Assembly (NCBI GenBank): GCA_950097015.1
Contig: CATNEN010000024.1
Location: 1,240,001-1,304,000 of the forward strand
Direction: 5' to 3'
Source: Macrostomum hystrix
Taxonomy: Eukaryota > Animalia > Platyhelminthes
DNA: 64,000 nucleotides
The notes beneath the pieces were generated by a model, which saw only the letters and a program-made list of their open reading frames with translations, had not been told where the DNA came from and did not search any database. Shown piece after piece: positions 1 through 64,000 of the stretch (its first letter is position 1; each line of letters starts with the position of its first letter). A program made the translations under genes and the position numbers.

Positions 1-30
1 GTGCCTGTGATGACACAAAATTCTTATCTG

Positions 31-200
31 ATCTATCCCATGGGTGCAGGAATATAATGTGGATTGCTAATCTATCCCATGGGTGCAGGAATATAATGTG
101 GATTGCTAATCTATCCCATGGGTGCAGGAATATAATGTGGATTGCTAATCTATCCCATGGGTGCAGGAATATAATGTGGATTGCTAATCTATCCCATGGG
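31..200 (+). repeat. 39-bp minisatellite in GPD2 intron
   Basis: Unit aatataatgtggattgctaatctatcccatgggtgcagg, about 4.5 copies, followed by (aatag)n-like sequence. Confidence 0.95.
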
Positions 201-737
201 TGGAATGCTAATCTATTCCATAGAATGCGAATAGAATAGAGTGGAATGCTAATCTATCCCATAGAATACGAATAGAATAGAATAGAATAGAATAGGAATG
301 CTGACTGGCTTTCATACGTTGCATCGCACCGCAGGTCCGCTGGGCCTGCCGTGAGTACGCCTGTCGCGCCATCGACATCCTGGCTCGCCGGACTCGCCTC
401 GCCTTCATCAACGTGCACGCGGCAGCCGAGGCCCTACCCCGCGTAGTGGCCATCATGGCCGAGGAGCTGGGCTGGTCGGCGGCATAGTGCAAAGAGGAGC
501 TGAAGCACTGCGAGACCTATCTGCAGCACGAGATGGGCTACAACCTGAAACTAGAGGAGCGCAGCCGGCACCCTATCAACCTGACCAGCGAAGAGATCAA
601 AAAATTCACTAACAAATTTCGCTCCATCGATCAGGACAAAAAGGGCTTCATTACTCTGGCTGATATGGAAAAATTCTTTAAGGTTTTTCACGCATTTTTA
701 TGCTTTTTAATTTTCCCATCGTTAGAAAATTATGCTC

Positions 738-1375
738 TGATGACCCATTTCACACTTATGATCCGTTTCACTCCCATGACCCATTTCACTCCTATGACCC
801 ATTTCACTCCCATGATCCGTTTCACTTCCATGACCCATTTCACTCCCATGATCCGTTTCACTTCCATGACCCATTTCACTCCTATGACCCATTTCCCACT
901 GCCTTGACCCATTTCACACTTATGATCCATTTCACTCGCATGACCAACTTATCTCCCCGGACCTATTTCACTCTCGTGACCCATTTCACTCTCATGACCC
1001 ATTTCACTCTCGTGACCCATTTCACTCTCATGACCCATTTCACTCTCGTGACCCATTTCACTCTCATGACCCATTTCACTCTCGTGACCCATTTCACTCT
1101 CATGACCCATTTCACTCTCATGACCCATTTCACTCTCATGACCCATTTCACTCTCATGACCCATTTCACTCTCATGACCCATTTCACACTTATGATCCAT
1201 TTCACTCGCATGACCCATTTCACTTTCGTGACCCATTTCACTCTCATGTCCCATTTCACTCTCGTGACCCATTTCACTCTCATGACCCATTTCACTCCGT
1301 GACCCATTTCACTCTCGTGACCCATTTCACTCGCATGACCCATTTCACTCCGTGACCCATTTCACTCTCGTGACC
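738..1375 (+). repeat. 18-bp minisatellite in GPD2 intron
   Basis: Unit atgacccatttcactctc/-cgtg variants; source of the periodic ORFs at 700-1343. Confidence 0.95.
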
Positions 1376-2369
1376 CTATTCAACCATGAACCAATTCGGC
1401 CTTGTAGCGCATTGAATGTCATGCAGTGTCATGCTGGTTAAAGTTATAAATAATGCCTGTTTTTTCCTGTAGTATTTGGACCCGCAAATGTCCATTAATT
1501 ATATTAAAAGCTGAAAACTGCCAATCGATTCTCCAGGCTGAAGGCGCATCAATTGAGTAGGTCTGAGTTTATCAATTGAGCAGACACGTTACTCATAGAG
1601 AAAACTAAAAAAAATGAGGCATTTTACATTTTTTGCTTTTTGATTGCCAATTCATGCTAGAAATTAGTTTTCATGCTTGCAGTTTTTGCCTGTTTAAGCA
1701 ATTAATATTTAAAGCATCGGCTTTTAGAGGCACGTCTGTAAGTTTCAAAACTATCCTAGGCTAACTGGAAAAAACTGAATGCCTTGAATATTATGAGTTT
1801 TAATTCTTCTGTTTGTCATGGCTACAAAGAACCTATACTACTCATGAACCTAAGATACTACTTATATTTATTGCACTTTAATTTAACAAACTAAGATTAC
1901 CAATCGCCTCTGCACTTCATTCTCATCAGAAATTCGATCATCAACTCAACACCAGCCAAATTCGCGACATCATCAGCGAAGTCGATCTAAATAGAAATGG
2001 CAGAATTGAGTTGTCCGAGTTTCTGCAGGTGAGTACAGCCTTATTTTTAATCAAACTGATTGGCTTTTCACTCATCCGAATGCTGCCGATATTTACAGTT
2101 CACTGGGGACTGGCTTAGGATATCGTTTATCCGTGCCCGCTCCCAAATCCCCTGGGAAATACAGGAAATCTATCATTTTCCCCAATGCAGTTGACGTCCG
2201 CGGGGAGGCGAAATTCTGTTTTATTTTCTGAAAAGTTCAACTGGGCGCAAAATTTTTGACCCGAACTTTTCACACAGTAAAATTATTGGAATAAATAAAT
2301 GCTATTGACTAAAGATTTGACAGTCAAATGGAGCTTCCAAATCGCCAACTCAGAATTTACTGTGCTCAG

Positions 2370-2762
2370 CATCAACGCGTTTGCCTCTCGCACCACGGTC
2401 CCTAAGTTCGATTCCACGGCGAGGCCACATTTATTTGGGGCGCAGCCGCAGAGGGAAGGCTTGGTGGCTTGTCGTGCAATTTACGCCCTTGAGGACCAAC
2501 CTCCAATATACAGGGAAGTGTACACTGCCTGACGATGAGAAAGTCAGGCCGGATGTACACACCTGTGTGAGCGTATCGCTGCGTACAGTATATGAGTGCG
2601 TGTGTGCTCAGGAGTCAGCGAAATGGGCAGAATTGCCTCCTCGCTGGCTGCGGGTCTAGTGTCACCAAAGGATGTGCAATTGCCCGCAGCCCTCCTGCAA
2701 TTATTATTTTTATTATTACTATTATTTTTATTAATACTATTATTATTATTACTATTATTATA
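2370..2762 (+). mobile_element. tRNA-derived SINE family 1, copy 1 (head slightly truncated, (ATT)n tail)
   Basis: B-box-like AGTTCGATTCC at about 2406-2416; body closely matches the inverted copy at 18200-18575 and the copy at 20158-20380; ends in an attattatt tail. Confidence 0.75.
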
Positions 2763-3189
2763 GAGTGCTCCGAATATGCTATGCTCAAAATACTTTGCTC
2801 ATAGGCCACACTCCATCGTTACACTCCGTAGTTCATGTCCGCAACAAAGACCGGCTATATTGGATCGTCGCGTTTCAAGCACATGTTTAATAAGACAAGC
2901 GACAACAAAAGCTTGTGAGTAGATCGCTCAGGTGGCGGAGTCTAACGGCCAGGAGCATTGTAGCGGGGAAAAATCCAGTACTTCAATGAGAGTTGGACTC
3001 GAGAAACTCATATTTGAAAATGCGAATAACTTCCATGCCACAGAGATATATACACTTAAGGAATTTTCAGTATTCGCTATTGGACAGTTTAATTATTGTG
3101 ATTCACGCTTGAAATAGTGCAAAATATACAGGTGCAACCAAGTTCTCTCTAAACTTGGTAATTTGGGTAAATTTCTCCCGTCTGTCCCG

Positions 3190-4430
3190 TATCACATCTC
3201 CCCCCGTATCATCTCTTCCCTATCTCATATCTTACCGTCCTATATCTCCCCGTCTCATACCTCCCCTGCCTCATCTCACCCCCTGCCTCATCTCCCGGCC
3301 CGGTCTCATCTCTCCCCCCGTCTCATCTCTCCCCTGCCTCATCTCTCCCGTCTCATCGCTCCCCTGCCTCATATTTACCCCTTTCTCATATTTACCCCTG
3401 TCTCATATCTTCCTGTCTCATATCTTCCTGTCTCATATCTTCCTGTCTCATATCTTCCTGTCTCATATCTTCCTGTCTCATATCTTCCTGTCTCATATCT
3501 TCCTGTCTCATATCTTCCTGCCTCATATCTTCCTGTCTCATATCTTCCTGTCTCATATCTTCCTGTCTCATATCTTCCTGTCTCATATCTTCCTGTCTCA
3601 TATCTTCCTGTCTCATATCTTCCTGTCTCATATCTTCCTGTCTCATATCTTCCTGTCTCATATCTTCCTGTCTCATATCTTCCTGTCTCATATCTTCCTG
3701 TCTCATATCTTCCTGTCTCATATCTTCCTGTCTCATATCTTCCTGTCTCATATCTTCCTGTCTCATATCTTCCTGTCTCATATCTACCCCTGTCTCATAT
3801 CTTCCTGTCTCATATCTACCCCTGTCTCATATCTTCCTGTCTCATATCTTCCTGTCTCATATCTACCCCTGTCCCATATCTTCCTGTCTCGTATCTACCC
3901 CTGTCTCATATCTTCCTGTCTCATATCTACCCCTGTCTCATATCTTCCTGTCTCATATCTACCCCTGTCTCATATCTTCCTGTCTCATATCTACCCCTGT
4001 CTCATATCTTCCTGTCTCATATCTACCCCTGTCTCATATCTTCCTGTCTCATATCTTCCTGTCTCATATCTTCCTGTCTTATATCTACCCCTGTGTCATA
4101 TCTTCCCCTGTCTCATATCTTCCCCTGTCTCATATCTTCCCCTGTCTCATATCTTCCCCTGTCTCATATCTTCCCCTGTCTCATATCTTCCCCTGTCTCA
4201 TATCTTCCCCTGTCTCATATCTTCCTGTCTCATATCTTCCCCTGTCTCATATCTTCCTGTCTCATATCTTCCCCTGTCTCATATCTTCCCCTGTCTCATA
4301 TCTTCCCCTGTCTCATATCTTCCCCTGTCTCATATCTTCCTGTCTCATATCTTCCCCTGTGTCATATCTTCCTCTGTCTCATATCTTCCTCTGTCTCATA
4401 TCTTCCCCTGTCTCATATCTTCCCCTGTCT
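3190..4430 (+). repeat. CT-rich 15-17 bp minisatellite (tctcatatcttcctg)
   Basis: Homogeneous 15-bp core at 3410-3780 flanked by variant units; source of the spurious 436/438-aa ORFs. Confidence 0.95.
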
Positions 4431-5299
4431 CTTGTCTTTCCTTTGCCATACTTTTTTCATATTAAATTCAGCCGATTAGACCCGACAATAATTATCCGTT
4501 GTCGGTTGTCACAATAACAAAATAACTGTCTGTCCATTGTTGTCTGTGTTTAGTTTATTTAGTTTAACAAGCAAGCCTTTAGTTTAGTCGTACTATGCAA
4601 CAAGTCTACCTGCATGTAATTATAATTTTTTTTGTGTGTCTTGCAAATCCAATCCAGCTGATTCAGTTGAAAAAAATTAACCGTAGTACAAAGTTTAGTT
4701 TCATGAAAGTAGGGAAACTGAAATATAAAAGCATCGCGCACTGCTCGTGTGAGCAGTATCTGCATGGGCTGCACTATTCATCCCGATCCCAATGACAGCA
4801 ATCAAAACTAATTTTGTTTGAACTATATGAGAGTTTGAAAAATGAGTCTATAAGAGAGCTAGCTTATGACTGCTGCCCATAGCATTCTTTAGGAAAAGTC
4901 ATTCTCTCGCACCCCAGCAATGCCTAGGCAACTGAATTAATGATGCTTACTTAATTCTCCCTCCAATGGGCTGGTCTCCTGCTTCCTCAGACTCCAAGTC
5001 GGTCGCTTTCCTGACTTATTTGTTTGAGTGCTTGTTTTTTCCTTGCCGTAGAAAGTTGTCCACCCAGATAATTTCGAAAATTTTGATTTCACTAACAAAA
5101 ATCAATGCATCCACGACGACATTCTACTCGGAACAATCGAGACAAAATGACAGAACTTTAACTTGTAACGCAACAGTTTAATATTCTTGCAATTCGAATT
5201 AGACAACCTGCCTTTTTTAATCAGGCTTCGGCAACCAACAAACCGAATGGAGATCAGGCCATCAAACCCAGTAAGCTGCAACTCTCTCCTATCGCCTCT

Positions 5300-6250
5300 A
5301 TCGTGTCTCATATTTCCCGCGTCTCCTCTCTTCACTGCCTTTTCTCACTCTCTCTCTCCAGTCTCATCCCTCTACTGTCTCATCTATATCCTGTCTCATC
5401 TATCTCCTGTCTCATCTCTCTCCTGTCTCATCTCTCTCCTGTCTCATCTCTATCCAGTCTCATCCCTCTACTGTCTCATCTATATCCTATCTCATCTCTC
5501 TATTGCCTCATCCCTCTACTGTCTCATCTCTATCCTGTCTCACCTCTCTCCTGTCTCATCTCTCTCCTGTCTCATCTCTCTCCTGTCTCATCTCTCTCCT
5601 GTCTCATCTCTCTCCTGTCTCATCTCTCTCCTGTCTCATCTCTCTCCTGTCTCATCTCTCTCCTGTCTCATCTCTATCCAGTCTCATCCCTCTACTGTCT
5701 CATCTATATCCTATCTCATCTCTCCCCTGTTTCATCTCCTATCTCATCTCTCTATTGCCTCATCCCTCTACTGTCTCATCTCTATCCTGTCTCATCTCTC
5801 TCCTGTCTCATCTCTCTCCTGTCTCATCTCTCTCATGTCTCATCTCTCTCATGTCTCATCTCTCTCCTGTCTCATCTCTCTCATGTCTCATCTCTCTCCT
5901 GTCTCATCTCTCTCCTGTCTCATCTCTCTCCTGTCTCATCTCTCTCCTGTCTCATCTCTCTCATGTCTCATCTCTCTCATGTCTCATCTCTCTCCTGTCT
6001 CATCTCTCTCCTGTCTCATCTCTCTCCTGTCTCATCTCTCTCCTGTCTCATCTCTCTCATGTCTCATCTCTCTCCTGTCTCATCTCTCTCCTGTCTCATC
6101 TCTCTCATGTCTCATCTCTCTCATGTCTCATCTGTCTCCTGTCTCATCTCTCTCATGTCTCATCTCTCTCCTGTCTCATCTCTCTCCTGTCTCATCTCTC
6201 TCCTGTCTCATCTCTCTCCTGTCTCATCTCTCTCCTGTCTCATCTCTTAC
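5300..6250 (+). repeat. CT-rich 16-bp minisatellite (tctcatctctctcctg)
   Basis: Direct inspection; source of the spurious ORFs at 5187-6417. Confidence 0.95.
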
Positions 6251-9117
6251 TCTCCACTGTCCATCCGGCCCGATGTCGTCAGTTAGCTGGTAGATTGTCT
6301 TTTTGGGCCTGCGAGGTGGTATGTGATGTTGCCGACTTCTGCTTCAGAACACTAGAAGATAGACTGTTATATTTATGTATGGAGCCTTACTTTAGTTGCA
6401 GCATTTCTTACAAATGACACTCATCGCATGTCGCATGCATGTATTCGTAGCAAAGCTTTTTTCTACAGAATTAAATAAACGGAAAGTATAAGAGGTTATT
6501 TATTATCTTATTAGTTTTTTCTATGCATACAATTTTTACATTTTTTATTTTGTAGTAACTTTTCACTGTATACATATTTTTAAAAGAGATACGTGAGATT
6601 TGAATACAGTCCTGTATTTATTTTTTCAATGGATAATTAACTAGATAGAACACTGTAAAAATGGTGTTAGAAGTCACACGGGTGCATTGTAAGAATCACT
6701 CATTGTAAATACCAACTTGTCCAGTTGTTACGCTAAGTGATATATTTGTTTTCACCCTGCAAGTTTCCTATTTCGCTCTAATTCTGTCTTTGATATCTTA
6801 ACCTTGCCTTCTGATTGGTCCGCAGCTGGCCTCTCAGCCTTATTCTCTTACCCTCTGTCGCGCGCTCCACCCCATTTATCTCGCCATGCACAGCCAATCC
6901 TGCCTCAGTAGAAGTTTAACGATTAATATCTATTGGTCAGGGGACTTTCAAGCTATAGTTTTGCTACCTTGCAGCCAACGATATTATTTTCGTCCTCATC
7001 GTAATTTTTTGTATTTTTTCTCTGAATAATGTCAAGTGCAACAGTATTATTATTATAACGAGCTAAGAAAGCGAACGGATTCTGAATTCAAGCAGTTTCT
7101 AATTCTGTGAGTAAACCCCACCCCGACCAGTCAATCTCTTTCATCACGTGCTCCGGCTACCACTGGAGCTATTGTCCTCTCTGGGGAGTTTTGAGCGGAA
7201 TGCAGTGCCTGAGCTAGTGGGTGATAAAAAGGAATGCCAAACTTTCCATTCTCTATGCAATTTTCGTGCTCGCTTACCTCCGCAGGGAGGGGGGCAAGAC
7301 TGAGCGGGGAAATCGAAATAGAAATCAGAGGGAACGAGAGAGAGAGGAAAATAAATGAGATTTTTCATGAGGACCATCCGCCTAATGTAGGCCGCCCACA
7401 ATTCCTTTCCGTGTCCAGCGCGCAGCAGTTTCTGCAACTCACTTTTTATTTCCTTCTCCCTGCTGCGTGATTGCCGCCTTTCTCTGTCTCTATACTGATT
7501 TGAGAAAGCTGGGTAGTCCAGAAAATCTACGAGCGTAGCCCTTCTGAGATTTGAGCTGAGGCAGTGTGCTCAAACTACATAGTACTCAAAGCGAACGGCG
7601 GCTAATTCTAATCCTCACCCTAATAGCTTTAGATTTGCGTAGCTTAAAATGCTATGGCTTGTACTCTGTTGATTTCGTTTGGATACCGGAAGTTAATTAA
7701 ATGGTGATTTTAATTTGCGTTAAGGTTCGGCTACCTCAAGTTTAGGGCCTGATAACGACCGCAAAACTCCCATTTTTCCCCTGCTCGTCCATCTCATATC
7801 TCATAACTCTCTCTCATCTGGACATTGTGTCTCATCTCTCCTCGGTCTCATCTCTTCTCTGTCTCATCTCCTGTCTTATCTCTCTCCCTTCTCAAATTCA
7901 TGCAGTCAATGCGGTCCGCTTTCGTTTTTCATGTTCTCTCCGCGGCCCGCACGCTAATAAGTTTGCCAACCCTGTTTCACAGCATCAACCGTAAAGTGCA
8001 AGTCGTTGTATTCTCTAATCTATTCAGTTACACCATCCGCTGTATGACCGTACGCGTTGAAGTTTCAGTTTAACAACCCCATTGTCCCACAAATAATTAT
8101 TTATTGCCCCATAAAACTGGGAGAAAGGTTCAGAACTTACACAGCCAGAATAAAGTTATTTCTCGAATTAGCCACAGAAAGTTTAACGGGAGCTTATGAG
8201 CTGAAATCCCTTTGATAATTAATGCCCCAATGTGGGTTTAAGAAAATACAACCGAAGTAGTATGCAGAGTACAGTACGTGTACTCGCGGGCCTACCACCC
8301 ATTCGATATTCGAGCATGACACAGTTAAGCTGAGCAAAACGAGCTCCTTTTGAGTTTAGGCATGTGGAGCCGGCATTAATCAACTTAGTGGCTGGGGGGT
8401 GGGTGATTGAGCTGCACGCTGAGCATGCTTATGGAAACTGAAGGCTGGAGGCCTGGCATCTACACTGGGATTGGGATTGCAGGAAGACTGCATAAATATT
8501 ATAGATGTCCGGCAGTGTGCGTGCGTGTGTGTGTGTGTGTGTGCGGCCTCCTGATCGATTCGTCAGAAAAAGCCACAGACCAGCCATGATTCCCGGCTGA
8601 AAAGGCCGGGGATCGCGATTATTTTGGGATATCGCCCGAGGTTTGAGCAGTGGAGCTGGGAGCAGGCAGTGAGGGGGGACTATTTGCTAAATTGCTAGTC
8701 CGCCGCACGCAGGTGACGTCAAGTCATCGGCCAACCTGCAGGAGAGCTGAGGCCGGCTGTCAAGCCGTCTCTTTCTCTCCCCTCCTCTCTTTCAGTATCA
8801 ATAGTATACTTCCCATTGCCTATCCTAAATCCCATAGTTCTTTCCCCAGCCCAATTCACGGGCGCAGGGAGGAAGTTGGGAAATTCAGGCAGAGTTAAAG
8901 CGATCAAGGCCTGAGCCTTCTGAACAACGGCCGCCCGCTGAGTGAGCGAGTGTTCCTGACAGCCTACCACAGATCCCGCAATTCTGAGCACCAATGAGCA
9001 CTCGACGGCTCGCCTGGGTCAGTCCATTGACGCTTGAGAAAAGCTTTAGGGGATAAATACATAACCTACTCAAACTCAGCCATTGACTATCAGAAATCGG
9101 TTTGGCCGCGGCTAGAG

Positions 9118-9759
9118 ATGCCCGGTGGCTTCTCCTTCGGCAGCGCTGCCACTGGCGGCGGCGCTAGCGGCGGCGGCGGCTCCCGCCAGCAGCCAACCTA
9201 TGTCTGGGATTTGCTGCCCTACTCGCGTAGAGGCGTCGGATTCGCCGCCTCCGCTAGCAGAAGCGGTAGTCAGCAGCATGACTCCCAGCACCAGCAGCAC
9301 CAGCAGTTTCAAGACGTCGGCAGTACCTCCGCAGAGCCTGGAGCGTCAAGCTTATCAGCGGAGGCCCAAACTCACCAGCAGCAACCGCCGCCACCGCGTC
9401 CGCTGACAGAGTCGGAGGCGGCACTTCTGGAGCAGCTTTACCGGCGAAAAGTGCGAGAATCTCGCGAACGCTACGAGCTGGTGGCCGCGTTCCGTCTCCG
9501 CTCCGGTCGAGTTCACGCCTACCACGTCTACCGGACCCGCCTGCCATTTCAGCTGACTGAGCGGCGGAAGAAACTACTGCGCGACTATTACAGTCAGGGC
9601 TGCCAGGATGTGGCTCTCTACGTTAACGAGGCCGAGTTTGAGCACTACATGCCCCTCGGCGGATCGTTTAAAAGGTCCGCCGAACAGTCGGCGGACAGTC
9701 GGCGAGTCGCTCAGACTAGTAGCGTCAACGGACTCAAAGCCTTCCTTGGCTTGAGCTGA
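9118..9759 (+). CDS. Hypothetical intronless protein (about 213 aa from ATG 9118): Gly/Gln/Pro-rich N-half and a globular-looking C-half
   Basis: GC-rich, non-repetitive open frame with the same compositional style as the recognised genes; AATAAA at about 9803 after the stop. No family recognised. Confidence 0.6.
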   Translation: MPGGFSFGSAATGGGASGGGGSRQQPTYVWDLLPYSRRGVGFAASASRSGSQQHDSQHQQHQQFQDVGSTSAEPGASSLSAEAQTHQQQPPPPRPLTESEAALLEQLYRRKVRESRERYELVAAFRLRSGRVHAYHVYRTRLPFQLTERRKKLLRDYYSQGCQDVALYVNEAEFEHYMPLGGSFKRSAEQSADSRRVAQTSSVNGLKAFLGLS

Positions 9760-11793
9760 GTGACCAGTGGCTGCAGCCGTCTATTGGAGTTGCATGTTTT
9801 TTAATAAACTAATGATGCCTTTGTAGCTTGCACAGAAGTTACTGTACGTATATTTGCTAGGGACCACGGAAAAATATGATCTAAGCTTAAGTACTTTTTT
9901 GACGTCTAGGACGTCGTTGTGTCAACTACACTTGACGCAATTTAGTCAAGCTCTTCATTCGTTAACTCGTGAGATCAAATAAAATTTGTTTTAGTGTGAT
10001 GAAGTGTACTTTCACAGATGTACTTTCTCTTTATAACTAAAGCAGCAACTTATTGTACACAATAAAAACTTGTGTGTTCTTCACACGCTTGGTTATAGTT
10101 TTGTTTCAAGTATCGCATTGTGTTAACCTAATTGAGCTAATTGTTTTTACTTAGAGTGAAAATATGTCATAAAAGGTAAAGCACGAGTATACGACTAGAT
10201 ATGCAACGTGTTGATTGACACGTAAAGAAGGTGCGTCCCATTTCCTAGGCTTTGCGCGAAAACCGGATCGATGAGGAATAATGCGTTCGTGTATAAGTAT
10301 CATCAAGCTAAGTGGATATATTGGACAAGTGAATATTTTATACGAATATATTCTCTTTTTGTATGCCAAAGATTGCAAATTAACAGATCCTCAAGCAGTC
10401 TAAATTGATCGACACGGCACTTCATGCTGCATTATCCTGTTAGGCAAAAAGGTCTATGCTAATGTGCGACATCGGAGTGTACCATTTTTTCATGCAAATA
10501 TTGCTGAATAACACCTGGGGTATATATTGTGCAATTTTTAAGAGATAAAAATGGAAAAAATGTGATATCAGAACAGTTAGCTAGCGACTTCCTCCTATTT
10601 CATAGGAAGAGGTGAAACGATCAGCCTGCAAAGCCGCTATAGAAAACAGCACCGGGGCGGCCAGGTCACCATCACCGCCGCCGCTCCTCCGTGCTCGCAG
10701 TCGCCAGCTACAGAGCCTTTGTGACGAAGATATGCTGAAGTCAGCTGCCCTCAGGAGACTTTATATATCTTAGAGGGGGTTCGGCTCAAGGGAGTTGCCT
10801 CCCCATTAATCAAAAAGCGAAAAACCAAGGAACTGGGTTAGTTTATATTTGGAAACTGAAAAGCGGAGCAATGGCAAGTGGGTAATTTAACATTATAGGA
10901 AATAAACTTTTTTTGCTATCGCACAGTCTTTGTTAAAGGCCTAGTTAATATTTTACTATGTGCTTCGGCCACTATAACAGAATGTTTATAATAAGAAGTT
11001 ATAATAAGAAGTTATAATAAGAAGTTTAATTCTACTACATAAAGATAATTTTTTTAAATAGATCCTGTTGTTTGTAAAATTTCCTAGGTTCTCCCATTGT
11101 CCTGTGTGTAAAGCTCGATCGCTCCTCACACTGCTTACAATAGTTTGAACTAATATATTATACATTGTGAATTCTACAGAAATTTGATGATGACCTATGA
11201 TAGCAAGCATGGTAATAAGCTAGTAGACCGGTTTCCAAGTACCGAGAAAGTTGGAAATTCATAACTCTGCGGGAGTGTTTTAATTCGCCGATATGGAGTC
11301 AACTTTGCGGAGCATTTATAACGAGTCTTGTATGATTAACAAAGTAGTTTCTCATAGTTGTAATTAGATGAAAAAGTTATATCAAAATATAGTTCATTAT
11401 GTCTAAAAAAGCTGAAAAAATCATTTTTAGCTGGTATTTTAGGTGAGTAAAGTAACAGAAGTCTTTCCCCATTTTTCAAAAAGTGACCAATCATTGCTTT
11501 CAACAAACACAACCTACTTCTACGAGACAAGGCTTTGTCTACAAAAGGTTTCGCAACCCGTTGCTTTCCACGTTTTGACACTTAAACTACGCAGTGCTTA
11601 TTGTCGTAGAGGCCTACCGTTTAAGCCTTCATTCTGACAGAAAAAAATCGAATCTTGCTCTTTAATATATTTTCATTATTCGATTTGAATTAAATTAAAA
11701 CGTTTTTTTTGAGAAAAGCAAGACAAAGACTTCAGCTTATTGAAATAGCTTCCACGGGGGATAATAACTGACTTATAACAATTTCTAGTCACC

Positions 11794-15712
<3,919 letters not shown>

Positions 15713-16749
15713 ACGTCAGTCTCAGTGCATTCATTGTTTGGCCACTTCTTTATAATAATATTGGCCTAGATTCGTTGAATAATCAGTCTGCTTAACTCAC
15801 TGGTCTGTTATATCCTTACTCCTCATAGTTTTTTGTGTGATGTAACTTTATATATGTATAATATGGGGATAAATGTTGAAGCATAATTACGAGTATAATT
15901 GATACTAGTACAAATATGCTAAGCTAGAACTTAGCTAGAACTAAGCTAAACAAACAAGGTTAGTTTTTGTACATTTCGGTGCTAAAAAGCTTTCTTAAAC
16001 TCTTCTCTCTCTCTTACTCTCTATGTCTGCGTCTATATCAAAAGCCTTTTTTAATACTCAAGGCCTAATGTAATCAAGCGCAAAAGCCATCATTCTGATT
16101 GGTGGATAATTGCTATAGTGTTTACTAGTCTAAATCACTGGGCCTCACTTAATGAAGGGCATTTTAAAATATCCCGTCTTTATAAAGACTATTTCGTGTT
16201 CCTCGAAATATATGGCTCAATAAGCACGCTTTCTCTATGTCTGTTAGCTTAGTGTCTGTGTATTAATAAATATAGCGCAACTTATCTGTGTACTGTAAAT
16301 ATAATAGTATGTGTGACATTCATTCAGGCTGTTGTAAAACAATTTTTTATTCTCTTCGTAATTTCAGTTTTATTATCAACTTATATTTATTGGCCAATTC
16401 TTATTGGCATAATTTTTTTTACTATTCTACTTTATTTTGCTGCGCATTATAAACCGATAGTTTATAATGCGCAATGCACCTCAAATACTGATGCTTGCGT
16501 TAAAACAACTCAATGTTTAAATTATGACTCGCGCCTATTATTTGTTTGTATGCTCTGGAGGGAAAATTAACAAATTTAAGTAAACAAAAAACAAGCCAGA
16601 AAACTTTTTTTTCTAAATAATGAAAATTAACTTCTGAAATTCAAAATTAAAGTTTTATTTTCATTTAACAGCAATGTAACATAATGTGAAACGCAGAAGA
16701 TTTATCAGCAGCAAATTAATAGTAATCAAGATTCGACTATTCGTTTTTT

Positions 16750-19700
16750 TCACCAGGTCATTATTTTTAAAGGACGTCTTTGCTTCGGCGATAAGCTTCG
16801 GGATCGCCTCCTGCTATTGACGCTGTAACAATAATTTTTCACGAGTTTTTTACGTGAATGCGTTGACCGAGATGCTTAGTTTAATGCGTTATGTTAGTGT
16901 TTGAAGGGGTAGAAAGTAATGGACTGGGGCGTGAGGTGATTGTTAGAAGGGGTAGAAAGTAATGGACTGGGGCGTGAGGTGATTGTTAGAAGGGGTAGGA
17001 AGTAGTGGATTGAGACGTGAGGTGGTTGTTAGAAGGGGTAGGAAGTAGTGGATTGAGGCATGAGGTGGGTGTTAGAAGGGGTAGGAAGTAATGGCTTGAG
17101 GCGTGAGGTGGTTGTTAGAAGGGGTAGGAAGTAACTTGGCTTGAGGCGTGAGGTGGTTGTTAGAAGGGTAGGAAGTAGTGGATTGAGGCATGAGGTGGGT
17201 GTTAGAAGGAAGGAAGTAATGGCTTGAGGCGTGAGGTGGTTGTTAGAAGGGGTAGGAAGTAATGGCTTGAGGCGTGAGGTGGAAACTAAAGAAAGAAACT
17301 GGTAGAAACTAATGGAGTTAGTACTTGGTTATTATAAGCGTTAGTGTTTTGTTTTACTAGATACAAATGCATTATCGGTGACAATGACCATAGGCAGACA
17401 AAATTTCATACCTATCAATAATAAGCTCTCTGCTTAAGACCTCCTCGTGTGAGCCGCTCGCCTGCCAGCAGTGGCGGCGTCGGCGGATGTGTAAATTAGG
17501 ATCGCAGCCCAACCGCAGCTTGTACGACGAGCTGTTGTTGTATAGCCGTTTCTGCCTCATTTCGGCTTGCTGCTGCAGGAATTCCAGCCGCTTTTTGCTT
17601 AATTAATAGCGCGATTGGGATGGGCAAGTTTCGAATTTGCGTGTAATATTAGGCTAGTCTGTTAGACACAATATCATATGTTAGACACAATGTCATCTGT
17701 TAGACACAATGTTAGAAACTGTTACTTAGACTTGTAGAATTCGGTCAGGATCAAAGGTATTTAAGTGGCTGGAACTCACTGTCGCATGATGGGCAGTGGC
17801 TGGTCAGTGCCCAGATTTTTTGGGTCATCTTCTGGCGCAGAAAGCCACGGATGCTTCAACAGTTGAGCGGCGTTTGGCCTGCGTTTTTGTGTGCTTAAAT
17901 TATCGATAGTTATCACGCTTATAGACAGCAAAAACTGTTTGTCTATATATTCATAATATGCAGAATTTCCTGCCTAATGACGTTGCTAAGGTTTTTTGCG
18001 ATGGAATTACTCTTTGGAATTACTAGTTGCGATGGAACTAGAAACCAGGAGTCGCGTTGCTATGGTTACAGGGACTGAAATCCTCTAAACCATGGGAAAT
18101 TCGTTGCTATGGTTACAGTGATGGGATTCAACATAAAAATTGGAATCTCGTTGCTATGGTTACAAGGATGGGAGTTTTCTCAGAATGGGAATCCCGTTGC
18201 ATTGATAATAATAATAGTAATAACAATTCTTGCAGTAGGGCTGTGGGCAATGCCACAACAGTCGGTGACACTTGCCAGCAGAATTGCCAGCGAGGAGGCA
18301 GTTCTGCCCATCTTGCTGAGTCCTGAGCACACACGCACACAGATACCGTACTCAGGCACTCGCTCACACAGGTGTGTACATCTGCCCTGACTTTCTCATC
18401 GTCAGGCAGTGTAAACTTTGTTGTGCGTTGTAGGTTGGCCTCAAGGGCGCAAATTGCAGGACATGCCCCCAAGCCTTCTCTCCGCTGCTGCGCCCCAAAT
18501 TAATGTGGCCTCGCCGCGGAATCGAACTCAGAGATCTTGGTGCGAGAGGCAAATGCGTTAACCGCTCTGCCACTAACCCCCGTTGCTACGGTTACAGTGA
18601 TGCAAGGCATCTAAACTATGGTGTTGCTATGAGCTCACCGATCGTAATTGCTGGATAGAATGCATTTAATGAATTTTACAGCGTAGCACGAGACCGCTTG
18701 CCATTCGGGTGCCGAAAAGTCCAAAGTGAATTGCCGCCTCACAATGCACCGCACCATCTCGGAAAGGTTGGCGCCATTGAATGGGAAATCGCCCGTGAAC
18801 AGAAAGTAGATGATAACACCTGCCGCCCAACAGTCAATCAGAACCGAATACTCCTTGCTGCTGATGAGCTCCGGGCTCATGTACTCGAAGCTCCCAATCC
18901 AGGTGTTCTTTAGCGATAATGTTTTTTGTCCCGGTGGCAACTCGAATGCGTAGCCAAAGTCGCTGATCTTCAGCACCATCTCACCGCTGATGGACTGCGT
19001 GTAAATTTATGCGATGGTATATGTAGCATCTCAATCAAAATCTAACCCTCATTCTCAATCTAACCCTCATTCTCAATCTCACCCTCATTCTCAATCTCAG
19101 TCTCATTCTCAATCTCACCCTCATTCTCAATCTCAGTCTCATTCTCAATCCAAATCTAACCCTCATTCTCAATCTCACCCTCATTCTCAATCTCACCCTC
19201 ATTCTCAATCTCACCCTCATTCTCAATCTAACCCTCATTCTCAATCTGACCCTCATTCTCAATCTCACCCTCATTCTCAATCTCACCCTCATTCTCAATC
19301 TCACCCTTATTCTCAATACAAATCTAACCCTCATTCTCAATCTCACCCTCATTCTCAATCTCACCCTCATTCTCAATACAAATCTAACCCTCATTCTCAA
19401 TCTCACCCTCATTCTTAATCTCACCCTCATTCTCAATCCAAATCTAACCCTCATTCTCAATCTCACCCTCATTCTCAATCTCACCCTCATTCTCAATCTC
19501 ACCCTCATTCTCAATCTCACCCTCATTCTCAATCTCACCCTCATTCTCAATCTCACCCTCATTCTCAATCTCACCCTCATTCTCAATCTCACCCTCATTC
19601 TCAATCTCACCCTCATTCTCAATCTCACCCTCATTCTTAACCTCACCATAACTCTCGCTCTAAATCTCATTCAATGTTTTGCTTCTCCTCTCAGAGACAA

Positions 19701-21151
19701 ATTCAACCGCGAATAAAAGACAGAACAAGAACAAGTGACGAAGACACGAATCGAACAGCGCCCTCACTTCGCTCTTAACCAGCAGGTTCTCCAGCTTCAG
19801 GTCCCGGTGCACCAGCCGCATCTCGTGCAAGTAGACTAGGCCGTTGAAAAGCTGGCGAGCCGCTGATCGAATGGCCGCCTCGCCGAAGTTCGGGCTAGTC
19901 ACCAGGGCTACGCAGACGTCCAACTGGTCGGCGAATTCGAAAATCATCCGCTTAATCTCCGGCTCGTTCGAGAACACAGCTACCAGCTTGATGACATTGC
20001 GATGATCTAGACGCCGCAGGATGGCTTCCTCGTTGTAAATCAGCTGCCTCTGGTAGCTAGAGAGCACCCTGTCGTTGATCACCTGGATTTTTATTGACAC
20101 GTGTCAACAAAGCTAAGAATTTTTTATTATTACGGCAAGAGACTTAAGAAAAACGAGTGGGTGTGGGCGGAGCGGTTAATACTTCTGCCTCTCGCACCAA
20201 GGTCCTCGAGCTCGAATCCGCAGCGAGGTCACATTCATTTGGGGCGCAGCCGCTTAGAGAAGGCTTGGCGGGTTGGTTTTGCATTTACGCCTATATGAGT
20301 GCCAACATCTGAAGGCACAGTGAGGGCTTACTGCCTGATGATGAGAATCTCCGGGCAGATGTTAACACACCTGTGTTAACTTGGTGTGGACGGTGGTTGG
20401 GGGTTGGTGGTAGCGTGTTTGTAGTGGTTAGAGCATCGGACTAACGGCTTGAAGGTCGGGGGTTCTATTTCAGACTCATTTGAAACAATATTTTATTTAA
20501 CGATTTAATGATTTATGGTTTATGATTTATACTTCATTACTCTGCATTGCTTCAGTTCACCCAGCTGTTAAATGGGTAACAGCATTAGCTGGGCTAGTAA
20601 AGGGTGGGTGAGGCGTCTACCCATTGAAGTGATCGTACCAATCAAGGGCTATAAAAAAATTGAGCTGCTTGCCAGCTCTCTGAGCGCACTTTCACGGCGA
20701 AGTTCTCGCCAGTTGTACGGCTCACGCAGCGATAGACGCTGGAGTAGCTGCCACAGCCGATGACATTCTCCAGACTGTAGGCGTCCTGGAACTTGACCTC
20801 CGATTCAGCTGCAGTCATCGCCGATGCCTCCCCGACGACGTCCTCTTCCGATGTGGACGGGCCGCCAACGGCTGGAAAGCCTGCGGGAGTCTTGGAGGAT
20901 GAATTCAGTGGGCTACAACAAGGCCGGTTAGACTGGTGTGAAACTGCCGGTTCGTTTGACCGCACAGAGACCGTAGTGGTGCCCAACTGACCTTCATTAC
21001 TATTGCAGGCTCTATCTTCGTCTGAATCGTTACATATCCCGTCATCATGGCCTAGTGATGGTGGCATGCTAGCTGTCAGCTTCCTTGGTAGGGCCAACAA
21101 TTTCTGTTTACGATTGCTAATATGAGTCCAATTGAACTCGCTACTACCCAT
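16750..21151 (-). CDS. CaMK-group serine/threonine protein kinase, 6 exons, about 496 aa
   Basis: Exons 21151-20690, 20082-19768, 18994-18639, 17878-17780, 17597-17412 and 16822-16750 splice in frame (1491 nt) with canonical AG/GT. Motifs IGCGSYSSV, FAVK, HRDLKLEN, DFG, YMSPE, DCWAAG, LLKHPW, then a basic helix and an Arg/Ser-rich tail. Confidence 0.9.
16905..17282 (+). repeat. 43-bp minisatellite in kinase last intron
   Basis: Unit gttagaaggggtaggaagtaatggcttgaggcgtgaggtggtt, about 9 diverged copies. Confidence 0.9.
18200..18575 (-). mobile_element. tRNA-derived SINE family 1, full-length copy in kinase intron 3
   Basis: Minus strand reads TAGTGGCAGAGCGGTTAAC (A box)...GAGTTCGATTCC (B box), a body shared with 2370-2762, and an (ATT)n tail; cccgttgc occurs on both flanks (possible TSD). 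Confidence 0.8.
19030..19650 (+). repeat. 18-bp minisatellite in kinase intron 2
   Basis: Unit ctcaccctcattctcaat; source of the SQSHPH and RMRVRL ORFs. Confidence 0.95.
20158..20380 (+). mobile_element. SINE family 1, degenerate 3'-truncated copy
   Basis: gcggagcggttaa...tgcctctcgcaccaagg...ttggggcgcagccgc...ctgcctgatgatgagaa...acacacctgtgt aligns with the other two copies. Confidence 0.7.
20407..20592 (+). mobile_element. tRNA-derived SINE family 2 copy
   Basis: tRNA-like head (tagtggttagagcatcggact...gggggttctatt) plus core ttcagttcacccagctgttaaatgggtaacagcattagc shared with 28262-28422 (-) and 40183-40445 (+). Confidence 0.65.
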
Positions 21152-22501
21152 TTAAAATTTGCGGCAGTTATTTTAAGCTATTAATTTTCATTCGCTGCAG
21201 TTCTGGACACAAACATATTTTTTATCTCGTGAAATTCCCATAGACGCACTTTTATAATACTATTTGCTTCGTGCATACCATGGCTGATGCATGACTGTAT
21301 TTATTTATAGAAAACAATATTATAGAGAAATTCAATTCAACAGCAGGAAGTGTATTTGCAGCATGGATGAATGAATAGAATTCTATTCATTCATCCATGA
21401 TTTGCAGCCATAAAGTGCTTTCCAATTAAACTTCACTCAGGACAAAACCTGACAATACCTTCACAGTCATTTTCATTCATCGCAGAGCCATAATATAGTG
21501 CTTATTAATCTTAAACATCTTTCCAAAAGCTTGCGCACAACTTTCTTTGAGAAGAAGAAAAAAAGGAGATACCAGTTAAGTCAAACACAACTGTGTTTGT
21601 AAGGAGTAAAGGGATTGTCGTTTGATTGGCGTAGTAGAGTTACAGCACAAGTAAAGTATATTCTCAGACCATGAGCAGAGAGCAGTAGAGGGCTTGCTAA
21701 AATTGAACACAGATAGTGTTAAAGTTTCCAGAGAGTTCTTCTTAATTGTATTTACGCTAGCCGACTGAGCTGCTAACTATTAGCAGTTGATGTTTAGATT
21801 CGGTCATGAAAATGTTGTAGATGTTCATGTTGCATATTTAGTGGCTGAAGTGCTTAGACTGAATTCAATTACAGAGTTGGATGAAAATTGTTATGAAAAA
21901 GTTAAATGGTTATTTGATGCTCTAAAAGGGTGGAATAAAAGTGTAAATTTGCACTTAATTCTTCAGTTCTGTTTTATTATTCTGGCAATTTTGCATCAGA
22001 ACAGTTTGCAAGTTCGCGATTTTTTTCTTCTGTTTTAATTATAAGCTTTACTTTATATGATTATTCACACAAAGAAATGATTTTACTTAGTGACATCATT
22101 CATATGAAAACTATTTTGGTCGTTGTACAAACGCTGTATTTGTTTTATCTATGTCGTGAGCTAAAATGTTAGGTACCGCAGAGTTTCGAATTCCCACAAT
22201 GGCTATATTTTTCCATTTCAGATTTTCGATCTGATCTGATCTGATCTATAATTTCTATACAAATCTTTTTAAACACAAAGGGACATACGTACATACTGGT
22301 ACTGTAAACTTTAAACCCTGTACTTTATATATTCATTTATATTCATAGTGAAATCCTGAATATTACTTGACTTGTAAACAGCATATACAAAAAAGTTGTT
22401 AAGCCCTCCAAAGATTGCGACTGTTAACAAATTAAAATAGTGCTGTTGTTCTGAATAAGTCAGAAAATTTTTTTACCATTTCTATTGACAAGAACATAAC
22501 C

Positions 22502-25500
22502 ATGTCGTTAGCAGGATTTAAGAAACAGCTCAACAAAGCTAACCAAGTAAGATCTGTTTTGAAATAATGTGACTTTTTATTAAACATGCTAGGCCTAGGC
22601 TTTTTGCATATACAAAAGATTACTGAGTTGCCTTAATTTAAGGTTGCTGTTTTATTAGTATTTTTAAGCTGCCACATTGTAATTGTATATAAAATCACCA
22701 AAAGGCAAAATGAGAGCAATTACCTTAATATCAAAGTGAGAAATCAATTTCATAAAACATGCATAGGCAATTGTGCATATATTATGGGCGGGCTAACAGA
22801 ATTCAATACAATAGGCCTAGTAATGTTTTAACTAGTTTTAATAACTAGTTTAATAATGTTTTAATAACTAGCTAGCTACTTTCTAGCTATAATTTCTTGT
22901 TGGGAAGAATTCAAAACTAGGTTTATTTGGTTTATTAGGTTAGATTTTACTCCTTATGGTGGCACGCAAGTGTCCAAGTGGTAAGACACTATTTAACATG
23001 AATAGGCCTAACTCATGTGCATATTAGTTTTACTGGTTAGGCTTTCTTGGCATAGTTTTATCAATTTCCAGTCCTGCTATAGGGCTACCAGTGGATCAGA
23101 GGGTGTCCAATTGCACACACCCACATTTTTATATTTAGAATTACTCCCTTTATACAATTTCCCTTATAGGTTTATAACATGTGCTCCCTTTCTAGGTTAT
23201 GAATTAATGTGATCCAACCTTGGTTTACTATTCAATACGAATTATTTCTTTTACTGCAATCCTTAGCTTGCAGCCTTTCAGCTAAATAAGTAACAAACAA
23301 TCTTTATTTGCTTAGACAGCATATTTTGGAACTGCGGGAGTGCTAGGCCTAGTTGATTCTTCCTAGACTAAACCCCCGGTATATATTGTTGGATAGGTGA
23401 ATGGAAATTAGTAAAACAAAAAGTATCATTCAAACAAATGATTTAATTTTGCATTCTAATTTGATGTTTCTACATACATGCGCAACCTCCCAAATCTTAT
23501 CCGGCCGTGCGACTTAGTTTTTGCTCTCATTTGCTCTCAATTGACTTAGTTCATTTCATTGCTCTATTTACAACTTAGTTTGCTCTCATTTGCTCTCTTT
23601 TTCTCTCCCATTTTTCCTTTTCTTCACGCCTTCCTTTTTTGTCCCTTGGTCCCCCCTTTAATTTTTTTGCGCTTGGTCGATTGGTTTTTGTGACTTACCT
23701 TGCTTGGCCCTCGTTTCAACTTGGCCCTCTTGCCCATTGGCCGGGTGTTGCGCATGTATGTGTTTCTAGGAAAAGTATGAGTTCAATTTTATGTTTAAGC
23801 AACATTATTTAAAACTTCTACATTTATATGAAATGAATTCATAAATATCAATTTATCATACTGCATTGTTAAGTTCCATTCAATTTTCAAATCTATTTTT
23901 ATGCTTATCTTTTTTATAGCTTGTGATTAGTTTGACAGTTTGCATAACTGGTGTTTTAATGTATCTCGAAATATAGTTTTTTAAAATAATTTTAGTATTT
24001 CATAGTTTCTTGTTGTTATTATAAGATTAGTGTTTTCTTTTAAAACATAGCATGATTTTATAATTGCTTCTAAATCTAAAGTTATTTTGACCAAAAATGG
24101 TAGCCAATTATCAAACATTTATTCTGTGCAGATGCTTAGCGAACGAATTGCTGGTGCCAAAGGCACTGAATTGGACTCCGACTTTGTTGAAATGGAGAGG
24201 GTAGGTTGAAACTTTCAACTGTGCTTCAGCTGTTTGTTTAACATGCAATATTTAATATTTTAGTTCTTATTGAAAGTTTTCTTGTATCTTTTTAGAAAAT
24301 TGAAGTTGCAAACAAGATGGTTGAAGAATTAATTACCAAAACTCAGGAATATCTGCAACCAAATCCAAGTAAGTGTTTTTTATTATTTTTAGTTTTTTCT
24401 TCTTAATTTGTTAAAAATCTAACTAAATATAAATTCTCACAGTGGCTCGAGTACGGCTAAGTGCAGCCAAAGGCTTCAACAATTTGCAGCATAAGAGTCG
24501 AAATATTGCTTATCCGCAGCCTGAAGGCATTCTTGGCGATTGCATGCTGAAGCATGGCAAGGACCTGGGACAGGACTCTTGCCTGGGTGAGGGCTGCTTT
24601 AGTTTTATCGAATAAATTAGTTTTGAATTTATTAATGTCTCAATCACTTAAATGTTTAAGTATCCAATTAGCTCAATTCTCAGTCTTCATTTAGGCCAGT
24701 TCTTAGTCTTCATTTAGGCCAGTTCTTAGTCTCCATTTAGGCCAGTTCTTAGTCTCCATTTAGGCCAGTTCTTAGTCTCCATTTAGGCCAGTTCTTAGTC
24801 TCCATTTAGGCCAGTTCTTAGTCTCCATTTAGGCCAGTTCTTAGTCTCCATTTAGGCCAGTTCTCAGTCTCCATTTAGGTCAATTCTCAGTCTCCATTTA
24901 GGCCAGTTCTTAGTCTCCATTTAGGCCAGTTCTCAGTCTCCATTTAGGTCAATTCTCAGTCTCCATTTAGGTCAATTCTCAGTCTCCATTTAGGTCAATT
25001 CTCAGTCTCCATTTAGGCCAGTTCTCAGTCTCCATTTAGGCCAGTTCTTAGTCTCCATTTAGGCCAGTTCTTAGTCTCCATTTAGGCCAGTTCTCAGTCT
25101 CCATTTAGGCCAGTTCTTAGTCTCCATTTAGGCCAGTTCTTAGTCTCCATTTAGTTCAATTCTTAGTCTCCATTTAGGCCAGTTCTTAGTCTCCATTTAG
25201 GCCAGTTCTTAGTCTCCATTTAGGTCAATTCTCAGTCTCCATTTAGGTCAATTCTCAGTCTCCATTTAGGTCAATTCTCAGTCTCCATTTAGTTCAATTC
25301 TCAGTGTCTACTTAGGTCAGTTCTCGTCTCCATTTAGGTCAGTTCTCGTCTCCCTACGATGGCAGTCCTAAATCACATTTACATTTTAGTTAATACATTA
25401 CATTTTTCTAATAATTTTATTACTTATCTTTGCTATTTGATTAGGCCAGTTCCGTTAATCGTTAACTTTCATGAACCCAAATCCGCTCATCCTTCATTAA

Positions 25501-28500
25501 TAAGGTGATGCACTGGTTGAAAGTGGCGAAGCATACAAGCAGATGGCTGAAATCAAATACAGTCTCGAGGATAGCGTCAAACAGAACTTTCTAGATCCAT
25601 TCACAGCAATGCAGCAGCGGGACTTAAAGGAGATCAATGTAAGCCACCGACCCACTTGTGCCTGCATTTTACCCAATGACACATTGACTGTGTGATCTAG
25701 ATGCCAAATGACACATTGACCGTGTGATCTAGATGCCAAATGACACATTGACTGTGTGATCTAGATGCCAAATGATACATTGACTGTGTGATCTAGATGC
25801 CAAATGATACATTGACTGTGTGATCTAGATGCCAAATGACACATTCACTGTGTGATCTAGATGCCAAATGACACATTCACTGTGTGATCTAGATGCCAAA
25901 TGACACATTCACTGTGTGATCTAGATGCCAAATGACACATTGACTGTGTGATCTAGATGCCAAATGACACATTGACTGTGTGATCTAGATGTCAAATGAC
26001 ACATTGACTGTGTGATCTAGATGCCTAATGACACATTGACTGTGTGATCTAGATGTCAAATGACACATTGACCGTGTGATCTAGATGCCAAATGACACAT
26101 TGACTGTGTGATCTAGATGCCAAATGACACATTGACTGTGTGATCTAGATGCCAAATGACACATTGACTGTGTGATCTAGATGCCAAATGATACATTGAC
26201 TGTGTGATCTAGATGCCAAATGACACATTCACTGTGTGATCTAGATGCCAAATGACACATTCACTGTGTGATCTAGATGCCAAATGACACATTCACTGTG
26301 TGATCTAGATGCCAAATGACACATTGACTGTGTGATCTAGATGCCAAATGACACATTGACTGTGTGATCTAGATGTCAAATGACACATTGACTGTGTGAT
26401 CTAGATGCCTAATGACACATTGACTGTGTGATCTAGATGTCAAATGACACATTGACCGTGTGATCTAGATGCCAAATGACACATTGACTGTGTGATCTAG
26501 ATGCCAAATGACACATTGACTGTGTGATCTAGATGCCAAATGACACATTGACTGTGTGATCTAGATGCCAAATGACACATTGACTGTGTGATCTAGATGC
26601 CAAATGACACATTCACTGTGTGATCTAGATGCCAAATGACACATTGACTGTGTGATCTAGATGCCAAATGACACATTCACTGTGTGATCTAGATGCCAAA
26701 TGACACATGGACTGTGTGATCTAGATGCCTAATGACACATTCACTGTGTGATCTAGATGCCAAATGACACATTCACTGTGTGATCTAGATGCCTAATGAC
26801 ACATTGACTGTGTGATCTAGATGCCAAATGACACATTGTCTGTGTGATCTAGATGCCAAATGACACATGGACTGTGTGATCTAGATGCCAAATGACACAT
26901 TGACTGTGTGATCTAGATGCCAAATGACACACGGACTGTGTGATCTAGATGCCAAATGACACATGGACTGTGTGATCTAGATGCCAAATGACACATTGAC
27001 TGTGTGATCTAGATGCCAAATGACACATTCACTGTGTGTGATCTAGATGCCAAATGACACATTCACTGTGTGATCTAGATGCCAAATGACACATTCACTG
27101 TGTGATCTAGATGCCAAATGACACATGGACTGTAGCGTGCCTGAATTGATAAACACTCATTACACTTCCTCTCAGCATCACCTGAAGAAGCTGGAAGGCA
27201 GACGACTGGACTATGACTGCAAAAAACGAAAAGGTAAGCTCTTATAATGGCAGTAGGTGTTGCAATGTTTGAATCAGGGAAAACTTCTAGCTTGTGCAAA
27301 GTGCTCATTATTTACAAGCCACCTTAGTCTCATTAATTAAATTACGTTTGATCGATTTGATTTGACGTTAGTTCTGTAGCAAAGATAAACTTAAAGTGCT
27401 TCTGTACCCACTTTTTGTTACTTATTTTTCAGAAGATGGTAAACTGTCAGACTAGAATGCATAATTTTAGCATTTTTAATCCTTACCTATTCTTTCATCT
27501 TTTTATGAAATTTTGGTTTCACAATGTACATTGCAAATCAGGAATTCTTATTTCATTTTTCGATTAAAAAAAGTTTTATTGAAAATTAAATGTGAACAAA
27601 TGATTATTTATCTTGCACTTTAAGTTTAGTTCTATTTTTAAGCCATTTTACTGTACGCTTATTGCATCAGTTGATTCAAATGCATTCCTATTAACTGAAT
27701 TCAAATTGGTCTAACATCAATTAGGAATTGCTTCAATTCAGTTTAATTATGAGGATTGAAAACTGTTGAGTTGAAAAAATCTGTTTGAAGCCCGAGACAG
27801 TATTGGGACCTGTTAGACAGAGTTTTAACCTGTTAGACAGAGTTTTAACCTGTTAGACAGAGGTTTAACCTGTTAGACAGAGGTTTAACCTGTTAGACAG
27901 GAATTTAACCTGTTAGACAGAGTTTTAACCTGTTAGACAGAGGTTTAACCTGTTAGACAGGAATTTAACCTGTTAGACAGTTTTAACCTGTTAGACAGAG
28001 TTTAAACATGTTAGACAGAGTTTTAACCTGTTAGACAGAGTTTAAACCTGTTAGACAGAGGTTTAACCTGTTAGAGAGAGGTTTAACCTGTTAGACAGGA
28101 ATTTAACCTGTTAGACAGAGGATTGGGACCTGTTAGACAGAATTGGGACCTGTTAGACAGAATTGGGACCTGTTAGACAGGGTTGTGAGATGTTACAACA
28201 CATAGTTGCATCTCAGTGTGACCTGTTTGGCAGGGCTTGGTTTGGGTTTTGGTCACCCACCATAATGTCTTCTACGTAGCTAATGCTGGTACCCATTTTA
28301 CAACTGGGTGAACAACGCTGTGGGTAATTAAGTGTCTATAGCTCGATGACGCAAATTATCTACCTTGCGTAGGGTGGGTTTCGAACTCCTGACCTCTCAG
28401 ACCGCAGTCCGAGGCTCTAACCTCCAGGTTAGCAGGCTAAAAGTTGGCAAACAAAATCCCGTAACGATTTCCAGCCAGCACTGCCAGGCCAAACGAGGAC

Positions 28501-30620
28501 GACTTGCACGCGGCTGAAGAGAAATTTGTAGAAAGCAAAGCCCTGGCTGAGAATGCTATGGTTAATTTTCTGAATTCTGATGTAAGTTTTTTGTTTTTTG
28601 TTAAGGAATATAGTAAACAGGTTAATTTGATAGGTTAAAGCCTAAAACCTAAAACAGGTTAAAGCCGGCACGCTTTTAGTTTTATTTATTTATATAAAAG
28701 CAGTTGACGAGGAACTAGCATTCCAATTTAGGAAATGGCATTCCAATTTAGAAAATGGCATTCCAGATTAGGAAATGGCATTCCAGATTAGGAAATGGCA
28801 TTCCAATTTAGGAAATGGCATTCCAAGTTTAGTAAATGGCATTCCCATTTAGGAAATGGCATTCCAGTTTAGGAAATGGCATTCCAGTTTAGGAAATAGC
28901 ATTCCAGATTATGAAATGGCATTCCAGATTAGGAAATGGCATTCCAGATTAGGAAATGGCATTCCAAGTTTAGAAAATGGCATTCCAGATTATGAAATAG
29001 CATTCCAGATTATGAAATAGCATTCCAGATTATGAAATAGCATTCCAGATTATGAAATAGCATTCCAGATTATGAAATAGCATTCCAGATTATGAAATGG
29101 CATTCCAAGTTTAAGAAATGGCATTCCAGATTATGAAATAGCATTCCAGATTATGAAATAGCATTCCAGATTATGAAATGGCATTCCAGTTTACGAAATG
29201 GCATTCCAAGTTTAAGAAATGGCATTCCAGATTAGGAAATGGCATTCCAGATTAGGAAATGGCATTCCAGATTAGGAAATGGCATTCCAGATTAGGAAAT
29301 GGCATTCCAGATTAGGAAATGGCATTCCAGATTAGGAAATGGCATTCCAGATTAGGAAATGGCATTCCAGATTAGGAAATGGCAATCCAGATTAGGATAT
29401 GGAATTCAAAGTTTAGAAAATGGCATTCCAGATTAGGAAATGGCATTCCAGATTAGGAAATTGCATTCCAGTTTTGGCAATGGCATTATAATATAAACTC
29501 AAACTACAGGCGGAGCACGTGTCGGCCATGTACGAACTGGTGTCAGCTGAGCTTGTCTATCACCAGGAAGCCTGCCGAATTCTTTCAAATCTGCAGAGTC
29601 GTTTAGAAACCAAGTTAGTGGCATTTTTTTAACTACTGCTAGTAGCCTGTTGGACTTATTTTTTTATTTGTATTTTCAAACTAAACTAGACGGTCTGAGG
29701 CGGCCAGTCGGCCTAAATCCGAGCACGTACCGTTTCGACCTGTGGTTCGGGGCGCATCGAAAAGCAGCAGCATCAGCAGCGACCAAAGCGGCGGCGGCGC
29801 CAGGTTTTCCGGCGCAACTGGCGGCGGTGGTGGCCTTGCCGCCGCAGGTAGCAACGGAGGCGACACTTGGCGCCTGTCGGCAGTTGAGAAGACCCAGGAG
29901 CCCAGCGGCCCCGCCATCAGCGTCAAGCCTCGGCTGCAGGGTGAGCGTCGCCGCCTTCATTTTTATCTGTTGCCAGCTAATCATTAGCATTTTCGTCTGT
30001 TGCCACCTAGTCATTAGTATTTTCACCTGTTGACAGCTAATCATTAGTATTTTCTCCTGCTGACAGCTAATCCTTAGTATTTTCACCTGCTGACAGCTAA
30101 TCATTAGTATTTTCACCTGCTGACAGCTAATCATTAGTATTTTCACCTGCTGACAGCTAATCATTAGTATTTTCACCTGCTGACAGCTAATCATTAGTAT
30201 TTTCACCTGTTGACAGCTAATCATTAGTATTTTCACCTGCTGACAGCTAATCATTAGTATTTTCACCTGCTGCCAGCTAATCATTAGTATTTTCACCTGC
30301 TGCCAGCTAATCATTAGTATTTTCACCTGTTACCAGCTTATCAATCTAATCTTCAGTTGTAGTCAGTTTTTCAGTCAGTCCCACCTCATCCAAACACAAG
30401 TCACAAAGCATGTTTCTCTTCCGCAGCCAAAAGCAGCACGCCGACTGGCCGAGCCCTGTTCACATTCACCGCCGAGAATAGTACAGAGCTGGCCTTCGAC
30501 GAAGGTGACGTCATCCAGCTGGTTGCCCAGGTGGACGAGAACTGGTTCGAAGGCGAGCTAAAAGGCAAGCGCGGCTTCTTCCCCGTCAATTATGTGGAGG
30601 TCATTGTGCCGCTGCCGTGA
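22502..30620 (+). CDS. EndoA: Endophilin A (N-BAR + SH3), 10 exons, 392 aa
   Basis: Exons 22502-22546, 24132-24200, 24296-24368, 24443-24586, 25505-25638, 27176-27233, 28475-28581, 29510-29613, 29690-29940 and 30427-30620 give 1179 nt in frame. MSLAGFKKQLNKANQ, EYLQPNP, YPQPEG, VKQNFLDP, HHLKKLEGRRLDYD; SH3 ALFTF...VDENWFEG...GFFPVNYVEVIVPLP*. Confidence 0.97.
23473..23760. mobile_element. MITE copy 2 (same family as 11915-12195)
   Basis: Same 14-bp TIRs; TSD TGTTTCTA at 23465-23472 and 23761-23768; in endophilin intron 1. Confidence 0.9.
24680..25335 (+). repeat. 23-bp minisatellite, endophilin intron 4
   Basis: Unit aggccagttcttagtctccattt. Confidence 0.95.
25677..27132 (+). repeat. 32-bp minisatellite, endophilin intron 5
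   Basis: Unit gacacattgactgtgtgatctagatgccaaat, about 45 copies filling almost the whole intron. Confidence 0.95.
27805..28180 (+). repeat. 20-bp minisatellite, endophilin intron 6
   Basis: Unit cctgttagacagagttttaa and variants. Confidence 0.9.
28262..28422 (-). mobile_element. tRNA-derived SINE family 2 copy
   Basis: Minus strand: ggttagagcctcggactgcggtctgagaggtcaggAGTTCGAAACC...gttcacccagttgtaaaatgggtaccagcattagc. Confidence 0.7.
28715..29487 (+). repeat. 20-bp minisatellite, endophilin intron 7
   Basis: Unit ggaaatggcattccagatta. Confidence 0.95.
29975..30340 (+). repeat. 30-bp minisatellite, endophilin intron 9
   Basis: Unit gctaatcattagtattttcacctgctgaca. Confidence 0.95.
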
Positions 30621-31939
30621 TTCAAATTATTCAACTTTTTTCCGATACGAGTAATTCTGGCGTTAAAAATAACACTCGCATGGAAATTCCTCCCATACAT
30701 TAGAATACAAACACTCATCTGGTACTCGTGCAGCGTTCGTGGCTGCATTCAGGACTACATATTTATTGTCGCGACTGAGGGTAGGAGAGGAGGCTAGAAC
30801 GTGAGCGGCAGACCAATCAGAAAGGAGGAAAGAAAGAAAGGATAGAGAATGAGAGATCAGCCGCAGATATAACGAGAGAGAAAGAACTAGATTGAACTGG
30901 ACGATGTAAACAAGAAAAGTGCAGAGAACGAAAGAGTGAATAGAGAACAGAAGACAGAGACGAAAGTCGTGACATTTATTGTTAAAAGCCGCTGTAGCCA
31001 CATACATTGTGTGGCTAAGCCAATCAAAATGGAGTGATTCGCCGCTTTAAGATACTGTTGAGCTATCTTTGTGTTCACTTAAAACGAATAATTATGTACC
31101 TGTAAATTGCATTATAAATGCTAAATGACAATGAATTCTAAATGACATACCAACTTTTCTGTTACACATGGCCTATGATTCGACGCACGTGCGACAGGTG
31201 CTAAAATTAATTTTTCGCCGCTGATGTGCTTATTAAATAATCATTAAATCATCCTTAATCAGGCTTCTTAAATTTGTGTTAACAAACATTTTATTTAATG
31301 TTTTATTTTGATTTTCGCTTCAATTTTTTACAAAGCAAATTGTAATATTTTAATTACCTTTTTTTGAATACTTACTTTTCCACGATACAGGCTATTTTCT
31401 GCCGTTGTTAATTGGCCCCCTGCTAATGCCAGTCATATCATTCATTAAAACAACAGTACATGATGCGTCCAGCCAATTGTGTGCTTTTGTGTAATGCCTG
31501 TTTTAATACCTGTAAAACTATTTAGCCAATAGAGCAGGACCCATAGTTTTGATTGGAGGCGTAACAAATCGTGTGACGAATGCATCTTGCGACGGATATT
31601 GCGCTATTTTTGCTGTGCTTCTGATAGACCCGCTGGTGCGAACAGAATATTTTATAAAATATTCATATTTATAAAAACTCAAAGCTATTCAGTTAACTAT
31701 GAATGAAAATATAAATTTCTCATCTATAAAATTTTATATTTCCCTTGTACTATAACCATTGTGAGGTTACCCGATTCGTTTGAGTTCAATTTCTCTAAAG
31801 CTGGAGAAAAAAAAGTAACAAAGGCGTCCAATCTTATGATTCCTGTCAAGATTTTTTAACAGACAAAAGTGACAGACGCTTACATTGGTTAATTATATTG
31901 TTTAAAATGCGTCAAACTGGAACACTCAAGATCACTAGA

Positions 31940-34484
31940 CTACTCAGAGTCCGATTCAAATTTGAACGACGACACGCCGGTGTCAATAGCGCCGCCTTTG
32001 TAGCTGCCCCGCTTTTTCTTGGTCTTCTCGTGCCTGAACGAGCGGCCCTGTGTCGGCTTCAGGTCCTCGTTGGCCTTGTAGCCCCAGCCAGTGGTGGATC
32101 CGGGCTGCGAAGCCGTAAGAGAAATAAAACTAATAATTATCTAGCGCTGACTACTTAAAGTAGCAAGAAGATGAAACAACCTGGATTATTACCTTGGCAT
32201 CGAAACTGTTGTCGTGGAAATGTTTGTTAACCACTTCCTCTTCGCGTACTCGACGGAATGGTTGATTGTGCCGCTTGTTCTGCTTGTGTGCGATTACGGA
32301 TAGATTTTTGTGGAGGTATTTCAGTGAGGCATGAAATGTGTTTAAACTAGTGACTCACCTTTCCACCTTTTGAACCGGTAGCGACACCGTCATCCTCGAG
32401 TTCGTTGCCGTTCTCACTGTGGCCATTGTTGAAATCTTCGGCCTGATAAAATGCCGAAATTAAGATAAAGAGTCTAATCTATTAGTTTGAGCCTAAATTT
32501 ACTTTATTAAATATATAACACAATCCATATACTGAACAGGATGTACATCTGGCAAAACTGTGTTCAATTAGGAAAACATTATAAGTACGACCTACTAGCA
32601 TTGGTTTCGGATTTTCACTGCTAAGAATTCACAAGCCATAGACATATATACTCACTTCCGATTTCGTCTCAGCGATATTATCGGCGCCAGCATCGTCGGT
32701 GTTTCTGCGCTCCTTCTTTCGCTTCTTTGGCTTAGGAGCCTCCGTTTCTGGCTCGGCCTCCACCGCTACCGCCTCAATCTGCTCCTCCGGCTTGACAACC
32801 GAATCGCTAAGAGTTTCCTCACTAGGCTGCTCCTGAGCGTCAGACTGACGTCTCTTCTTTTTTTTCTTCGACTTCTTCTCCTGCTGCTCGCTGTCGTCAG
32901 GAGTGACAGTGGCGGGTTCGGCAGCTGGCTGTTGAACTTCGGCTAGCGGCTCCGGCTGAGGAATCGAATCGCTGGCCTGCTGCTCCAGTTCAGACTTTCG
33001 CTGCTTCTTCTTCTTCTTTTTCTGCCCATTGGCTAGCGCAGCGTTGGACTGCGCAGGGACAGGGTCTTCGGGTTCTTTCTTGACAACAACAGTAGCAACA
33101 GCAGCAGGAGTTTCAGCCTTCGTTGGACTGGCAAAGTCACCAGATGCTGTGCCTGGTAAGCTGCGAAACACATTTGCAGACAAGGATTTAGATTATGCTT
33201 ACATATAGCACAAAACAAGCACTCAGTAAATAAAATAGCTGTACCTGTAGTAACTCTTCAGCACAGTCATTAAGTTCTCCAGGCCTTTGAAAATGATCTA
33301 AAAATGTTTAAATGTTAAATAATAAAAAGATGATATTTACTACACAAGATAACTTACTTCCAGACCAGATTTTGCATACAGCTATGGAGAAAAATTGTTT
33401 GCAATTAAGATTGTTTCATTAAAAAAATAACTCAATAAAGTTTAGCAACTGCCATTATCCAACTGTATGCTTTGTACTGCTACTGTTTTCTCATTATTTT
33501 TCTTTCGCTTATTGCTATATATGATTATATACAAGCAAGAAAAGCATTCATGTTATTCTATTATATCTAATTCTATAGCCCATTGTAGGTAAAGCTAAAA
33601 GAATAATTCGACTAGTTACTAGTGACTACAAAATAGTGACACCATATTCTTTAAAATTCAGTGTTATGATGTATTTAAATAACTACTTTACAGTTTACTT
33701 TAGATTGTCCTAATAATTACCATTGTAATTGAACAATACTTATGTATATATATCTAATTTTTTCTGCTCAAGTAGTAAAATAATAATGTTTTGGTTTTAT
33801 ATTAGCCTAGAGCCTATCCATAGGCATAGCTCTGTATAACCTTATTCAATTAGCTATAGTAGCTAGCTAAAAATGCTAAACTGACAGTTTTTTCATTAAA
33901 TTTAAATGTATAATCTAAAGCTAGCTAGCAATAACCATACAAACCTTAAAACCTTGTTGACCTTAAAAATCAACAAAAGTAATAGCCTTATTATGAATAT
34001 ACATCACTTAAGCCTAAAGTTCTATTAAAATTATTTGAATCACTAATTTATGGTACAAAAATATAATATATAAAATTGAAAAAAAACTATCCATTAGTTT
34101 GTTATTTTTGTCTGTTTAGCTAACAAACAAATGATAGCAATAATCTATATGATATAGTGGGTCCATGTGAACACCAAAACAGACCACAACAGACCCTGAT
34201 ATAGCTAATTGAAAACAATAGCAAGTCTGGCTAGTCCTACAAATCACAATGTAGACTAAATATGACCTTAGGGGTTTGGGCTTAGACAGTTTAGTTGCAG
34301 GTAAAATGGCAAAACCCAAAATACACAATACTTGACTAATTTGACTTACAATGTCCTTCTGACTTTTCTCCTGGATAGCTTTTCTGAAGTTTTCTGCCAG
34401 TGTTTCATCATTCAACTGCTTCTTCATGTAATTGTAGATGAGAAAATTGGCTCGGCTGGTCAGCTCTAAAGTCGACATAGCCAT
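31940..34484 (-). CDS. NOLC1: Nopp140/NOLC1-like nucleolar protein (LisH-like N-terminus, Lys-rich centre, SRP40_C C-terminus), 7 exons, about 350 aa
   Basis: Exons 34484-34350, 33381-33358, 33297-33245, 33160-32656, 32442-32359, 32279-32193 and 32104-31940 give 1053 nt in frame. C-terminus PFRRVREEEV...DNSFDAK...GWGYKANEDLKPTQGRSFRHEKTKKKRGSYKGGAID...FKFESDSE* is the SRP40_C signature. Confidence 0.9.
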
Positions 34485-36223
34485 TTCCGAGGTTCTGAAC
34501 TTAAGTGGGAGCTCTTTGAGTAAGCCTATGTATAAAAATTCGGCAATTTAGCAATAGAAAAATAAAATTATTGATAGTAAGGCTTCAATAATTTGATTAG
34601 ACAATATACAAATATTGTATTGATATTGCTTCTTCAGCTAAATCCTAAGCAAAGGCTAGGCTAAGCTACCAATCAGAAAAAGTAATTTAGTATTTTTTGC
34701 AAAGAACCAACTGTCGAAAAGCCTTGAATTTATTTATTACACTTAATCTGTAAGCAGAAAACGATCAACACATAAAAAAGCACCCAATACTTTGCTAAGA
34801 TGTTGTTTGGTACATACGTAGAACGCAGCTTTCTTTACATTACGGCTAATATATGCCGCACGTTAAATTAAAGGTTTCTACGAAGTACAAAAACAAAAGA
34901 TCTATATACTTTATTAAATAAAAACAATCTAAGTGATTTAGCTTTCTTCAAATATTGTATTAAGTACTAGCTAAGAGAGTGCGCTTAAAATTATATGAAT
35001 GATATCTAATTCTATGAATTTTACGAACTAGAACTTAATAAGAAGGTATACGAGCGTACATTCAGCGGATTATAAGCATTTAACTAACTACACGATAATT
35101 TATCCAATTTATTGTTTTCTGTTTATTAATTGATATGATATTCGATATTATTTACTTTATAAAAGAAGTCTTAAAAAGAGGCTCGTAACTTAATAATCAT
35201 TTAAACGTAAAGGATCAAGGTGTAGTCAACGTTTAGTTCTTGCTAAGATCCAGTAGTCACACCTTAGTCAGACCATATAAAATCTCTAAGGTTTGACTGG
35301 TATTTGAGTCCCTGATATGCTCTGATATTTGTAATAATCGTACAATTAGAAAAAAATTCGTGGACATGTTCTAAAATACATTTGTTGCTAACGTCAGTTC
35401 TGCAGTTATGAACTTAGAAAAACACAAAAACTGAACAACGGAATAAATTTACATAAATGAACTCTTTTTGGTTCATTACTAGGCATAGTGCGCGTGGCAG
35501 AAGCTTTGCGTATTCGGATGAAACAGCACTAGGCCTTTTTAATTAGTTTAATTAGCAATGACAGGCGAAACTACATGTCTATGTACATGTACGTAACACA
35601 TGCACATAAGGAAATGATTTACAAACAGAAGGAAGACGGGCCGGTTAATATATGTTAAAAGAGAGTGAGAGGTAAATCACAATTGTTAATTTGTTTTTAG
35701 TCAACAAAACAACAGTCAATAGAAGCGGCGATGTGAGGAAAGAAAACAAGTGAGAATTCGGGGCTAGGCAAGCAGCAGAGGGAGAGTGACACGAGTAAAA
35801 ACTGTGCGCAGGTTAGCGGCCAGTGTACGGGGATTAGGAAAAAGCACACAAGCCTGAAATGGAGGATATCCAGCGCGCGGCGGCACTATTCTACTTATAG
35901 TAGAGACGAGCGAACGAACTCGCGCGCGCTTTGTGCTTTGCGCGCACGGAGAGAAAGACAAAGGGTGGTAATTTATTAGCAGAAAAGACAAGAGCGAGAC
36001 AGGAGACAGTGGAGAGTGGATCGGGAAAACGAAGCCGAGTGAATGAAGCGAAACAAACAACAGGAAAATAAACAAGCAATTTAATCGGGATCGAGAATAG
36101 AGAATATAAAATGAATTCAATAAACAGCGGACTGCGTCATCAAAATTTATATGTAGCCGGTTGAGGTGAAGAAGATAAAGAGGATAACAGAGAGTAACAG
36201 TGGAGGCTTGCCGCTCTGAGGAA

Positions 36224-36688
36224 TCACTCCGGTCGGGTCAGGCGAGCCTGTCTAGTCAGGATTGCAGTCATGGCTTCATCTGACAGTAGCGGTCGCAGGG
36301 TCTGATTTAGCAACTGTATTTCAGAGTCCCTCTGCTGCACAGCCGTTCTCAATTGCTGAACAAGCTGCTGCAGCGGCTCCATCTCAGACTTCACCGTGCT
36401 AAGTATGGCGCCCTGCAGCATGTCGGTGACGCCGTTGATGCGGGCTTCGAGTCTGGTCTCAACGCTGGACGAGCGAGTCATGTTGCCCGAGCCGGACGAC
36501 GAGCCGCCGCCGCCGCCGCCACCGCCAACAGCCGGCGAACTGCCGGTGGCCGAAGCTACAGTTGTGGGCTGAGCAGCCCCGCTGCCAGTCGTCGTCGACG
36601 TCGCCGTCGCAATTGTCGGCTCTTTCCTTTTCTTTCCGTCCTGAGTGCTAAGATACACCACCGTCTGGGCCACATTGTCTATGGTTAC
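36224..36688 (-). CDS. Probable terminal exon of an unknown gene: Thr/Gly-rich segment then predicted coiled coil
   Basis: Acceptor cctttcag at 36689-36696 leads in phase 0 into an open frame ending at TGA 36224; GC-rich; heptad-like EPLQQLVQQLRTAVQQRDSEIQLLNQTL; AATAAA on the minus strand near 35975. Confidence 0.45.
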   Translation of the reverse strand, partial: VTIDNVAQTVVYLSTQDGKKRKEPTIATATSTTTGSGAAQPTTVASATGSSPAVGGGGGGGGSSSGSGNMTRSSSVETRLEARINGVTDMLQGAILSTVKSEMEPLQQLVQQLRTAVQQRDSEIQLLNQTLRPLLSDEAMTAILTRQARLTRPE

Positions 36689-36774
36689 CTGAAAGGTTGG
36701 ATTATTGTAAGCACAACACAGTTAGAAATAATCTCATCAAGATGGCCAGGTATTAAAGATTTTTGCTAAATTGT

Positions 36775-37385
36775 TGCTGAATAGTTGGCGTACCAACTGG
36801 CTGAATAAGTTGGCCTACCAACTGGCTGAATAGTTGGCCTACTAACTGGCTGAATAGTTGGCCTACCAACTGGCTGAATAGTTGGCCTACCAACTGGCTG
36901 AATAGTTGGCCTACCAACTGGCTGAATAGTTGGCCTACCAACTGGCTGAATAGTTGGCCTACCAACTGGCTGAATAGTTGGCCTACCAACTGGCTGAATA
37001 GTTGGCCTACCAACTGGCTGAATAGTTGGCCTACCAACTGGCTGAATAGTTGGCCTACCAACTGGCTGAATAGTTGGCCTACCAACTGGCTGAATAGTTG
37101 GCCTACCAACTGGCTGAATAGTTGGCCTACCAACTGGCTGAATAGTTGGCCTACCAACTGGCTGAATAGTTGGCCTACCAACTGGCTGAATAGTTGGCCT
37201 ACCAACTGGCTGAATAGTTGGCCTACCAACTGGCTGAATAGTTGGCCTACCAACTGGCTGAATAGTTGGCCTATCAACTGGCTGAATAGTTGGCCTACCA
37301 ACTGGCTGAATAGTTGGCCTATCAACTGGCTGAATAGTTGGCCTACCAACTGGCTGAATAGTTGGCCTACCAACGGGCTGAATAG
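36775..37385 (+). repeat. 24-bp minisatellite
   Basis: Unit actggctgaatagttggcctacca, about 25 near-identical copies. Confidence 0.95.
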
Positions 37386-38158
37386 AAGAAGTAGAAGAGT
37401 AGAGGAGCGCACGCGATCTCTCTTTCTCTCTCTCTCTCTCTCTCTGTGTGTGCGTGTGCTCTTGTCTGTACCTGATTAGGTCGATTCACCACATGTTTAA
37501 TTCCACGCCTAGCTCGAGCTTTTTTTACACTCGAGGATTTAGGTCGAGGCAGCTATTGCTGCCTCCAGATTTCAAAAATGGGTTTGCTGTGTCTATCTGA
37601 CTACTGGTAAGCAGTATCTAAAGTATGGTGACTTTTAAACACTGATTTACTTTATATACACACCGCCGCAGATTAGGTCGAGTTTTTTACCAATCAACCT
37701 AATCCGCAGGAATAAATGTGTGCATGGCACTTCGTGTGTATCGAGTGTAACCCTAATTCTTTATGTGTACAAACAAAAACGCTTTAATCATTACTCATAG
37801 TACTGTTAGATGTCAGAAGTGGGTTCTGAACAGCTGTTAGTAGTGGGTCTCTGTAGTGGGTCTCCGTTGTAGTTGGACTCTGTAGTGGGTTTCTGTAGTG
37901 GGGCTCTGTAGAAGGTCTGTTTGTTGTGGGTCTCTGTTGGTAGCTGGGCTGTTTGTAAATGGTCTCTGTTTGTAGCAACAAACTAATATAAGCGAATAGT
38001 ATTATCATTGTTCTACTAAGCTGCCGTCGTCGGTTTTAAGTGTGTGAAAAGGAATAACAGTTGAGTGATAGGATATTTAATTATAATTCAATATAGAGAC
38101 TTCTCTAAACGCGGGAAATTCTGGGAGATAAACTTGGGAGAGGCACTCCAATTGAAAC

Positions 38159-38370
38159 ACAATGGGGTTTAGGTCGAGCTGTGTGTTATGGACCCGCACT
38201 CGAGGTAATCCTGCAACTGAAAGCTGTGGCCACTCCAACTAATGCACACTGACAATGGGGTTTAGGTCGAGCTGTGTGTTAGGGACCCGCACTCGAAGGT
38301 AATCCTGCAACTGAAAGCTGTGGCTACTCCAACTAATGCACACTGACAATGGGGTTTAGATCGAGCTGTG
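38159..38370 (+). repeat. 93-94 bp tandem duplication (about 2.3 copies)
   Basis: acaatggggtttaggtcgagctgtg...aatgcacactg starts at 38159, 38252 and 38346. Confidence 0.9.
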
Positions 38371-38544
38371 GTAAAGTACTTTTAACCGTGCTAGATTTTA
38401 TGCACTAATCTTGCGATCTATAGGCATTCCTGCATTTAATTTTGACTCAAGTGTACACAACTCGAGCATCATCAACCTTAATAACGTATAATGGAGATTT
38501 GATTGAGATTGAACTTTCAGTCGTGATAAAACTTTTTTTGACAG

Positions 38545-39411
38545 GCTGAAGATTCACGTGGCAGGCCTAGTCGACGCAAAGCTGATAATGAGGCGGCAGG
38601 CAATCCAGTGAAAAAAGTGTAAAAAAAGTCGGCTGCTGAGTCTACTGTGCATTCAAAAGTCGAGTCCAGCGACTCGCAGAATATTGTGCTTGCTGCTCAG
38701 CCCTCGGTGGATGGCTCCAGAGACCCGCAGCCCAATGGTGCTGCTGCTCAGCTCTCGGTGGATGGCTCCAGAGACCCGCAGCCCGATGGTCCTGCTGCTC
38801 AGCTCTCGGTGGATGGCTCCAGAGACCCGCAGCCCGATGGTCCTGCTGGTCCCGATGGTCCAAGCGACGTCAAAACCGTTCTAGACAAGCTACTTGCCAC
38901 TCGCGACGCTGCAGCGGATTCGAATCCGTTTGTTTTTGCTAATCATGGAACTACTGATAGTTATCTCTCACCGTACCGGACTCGAACCAAGATTATTAGC
39001 CAAGTCCCAGGTCTGAAGCAGCCAGCCCGAATTCAATCAACAAAACTAAGAAAGTATGTTGGAACAGTAGTGCAGCTAATGGATCTGTCCAAACGTGACT
39101 TAAAATGGGTGTGTGATCACATGGACAACAAACTCGCTGTTCACCGAGACTTTTACCAATTACAGAGGTCAACTACCGAGGTGGCAAAAGTTAGTAAAAT
39201 TATGCTAGCAATGGATTCAGGCAACATTGAAGGCCTTCATGGCAAAGATCTTGACTCTATTACTCTCGATCAAATCCCTGAGCCAATTAATGACGATGAA
39301 GAGGACGACGATGATGATGGCGACGACGAAGACAAAGAAGGACATGGCCAGGCACCAGCGCACATGCACAGGAAATTGACAGGTTCTCCAGGGCCCCATA
39401 CCTCACGATGA
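38545..39411 (+). pseudogene. Tyrosine-recombinase gene fragment (copy A): repeat-containing N-terminus joined directly to the C-terminal half of the YR domain
   Basis: Acceptor at 38544; in-frame TAA at 38620-38622; three 51-bp/17-aa repeats; then NPFVFA...IQSTKLRKYVGTV...DHMDNKLAVHRDFYQL...EVAKVSKIMLAMDSG, homologous to copies B and C. Box-I Arg region absent and LGH replaced by MDN. Confidence 0.75.
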
Positions 39412-39779
39412 CAAAGGGCGAAAGAAGAAGAAGAAGACAAAGAAGGACCAGCCTGTCCAAAGTGGCCCGTCCTGGGCTGTCCTGGGCTTCCTCAAGTGGC
39501 CCAGCCTTCACGAGGCGGGAAGCGGACGGGGCATCAGCCCTGGCAAAAAGGACCACAACAACAGAAGGGAGATGGAAGGAGGGAGTGGGCGCAGGCCCAC
39601 CCCGAATCACCAACCCTTTTTGGCAACGACGACAGGAAGTAGCCGACCCTGGCGTCGATAAAACTAAGGCCAACCAACCCTGGAGAAGAGGAGGAGAGCG
39701 GAGGACGGAGGGAGCAATGTGCAACGACGACGAGAGACGGGCAGCAGGAGAAATTAAATGGAGACTGGCGACAATCGAA

Positions 39780-40190
39780 AAGAACCCGGGACCTAAAACG
39801 GTGCAAGAGAGAAAAGCGAGACAGATTAGACAGAGCAAGGGAGGCCTGGCCATACACCAAAAACGTATGCACTGCAAACAGACCGAACCCGTGACGTTCA
39901 CGTGCCAGAAGTGCGCGAAAATTTTCGCCAAGAGGCCACCCTCAGAAATCATTTCAAAGCCTGCCTGGGAGAACGCGAAGAAGCGCCGGATACTGTCACC
40001 TGTACCGGATGCAAAAAGATGATCAGTAAGACCAACCTGGCGCATCACAGACGGACCTGTAATCACCGGATCGCTATAGTTCACATAGATCAAGTCAACG
40101 AACCTGGATTCCTCGAAAAAGCTAGAAAACACACTAGGAAGACGAAGCAGTGTGTCTCATGCGGCCGCGTGCTGTCGGCCAGTGGATGTA
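39780..40190 (+). mobile_element. Frameshifted tandem Zn-finger fragment, probably the 3' end of a non-LTR (RTE-like) retrotransposon
   Basis: With one frameshift near 39930 it reads SKGGLAIHQKRMH...CQKCAKIFAKEATLRNHFKAC...CTGCKKMISKTNLAHHRRTC...CVSCGRVLSAS. The RTE assignment is from recalled family architecture; no RT domain is visible. Confidence 0.45.
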
Positions 40191-40445
40191 GCCTAGTGGT
40201 TATAGTAGTCTTAGCGTCTATAGCGTCTTATAGCGTCTTACTCCTGACCCACGGGAACAATTTTTAAAGTTTTAGTTTAAAAAAAACTACTTATTGCTTC
40301 AGTTCACTCAGCTGCAAATGGGTACCAGCATTGACCGGAAATTGAGGGTGGGTGCAGTGGAGACCTCCCAGTCCACTGCTAAACGTAGCCTTCGGATGCG
40401 CCGCGCAATAGCTGTGGCTGTGAAGCACACCTCTGCCCCAGTTTA
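40183..40445 (+). mobile_element. SINE family 2 copy with degenerate head
   Basis: A-box-like ggatgtagcctagtggtta at about 40184; core ttgcttcagttcactcagctgcaaatgggtaccagcatt at 40294-40332. Confidence 0.55.
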
Positions 40446-40565
40446 GGCATTGATAGTTACTATATATTATATACTTCAAGAGAAATTGATTCCGCACAAT
40501 ATTAGATGTTGATAACACTTAAGAAACATTTTTTCATATTAGCACTAATTTGGATTCCCTAAATA

Positions 40566-40830
40566 AACTCATTCTAATCACCACCTGCTTTGATATTGTG
40601 TTTCTCTATTTATTCAAACATTTAATCACCACCTGCTTTGATATTGTGTTTCTCTATTTATTCAAACATTTAATCACCACTTGCTTTGATATTGTGTTTC
40701 TCTATTTATTCAAACATTTAATCACCACCTGCTTTGATATTGTGTTTCTCTATTTATTCAAACATTTAATCACCACTTGCTTTGATATTGTGTTTCTCTA
40801 TTTATTCAAACATTTAATCACCACCTGCTT
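40566..40830 (+). repeat. 48-bp minisatellite
   Basis: Unit atcaccacctgctttgatattgtgtttctctatttattcaaacattta, about 5.5 copies. Confidence 0.95.
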
Positions 40831-41782
40831 TAACGTTGCTTAAAATTAACCTGCTCTAATGTGAATAAATAAAGAATTAGAGAAATAAGAGCCACCTACT
40901 TAAAAATTTGTTTCCTCAACGTAGACGTTCATCAGATCTATGATGTTTCTAGAGCACTGCTATTTAGCGCAAAAGGAAGTCTCTGTGGACAAGAGCATTG
41001 ATTCCGGTGTACAATAGAGTGCGAAAATGTTAAGAGATTGGGGAAGTGCTAAAGACCCAGCTGATAATTTCGATCATCTAAGGACACAAAATCCTCGGTA
41101 GTACTAATGGCCTCGTAACCGCGTTGGATTAACGCATGACAGTTGTCTGTTTTAAAACATTAAAAAAGCTATTTTTATACTCTTAAATTGATTTTTCGAA
41201 TTAATATACTAAAAACTAAATTCTATGTATGTATTCGCATGTATCATGCATGTAATTTTTCTTAATTTGTCAAATATTAAAACAAAAACATCTTCAGTTT
41301 TTTGTTTTGCAACTTTACTTTATAAGAATGTTTACATAAAAATAATGAAATAGTACAGGAAGTTTTTTGGTTAATACTTCCACTGAGTATTAACTGAGTA
41401 TTAATTCATAGATAATTAGCGATGTGGTGGAACTGTTGGAACAACCGTCACACTCCTGCTTCTGTAGCTTTTGTACATAGTTTCATTTAAAAGTAGCGTT
41501 TTTTAGTTCCTTCTGCCTATGTTCTGACGTATAACGCAGATATACCATTGGTTCTCGCTAAAACTATGTCCCCCTGCCTTGAGCTAGGACTTTTTCTGAA
41601 ATATGGTATACAAATATGCTTAACTTGTGCTTTTTCGTGTGTGGGAGCAGTCCCAATATGTGCAAGCTTTTGCACACCTGGCCAATAAGTGCCCGGTGCA
41701 CGTTTGTGTGTGTGTACGTGTGTGTGTGTGTGTGTGTGTGTGCAGATGCATAGCCCACTTATTGGTTCGCATTGATGCATTG

Positions 41783-44700
41783 ATTCGCTTCCTCCTGCAG
41801 CTTCACAGACTGCCAAACTGGACGATGTCAGCAGCGCCTTAAATCGATCCGCTGATTCTGAGAGACAAGTCAGCTGCCTTGATTCGCTTCCTCCTGCAGC
41901 TTCACACACTGCCAAACTGGACGATGTCAGCAGCGCCTCCGATCGACCTGGTGAGTCCCGCTTGACAATGCCATATGAATAAGAGCTAAAACAGACCTAT
42001 TTCAGAGTTGAAATATTAAAAACGCATTTCCTGGAACACTGCTGAAAGACACTAAACAGTCGGCATCGTTCAGCTTAGAAGACAGGGCATTGTTGGGACA
42101 TGCAGATCAAAGTGTGTCGCGATAAACCAGGGCATTGTTGGGACATGCAGTTCAAAGTGTGTTTCGATTAAACAGGGCATTGTTGGGACATGCAGATCAA
42201 AGTGTGTTCCGATTCAACAGGGAATTGTTGGAACACAAGATATTATGTAAAGTGCATGCAGGAGTTAAGAGTGCTCAACGTTTTCTCCTTTGTGTGCAGA
42301 TTCGGTTGCTAAGAAAAAGAAGAAGCGAGGCAGCAGCGGCAACGGCCCTTTGGCTCTAAAGTCTGTCAAATTTGACGATGTCAGCAGCGCCTCTGATCGA
42401 TCCGCTAATTCTGAGAGCGAAAGCGTCTGCTTCGATTCGCTTCCTTCTGCAGCTTCACAGACTGCCAAACTGGACGATGTCAGCAGCGCCTCTGATCGAT
42501 TACCTGAGTTCAGGGGCAACGTCGGGACAGGCGTGATGTTTGAGAAGTTGTCTTTTGTTGGCCATTCTCAATGTTCTATTGAGGCTGACGCATTTTTGGG
42601 CGCGGCAGATGATGCTGCAACGTTTGCTCTTCTTGAACCAGTTACTGCAACTTTTACTCGAAGTGGATTGTCTTTTGCTGCTGGGTGCGGTGACCCGTAT
42701 GCTTTGTCACCGTGTGACTCAGCTCAAAGCCTGGTGGATTCTGACTAATCTGGTTCATTGTGAACTAACCGAAGTTCCTGTCGAACACGTTTTACGTGAT
42801 TTTAGCGATCTATCAATGCCATCTCAGATTGTAAACTATGTTAGTACCGAAGAAGTAAAACATCATGAAAGTAGTCTTCATTCTCATCACGGTGATATGT
42901 TTGGCCCTCAGACGACACATGAAGTTTTACCTGAAGGGTGGCTCAACTGTAAGACAAATCGAAGAGAACTCTGAATCTGTAGACTTTGATTTGCCGTGCA
43001 AAGCAGAAAAATGTCAACCTAAAGGCAGTGTAGTTTTGCAGAAGTTTGTTTCCTCGATTACCAAGATCCACCACTGCAAATATTGTGGCAAAATGTTGAC
43101 AAAAATCTCGAGACATTATAAAACTTCTCACAAGAAGGAATCTGATGTTATGTGCATACTTAAGATGCACAACAAGTCACGCCGAAAGAGGGCGTTTAAA
43201 GCTTTAGAAAGTGAAGGCGACTTCGTTCATAATGGAATAGTGTTAGCAAAGCAAGAGGGAGAACTGATAATTGCTAGGCGGCAAAAGGACGATGAAAACA
43301 GTCCGGATGACTTTTTGCCTTGTCATACGTGTTTTCAATTCATAAAAAAATCTTCTTTACCGACACAAGAATACTTGCTCAGGAAGCCTGCACGATATTC
43401 TTGAGGAAGACAGCAATGACAATGAAAGTGAGGATTCAATAGACTCTGCGAAGTCAATGCAGGAAAAAGAAAACCGAAGTGTTTCGACCAAATACTGCCA
43501 GCAGCTGTCACGCCTTCTATTGTCAAATCCGGCAGCGGGATCGAATCTCTTAGATCCTGAGTCAGAACTCTACAAGACCGTGCTGTCGAAGCTTGCTGCT
43601 GACGACGTTTTTCATGTTATTTGTACGGAGGATCTTATTCTTCGTATCGGAGAGCGGTATAGATCAAAGCAGAAGTAGCTCAACCGGCAGCATGTTTCAA
43701 GCGTTATCAGAGATGCTGCACGCATCTTAATCGAGCTTCGGAAAATTCACGGAAATCATAGCTTGAAGCATTTCTTACAGCCACACTTTTTCGACGACTG
43801 GATCGACATAATAAGACAATTATCTAAAGATGCACCATCATTTGCACTTCGAGCAGGAAATTTTATTCCTCATCTATGCAACATAGTGATTGGAGACGCC
43901 ATCCGTAAAGGGGATGATAGTTTAAAAAAGTCAACGTCCGATTTCCTTACGTTGAAAACCACGGAGTACCATCCACTTGTCACCGCTAAATGCTTGAAAG
44001 ACTAAACGATAAAGCATCACGTCCACAGGACTCAGTGCCTCTGACATCGTCGCCGTCTCTACTTTTATTAAATCCGCAATCGCTAGAACAATTGAGGAGG
44101 CAGAAGATGCGCTAAAATATAGTAAATCGTCAATGCCTCGTTTGTATCGCGAGCTTGTTTACTTGGTAATGACAAAACTAGCATTTTACAACCGACGTCG
44201 CTCAAGCGAGATTTCTGAATTGGATTTTGATCTTATAAAGTCCATGCATCAATCCCACACGCATGAGGATTTGCATAAGTACATGTCACCGCTAGAGCAG
44301 AAACTGGCTAGCAGATTAAAAATTGTCAACATAGCAGGGAAGAAAGGCCGCTCCGTCCCAATACTAATTGAACAGCTTTGCTGGAATGGAATCCTTTGCA
44401 TTGAAAAGTGCAGAAAACAGGCCGGAGTCAAGGACAACAACAACTTCGTATTCGCCATTCCGGGCTACGATGAGTCTGTATACCGCTGTTCAGTTGCGAT
44501 CGACCAAGTTGTACGCCTCGGTAACTTGGAGTTAAAGAGACCGGAATTACTACGATCAAGATATTTGAGACGCCACTGCGCTACTGTTTCACAACTGCTT
44601 GATTTGAAGCCAGCAGAACTGGACTGGCTTGCACGGCACCTTGGACATGACATAACAGTTCACAGGCAGTACTACAGAATGCACCAAAACACACTTGAGT

Positions 44701-45668
44701 TGACCAAAGTTTCACGAATTCTGGAAATTATGGACAGCGGAAAACTTGGTCACTTCAAGGGCCGAAAACTCGAGAACATTACTTTAGAAGAAATGGACAA
44801 TGTGCTACCCATCGGAGCCGACGAAATCGACGTAGAAGCCTCTGCGTCCGCTGAACAAAGCAGCCGAAGCGAAGCAGCAGCAACGATTATTCAAACGATT
44901 GCTCGCCTTTAACGGTTGCCAAAGTCAGTCCAAGAGAGTTGGCCTCAGCAATCAAGGTCCAACGACAGCCCAACATGGCGACAGGTCACCACCGTCCAGC
45001 AAAGAAGACGGCATCACAAACAAGTTTTCCCGGAGAGTTGCAAAGGCAAACGCGAAACATTCAAAGAAAGCTTCGAAGTCAGGTGAGGAGACGATAAAAG
45101 ATTCAGCTTGAAATCCTATATAAATAGGAGCTAAAGCAGGGCTAATAAACTTTTCGGTTAATATTAAAAACGCATTTCCTGTAACACTCCTGAAACTGAA
45201 AGACACTAAACAGTCGGCATCTCTCAGCTTAGAGAACAGGGCATTGTTGGGACATGCAGATCAAAGTGTAATGTGATTGTATTGAAAAGCACATTGTTAG
45301 GATATGCAGACCAAAATGTGTGTTCTCATTGTGTGAACTCCCTGATAGTGTTTTGACCGACTTAGTGCTAGGTTATGTTATTGCTGTATGTATGGTAGGT
45401 ATGGTATGGTATCTTATTTAAGTTAGATATTGCAGTGTTCCGCATTGCCTCATTACGTGCATATGTCTACTTTCCTTTTTCAGCAAAGCGGCTCACAGAT
45501 GAACAGAAGAAGGATATGTGCGAGGCATTCGCTGACTTCATTCAGCAAGGCACTCTTCCTGGGAAGAAGGATAATCTGGAGCTGCGGCCTGATTCGATGG
45601 CTAACATTGAATGGAAACAAATCAAAGACAATTTGAGGGTAGCAGTGGTTAAGGCTCGCAACAATTAG
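41783..45668 (+). pseudogene. Intron-containing tyrosine-recombinase gene (copy B), disrupted by several frameshifts and a nonsense codon
   Basis: Exons ?-41950, 42299-45082 and 45484-45668 (phase-1 introns). Encodes HHCKYCGKMLTKISRHYKTSH, FLPCHTC, FYNRRRSSEISEL (box I Arg), AGKKGRSVPIL (Lys), LRSRYLRRHCAT, ARHLGHDITVHRQYY (His, Tyr). Frameshifts near 42750-42960, 43350, 44000, 44050 and 44910; TAG at 43676. Confidence 0.85.
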
Positions 45669-45723
45669 TAAAAGAAGTAATTCGGCTTTCTTGCTTTTCG
45701 GGACTAATAGTTTCAATTATTAG

Positions 45724-48700
45724 ACTGGAGTTGTCGATGTTGGAGACAGCGTCAAGCAGTTGTCCACCAGCACAGAGGCGGCGCCTCCAGCGACTACAGC
45801 AGCTCAACCGAGCGCCATCACAGATCCGAGCCCGTCAAAGTCGAAGAGACTATCCAAGAATAGTAGAAAGCGCAGTGCAGGTGAGTCTCAGAGTCTTTGT
45901 TTCAATCCTCTTACAGTAGGAATAGGGATAATGACTGAAGTTCAGAATGTTGTTGATCAGTGGACAGGGATTATTGGGACACTGTTATTGAGCTACATAC
46001 TTAGATTCGGAGGGACTTTAGGGCTGTGTGGTAGTTTGACGGTAGAACTATTGGGACATGTCGTGTGTGTAGTGCTCTCGAAAGGGAATGAAGTGGCTAG
46101 AGCTTTGTCCTACAACTTCTTGACACTCAAGAAGTCTGAAAGTGTCAAAACTAATTTAAAACCTGCATGATGTTGTTGATTTGATACAAAGCATTCCACA
46201 GGTGAGATGAAATTTGTAAACTCTGCTTTGAAAAATGTTAACACAGGTGCCGGCTCTGACAGTCAGGAGCAGTTGTCCACCAGCACAGAGGCGGCGGCGC
46301 CTCCAGAGACTGCAGCAGCTCAACAGATCGTGTCCAGCGAAACTTCTGCTGCCGGTGCAGCCAACAGATCAGTGGAGTCGAGCGAGCCGACTGGAGTTGT
46401 CGATGTTGGAGACAGCGTCAAGCAGTTGTCCACCAGCACAGAGGCGGCGCCTCCAGTGACTACAGCAGCACAACAGTTCGTGCCCAGCGAAACTTCTGCT
46501 GCCGGTGCAGCCAGCGCATTGTTTAACGGACTTTTGCAGCCAGGCTTTGGAGATGGATGTGCCAGCTACATTTCTCTGAAGGTTGTTTCCGATCCGTATG
46601 CATATTTGGATTGTTCAGCAAGTGGCGAGGTTGTTGACGACCAGAAACATGTCGAATTCTCTGTCCCATCTGAAGATTGTGGTTCGGTTAATCTTTTGCT
46701 AGCTTGTAATTCTGATAATGCGAACTTGGACTTCGCCAATTCCTACTTCGAGGAAGTGGATTTCAATGGTGCTGTTGACTTTAGTGATGCATCAATGCCG
46801 GCGCAACTGGCCCTTTTCGTTGTTGCAACTGATTCAGCTGCAGATGCAGAAGTGCCAAAGTGTTTCAAGGCGTCACCGTGTCGACCGGAGACATCTGGCC
46901 CTGCAGTGGAGTCTACTGGTCCATGTGCTGCACAAAAAGTTGAAACTTCTAGTGCAATGTGCCTAGATGACGAAAGCAATTCTGTTTCAATGCAGCTGCC
47001 TGTATGTGCTGAGAAAAAAGCCGATTGTTCTGTTGTCTTGCAAAAGCTTGTTACTTCGACCACTAAGGCACACAGTTGTAAATACTGTGGCAAAGTTTTA
47101 ACGAAAATTTCTCGGCATTACAAGACGGCACACAGGAAGGAAATTAATGTCAGTCGCATTCTAGACGTTAAGAATAAGGCTCGCCGAAAGCGTGCATTTC
47201 GGGCATTGGAGAATGAAGGAGACTATGTGCACAATAAGTCGGTTCTTGCGAAGAATAAAGGAGAGCTAATCATTGCTAGAAGACAAAAGGACGATGAAAG
47301 TAGCCAATATAAATTTCTACCTTGTCACATATGTTATCAATTTATGAAAAGCGATCTGCTGTATCGTCACAAAGAAACATGTTCCGGTGGCCTCAGTGAC
47401 ATTCTAGAGAAGGATGAAGATGATGAGAATTCCGAACCGGAAGAGGAAAAGCCGTCAAAAAGTCAATCTTGCAAACAATTGTCTCGTCTGCTACTTGCTG
47501 ATTCGAAGCCTGCCTCTGAGCTTCTAAATGCAGAATCCGATTTTTATCAAACCGTTGTGTCTAGGCTGGCTTGCGGTGAAATTTTTGACACCATTTGCAA
47601 TGAAGAACTAATCGTTAAATTAGGAGATCGTTATTTGTCAAAGCAAAAGAAGGTCAACCGACAACATGTTGCAAGTGTTGTAAGAGATGCGGCTCGAGTT
47701 CTCATTGAACTTAGAAATATGCATGGAGAATACAGTCTCTTGCATTTTCTGCAGCCCGTTTACTTCGATGACTGGATTGAAGTAATAAAGAAACTCTCCG
47801 GCGACGCCCTTACGTTTGCGCTTCGCGTCGGTAACTTTCTTCCACACCTGTGCAATATTGTCATTGGAGAGGCAATTAGAAGAGGCAATGACGAGTTAAG
47901 GAAATCGACAGCAGACTTTTTTTGCAACTAAAAACGACCGAATACCATCACCTCGTAACAGCGAAGAGCCTAAAAATGTTAAGCGAACGAGCTGCTTTGC
48001 AACAAGATTTTGTGCCACTTACAGACGACATTGTAATGATCTCAACGTTTATCAAAACTGCTATTCCTCGACGGATTGAAGCACTAATGAATAGAGAAGA
48101 TGACCAGAATCTACCAATTTTGTATCGTGAGCTTGTATTCCTTGTGATGACAAAGCTGTGTTTTTATAATCGACGCCGGTCCAGCGAAATTTCGCAATTA
48201 ACTTTTGAAATGCTTGAGGCTGCAGACATATTACATACGCACGAAGATCTACAATTACCTATCGCCGCTCGAAAAGCAACTAGCCTCGAGATTAAAAGTA
48301 GTAAAAATTTCTGGAAAAAGAGGCCGTTCAGTCCCGATTTTATTTGAAGCGATTTGCTGGGATGCTCTAAAGTGCATTAGGGCTTGCCGCGAGGATGCCG
48401 GTGTGAAGAAAGTTAACAGCTTTGTTTTTGCCATCCCTGGATATGAAAAATCTGTTTATCGCTGCCCTGTGGCTATTGACCAAGTCGTCCGTTTAAGCTC
48501 ACTTGACTTGAAGCGACTTGATCTTCTTCGATCAAGATTTCTGAGAAAGCATTGCGCGACAGTATCTCAGCTCCTGGACTTAAAGGAGCACGAATTAGAT
48601 TGGTTGGCACGTCATTTAGGCCATGATATTGCTATACATCGTCAATTTTACCGAATGCACCAGAACACAATAGAACTGACAAAAGTTTCTAGAATTCTCG

Positions 48701-49439
48701 ACCTACTTGATACTGGAAGGCTTTCGCAGTTTAAAGGTCGTAGTCTCGAGGACATTACACTCGACGAGCTCGAAGAGAAATACCCGATCCGCGGTGACGA
48801 TGTAGCGGCTCCAGTAGAAGCACTAGAAGGCCCAGAAGTTGCCATTCCTAGGGTGGAGATCGGATTCACCAATTCTTCGGCTTCAGTTGCGACCCATTCA
48901 GCTATGTCGTCTGATTGCATGCCTTTGTCTTCTATGGCCACTCAAAAAGCGTCCCCTAAGAAGAAGCCTGCACAAAAGGCCAATTCTGCCTCTAAAAGTG
49001 AGCTAATATTACGTATTTCATATTCTTATGTGGCTTTTAGAGGGAATTTAGAGCCTTAGGCTTACACCTAGTTTATTCGAATATCGATACGTACTTTTTA
49101 TGACGTAGCTAAATCTTAAGAGTAAATGACAATAATTCAACAATTGTATCAAGTAAGTTGATGTATACTATTATGTTAGTTTTTGATGGCGATCTGAAAC
49201 GTACGCTGGCCACCATTTGCAAAATACGAGGGGATAAAAAAGTAATTTTAATTTTGTTTTCAGAAATGCCGCTCTCATCCGAACAGAAGGCCCAAATGTT
49301 GAAGGCCTACAGCAGTTTCATTGCGAAGAAGGTTCTACCAGGAAAAAAAGATATCGACTCTTTTCGGCCTGACAACCTGGTGAATGTTCATTGGAAGCAA
49401 ATTAAAGACAATCTGAGGGTGGCGATAGCGAAAAAATAG
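45724..49439 (+). CDS. Intron-containing tyrosine-recombinase gene (copy C), about 1,030 aa if two compensating frameshifts are corrected
   Basis: Exons 45724-45880, 46247-48997 and 49264-49439 total 3084 nt (multiple of 3). Motifs HSCKYCGKVLTKISRHYKTAH, FLPCHIC, FYNRRRSSEISQL, SGKRGRSVPIL, LRSRFLRKHCAT, ARHLGHDIAIHRQFY; last exon PLSSEQK...VLPGKKD...HWKQIKDNLRVAI. Frameshifts at about 47920 (T7 run) and about 48250. Confidence 0.8.
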
Positions 49440-49499
49440 CAGACTTTTCCCCGTTTTATTGATTTATGAGTAATTTTTCTATGTGAACACTAGCGCAAC

Positions 49500-50182
49500 C
49501 CCAAGAATGTGTGTTCACCGCCATACAAAAGTCTGTGTCCCAACAACTCCAAGAGTGTGTTCACCGACATACAAAAGTCTGTGTCCCAACAACTCCAAGA
49601 GTGTGTTCACCGCCATACAAAAGTCTGTGTCCCAACAACTCCAAGAGTGTGTTCACCGACATACAAAAGTCTGTGTCCCAACAACTCCAAGAGTGTGTTC
49701 ACCGACATACAAAAGTCTGTGTCCCAACAACTCCAAGAGTGTGTTCACCGCCATACAAAAGTCTGTGTCCCAACAACTCCAAGAGTGTGTTCACCGCCAT
49801 ACAAAAGTCTGTGTCCCAACAACTCCAAGAGTGTGTTCACCGCCATACAAAAGTCTGTGTCCCAAAAACTCCAAGAGTGTGTTCACCGACATACAAAAGT
49901 CTGTGTCCCAACAACTCCAAGAGTGTGTTCACCGCCATACAAAAGTCTGTGTCCCAACAACTCCAAGAGTGTGTTCACCGCCATACAAAAGTCTGTGTCC
50001 CAAAAACTCCAAGAGTGTGTTCACCGACATACAAAAGTCTGTGTCCCAAAAACTCCAAGAGTGTGTTCACCGCCATACAAAAGTCTGTGTCCCAATAACT
50101 CCAAGAGTGTGTTCACCGCCATACAAAAGTCTGTGTCCCAAAAACTCCAAGAGTGTGTTCACCGACATACAAAAGTCTGTCC
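49500..50182 (+). repeat. 46-bp minisatellite just 3' of recombinase copy C
   Basis: Unit caagagtgtgttcaccgccatacaaaagtctgtgtcccaacaactc, about 15 copies. Confidence 0.95.
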
Positions 50183-50431
50183 CAAACAACGCCCATAACT
50201 GGACGTTGGCGGAGGCGCTCGAGCATCAAGCTGGCTTGCTGCGCCCGCCGCATTTACGCTCATAATCAAGCAACAACTAGGGGGCGGGGTGACCGGCCCT
50301 TTCGGCTGGAGACCCAAAAGTAATGGGGACCAAGATAATTTTTCACCGAAACAGCCGTCGGAGGGGGGTCCACGATAATTCACATTAGGTCCGCCCCAAC
50401 TCCGCCCGTTCGGAAAATATTTGGTGGGCCA

Positions 50432-51085
50432 CTGTGTGAAACATTTATTCAGCTTTAATTTCTAAACTGGTGTGAAACATTTATTCTGCTTTAGTTTCTA
50501 AACTGGTGTGAAACATTTATTCAGCTTTATTTTCTAAACTGGTGTGAAACATTTATTCTGCTTTATTTTTTAAACTGGTGTGAAACATTTATTCAGCTTT
50601 ATTTTCTAAACTGGTGTGAAACATTTATTCTGCTTTATTTTCTAAACTGGTGTGAAACATTTATTCTGCTTTAGTTTCTAAACTGGTGTGAAACATTTAT
50701 TCTGCTTTATTTTCTAAACTGGTGTGAAACATTTATTCTGCTTTATTTTCTAAACTGGTGTGAAACATTTATTCAGCTTTATTTTCTAAACTGGTGTGAA
50801 ACATTTATTCAGCTTTATTTTCTAAACTGGTGTGAAACATTTATTCTGCTTTAGTTTCTAAACTGGTGTGAAACATTTATTCTGCTTTATTTTTTAAACT
50901 GGTGTGAAACATTTATTCAGCTTTATTTTCTAAACTGGTGTGAAACATTTATTCTGCTTTATTTTCTAAACTGGTGTGAAACATTTATTCTGCTTTATTT
51001 TCTAAACTGGTGTGAAACATTTATTCTGCCTTATTTTCTAAACTGGTTTGAAACATTTATTCTGCTTTATTTTCTAAACTGGTGT
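50432..51085 (+). repeat. 36-bp AT-rich minisatellite
   Basis: Unit tgtgaaacatttattctgctttattttctaaactgg, about 18 copies. Confidence 0.95.
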
Positions 51086-52060
51086 CTTTTACATACTAAT
51101 TATTATAAGAAACGAATTTAGAGCAGCAAAGAATTTAGAAACGAAAATTTAGGGAAAATAAAAAAGGAATACGAGTGCTCGTAGTTGAGGAACAAACTTC
51201 TTTTTTATCTCGTTGGAATCGAAATATAAAGTTAGGTTTTGCCCTTTGAGCGCCTGATGCTTATCTGAGCAGACTCCGCCTCCATTGAATCACTAAACAC
51301 TAAAATTCTTCTCTCCATCTCCATCTTCTCTCCATCTCTCTCTAGATTACAAGTTTAAACAATGTACTTTGTAGCCCTTATTGCAATCGCAAAATATACT
51401 TCACATAGCCTGCTGGCAAGGCAGGCTATTTGAAGAGATAGTGCTTGTCGTATTTGGATAGCTGGGCTTCGGGCTTCGACTTCAGCGGCTGCCTTTCTTG
51501 TCCTCGGCAGTCCGCAATTCGCAATGCATGAGGCAGTTTGAGTGTTGAAATTGACAATGTTCATTATCTGATCTGTATTATGAGACAAGACAATTGAACT
51601 GCATTTTTCTTCTACACACCACGGATGGAAATCGTGGGTCATGGCTGACGTAATTCTATTGGGGCTTGTATGTGGTTTGTGGTTTGTGTGTGGTTTGTAT
51701 AAAATATGGTGCAATGTTTTCCCACATTTTGAGGCCAAGTGATCACTAGTTACAAATTGGTTGTAAGCGATTAAGCAATATTTTCTGAGACTATATTATT
51801 AGTTTGTACGAGTAATGCTCGTTGTTCTGGCTTGCAGTGCAATCTTACGACTGAATCCAGTCTTTGTACCTGAAACATGTCGATAGAAATACACATAGCG
51901 AAGCTGGTTAAAGTAGATATAATGCATTTTGCAATCGAAAAATATTTAGGAATGGAGTGTTGGACGCCTATGTCGGGACGTGTGTGTGTAATTTTTTGTG
52001 TGTGGGAGCAGTCCCCACATTTGCCCGGTTTTGCACACGTGGCCAACAAGTGCCCGGTGC

Positions 52061-52105
<45 letters not shown>

Positions 52106-52410
52106 ACTGACTGAAGAGAGCCAATTCCCTCAAGGTCATCTGGGTCAGCTTTGGTGACCAAATCCGCATCATGCCAAAACGAAGAGTGTCGGTGGGGAAG
52201 AGAGGGGAAGAGACTGGCAAGCTGCCAGTAAGCGCGGATATAGAACAGGCCAATAATCCCTCTCGTGGATTAGTCAAGCTAATAATCTGTTTCCAGATGG
52301 GCCAGTGCAACAAATCCCCACAATGCTTTCCTGCATTGCAATCGCAGGATCAGAAATTCTGTTCTTAAAAACAAACAAAGAAATTAGAATGCAATGAAGG
52401 AAAACTACAA

Positions 52411-53970
52411 TTAACAGCCGCCACTGACCTGAAAGGTGGCATCCTCTTCTGACTCCGGCTCGGACCGATAGTGACTGATCCAATTGAAAGCCGCCTGCAC
52501 GCGCTCCGGTGTAAATAGGTGGGCCATTTTCGGCTTGTAACTCTGGCACATTGCAGCCACCTCTTGGGCGTGTTGGGATACTTCGCCAGCAGCAGACACA
52601 GCGGCTGCGGACTGTTGCTGTTGCTGTTGCTGCTGCTGCTGCTGCTGCTGTTGTTCAACACTAGAAGCGCCGGTAACAACAGCGGTCGCTGCAATTTCTT
52701 CGCCAGGCGGAGCAGCCGCCGTCGCTACTGTGAATCGGCCGCGTTTAACGCTGCACAACTCCGCGCCGCCAATTCGAGGCGGCCCGGGCGCGGTGGCTGC
52801 CGTTGCGGAGGACGCTGTAGCCGTCGCAGATGCCATTGCGGTCGCCGTTGCCGCAACCGCCGCTGTCGACGAAGTTGGCAAAGTTGCCGAATCCGGCGGA
52901 CTCGCCCGCTGCTCCGGCACCGGACTAGCCGGGGGATTCGGCGGATTAGGCGGCTCGTCGGATCGATCCTCGGCAGCTTCCAAGTCCAAGTTGGACGGCG
53001 GCGGCGTTCGATGATGGGACGGTGGAGTGGGCTGGGGCGGCGTCGACGAGGCTTGCAGCGGCAGCGGCGGCGGCGCCTGACGGGACGGTGGCTGGGACGA
53101 CTGCTGCGATTGAAGCAGCGGTGGAGTCGCTAGCGAAGAGGAAGGCACCTTGGAGGAGTCCGAAGTAGCCGCTGTCGCGCTGGCGGCGGCAAACAAAGCC
53201 GAAGGCGCAGACGGAGCCGCTGCGGAGGCATCAGCGGCGGACAGCTCAGTAGGCGGAGTGGCCGTGGCCGAGGCTCCGTCCAACTGACCAGCTGGCAGCA
53301 CCGGGCAGGGCAGCGAGGCCTTGTGACGCCGGCGGCCGCGAGCCGGGCTGGGCTCATCGTCAGCGCGAACAGTGGCCACCTCCAGCCGGCCAGCTGCACC
53401 GGGCTTCCGAGCCTGGTCGCATTTCGGATAGTGCAGCATCGCCAGCGGGATTCGCTCGTAGTGCGACCGTCTGGATAGCTGCGGCTGCTGATGACACTGG
53501 GCGTGAGGATAAGCGATGGGAGTTGGCGGCAGGGGATCGCACATTAACAAATTCTGCTCAGTGCGTAATTCCATCTCAGTCTTTGGCGGCAGGGAGGTTG
53601 GCACACCGGGCAGGTGCTCGTCCCACACTGAGGCGCGACCTTTTGAGCCCCATTTTTGTCGATACTCTTCGTAGCGCACAACCTTGAAGCGCATCGGCTT
53701 GCCGCCAGTTGGCTGAGCCGATCCGGCTGGGGCCGTCCGGGCTGCGGCTGCCGCCGCCGCCGCCGCAGCCGCCGCGGCTTTGCCACTAATTGGCGGATGA
53801 TTCTCCCTGTCGGGATTGGATTCCTGATCCGAGTACATTGCGCGGCTGCTACTGCCACCGCCGTCTTCGGCCTCGCTGTCTGTGGCGCAGGCGTCCTGCA
53901 GCTGCAGGGCGGCGGACCTGGCGGCTAGCGCCTTGTTGCTGCTGCTGCTGTTGGCTGCTGCGCCGTGCAT
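52411..53970 (-). CDS. Low-complexity (Ala/Pro/Ser/Gln) 519-aa protein with two RFxV motifs; one resembles the conserved N-terminal motif of long TSC22D/bunched isoforms
   Basis: Long GC-rich open frame; MRFKVVRYEEYRQKWGSKGRASVWD resembles TSC22D RFRVVKLD...KGRWTC; KRGRFTVAT is a second RFxV. No TSC box or leucine zipper seen in the ORF. Confidence 0.6.
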   Translation of the reverse strand: MHGAAANSSSSNKALAARSAALQLQDACATDSEAEDGGGSSSRAMYSDQESNPDRENHPPISGKAAAAAAAAAAAAARTAPAGSAQPTGGKPMRFKVVRYEEYRQKWGSKGRASVWDEHLPGVPTSLPPKTEMELRTEQNLLMCDPLPPTPIAYPHAQCHQQPQLSRRSHYERIPLAMLHYPKCDQARKPGAAGRLEVATVRADDEPSPARGRRRHKASLPCPVLPAGQLDGASATATPPTELSAADASAAAPSAPSALFAAASATAATSDSSKVPSSSLATPPLLQSQQSSQPPSRQAPPPLPLQASSTPPQPTPPSHHRTPPPSNLDLEAAEDRSDEPPNPPNPPASPVPEQRASPPDSATLPTSSTAAVAATATAMASATATASSATAATAPGPPRIGGAELCSVKRGRFTVATAAAPPGEEIAATAVVTGASSVEQQQQQQQQQQQQQQSAAAVSAAGEVSQHAQEVAAMCQSYKPKMAHLFTPERVQAAFNWISHYRSEPESEEDATFQVSGGC

Positions 53971-56499
53971 TCCTGCCGAGGCCTCCGCTGAAATGAGCGC
54001 ATTACAGCGGAGTCAGGCGTGTGGTCTAAACGCTTAAAACTAAATGGATGAATTTAAAGAATTCTAGATAAATGCTGGTCTAAATACTGGCAGCGATTCT
54101 CTGGCTATGTATGTATGAGTGTATATATATATACAACTGTTCTGAATGCGTCTACAAGCGTGACGTTGGCCGCTTTCTCTCGCTCATTTTTCTCTTCTTT
54201 CTGTGTCGCGGGCATGCGGGCGGAGGTTGAGGCGGGTTGAGGCGGAGGAGTGGCGGGCCGTGCGATAGAGGGACGGGCGGAAATCTAGCCGCCCACCTCG
54301 AAGCCGCGAAAGTACAGTGTTCAGTTTAATAGAAGAAATGCGACTGGGAAGGGGAGCAGCCAGCGGGGCTAGTAACTGTATTATTAAGTAAGGTAGGCGC
54401 CCTGAGGCTGTCTGGGATTCAAGAAATGTAACAGAAAGGGGATAGAGAAGCGGGGGAGAGCGGAGACAGACGGACAAGAGAGTGCACTTTTAACAGCCAC
54501 CCATAACCCTCCCCAATCATGAGACTGTATTAACCGTTCCCTACTCCACTCCCTAGACAGAGCGGCCTAGTTTTCTAATATAATATAATCTTCCTTTAGC
54601 ATTCTAAACTTAGAAAATGATTCAGCAATAGTCTGAGCAAGCGGATGAATCGTGCCAAAACGTCGTAGGGCGCGTTCTTAAAAAATAGGAGAAGGAAAAG
54701 AGGAAGCGCATTGGTGAGGAGGGGGGCTGCTGGCAGTGTGGCAGCAGCCAGAAGAAATTACGGCTTCCCAAATAGACGCCAGTCGAAGTACAATCACTCT
54801 GACAGAAAAGTTAATACGGCGACTGCAATAGACCCAACACAACACAATGTGTCCGTACGTACGTACGAGCATTACTTTTCCTACAAACTTAGTTATGGCT
54901 TCTTATTAGAAAATCTACTGGTTTTTTGTCCATTCTCTTTCTGTCTCAGTCACACAGCAACTGCAGCAGCTGGTGTTAAATTCTGCTTGTCACCGAGTAC
55001 TTCAAAAATTGTCACTACGTTCCCTATGACTATGGCCCCTATCCTCCATGTAGGGGTCGGAGCCTCATAGTTCTCTGTAATAGCCGTGTGTGTGTGTGTG
55101 TGTGTGTGAAATCTTGCACAGAAACAAACGAAAGATAGCTGTAGAGTAATAAAACAAGTACTCATTCTCATTTTGAGACCCGACAGTCTGTAATAAATCT
55201 AAGGCCTGTAGTTTACTCTAACTATAAAATCTGTCTGGAGTCTGGGCACGAGCGAAGGGAATAGTGCAATTTCGAAGACAGATGGACAGATGAAAGAGAA
55301 GCAAGATGGGAGAGCGAATGACTGAGGCGGAGTAGGAGTCTGACAGATTAGAAGACTGCAATCTGAATTATGTTACCTAATGATTAGTCGTACTACAACT
55401 AGTACAATAGCAGCATTATTAGCTTCTATAATGACACTCTACAGATGAGATGGGCACAATGACGCCACAGACTAGCTGCTTCTGTTTGCCGGCATACGCA
55501 GCAAAAGTAGAATGGTGCTAAGGAGGGAAGGAAGAGCGAGAAGATATAGAGAGCAAAACTGAGATTTCAGGTACTAAAGTGCAAACTCAAACATACTCAA
55601 CTGAAGTGAGCAGAATGAGTATATCAAATGCTAAACTGGCCACTCTAACTATGACTAGTTAAAGCGAGACAAAGACAACTAACAAAAAATAATATACGAT
55701 CGTAGTAAAGTCTAAGTAAGACAATTATGCCCTTATCTCTAACTCATCTCACCTCTACCTCTCTCAACTCATCCGCGTCTTATCTAACCACTACCTAGTC
55801 TCTACCCTGCCTAATCTCAACCGCGTCTCAATCTCAATCTCAACCTAATCGTTACCTAACTACGATTACTATAATTACTATTACCTACCTCATGGACTTA
55901 TAAACCAAAAAATTAGGCGTTGTTTATTAAATGCGAACATGAGTCATTGAAAGCCATTCACTGCACACAGTCGTGACTCATGACGGTACCCACTTACACC
56001 TGGATCTGACAAATCGAGGGAGATAGGACAAAAACTAACTGAGCTACACACTGACTCACTAGCGGCAAACAACAGCTTACCAAAAAATAAGCAGAAAGAA
56101 ACGAAATCTGTAAAAATAAGAAATTAATTAATAAACAGAGATAGTCATAAACCGCTATGTTATTTAGCATAGAAACACGAGAAGTAGTCAAAGAGAAAAA
56201 GCTAACTACTGACTGATATTTAGCATTGATAAAAACAAATATAATGTGGAACATAAAAAGCCTTTGCACCGTGAATGTAAATTCAAAATGTACTGATAGA
56301 ATGGCACCTGCGGAATTAATGAAAATTTATTTCTAGTTGGAAACAAAATAAAAATTGTTTGTCTAAAGGTAACACTGAATTTGCATAGAAACTATCTGGG
56401 CCCCAGAAAGTTCTTAAATAACCTGGGTCTTACTGTTTATAATAAACTACGAATATAAAATAGAAATTAATGACCAATTGAGAACTGCACAGATATTTC

Positions 56500-57020
56500 T
56501 AGGAATCCATCATCATGAACCGGGAATTCCACGGAGATTTCCAAGAATTCATCATCATGAATGGGGAATTCCAGGAAGATTTCCAAGAATTCATCATCAT
56601 GAATTGGGAATTTCAGAGAGATTTCCGAAAATGTCTTATCATCAACTGGGAATTCCAGAGAGACTTCCAAGAATTCGTTATCATCAACTGGGAATTCCAC
56701 GGAGATTTCCAAGAATTCATCATGCACTGGGAATTCCAGAGAAACTTCCAAGAATTCGTAATCATCAACTGGGAATTCCAGGCAGATTTTCCAAGAATTC
56801 ATCATCATGCACTGGGAATTCCAGAGAAACTTCCAAGAATTCGTAATCATCAACTGGGAATTCCAGGTAGATTTCCAAGAATTCATCACCATCAACTGGG
56901 AATTCCAGGGAGATTTTCAAGAATTCGTTATCATCAACTGGGAATTCCAGGTAGATTTTCGAGAATTCGTTATCATCAACTGGGAATTCCAGGGAGATTT
57001 CCAAGAATTCGTCATCATGA
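56500..57020 (+). repeat. About 39-42 bp degenerate minisatellite directly downstream of the ALG6 stop
   Basis: Unit atcatcaactgggaattccagggagatttccaagaattc(gtt). Confidence 0.9.
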
Positions 57021-57052
57021 ACGGAGAACTACGGCCAATGAAACAGTGTTAA

Positions 57053-58516
57053 TCAAGCCAATTCAAGCAGGCGCCACAATCGCAGATGCGCAAGCAGAAG
57101 GAAGACGCAGAATGCTAGGCAAGAACTGGCCGATATTAGCAGCGAGTACAGATAGGGCAGGCTGGCAGGCGCGGGCAGGACGGCGCCAGCGACAATCGAG
57201 GCTAGCACTGGGGCGTGCAGGCACGCGTGCATTAGTAGCGTAGCTGACTTTTGCCGATTCGAACCCATTCTAAGCATCAAAACGGCGGCAACAAGAAAGA
57301 CGCCGCAAGAGCAGATAGTTGGCAAAGCCAGGCCGTCTTTGTAGGCCAATAGTGGCCACATGCTGTTGGCAGCCAATAGTTGGAAGCTGCAGGCAAACAA
57401 TGGCGCATCGGCTAGAAGCAGAGCGGCTGACATGGCCGGCAATAGGACTGACTTCTCGTGCGCCTGATAGGAGAATAGAAAGAAAGCTAGCGAGGCGACA
57501 AAGGAGGCGTAGAGCAGGGCGGACCGGCCGGGCCGGTAAAGGCACCTAGCCAGAGCTGGCGCGCAGGCAAGCAAAGTGGCGACAGCGGCGATTCCGGCGG
57601 CGGCACCCTGGCTAACAATATTGCGCAGCTTCACTACAACATTGAGAGCGCACCAAACATTTGCCACGTGATCTTCGAATAGGCCTCGACCAATAGGAAA
57701 CAGGCGCTGGAGTGCTGCCAGTGCAGCCTGGCCATTTGGCGCGGCAGTTAGCAAAGGCAGCCAGGTGAGCAAGAAGACTAGGATAACAACTGCTGCAAGA
57801 GAGCAGAATAGTCGAATCGAACGCCAGGGTTTATCAGACAGAAGCAGCAGACGGCAATCGCCCAGAAGGTGACAGAATAGAGGCAGCGAATGATACAGAG
57901 CCATCTGTTTGTAGTTGAGAGCCAGGCAGAACAGTGCGGTGCCAATTAATTGACGCCTGCGAATTACAAGGAGATGAGCGGCAGCGGCCAGGCCCAGGCT
58001 GATGCAGTTGTACTGAAAATGGCCGTGATCAACCAGCGGCTGGCCGGGGATGAGCATAGCAACAAACGGTAGCAGCGGATTATTTGAGTAGGCTACGCTA
58101 GCTAATAGGACTGGCAAGTGGATTAGCAGGTCGCAAATTAGCACGGTTCCGCGCATCCAGATCTTGTGAGCAGGGCTTTGTTCGCCCCGAGAATCGCCCA
58201 GCGCCACCCAGCTGGCATTGATTGAAGCGGCCCGATAGCCCAGACCCAGGCTATGATAGGCGCTAAGAGGTGGATAGTCTAGGCCCCAGTACAGTAGATC
58301 ATTGCGGCTAGTGTTGATGTACCAGTCTGCCACGGGCAAGTTGATGGTCACCTCCTGCCAGTGCCGTTGGGCTTCATAGTCGCCAAACATTGGCGGACGG
58401 CACTGGCCAGAGTGGGGATAGGGGGCGATGGCTGCGCGCCAGGCCAGGCCAAGGCTGAGGGCGGCCAGCAACAGCAGCAGCAGCTGGCCTTGAGGCTGCT
58501 TCTTCGGCTTGGCTGC
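57053..58516 (-). CDS. ALG6: Dolichyl-P-Glc:Man9GlcNAc2-PP-Dol alpha-1,3-glucosyltransferase; intronless body, start codon not in this exon
   Basis: PPMFGDYEAQRHWQEVT, YWGLDYPPLSAYHS, VDHGHFQYN, ALNYKQMALY, RLFPIGRGLFEDHVAN, FFLFSYQAHEKSVLLP; many hydrophobic helices. An in-frame TGA at 58544-58546 precedes it with no ATG; acceptor CAG at 58517-58519. Confidence 0.95.
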   Translation of the reverse strand, partial: AAKPKKQPQGQLLLLLLAALSLGLAWRAAIAPYPHSGQCRPPMFGDYEAQRHWQEVTINLPVADWYINTSRNDLLYWGLDYPPLSAYHSLGLGYRAASINASWVALGDSRGEQSPAHKIWMRGTVLICDLLIHLPVLLASVAYSNNPLLPFVAMLIPGQPLVDHGHFQYNCISLGLAAAAHLLVIRRRQLIGTALFCLALNYKQMALYHSLPLFCHLLGDCRLLLLSDKPWRSIRLFCSLAAVVILVFLLTWLPLLTAAPNGQAALAALQRLFPIGRGLFEDHVANVWCALNVVVKLRNIVSQGAAAGIAAVATLLACAPALARCLYRPGRSALLYASFVASLAFFLFSYQAHEKSVLLPAMSAALLLADAPLFACSFQLLAANSMWPLLAYKDGLALPTICSCGVFLVAAVLMLRMGSNRQKSATLLMHACLHAPVLASIVAGAVLPAPASLPYLYSLLISASSCLAFCVFLLLAHLRLWRLLELA

Positions 58517-59711
58517 CTGCAATGCGATGCGATTAAGATGCTGTCACAAACTGGCGAAATTGCTTCCTTTTGGGCTGAGAATCGAACTTCCGAACTCTCG
58601 GTTAAAAGTTCGAAGCTCTAAACACTAGGCAACAAGCTTCCAATTACCAAGCAACGCTTAATATAGAAAAGAAACAGTCAGCAATGGCTTTTACATTCTT
58701 ACAAATGTCCCTACAGAATTACAGAAAAGAAAAGTCAGCAATGGCTGCCACACTCTAAGTCGGATTCCACGAAACATATCTACAGAACTACAGCTGTAAT
58801 TAGTGGCTGTTGCATTATAAAAAATCCCTACAGTACAGAAACTAACTATTGGCTGTTGCATTCTAAGAAACATATTTACAGAACAGAAACTGTAATTATT
58901 GACTGTCGCATTCTAAGAAATATCCCTACAGTACAGAAGCTGTTCTTTGTCCTTTGTCCTTAGTGGCTGTCGCATTCTAAGAAAAATTCTTAAGTATGGC
59001 TATAAAGATAGTAGGTGGCAATACTTGAAGATGGCTATAGTGTGAAACCATGATCCCATAAAACAAAAGTTCATCTCCTATCTCCGTGTTTTTACCAGAA
59101 AAGAATCAATTCTAGACATAACATTAACCATTTAAAAGTATCTCTGCAAAATGCCAGCAGACACAGACCCAGTAGTCCTTTTAACTTCTTAGAAAGACAC
59201 GGATACCTAAAGCGGAAAATTCAAGTTTCTTATCTTATGAAATCTAATCTAATCTTAGTAAAACGCTACTTCGCGATCTGCTTAAAAGATTAGGAAAATC
59301 AGACAAGTTGTTAGTTGGCACCAAAGTTAAACAAATGTTGCATTTCTTTCGTCAAGTAAAACTAGCCCATACTAGTAATCAGCAAAGTCAAGCTTGATAA
59401 CGACGCAGACAATGACAACAAAAACACAGTTAGCTAATTGGCCACTTGACTGCATAGAAGACTGTAAATCAGGCCTCATAATTAATCAATATACGAGCTA
59501 AGCTATGCTGAAATTTGAGAAAGTATGATATTGGGAAGTGGGATTTTTCTGAATCAGGATTTCGGAAAGGGGGATACTTTAGTGCGGGTTCCTACAGAAG
59601 TGGAATCTGGGGACTCAAGATCGAAGTTAGGGACAAAAACGGGACCCAAATGCAGGAAACACGATTAACAAATATTATTAATAACTCTTCATCAGACTGT
59701 TGATTGCCGCA

Positions 59712-60680
59712 TCAAGCCGGCCCATAGAAGGTGGCAAACAGCAGGAAGCCGGAGTGGCAGGGCTGCTCGTAGGCCGGCTCGGTGGCAGCCACGCGAAGCG
59801 AATTAGTTTTTTTGGCTTTAGTGGTTGATGACGACGACGAGTTTTGAACAGCCGAAGTTTCAGCACTAGCGGCTGTCTCAGCCTCGGCGTCGTCAGCTTC
59901 GTCGTCCGATCCCAGATCGGCGTCCGGCAGTTCGCGCGTCTGCAGCATGTACCGACGCTGGTGACACTCCAGGCAGAGCAGATCGTTGAACCGGCGGGTC
60001 TTCCGCAGCGCAACGGCGGTCCGTTCAGCCTGCTGCACGCACGGGCTGAAGCTGGCGAACCTGGCGCCACGACGCAGGCAGGCCGGCAGGGTTGGCACCG
60101 TCAGCCAGGGCTGCGGCAGGTCCAAGAACACGGCGTCGGCGTTTGACCCGGCCGGGAAGCCCAACTGGCAGACGTCGCGATGCTCGCAGACCGCCCATCG
60201 ATCCAGACTGTGCTCGGCTAGTTCTCGTTGAGCCGTAGCAGCCCGTTCGGCGTGAAAGTCGAACGTGAGCACCCGGCCAGTTGGCATGACAGCTCTGGCC
60301 AAGCAGTGAGTAAATGCCGCACTGCCAGTGCCAGCCTCCAGTACAATGCGACCTGGCCGCAGGTCAAGCTGGGCGACAATTAGGCAGGTATCGGGCGGAT
60401 ACAGGATCTGTGTGCGGTGAGGCAGAGCCCGGGCCCACAGCTCTGGTACTAGGGGCAGTAGGCGGACAAAGCCACGCTTAGTCTGCAGCCGGGAGCCGTA
60501 GCGTTTGCCAATAAGTTCTGAGAATTTCAACACGCCGCCAACTGTCTGCACGCTGCCGCTGGCGGAGGTCACCTTCACCGGCTTGGTGTTGCCGTGGCGC
60601 TGCTTTAGTAGTACAACGTCGCCAATGGCAACCCGGTGACGATTGAATACGGACGCTTCGCTAGGCTGAGGTTCGGCCAT
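59712..60680 (-). CDS. TRMT61A: tRNA (adenine-58-N1)-methyltransferase catalytic subunit (GCD14 family), 322 aa, intronless
   Basis: PELWARALPHRTQILY, VLEAGTGSA, VLTFDFH, DAVFLDLPQPW, SFSPCVQQ, HSGFLLFAT. ATG at 60680 with an acceptor 16 nt upstream. Confidence 0.95.
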   Translation of the reverse strand: MAEPQPSEASVFNRHRVAIGDVVLLKQRHGNTKPVKVTSASGSVQTVGGVLKFSELIGKRYGSRLQTKRGFVRLLPLVPELWARALPHRTQILYPPDTCLIVAQLDLRPGRIVLEAGTGSAAFTHCLARAVMPTGRVLTFDFHAERAATAQRELAEHSLDRWAVCEHRDVCQLGFPAGSNADAVFLDLPQPWLTVPTLPACLRRGARFASFSPCVQQAERTAVALRKTRRFNDLLCLECHQRRYMLQTRELPDADLGSDDEADDAEAETAASAETSAVQNSSSSSTTKAKKTNSLRVAATEPAYEQPCHSGFLLFATFYGPA

Positions 60681-60784
60681 TGTTTCATAGAGAAAACTGC
60701 AAATTGGCGCAGACAACAATTATCAATATAGGGACAAAGGAATACCAATAGACAGATAGTAGAACTGGTGGATAAGAGATTAAG

Positions 60785-61355
60785 GGTGGTGGCGGACATG
60801 GGGATTGGAAGAGGTGGCGGACAGGGGGATTGGAAGAGGTGGCGGACAGGGGGATTGGAAGAGGAGTTGGACAGGGGGATTGGAAGAGGTGGCGGACAGG
60901 GGGATTGGGAGAGTTGATGGACAGGGGGATTGGATGAGGTGGCGGACAGGGGGATTGGATGAGGTGGCGGACAGGGGGATTGAAAGAGGTGGCGGACAGG
61001 GGGATTGGAAGAGGTGGCGGACAGGGGGATTGGAAGAGGTGGCGGACAGGGGGATTGGAAGAGGTGGCGGACAGGGGGATTGGATGAGGTGGCGGACAGG
61101 GGGATTGAAAGAGGTGGCGGACAGGGGGATTGGAAGAGGTGGCGGACAGGGGGATTGGAAGAGGTGGCGGACAGGGGGATTGGAAGAGGTGGCGGACAGG
61201 GGGATTGGAAGAGGTGGCGGACAGGGGGATTGGAAGAGGTGGCGGACAGGGGGATTGGAAGAGGTGGCGGACAGGGAGATTGGATGAGGTGGCGGACAGG
61301 GGGATTGGATGAGGTGGCGGACAGGGGGATTGGAAGAGGTGGCGGACAGGGAGAT
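60785..61355 (+). repeat. 25-bp minisatellite between TRMT61A and HSF
   Basis: Unit gtggcggacagggggattggaagag; source of the overlapping periodic ORFs at 60605-61430. Confidence 0.95.
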
Positions 61356-61956
61356 TGTAAGAACAATGAAGTGGAAACAAAGGACAAGGGATGGACTAAA
61401 TGACTCCAACGATAAGGCTTTACAAAGCATAGATGATTACGCAGAATCTATCAAATGGCAGTGCTTATTTTTATTTAGCTCAAGGAATAGAAAACTGTAG
61501 AAAGCTGAAAAGCTTAGTTCCAAAAATAAGTGTTTCGGGTAGAAAAATAATAGATACGCATAAGTGACCATGAAGGTTAGTTAATTCAAGTTATTGGCTA
61601 ATTTCTAAACGGAATTTTATTAACAGAAACCAGATAAGTTACAATTGTGATAATGCCAATACTAAATAATTTAGTAATAAACTGATGAACTATGCTCGAG
61701 ATGAAACACAGGAAACTGCAGTCTATTAGAGCTTGGACATATGTATAATTATAAATAGAGAATACGTATTTAAGAATTAACAATTTTGCAGCAACCATTT
61801 TTGTTCACTGAAATTAATCCCAACATTATTCTAAATGTTAAGTTAAAAAATCTGAGGTTACTGTTTAGACGAAAATGAATTTGAAAGAGAAATCTGACAG
61901 TGCAGATAGATCGGCCAGTCATTGATGAGCATTGGGCTTTAGTGCTTACAAGATAG

Positions 61957-63198
61957 TCATGGTGCTGGAAGGGAGCATATACCTACATTTGATCGCTTGT
62001 TTGTCCGATTACTATTAGCATGATCGTCATTCTCGTCAGAGTTGGGACTAGCCTGATTAAAAACAGCAGCAGCAGCAGCAGTCTGTACTGGCTGAGCCGA
62101 CGGTGGCGGCGCTGGCGGTGGCGGCGGAGCAACGAGCTCTTCAAATGACAACTGCAATTGTTCAGTGGGATCTGACAGCATGCCCAGCCAGTCAATGTCG
62201 TGAAGACCAATAGACTGGTCCATGACCTCCATCAGGTGATCCAGAGATGGCAACTGCTGCTGCATGTGGCTGTCTGGCGGGCCGGAATGCATCGGCGAAG
62301 GCAGATTCAAGCTAGCGCCGCCAACAATGGAATCTATATCGGCGGAGTCAGCTTGCACTGTTGGACTCTGACTGTGCTGACTAGGCTGACTGAACGCATT
62401 CGGCTGCTGCTGGGAGGTGCCAGTTGTTGAACCTACTGAAGGCGGCGAGGGCGAGTTCATAAAGAACTCCGTCACCTCCTCGATGGTGACATCGCCACCT
62501 TGCTGACTAGCTTCAGTTGCTTCTGTGAAGTCGTTGAAAGTTAATAAACGAGGCCGTTTAGCTGCTGGCTGTTGATCCTGCTGCTGCTGCTGCGGCTGCT
62601 GCTGCTGCTGCTGCTGCTGACCGGCTTCGATGGCCATCTGAACGGGCGGCCGGCGCTTTGGCAGCAGCAATGAGAAAAAGTTCACTAGCCAACGGACAGC
62701 ATCCTGCTGCCTTCTCTGCTGCTGGCGCAGGTACTGAACCTCCAGCCAGAGCTGCTGGTTCTCAGCGCGCAGCCTGTTTAACTCCTCCTCGCTGCCGGCC
62801 TGCTTGGCCTTGACGCTTGCCAGATCCGAGCGGACCCGGCCACCCGCCTGCTGCTGCTGCTGTTGCTGCTGTCCAACACGGCGAATGCTAGACAACAAGT
62901 CTGGTGCGTCGCGCAGAAAGCAAGGATGCGCGAATTCCATACTATTTAAATCGGCGCGATTCTGTTTGCGAAATGAGTATAAATTTAATTGCCGGATAAA
63001 GCTAGCCAGATTGCTGTGCTTAAAGTAGCAGGGCAGCACTTCCCTAGCTAATAGGTTGCCATCCGTGATAACAAACGATTTGCCATCCTCCGACCAGGAG
63101 ATTAGATGTTGAGCAGCCGGATCCTGTACCAGATGCCACAGGCTGACTACAAAGCCCGGCACTTCTGCCGATATTCGACCGGGGATCTTGGCCGGCAT
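61957..63198 (-). CDS. HSF1: Heat shock transcription factor, 413 aa, intronless
   Basis: HSF DNA-binding domain FVVSLWHLVQDP...LISWSEDGKSFVI...VLPCYFKHSNLASFIRQLNLYSFRK; HR-A/B coiled coil LNRLRAENQQLWLEVQYLRQQQRRQQ; acceptor tttccag 5 nt upstream of the ATG. HSF1 orthology is assumed. Confidence 0.92.
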   Translation of the reverse strand: MPAKIPGRISAEVPGFVVSLWHLVQDPAAQHLISWSEDGKSFVITDGNLLAREVLPCYFKHSNLASFIRQLNLYSFRKQNRADLNSMEFAHPCFLRDAPDLLSSIRRVGQQQQQQQQAGGRVRSDLASVKAKQAGSEEELNRLRAENQQLWLEVQYLRQQQRRQQDAVRWLVNFFSLLLPKRRPPVQMAIEAGQQQQQQQQPQQQQQDQQPAAKRPRLLTFNDFTEATEASQQGGDVTIEEVTEFFMNSPSPPSVGSTTGTSQQQPNAFSQPSQHSQSPTVQADSADIDSIVGGASLNLPSPMHSGPPDSHMQQQLPSLDHLMEVMDQSIGLHDIDWLGMLSDPTEQLQLSFEELVAPPPPPAPPPSAQPVQTAAAAAVFNQASPNSDENDDHANSNRTNKRSNVGICSLPAP

Positions 63199-63249
63199 GC
63201 TGTCTGGAAATTGGGGGTGGTGGATGCTGGGAAAGTGATGTCATATCAG

Positions 63250-63862
63250 GTTCACTATGGCGGGTAAACTATGGCGGGTAAACTATGACAGGTAGACTAT
63301 GACAGGTAAACAATGGCGGGTAAACTATGATAGGTTCACTATGGCGGGTAAACTATGGCGTGTAAACTATGACAGGTAGACTATGACAGGTAAACAATGG
63401 CGGGTAAACTATGATAGGTAAACTATGGCGGGTAAACTATGACAGGTAAACTATGGCGGGTAAACTATGACAGGTAAACTATGGCGGGTAAACTATGACA
63501 GGTAAACTATGGCGGGTAATTATGACAGGTAAACTATGACAGGTAATTGGTAAACTGTGGCGGGTAAACTATGACAGGTAAACTATGCCGGGAGAACTAT
63601 GACAGGTAAACTATGACAGGTAGAATATTGCAGGTAAACTATGACAGGTAAACTATGGCGGGTAAACTATGACAGGTAAACTATGGCGGGTAAACTATGG
63701 CGGGTAAACTATGACAGGTAAACTATGGCGGGTAAACTATGGCGGGTAAACTATGGCAGGTAAACTATGGCGGGTAAACTATGACAGGTAAACTATGGCA
63801 GGTAAACTATGGCGGGTAAACTATGGCGGGTAAACTATGGCGGGTAAACTATGACAGGCTAA
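63250..63862 (+). repeat. 14-bp two-variant minisatellite upstream of HSF
   Basis: Alternating units ggtaaactatggcg and ggtaaactatgaca. Confidence 0.95.
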
Positions 63863-64000
63863 CTCTGAAAGCTGAAATTTGCCAGGTATTTATATACCTG
63901 TAACTATACCTGGCTTGCTAAAATATAACTATACTTGATTTATGTAAGTTAATTATTAAACACAAATGTAATTTCGATGGTAACTTAAAGACAGAGAAAC

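Follow-up and report, generated by a model that had tools for sequence, protein, structure and literature searches.

The DNA between 38.6 and 49.4 kb of the window (the whole 64,000-nt stretch of Macrostomum hystrix contig CATNEN010000024.1 that was analyzed) holds three co-oriented sets of frames with tyrosine recombinase (YR) motifs, here termed copies A, B and C (Table 1). With a probability of roughly 0.8, we read this locus as a graveyard of Crypton-type DNA transposons, the only enzyme of which is a YR, all of them having entered one GT-type microsatellite. A, B and C are broken copies belonging to different subfamilies of one mobile family; they did not arise as an array of duplicated genes, nor are they genes of the host. 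The initial annotation had already described the three sets of frames, and the motifs that it listed (FYNRRRSSE, GKKGR/GKRGR, LR[RK]HCAT and LGH..Y) are indeed found in B and C, as is the first Cys/His module. A second module had also been claimed for both copies, which stands only in part, that of B being interrupted by a 2-bp deletion near 43349. The C-terminal exon behind a phase-1 GT-AG intron in B and C and the fragmentary state of A were likewise correctly recognized.

Table 1. Features of the recombinase locus (positions in the window).
Feature	Position	Strand	Remarks
Copy A open frame	38647-39411	+	YR-like part 38860-39276, C-terminal half of catalytic domain only
LINE (non-LTR retrotransposon) fragments	39341-40192	+	tail of one copy followed by another with an internal deletion; outside the YR elements
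M-type (fourth subfamily) 3′ remnant	40570-41707	+	minisatellite and right terminus
(GT)n tract	41705-41743	.	between M-type right end and B left end
Copy B, whole	41742-45718	+	truncated, frameshifted copy of the 10.6-13.1-kb one-gene element
B-type left terminus	41742-41765	+	24 nt identical to intact copies
Copy B body	41776-45718	+	partial 5′ tandem unit, decayed exon 1, intron, exon 2
Copy B exon 1	42281-45082	+	
Copy B intron	45083-45483	+	GT-AG, phase 1
Copy B exon 2	45484-45668	+	
Copy C, whole	45719-52068	+	another subfamily, about 65% identity to B; own 3′ region and right end
C-type 5′ repeat region	45719-46700	+	left-truncated where it abuts B
Copy C exon 1	46207-48997	+	recombinase motifs intact, two frame changes
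Copy C intron	48998-49263	+	GT-AG, phase 1
Copy C exon 2	49264-49439	+	homeodomain-like C-terminal domain
C-type 3′ region	49496-51085	+	46-bp (×14.8) and 36-bp (×18) minisatellites; layout shared with M. lignano element
C-type right terminus	51956-52068	+	right-end motif and similarity
(GT)18 tract	52066-52102	.	flanks C-type right end

Three intact copies of the B-type element, 10.6-13.1 kb long and 0-0.09% apart in the gene region, are present on contigs C7, C13 and C33; when the sister element of M. lignano is included, intact elements range from 10.6 to 14.3 kb. The left end, conserved over about 140 bp, is followed by a leader and then by tandemly arrayed units of 650-950 bp in which the start of the gene is repeated. 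Exon 1 of the single gene (2.75 kb) codes for two Zn modules, a helical middle segment and the YR domain; one phase-1 intron separates it from exon 2, which encodes a homeodomain-like part of 60 aa. Beyond the gene, a minisatellite-rich region leads to the right end, which is conserved over about 80-115 bp, terminates in GTTTGT and passes directly into (GT)n. The M. lignano element (14.3 kb) has the same layout and occupies six loci with at least 99.5% identity, with (GT)n on both sides and with flanks that differ in at least five of the six. In both species the copies lie scattered at unrelated places and have their ends in common, a Crypton trait (the three copies here and the six M. lignano loci), and the genome-wide search for copies and shared boundaries suggested by the initial annotation recovered common left as well as right ends. 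The whole genome contains four left and five right termini, the window one and two, respectively.

The YR gene is the sole long non-repeat frame of the intact element, in which neither reverse transcriptase (RT) nor RNase H was detected by Pfam models and no other frame reaches 220 aa. As no RT lies inside it, the element is Crypton-grade, an assignment that the initial annotation, which had also noted the absence of RT and RNase H, had offered as one possibility, and with which the YR fold, the single gene and the dispersed, near-identical copies with defined ends agree. Long terminal repeats and a classical target site duplication are lacking, and the short terminal core matches the target. 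It is extremely improbable that these are YR retroelements of the DIRS/Ngaro type whose RT has been lost or is hidden. An RT-bearing element does adjoin copy A, but it is an ordinary APE+RT LINE with dispersed copies of its own in the genome: its piece 39486-39839 has 98% identity to aa 59-176 of a 1387-aa frame carrying Exo_endo_phos_2 and RVT_1 domains, and 39822-40192 matches aa 1256-1378 of that same frame. The intact element, moreover, shows neither RT nor another long frame, as described above, and its termini lack LTR-like or split direct repeats and carry no more than short (14-nt) sub-terminal inverted motifs.

Copy B retains the left terminus, joined straight to the 5′ tandem unit (the leader, of about 2.4 kb, is deleted), and lacks the last 1.8 kb of the element. 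Its body aligns with the intact C33 copy (positions 5457-8768) at 96.9% DNA identity, and the gene region differs from the intact copies by 1.8% substitutions and 11 indels. Seven indels are not a multiple of three; all lie upstream of the intron and split the frame into pieces. The initial annotation had taken the genes to be multiply spliced. In the three intact copies elsewhere, exon 1 is a single uninterrupted frame of 916-919 aa; the supposed extra introns are frameshifts, and each gene has one genuine intron. In copy C, similarity to the B type ends at 45718, repeated coding units lie in frames at 45731-46459, and the exon 1 frame shifts from 1 to 3 and back to 1, at a T7 run (47917-47923; about 47920) and at about 48252. 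An independent run of short contigs, which covers neither the first of these breaks nor either intron, spans 48081-48281 without a difference and supports the sequence around the second.

These lesions bear on whether B and C are domesticated recombinases, i.e., Crypton-derived host genes kept for a cellular function, as the initial annotation had also considered. Crypton domestication has precedents in animals (PMC3212892), the catalytic motifs of B and C remain readable, and C occurs almost as a single copy in the genome. Nevertheless, we regard domestication as very unlikely: the frame is broken by seven indels upstream of the intron in B and changes twice in C, one of the C changes falling within the stretch confirmed by the independent run; A is a fragment without the conserved His, and no intact frame exists at the locus; and C retains the transposon 3′ region and a right end flanked by (GT)n. 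RNA evidence was looked for and none was found, since no RNA run holds the stretch and the single run found consists of low-depth, DNA-like contigs.

Copies B and C share orientation, gene layout and intron position, as would be expected if one recombinase gene had been duplicated locally in tandem and had then diverged for a long time; the initial annotation had proposed such an old head-to-tail amplification. However, B differs by 1.8% from the dispersed copies on three other contigs, taken to be active, and by about 35% from its neighbor C, from which it follows that B and C are independent insertions of different subfamilies. Outside the gene, only the terminal 115 bp or so are common to the two types (the C-type right terminus is 82.6% identical to the final 115 bp of the B type and 87% identical to the right end at 41631-41707), and the units are set apart by distinct element termini and a (GT)n tract. 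An assembly artefact is excluded by the unique flanks of the dispersed copies. Local duplication is contradicted by these data and is considered very unlikely.

The composite of B and C (41742-52068) could also be viewed as a mobile two-gene unit or as part of a larger YR-mobilized island. It does begin with a proper B-type left terminus and end with a proper C-type right terminus, with (GT)n flanking it at either end, and the conservation of right ends extends across subfamilies. Against a composite unit, no second copy of the B/C junction (45718/45719) or of C-type DNA was found in the genome, save one decayed relative; the B left end keeps only 24 nt, and its sub-terminal inverted motif is cut; and both genes are broken. 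Within the single island of 35-52 kb that had been suggested, distinct element termini are found at 41707, 41742 and 52068, together with LINE debris. We consider both versions very improbable, and B and C are better described as two insertions, each a dead transposon.

To the left of B, the M-type remnant includes a 48-bp minisatellite (40570-40833), with 77% identity to the 3′ part of the M. lignano element, and a right terminus (41626-41707) with 92.7% identity to the right end of that element. Copy A belongs to a distant YR family (37-41% identity to the B-type protein, to the M. lignano gene model P0001 and to a 711-aa frame on contig C15), and the His of its LGH motif is replaced (MDN). 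Cys-rich frames at 39.4-40.3 kb belong to the LINE rather than to A. Copy A and the LINE pieces would represent unrelated, older debris on the left side of the locus.

The catalytic part of the recombinase is predicted to adopt the fold of the YR superfamily. An AlphaFold model of this part (m299304684fb4; pLDDT 72.5) was searched with Foldseek, as the initial annotation had recommended, and with VIA-align, and YR folds were retrieved (XerD, XerH, Cre and integrases; Z 8-10.4). In an exhaustive search with VIA-align against 48,161 chains, the ten best matches were all YR or topoisomerase IB structures, among them XerD (Z 10.4; 158 aa, 3.6 Å), XerH (10.0), an integrase (9.9), XerA (9.5) and Cre (8.7). 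Foldseek against PDB placed Xer-type structures (XerH, XerA, XerD) in the first six positions, with weak E-values (0.06-0.3). The candidate catalytic residues R611/R612, K659, R735, H761 and Y770 are kept across 13 animal sequences, the last two lying in a tail of the model (residues 278-306) with pLDDT below 50. H761 and Y770 are nine residues apart, as in XerD, and the His position of the usual HxxR motif is occupied by R or T in this family.

Sequence models were less informative. The Pfam search proposed in the initial annotation gave no match to Phage_integrase (PF00589) at E-values up to 1-10 in any piece or in the intact 916-aa frame, nor to DUF3504 (PF12012) in these same sequences even at E up to 10. 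No Pfam model matched any of our own frames or of about twenty relatives, precomputed Pfam domains were listed for none of 16 relatives from word-based protein searches, and PDB sequence searches, run with one piece and with a profile of 13 sequences, returned nothing relevant. Repeating the word-based protein search with a profile contributed almost nothing further. The family is a very large one in animals, with more than 10,000 clusters at the 50% identity level and with members in teleosts, beetles, ants and flatworms. Recombinase and C-terminal domain form one polypeptide in beetle, fish and ant relatives, and P0001 ends in exon-2 residues. Genome annotations label family members "uncharacterized protein", sometimes fused to host genes.

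GT-type repeats abut 11 of the 11 ends examined (three intact copies, two in the window and six in M. lignano), and at all of these the GT strand is the gene strand. The copies on C7, C13 and C33 have different outer flanks, and each lies between two halves of a GT-type repeat, the variant of which (pure GT, GTGTGTGTGA-type or GTGTGA-type) is the same on both sides of a locus and differs between loci; the microsatellite is therefore the split target. Near the distant family copies (C15, C25, C38, C39 and C7 at 5.0 Mb), neither GT tracts nor right-end motifs occur within the stretches read, and GT targeting has been shown only for the clade of B, C and M.

From these sequences we infer a mechanism of circle formation, strand exchange and stacking. 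Following the Goodwin model for Cryptons, the element would be excised as a circle whose end joint bears a short GT-rich core, and the recombinase would exchange strands between this core and a matching one in a chromosomal (GT)n tract. The GT and CA strands being unlike, insertion should occur in a single orientation; with (GT)n left on both sides, each insertion would have two new targets beside it, and repeated, orientation-specific insertion into one (GT)n tract would explain the head-to-tail order of the array. M-type, B-type and C-type elements probably stacked at the locus in this way. According to our reconstruction, later deletions would have removed most of the M-type element, the B leader and a block from the B 3′ region to the left part of C, and frameshifts would then have inactivated the B and C genes. 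The near-identity of the intact copies (0-0.09%) suggests recent activity. We lean, by a small degree, towards the view that integration of the clade into (GT)n is site-specific and has a single orientation, with a GT-rich core at the end joint as its means and with the zinc-finger and homeodomain-like DNA-binding parts of the recombinase as guides, that target regeneration on both sides yields head-to-tail arrays, and that the element is a currently active, programmable-looking eukaryotic integrase system.

In bacterial integrative elements, a YR inserts at a short core, a new copy of which then stands at either end, and later arrivals at the one att site stack head to tail in one orientation, as proposed here for Macrostomum; those systems are prokaryotic, with attB in tRNA or other genes, whereas the Macrostomum target is an abundant eukaryotic simple repeat. 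Among eukaryotic elements, endogenous nimaviruses encode YRs with a C2H2 zinc module that are specific for telomere repeats, (TAACC)n, and that are not close to Cryptons according to the authors (PMC10871703). They resemble the Macrostomum elements in combining a YR, a zinc module and simple-repeat insertion, but are giant viral genomes rather than 10-14-kb elements with a GT-type target. The active CryptonF-1_cRei of Chlamydomonas, whose terminus CACCG matches its target CAYCG and which causes rearrangements at target sites (PMC9977147), agrees with recombination in which a short core at the terminus is paired with a target of the same sequence. Its Crypton group and its host are different ones, it has a 5-bp word and not a microsatellite as target, and its activity was observed directly, whereas that of the Macrostomum elements is deduced from near-identical copies. 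Animal Cryptons were described as lacking a C-terminal domain, with CryptonA YRs matching DUF3504 (Kojima and Jurka, 2011; PMC3212892). CryptonA and CryptonI share with our elements animal hosts, a single YR gene, the absence of terminal repeats and the frequency of decayed fossils (PMC3212892); the Macrostomum elements differ in that a homeodomain-like domain, spliced on at the C terminus, and two Zn modules near the N terminus are conserved. Membership in CryptonA was rejected on the lack of a DUF3504 match and the conserved C-terminal exon. Some families of CryptonV are microsatellite-specific (Kapitonov and Jurka, 2012, Repbase Reports 12:2034, as cited in PMC8869645); the group was described from cnidarians and is on record only in Repbase Reports. 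By description, CryptonV elements are likewise YR-only DNA transposons, with microsatellite-specific insertion in some families, as seen here, whereas the present elements come from Macrostomum-type flatworms, measure 10-14 kb and contain large internal tandem arrays.

For the locus, an oddity is removed, the seeming array of spliced recombinase genes being dead transposons. The family provides a clean natural example of a YR transposon that chooses a simple repeat and a fixed orientation, and hence stacks locally, and a Pfam-type model for its recombinase would tidy many annotations. If the proposed mechanism is true, it would parallel in a eukaryote the tandem accretion known from bacterial att sites, with a ubiquitous simple repeat as its target, and the young copies in two Macrostomum species make the circle-and-integrate proposal accessible in a laboratory animal.

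Six-frame listing of the window confirmed the co-oriented frames and the tyrosine-recombinase (YR) motifs that the initial annotation had claimed for copies B and C. Within nucleotides 44133-44912 of B and 47922-49059 of C, the signatures FYNRRRSSE, GKKGR/GKRGR, LRRHCAT/LRKHCAT and LGHD..H..Y.R are all found, both copies carry the module CKYCGK.LTKISRHYKT.H, and a short conserved frame ending in WKQIKDNLRVA lies 3′ of each of them. When the genome of M. hystrix itself was searched with the catalytic piece of C, three uninterrupted and identical frames of 919 amino acids were retrieved on contigs C7, C13 and C33, alongside copies A and B and several others that are more distantly related. At locus L022 the ATG-to-stop frame is of 916 amino acids, and everything that is split among the pieces of B lies there in one frame. 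Compared with the intact protein, B contains at least five frame changes, and DNA alignment of its gene region gives 1.8% substitutions and 11 indels; in the same type of alignment, divergence among the gene regions of the three intact copies is 0-0.09%. C follows the frame order 1, 3, 1, the first break lying within a run of seven T (47917-47923) and the second near 48252. As a public short-contig run is identical to the assembly between 48081 and 48281, with zero differences, a long-read artefact can be dismissed as the cause of the second break, unless the assembly was itself built from that run. The multiple introns initially read within the main body of the gene are hence frameshifts, since the same gene is a single frame in the intact copies.

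One intron of the gene is real. In B, exon 1 (the main YR-bearing frame) ends at 45082 and is followed by GTGAGG, while a pyrimidine tract and CAG precede the first base of exon 2 at 45484; in C, the borders are 48997/48998 (GTGAGC) and 49263/49264. Both introns split a codon in phase 1 and occupy equivalent sites, as had been described from the sequence for the conserved C-terminal exon. Exon 2 is 95% conserved in the intact copy and 61% in M. lignano, its residues form the C-terminal end of the M. lignano gene model P0001, and in beetle, fish and ant relatives the equivalent domain lies within the same polypeptide. Folded alone, exon 2 gives a small helical bundle (pLDDT 92.6) that superposes on homeodomains with TM 0.64-0.70 and rmsd 2.4-2.9 Å, at non-significant E-values. 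The model is only a lead, suggesting that exon 2 is homeodomain-like and probably DNA-binding.

The call of a tyrosine recombinase found no counterpart in Pfam, where no family matched any piece of the window, but was borne out by structure, the search returning the YR fold. By language-model look-up, the nearest neighbours of the catalytic part are unnamed eukaryotic clusters, followed by Phage_integrase, ResT/TelK, ALOG and NDC10 clusters. An AlphaFold model of this part (pLDDT 72.5, with a 13-sequence alignment as input) was submitted to an exhaustive structural search, the ten best rows of which include XerD (Z 10.4, 158 residues, 3.6 Å), XerH (10.0), a staphylococcal integrase (9.9), XerA (9.5), Cre (8.7), topoisomerase IB (8.5) and IntI (8.0), and also take in archaeal Xer and MrpR. 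Residues R611/R612, K659, R735, H761 and Y770 of the intact protein are conserved, the stretch with H761 and Y770 being poorly modelled; at the first His of HxxR, this YR family has R or T. By its predicted fold, the gene product is a tyrosine recombinase. The family in which exhaustive profile search places the catalytic part is very large, with 10,083 representatives at E≤0.001 and 2,627 at E≤1e-30; those of its members listed by name are teleost and beetle proteins described as "uncharacterized". In long proteins predicted by teleost gene models (P0019, P0037, P0041 with a SET domain, P0060 with ATF7IP_BD), the recombinase-like domain of this family occurs in one chain with a SET domain, with MYM-type zinc fingers or with an ATF7IP binding domain. 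Such combinations could be genuine fusions, or could stem from gene models that absorbed an intronic transposon; in amniotes, a Crypton-derived YR lies inside an ATF7IP intron (PMC3212892).

The three intact copies span 10,578, 12,138 and 13,074 bp, lengths that differ because the number of 650-950-bp tandem units 5′ of the gene varies. All three start with GCAGATGCATAGCCCAC immediately 3′ of a GT-type repeat and finish with ...GGTGCCCGTTTGT, immediately followed by a GT-type repeat. The repeat variant is equal on both sides of a given locus and differs among loci (pure GT on contig C7, compound GT/GA on C13 and C33), and the sequences beyond the repeats are unrelated; the microsatellite is therefore the target, split by insertion. 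P0001 is 65% identical and is encoded at six M. lignano loci, with mutual identity of at least 99.5% and right flanks that differ in at least five of the six. The M. lignano element is 14.3 kb long, carries an array of 9.7 units of 655 bp and ends in ...GTGCACGTTTGT followed by (GT)n. The strand of the gene is the GT strand in 11 of 11 cases. Four left and five right ends were found in the whole genome, and all nine termini share the forward orientation on the contigs that carry them (C7, C13, C24 and C33), which with four contigs may be chance.

The intact copy on contig C33 (el_C33, G000:C33:3354953-3365530) contains two pairs of sub-terminal inverted motifs, candidate recombinase-binding sites; the M. 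lignano element, too, has a TTGGGAC/GTCCCAA pair. Every subfamily has a 5′ tandem array of 650-950-bp units (4-7 in M. hystrix, 9.7 in M. lignano), each unit repeating the start codon and the first ~100-200 codons of the gene. The layout of the array is conserved across subfamilies, its sequence is not; it could provide promoters, binding sites or something else.

Features of the window and of related elements (window positions unless stated otherwise)
Feature	Position	Remarks
Minisatellite	36776-37385	24-bp x25.4, 98% matches; gives a long artificial minus-strand open frame
Copy A	38860-39276	139-aa piece, distant YR family
LINE debris	39341-40192	Between A and M-type remnant; APE+RT LINE, 1387-aa frame
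M-type remnant	40570-41707	M. lignano-type element; 3′ minisatellite 77%, right end 92.7%
Right-end motif	41681-41707	
(GT)n tract	41705-41743	
Left-end motif	41742-41765	The only one in the window
Copy B	41742-45718	Left end, 24 nt kept, then jump into tandem unit
Tandem array	41776-42500	
Copy C	45719-52068	Begins within its own 5′ repeat region; own minisatellite-rich 3′ region
Tandem array	45719-46700	
Right-end motif	52042-52068	
(GT)n tract	52066-52102	
Tandem array	L022:1-2900	
Tandem array	el_C33 2403-5506	
Tandem array	L025	M. lignano
Inverted pair 1, el_C33	left 15-28, right ~46-59 from end	13/14 matches
Inverted pair 2, el_C33	left 90-103, right ~103-116 from end	14/14 matches

Within the window, the left end of B is joined straight to a tandem unit, so its 2.4-kb leader has been lost; the copy extends to ~50 nt beyond the stop codon and its final 1.8 kb are absent. 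Outside the gene, C has only the final ~115 bp in common with B-type copies, and no further copy of it occurs in the genome except for one decayed relative (C33:1818770-1826193; 83% in part of exon 1, 76% in the exon-2 region, 78% near the right end). An intact relative of the LINE debris (L041:1993-6156, contig C41 of this genome) has at least four long copies of 93-97% identity and encodes 1387 amino acids, among them the domains Exo_endo_phos_2 and RVT_1; the C-terminal part of this LINE protein accounts for the Cys-rich frames at 39.9-40.3 kb. A shares 41% identity with a frame of 711 amino acids on contig C15. That distant YR frame (C15:153440-155575; L042:3440-5575, minus strand) is intact and 38-41% identical to A and C, has no Pfam match and no GT tract nearby, and possibly represents a further Crypton-like family that is active and aimed at a different target.

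In Goodwin's Crypton model, a short core at the joint of the element ends recombines with an identical chromosomal core, as borne out by the active CryptonF-1_cRei, with end CACCG and target CAYCG (PMC9977147). The model fits the elements described here if a GT-rich core at the end joint recombines with a chromosomal GT repeat, and would account for the single orientation, the GT repeats on both sides and the head-to-tail stacking. Each insertion would leave target on either side, allowing further elements to stack head-to-tail, and the present state of the locus would result from such insertions, three later deletions and frameshifts.

The YR gene is the sole long frame of the intact element, RT is absent from it, and its ends are defined at dispersed sites, which upholds the Crypton-grade family first proposed. 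The initial observation is confirmed in part; head-to-tail amplification by an old local duplication, a larger YR-mobilised island and domestication are not supported. For animal Cryptons, a published description has both CryptonA and CryptonI lacking a C-terminal domain and CryptonA matching DUF3504 (PMC3212892), whereas in the present family the C-terminal domain is present and the DUF3504 match absent. Microsatellite-specific insertion is on record for CryptonV (Repbase Reports 2012, as cited in PMC8869645), a trait shared by the GT-bounded elements described here. The locus in the window is ordinary decay; the family behind its copies is moderately interesting.
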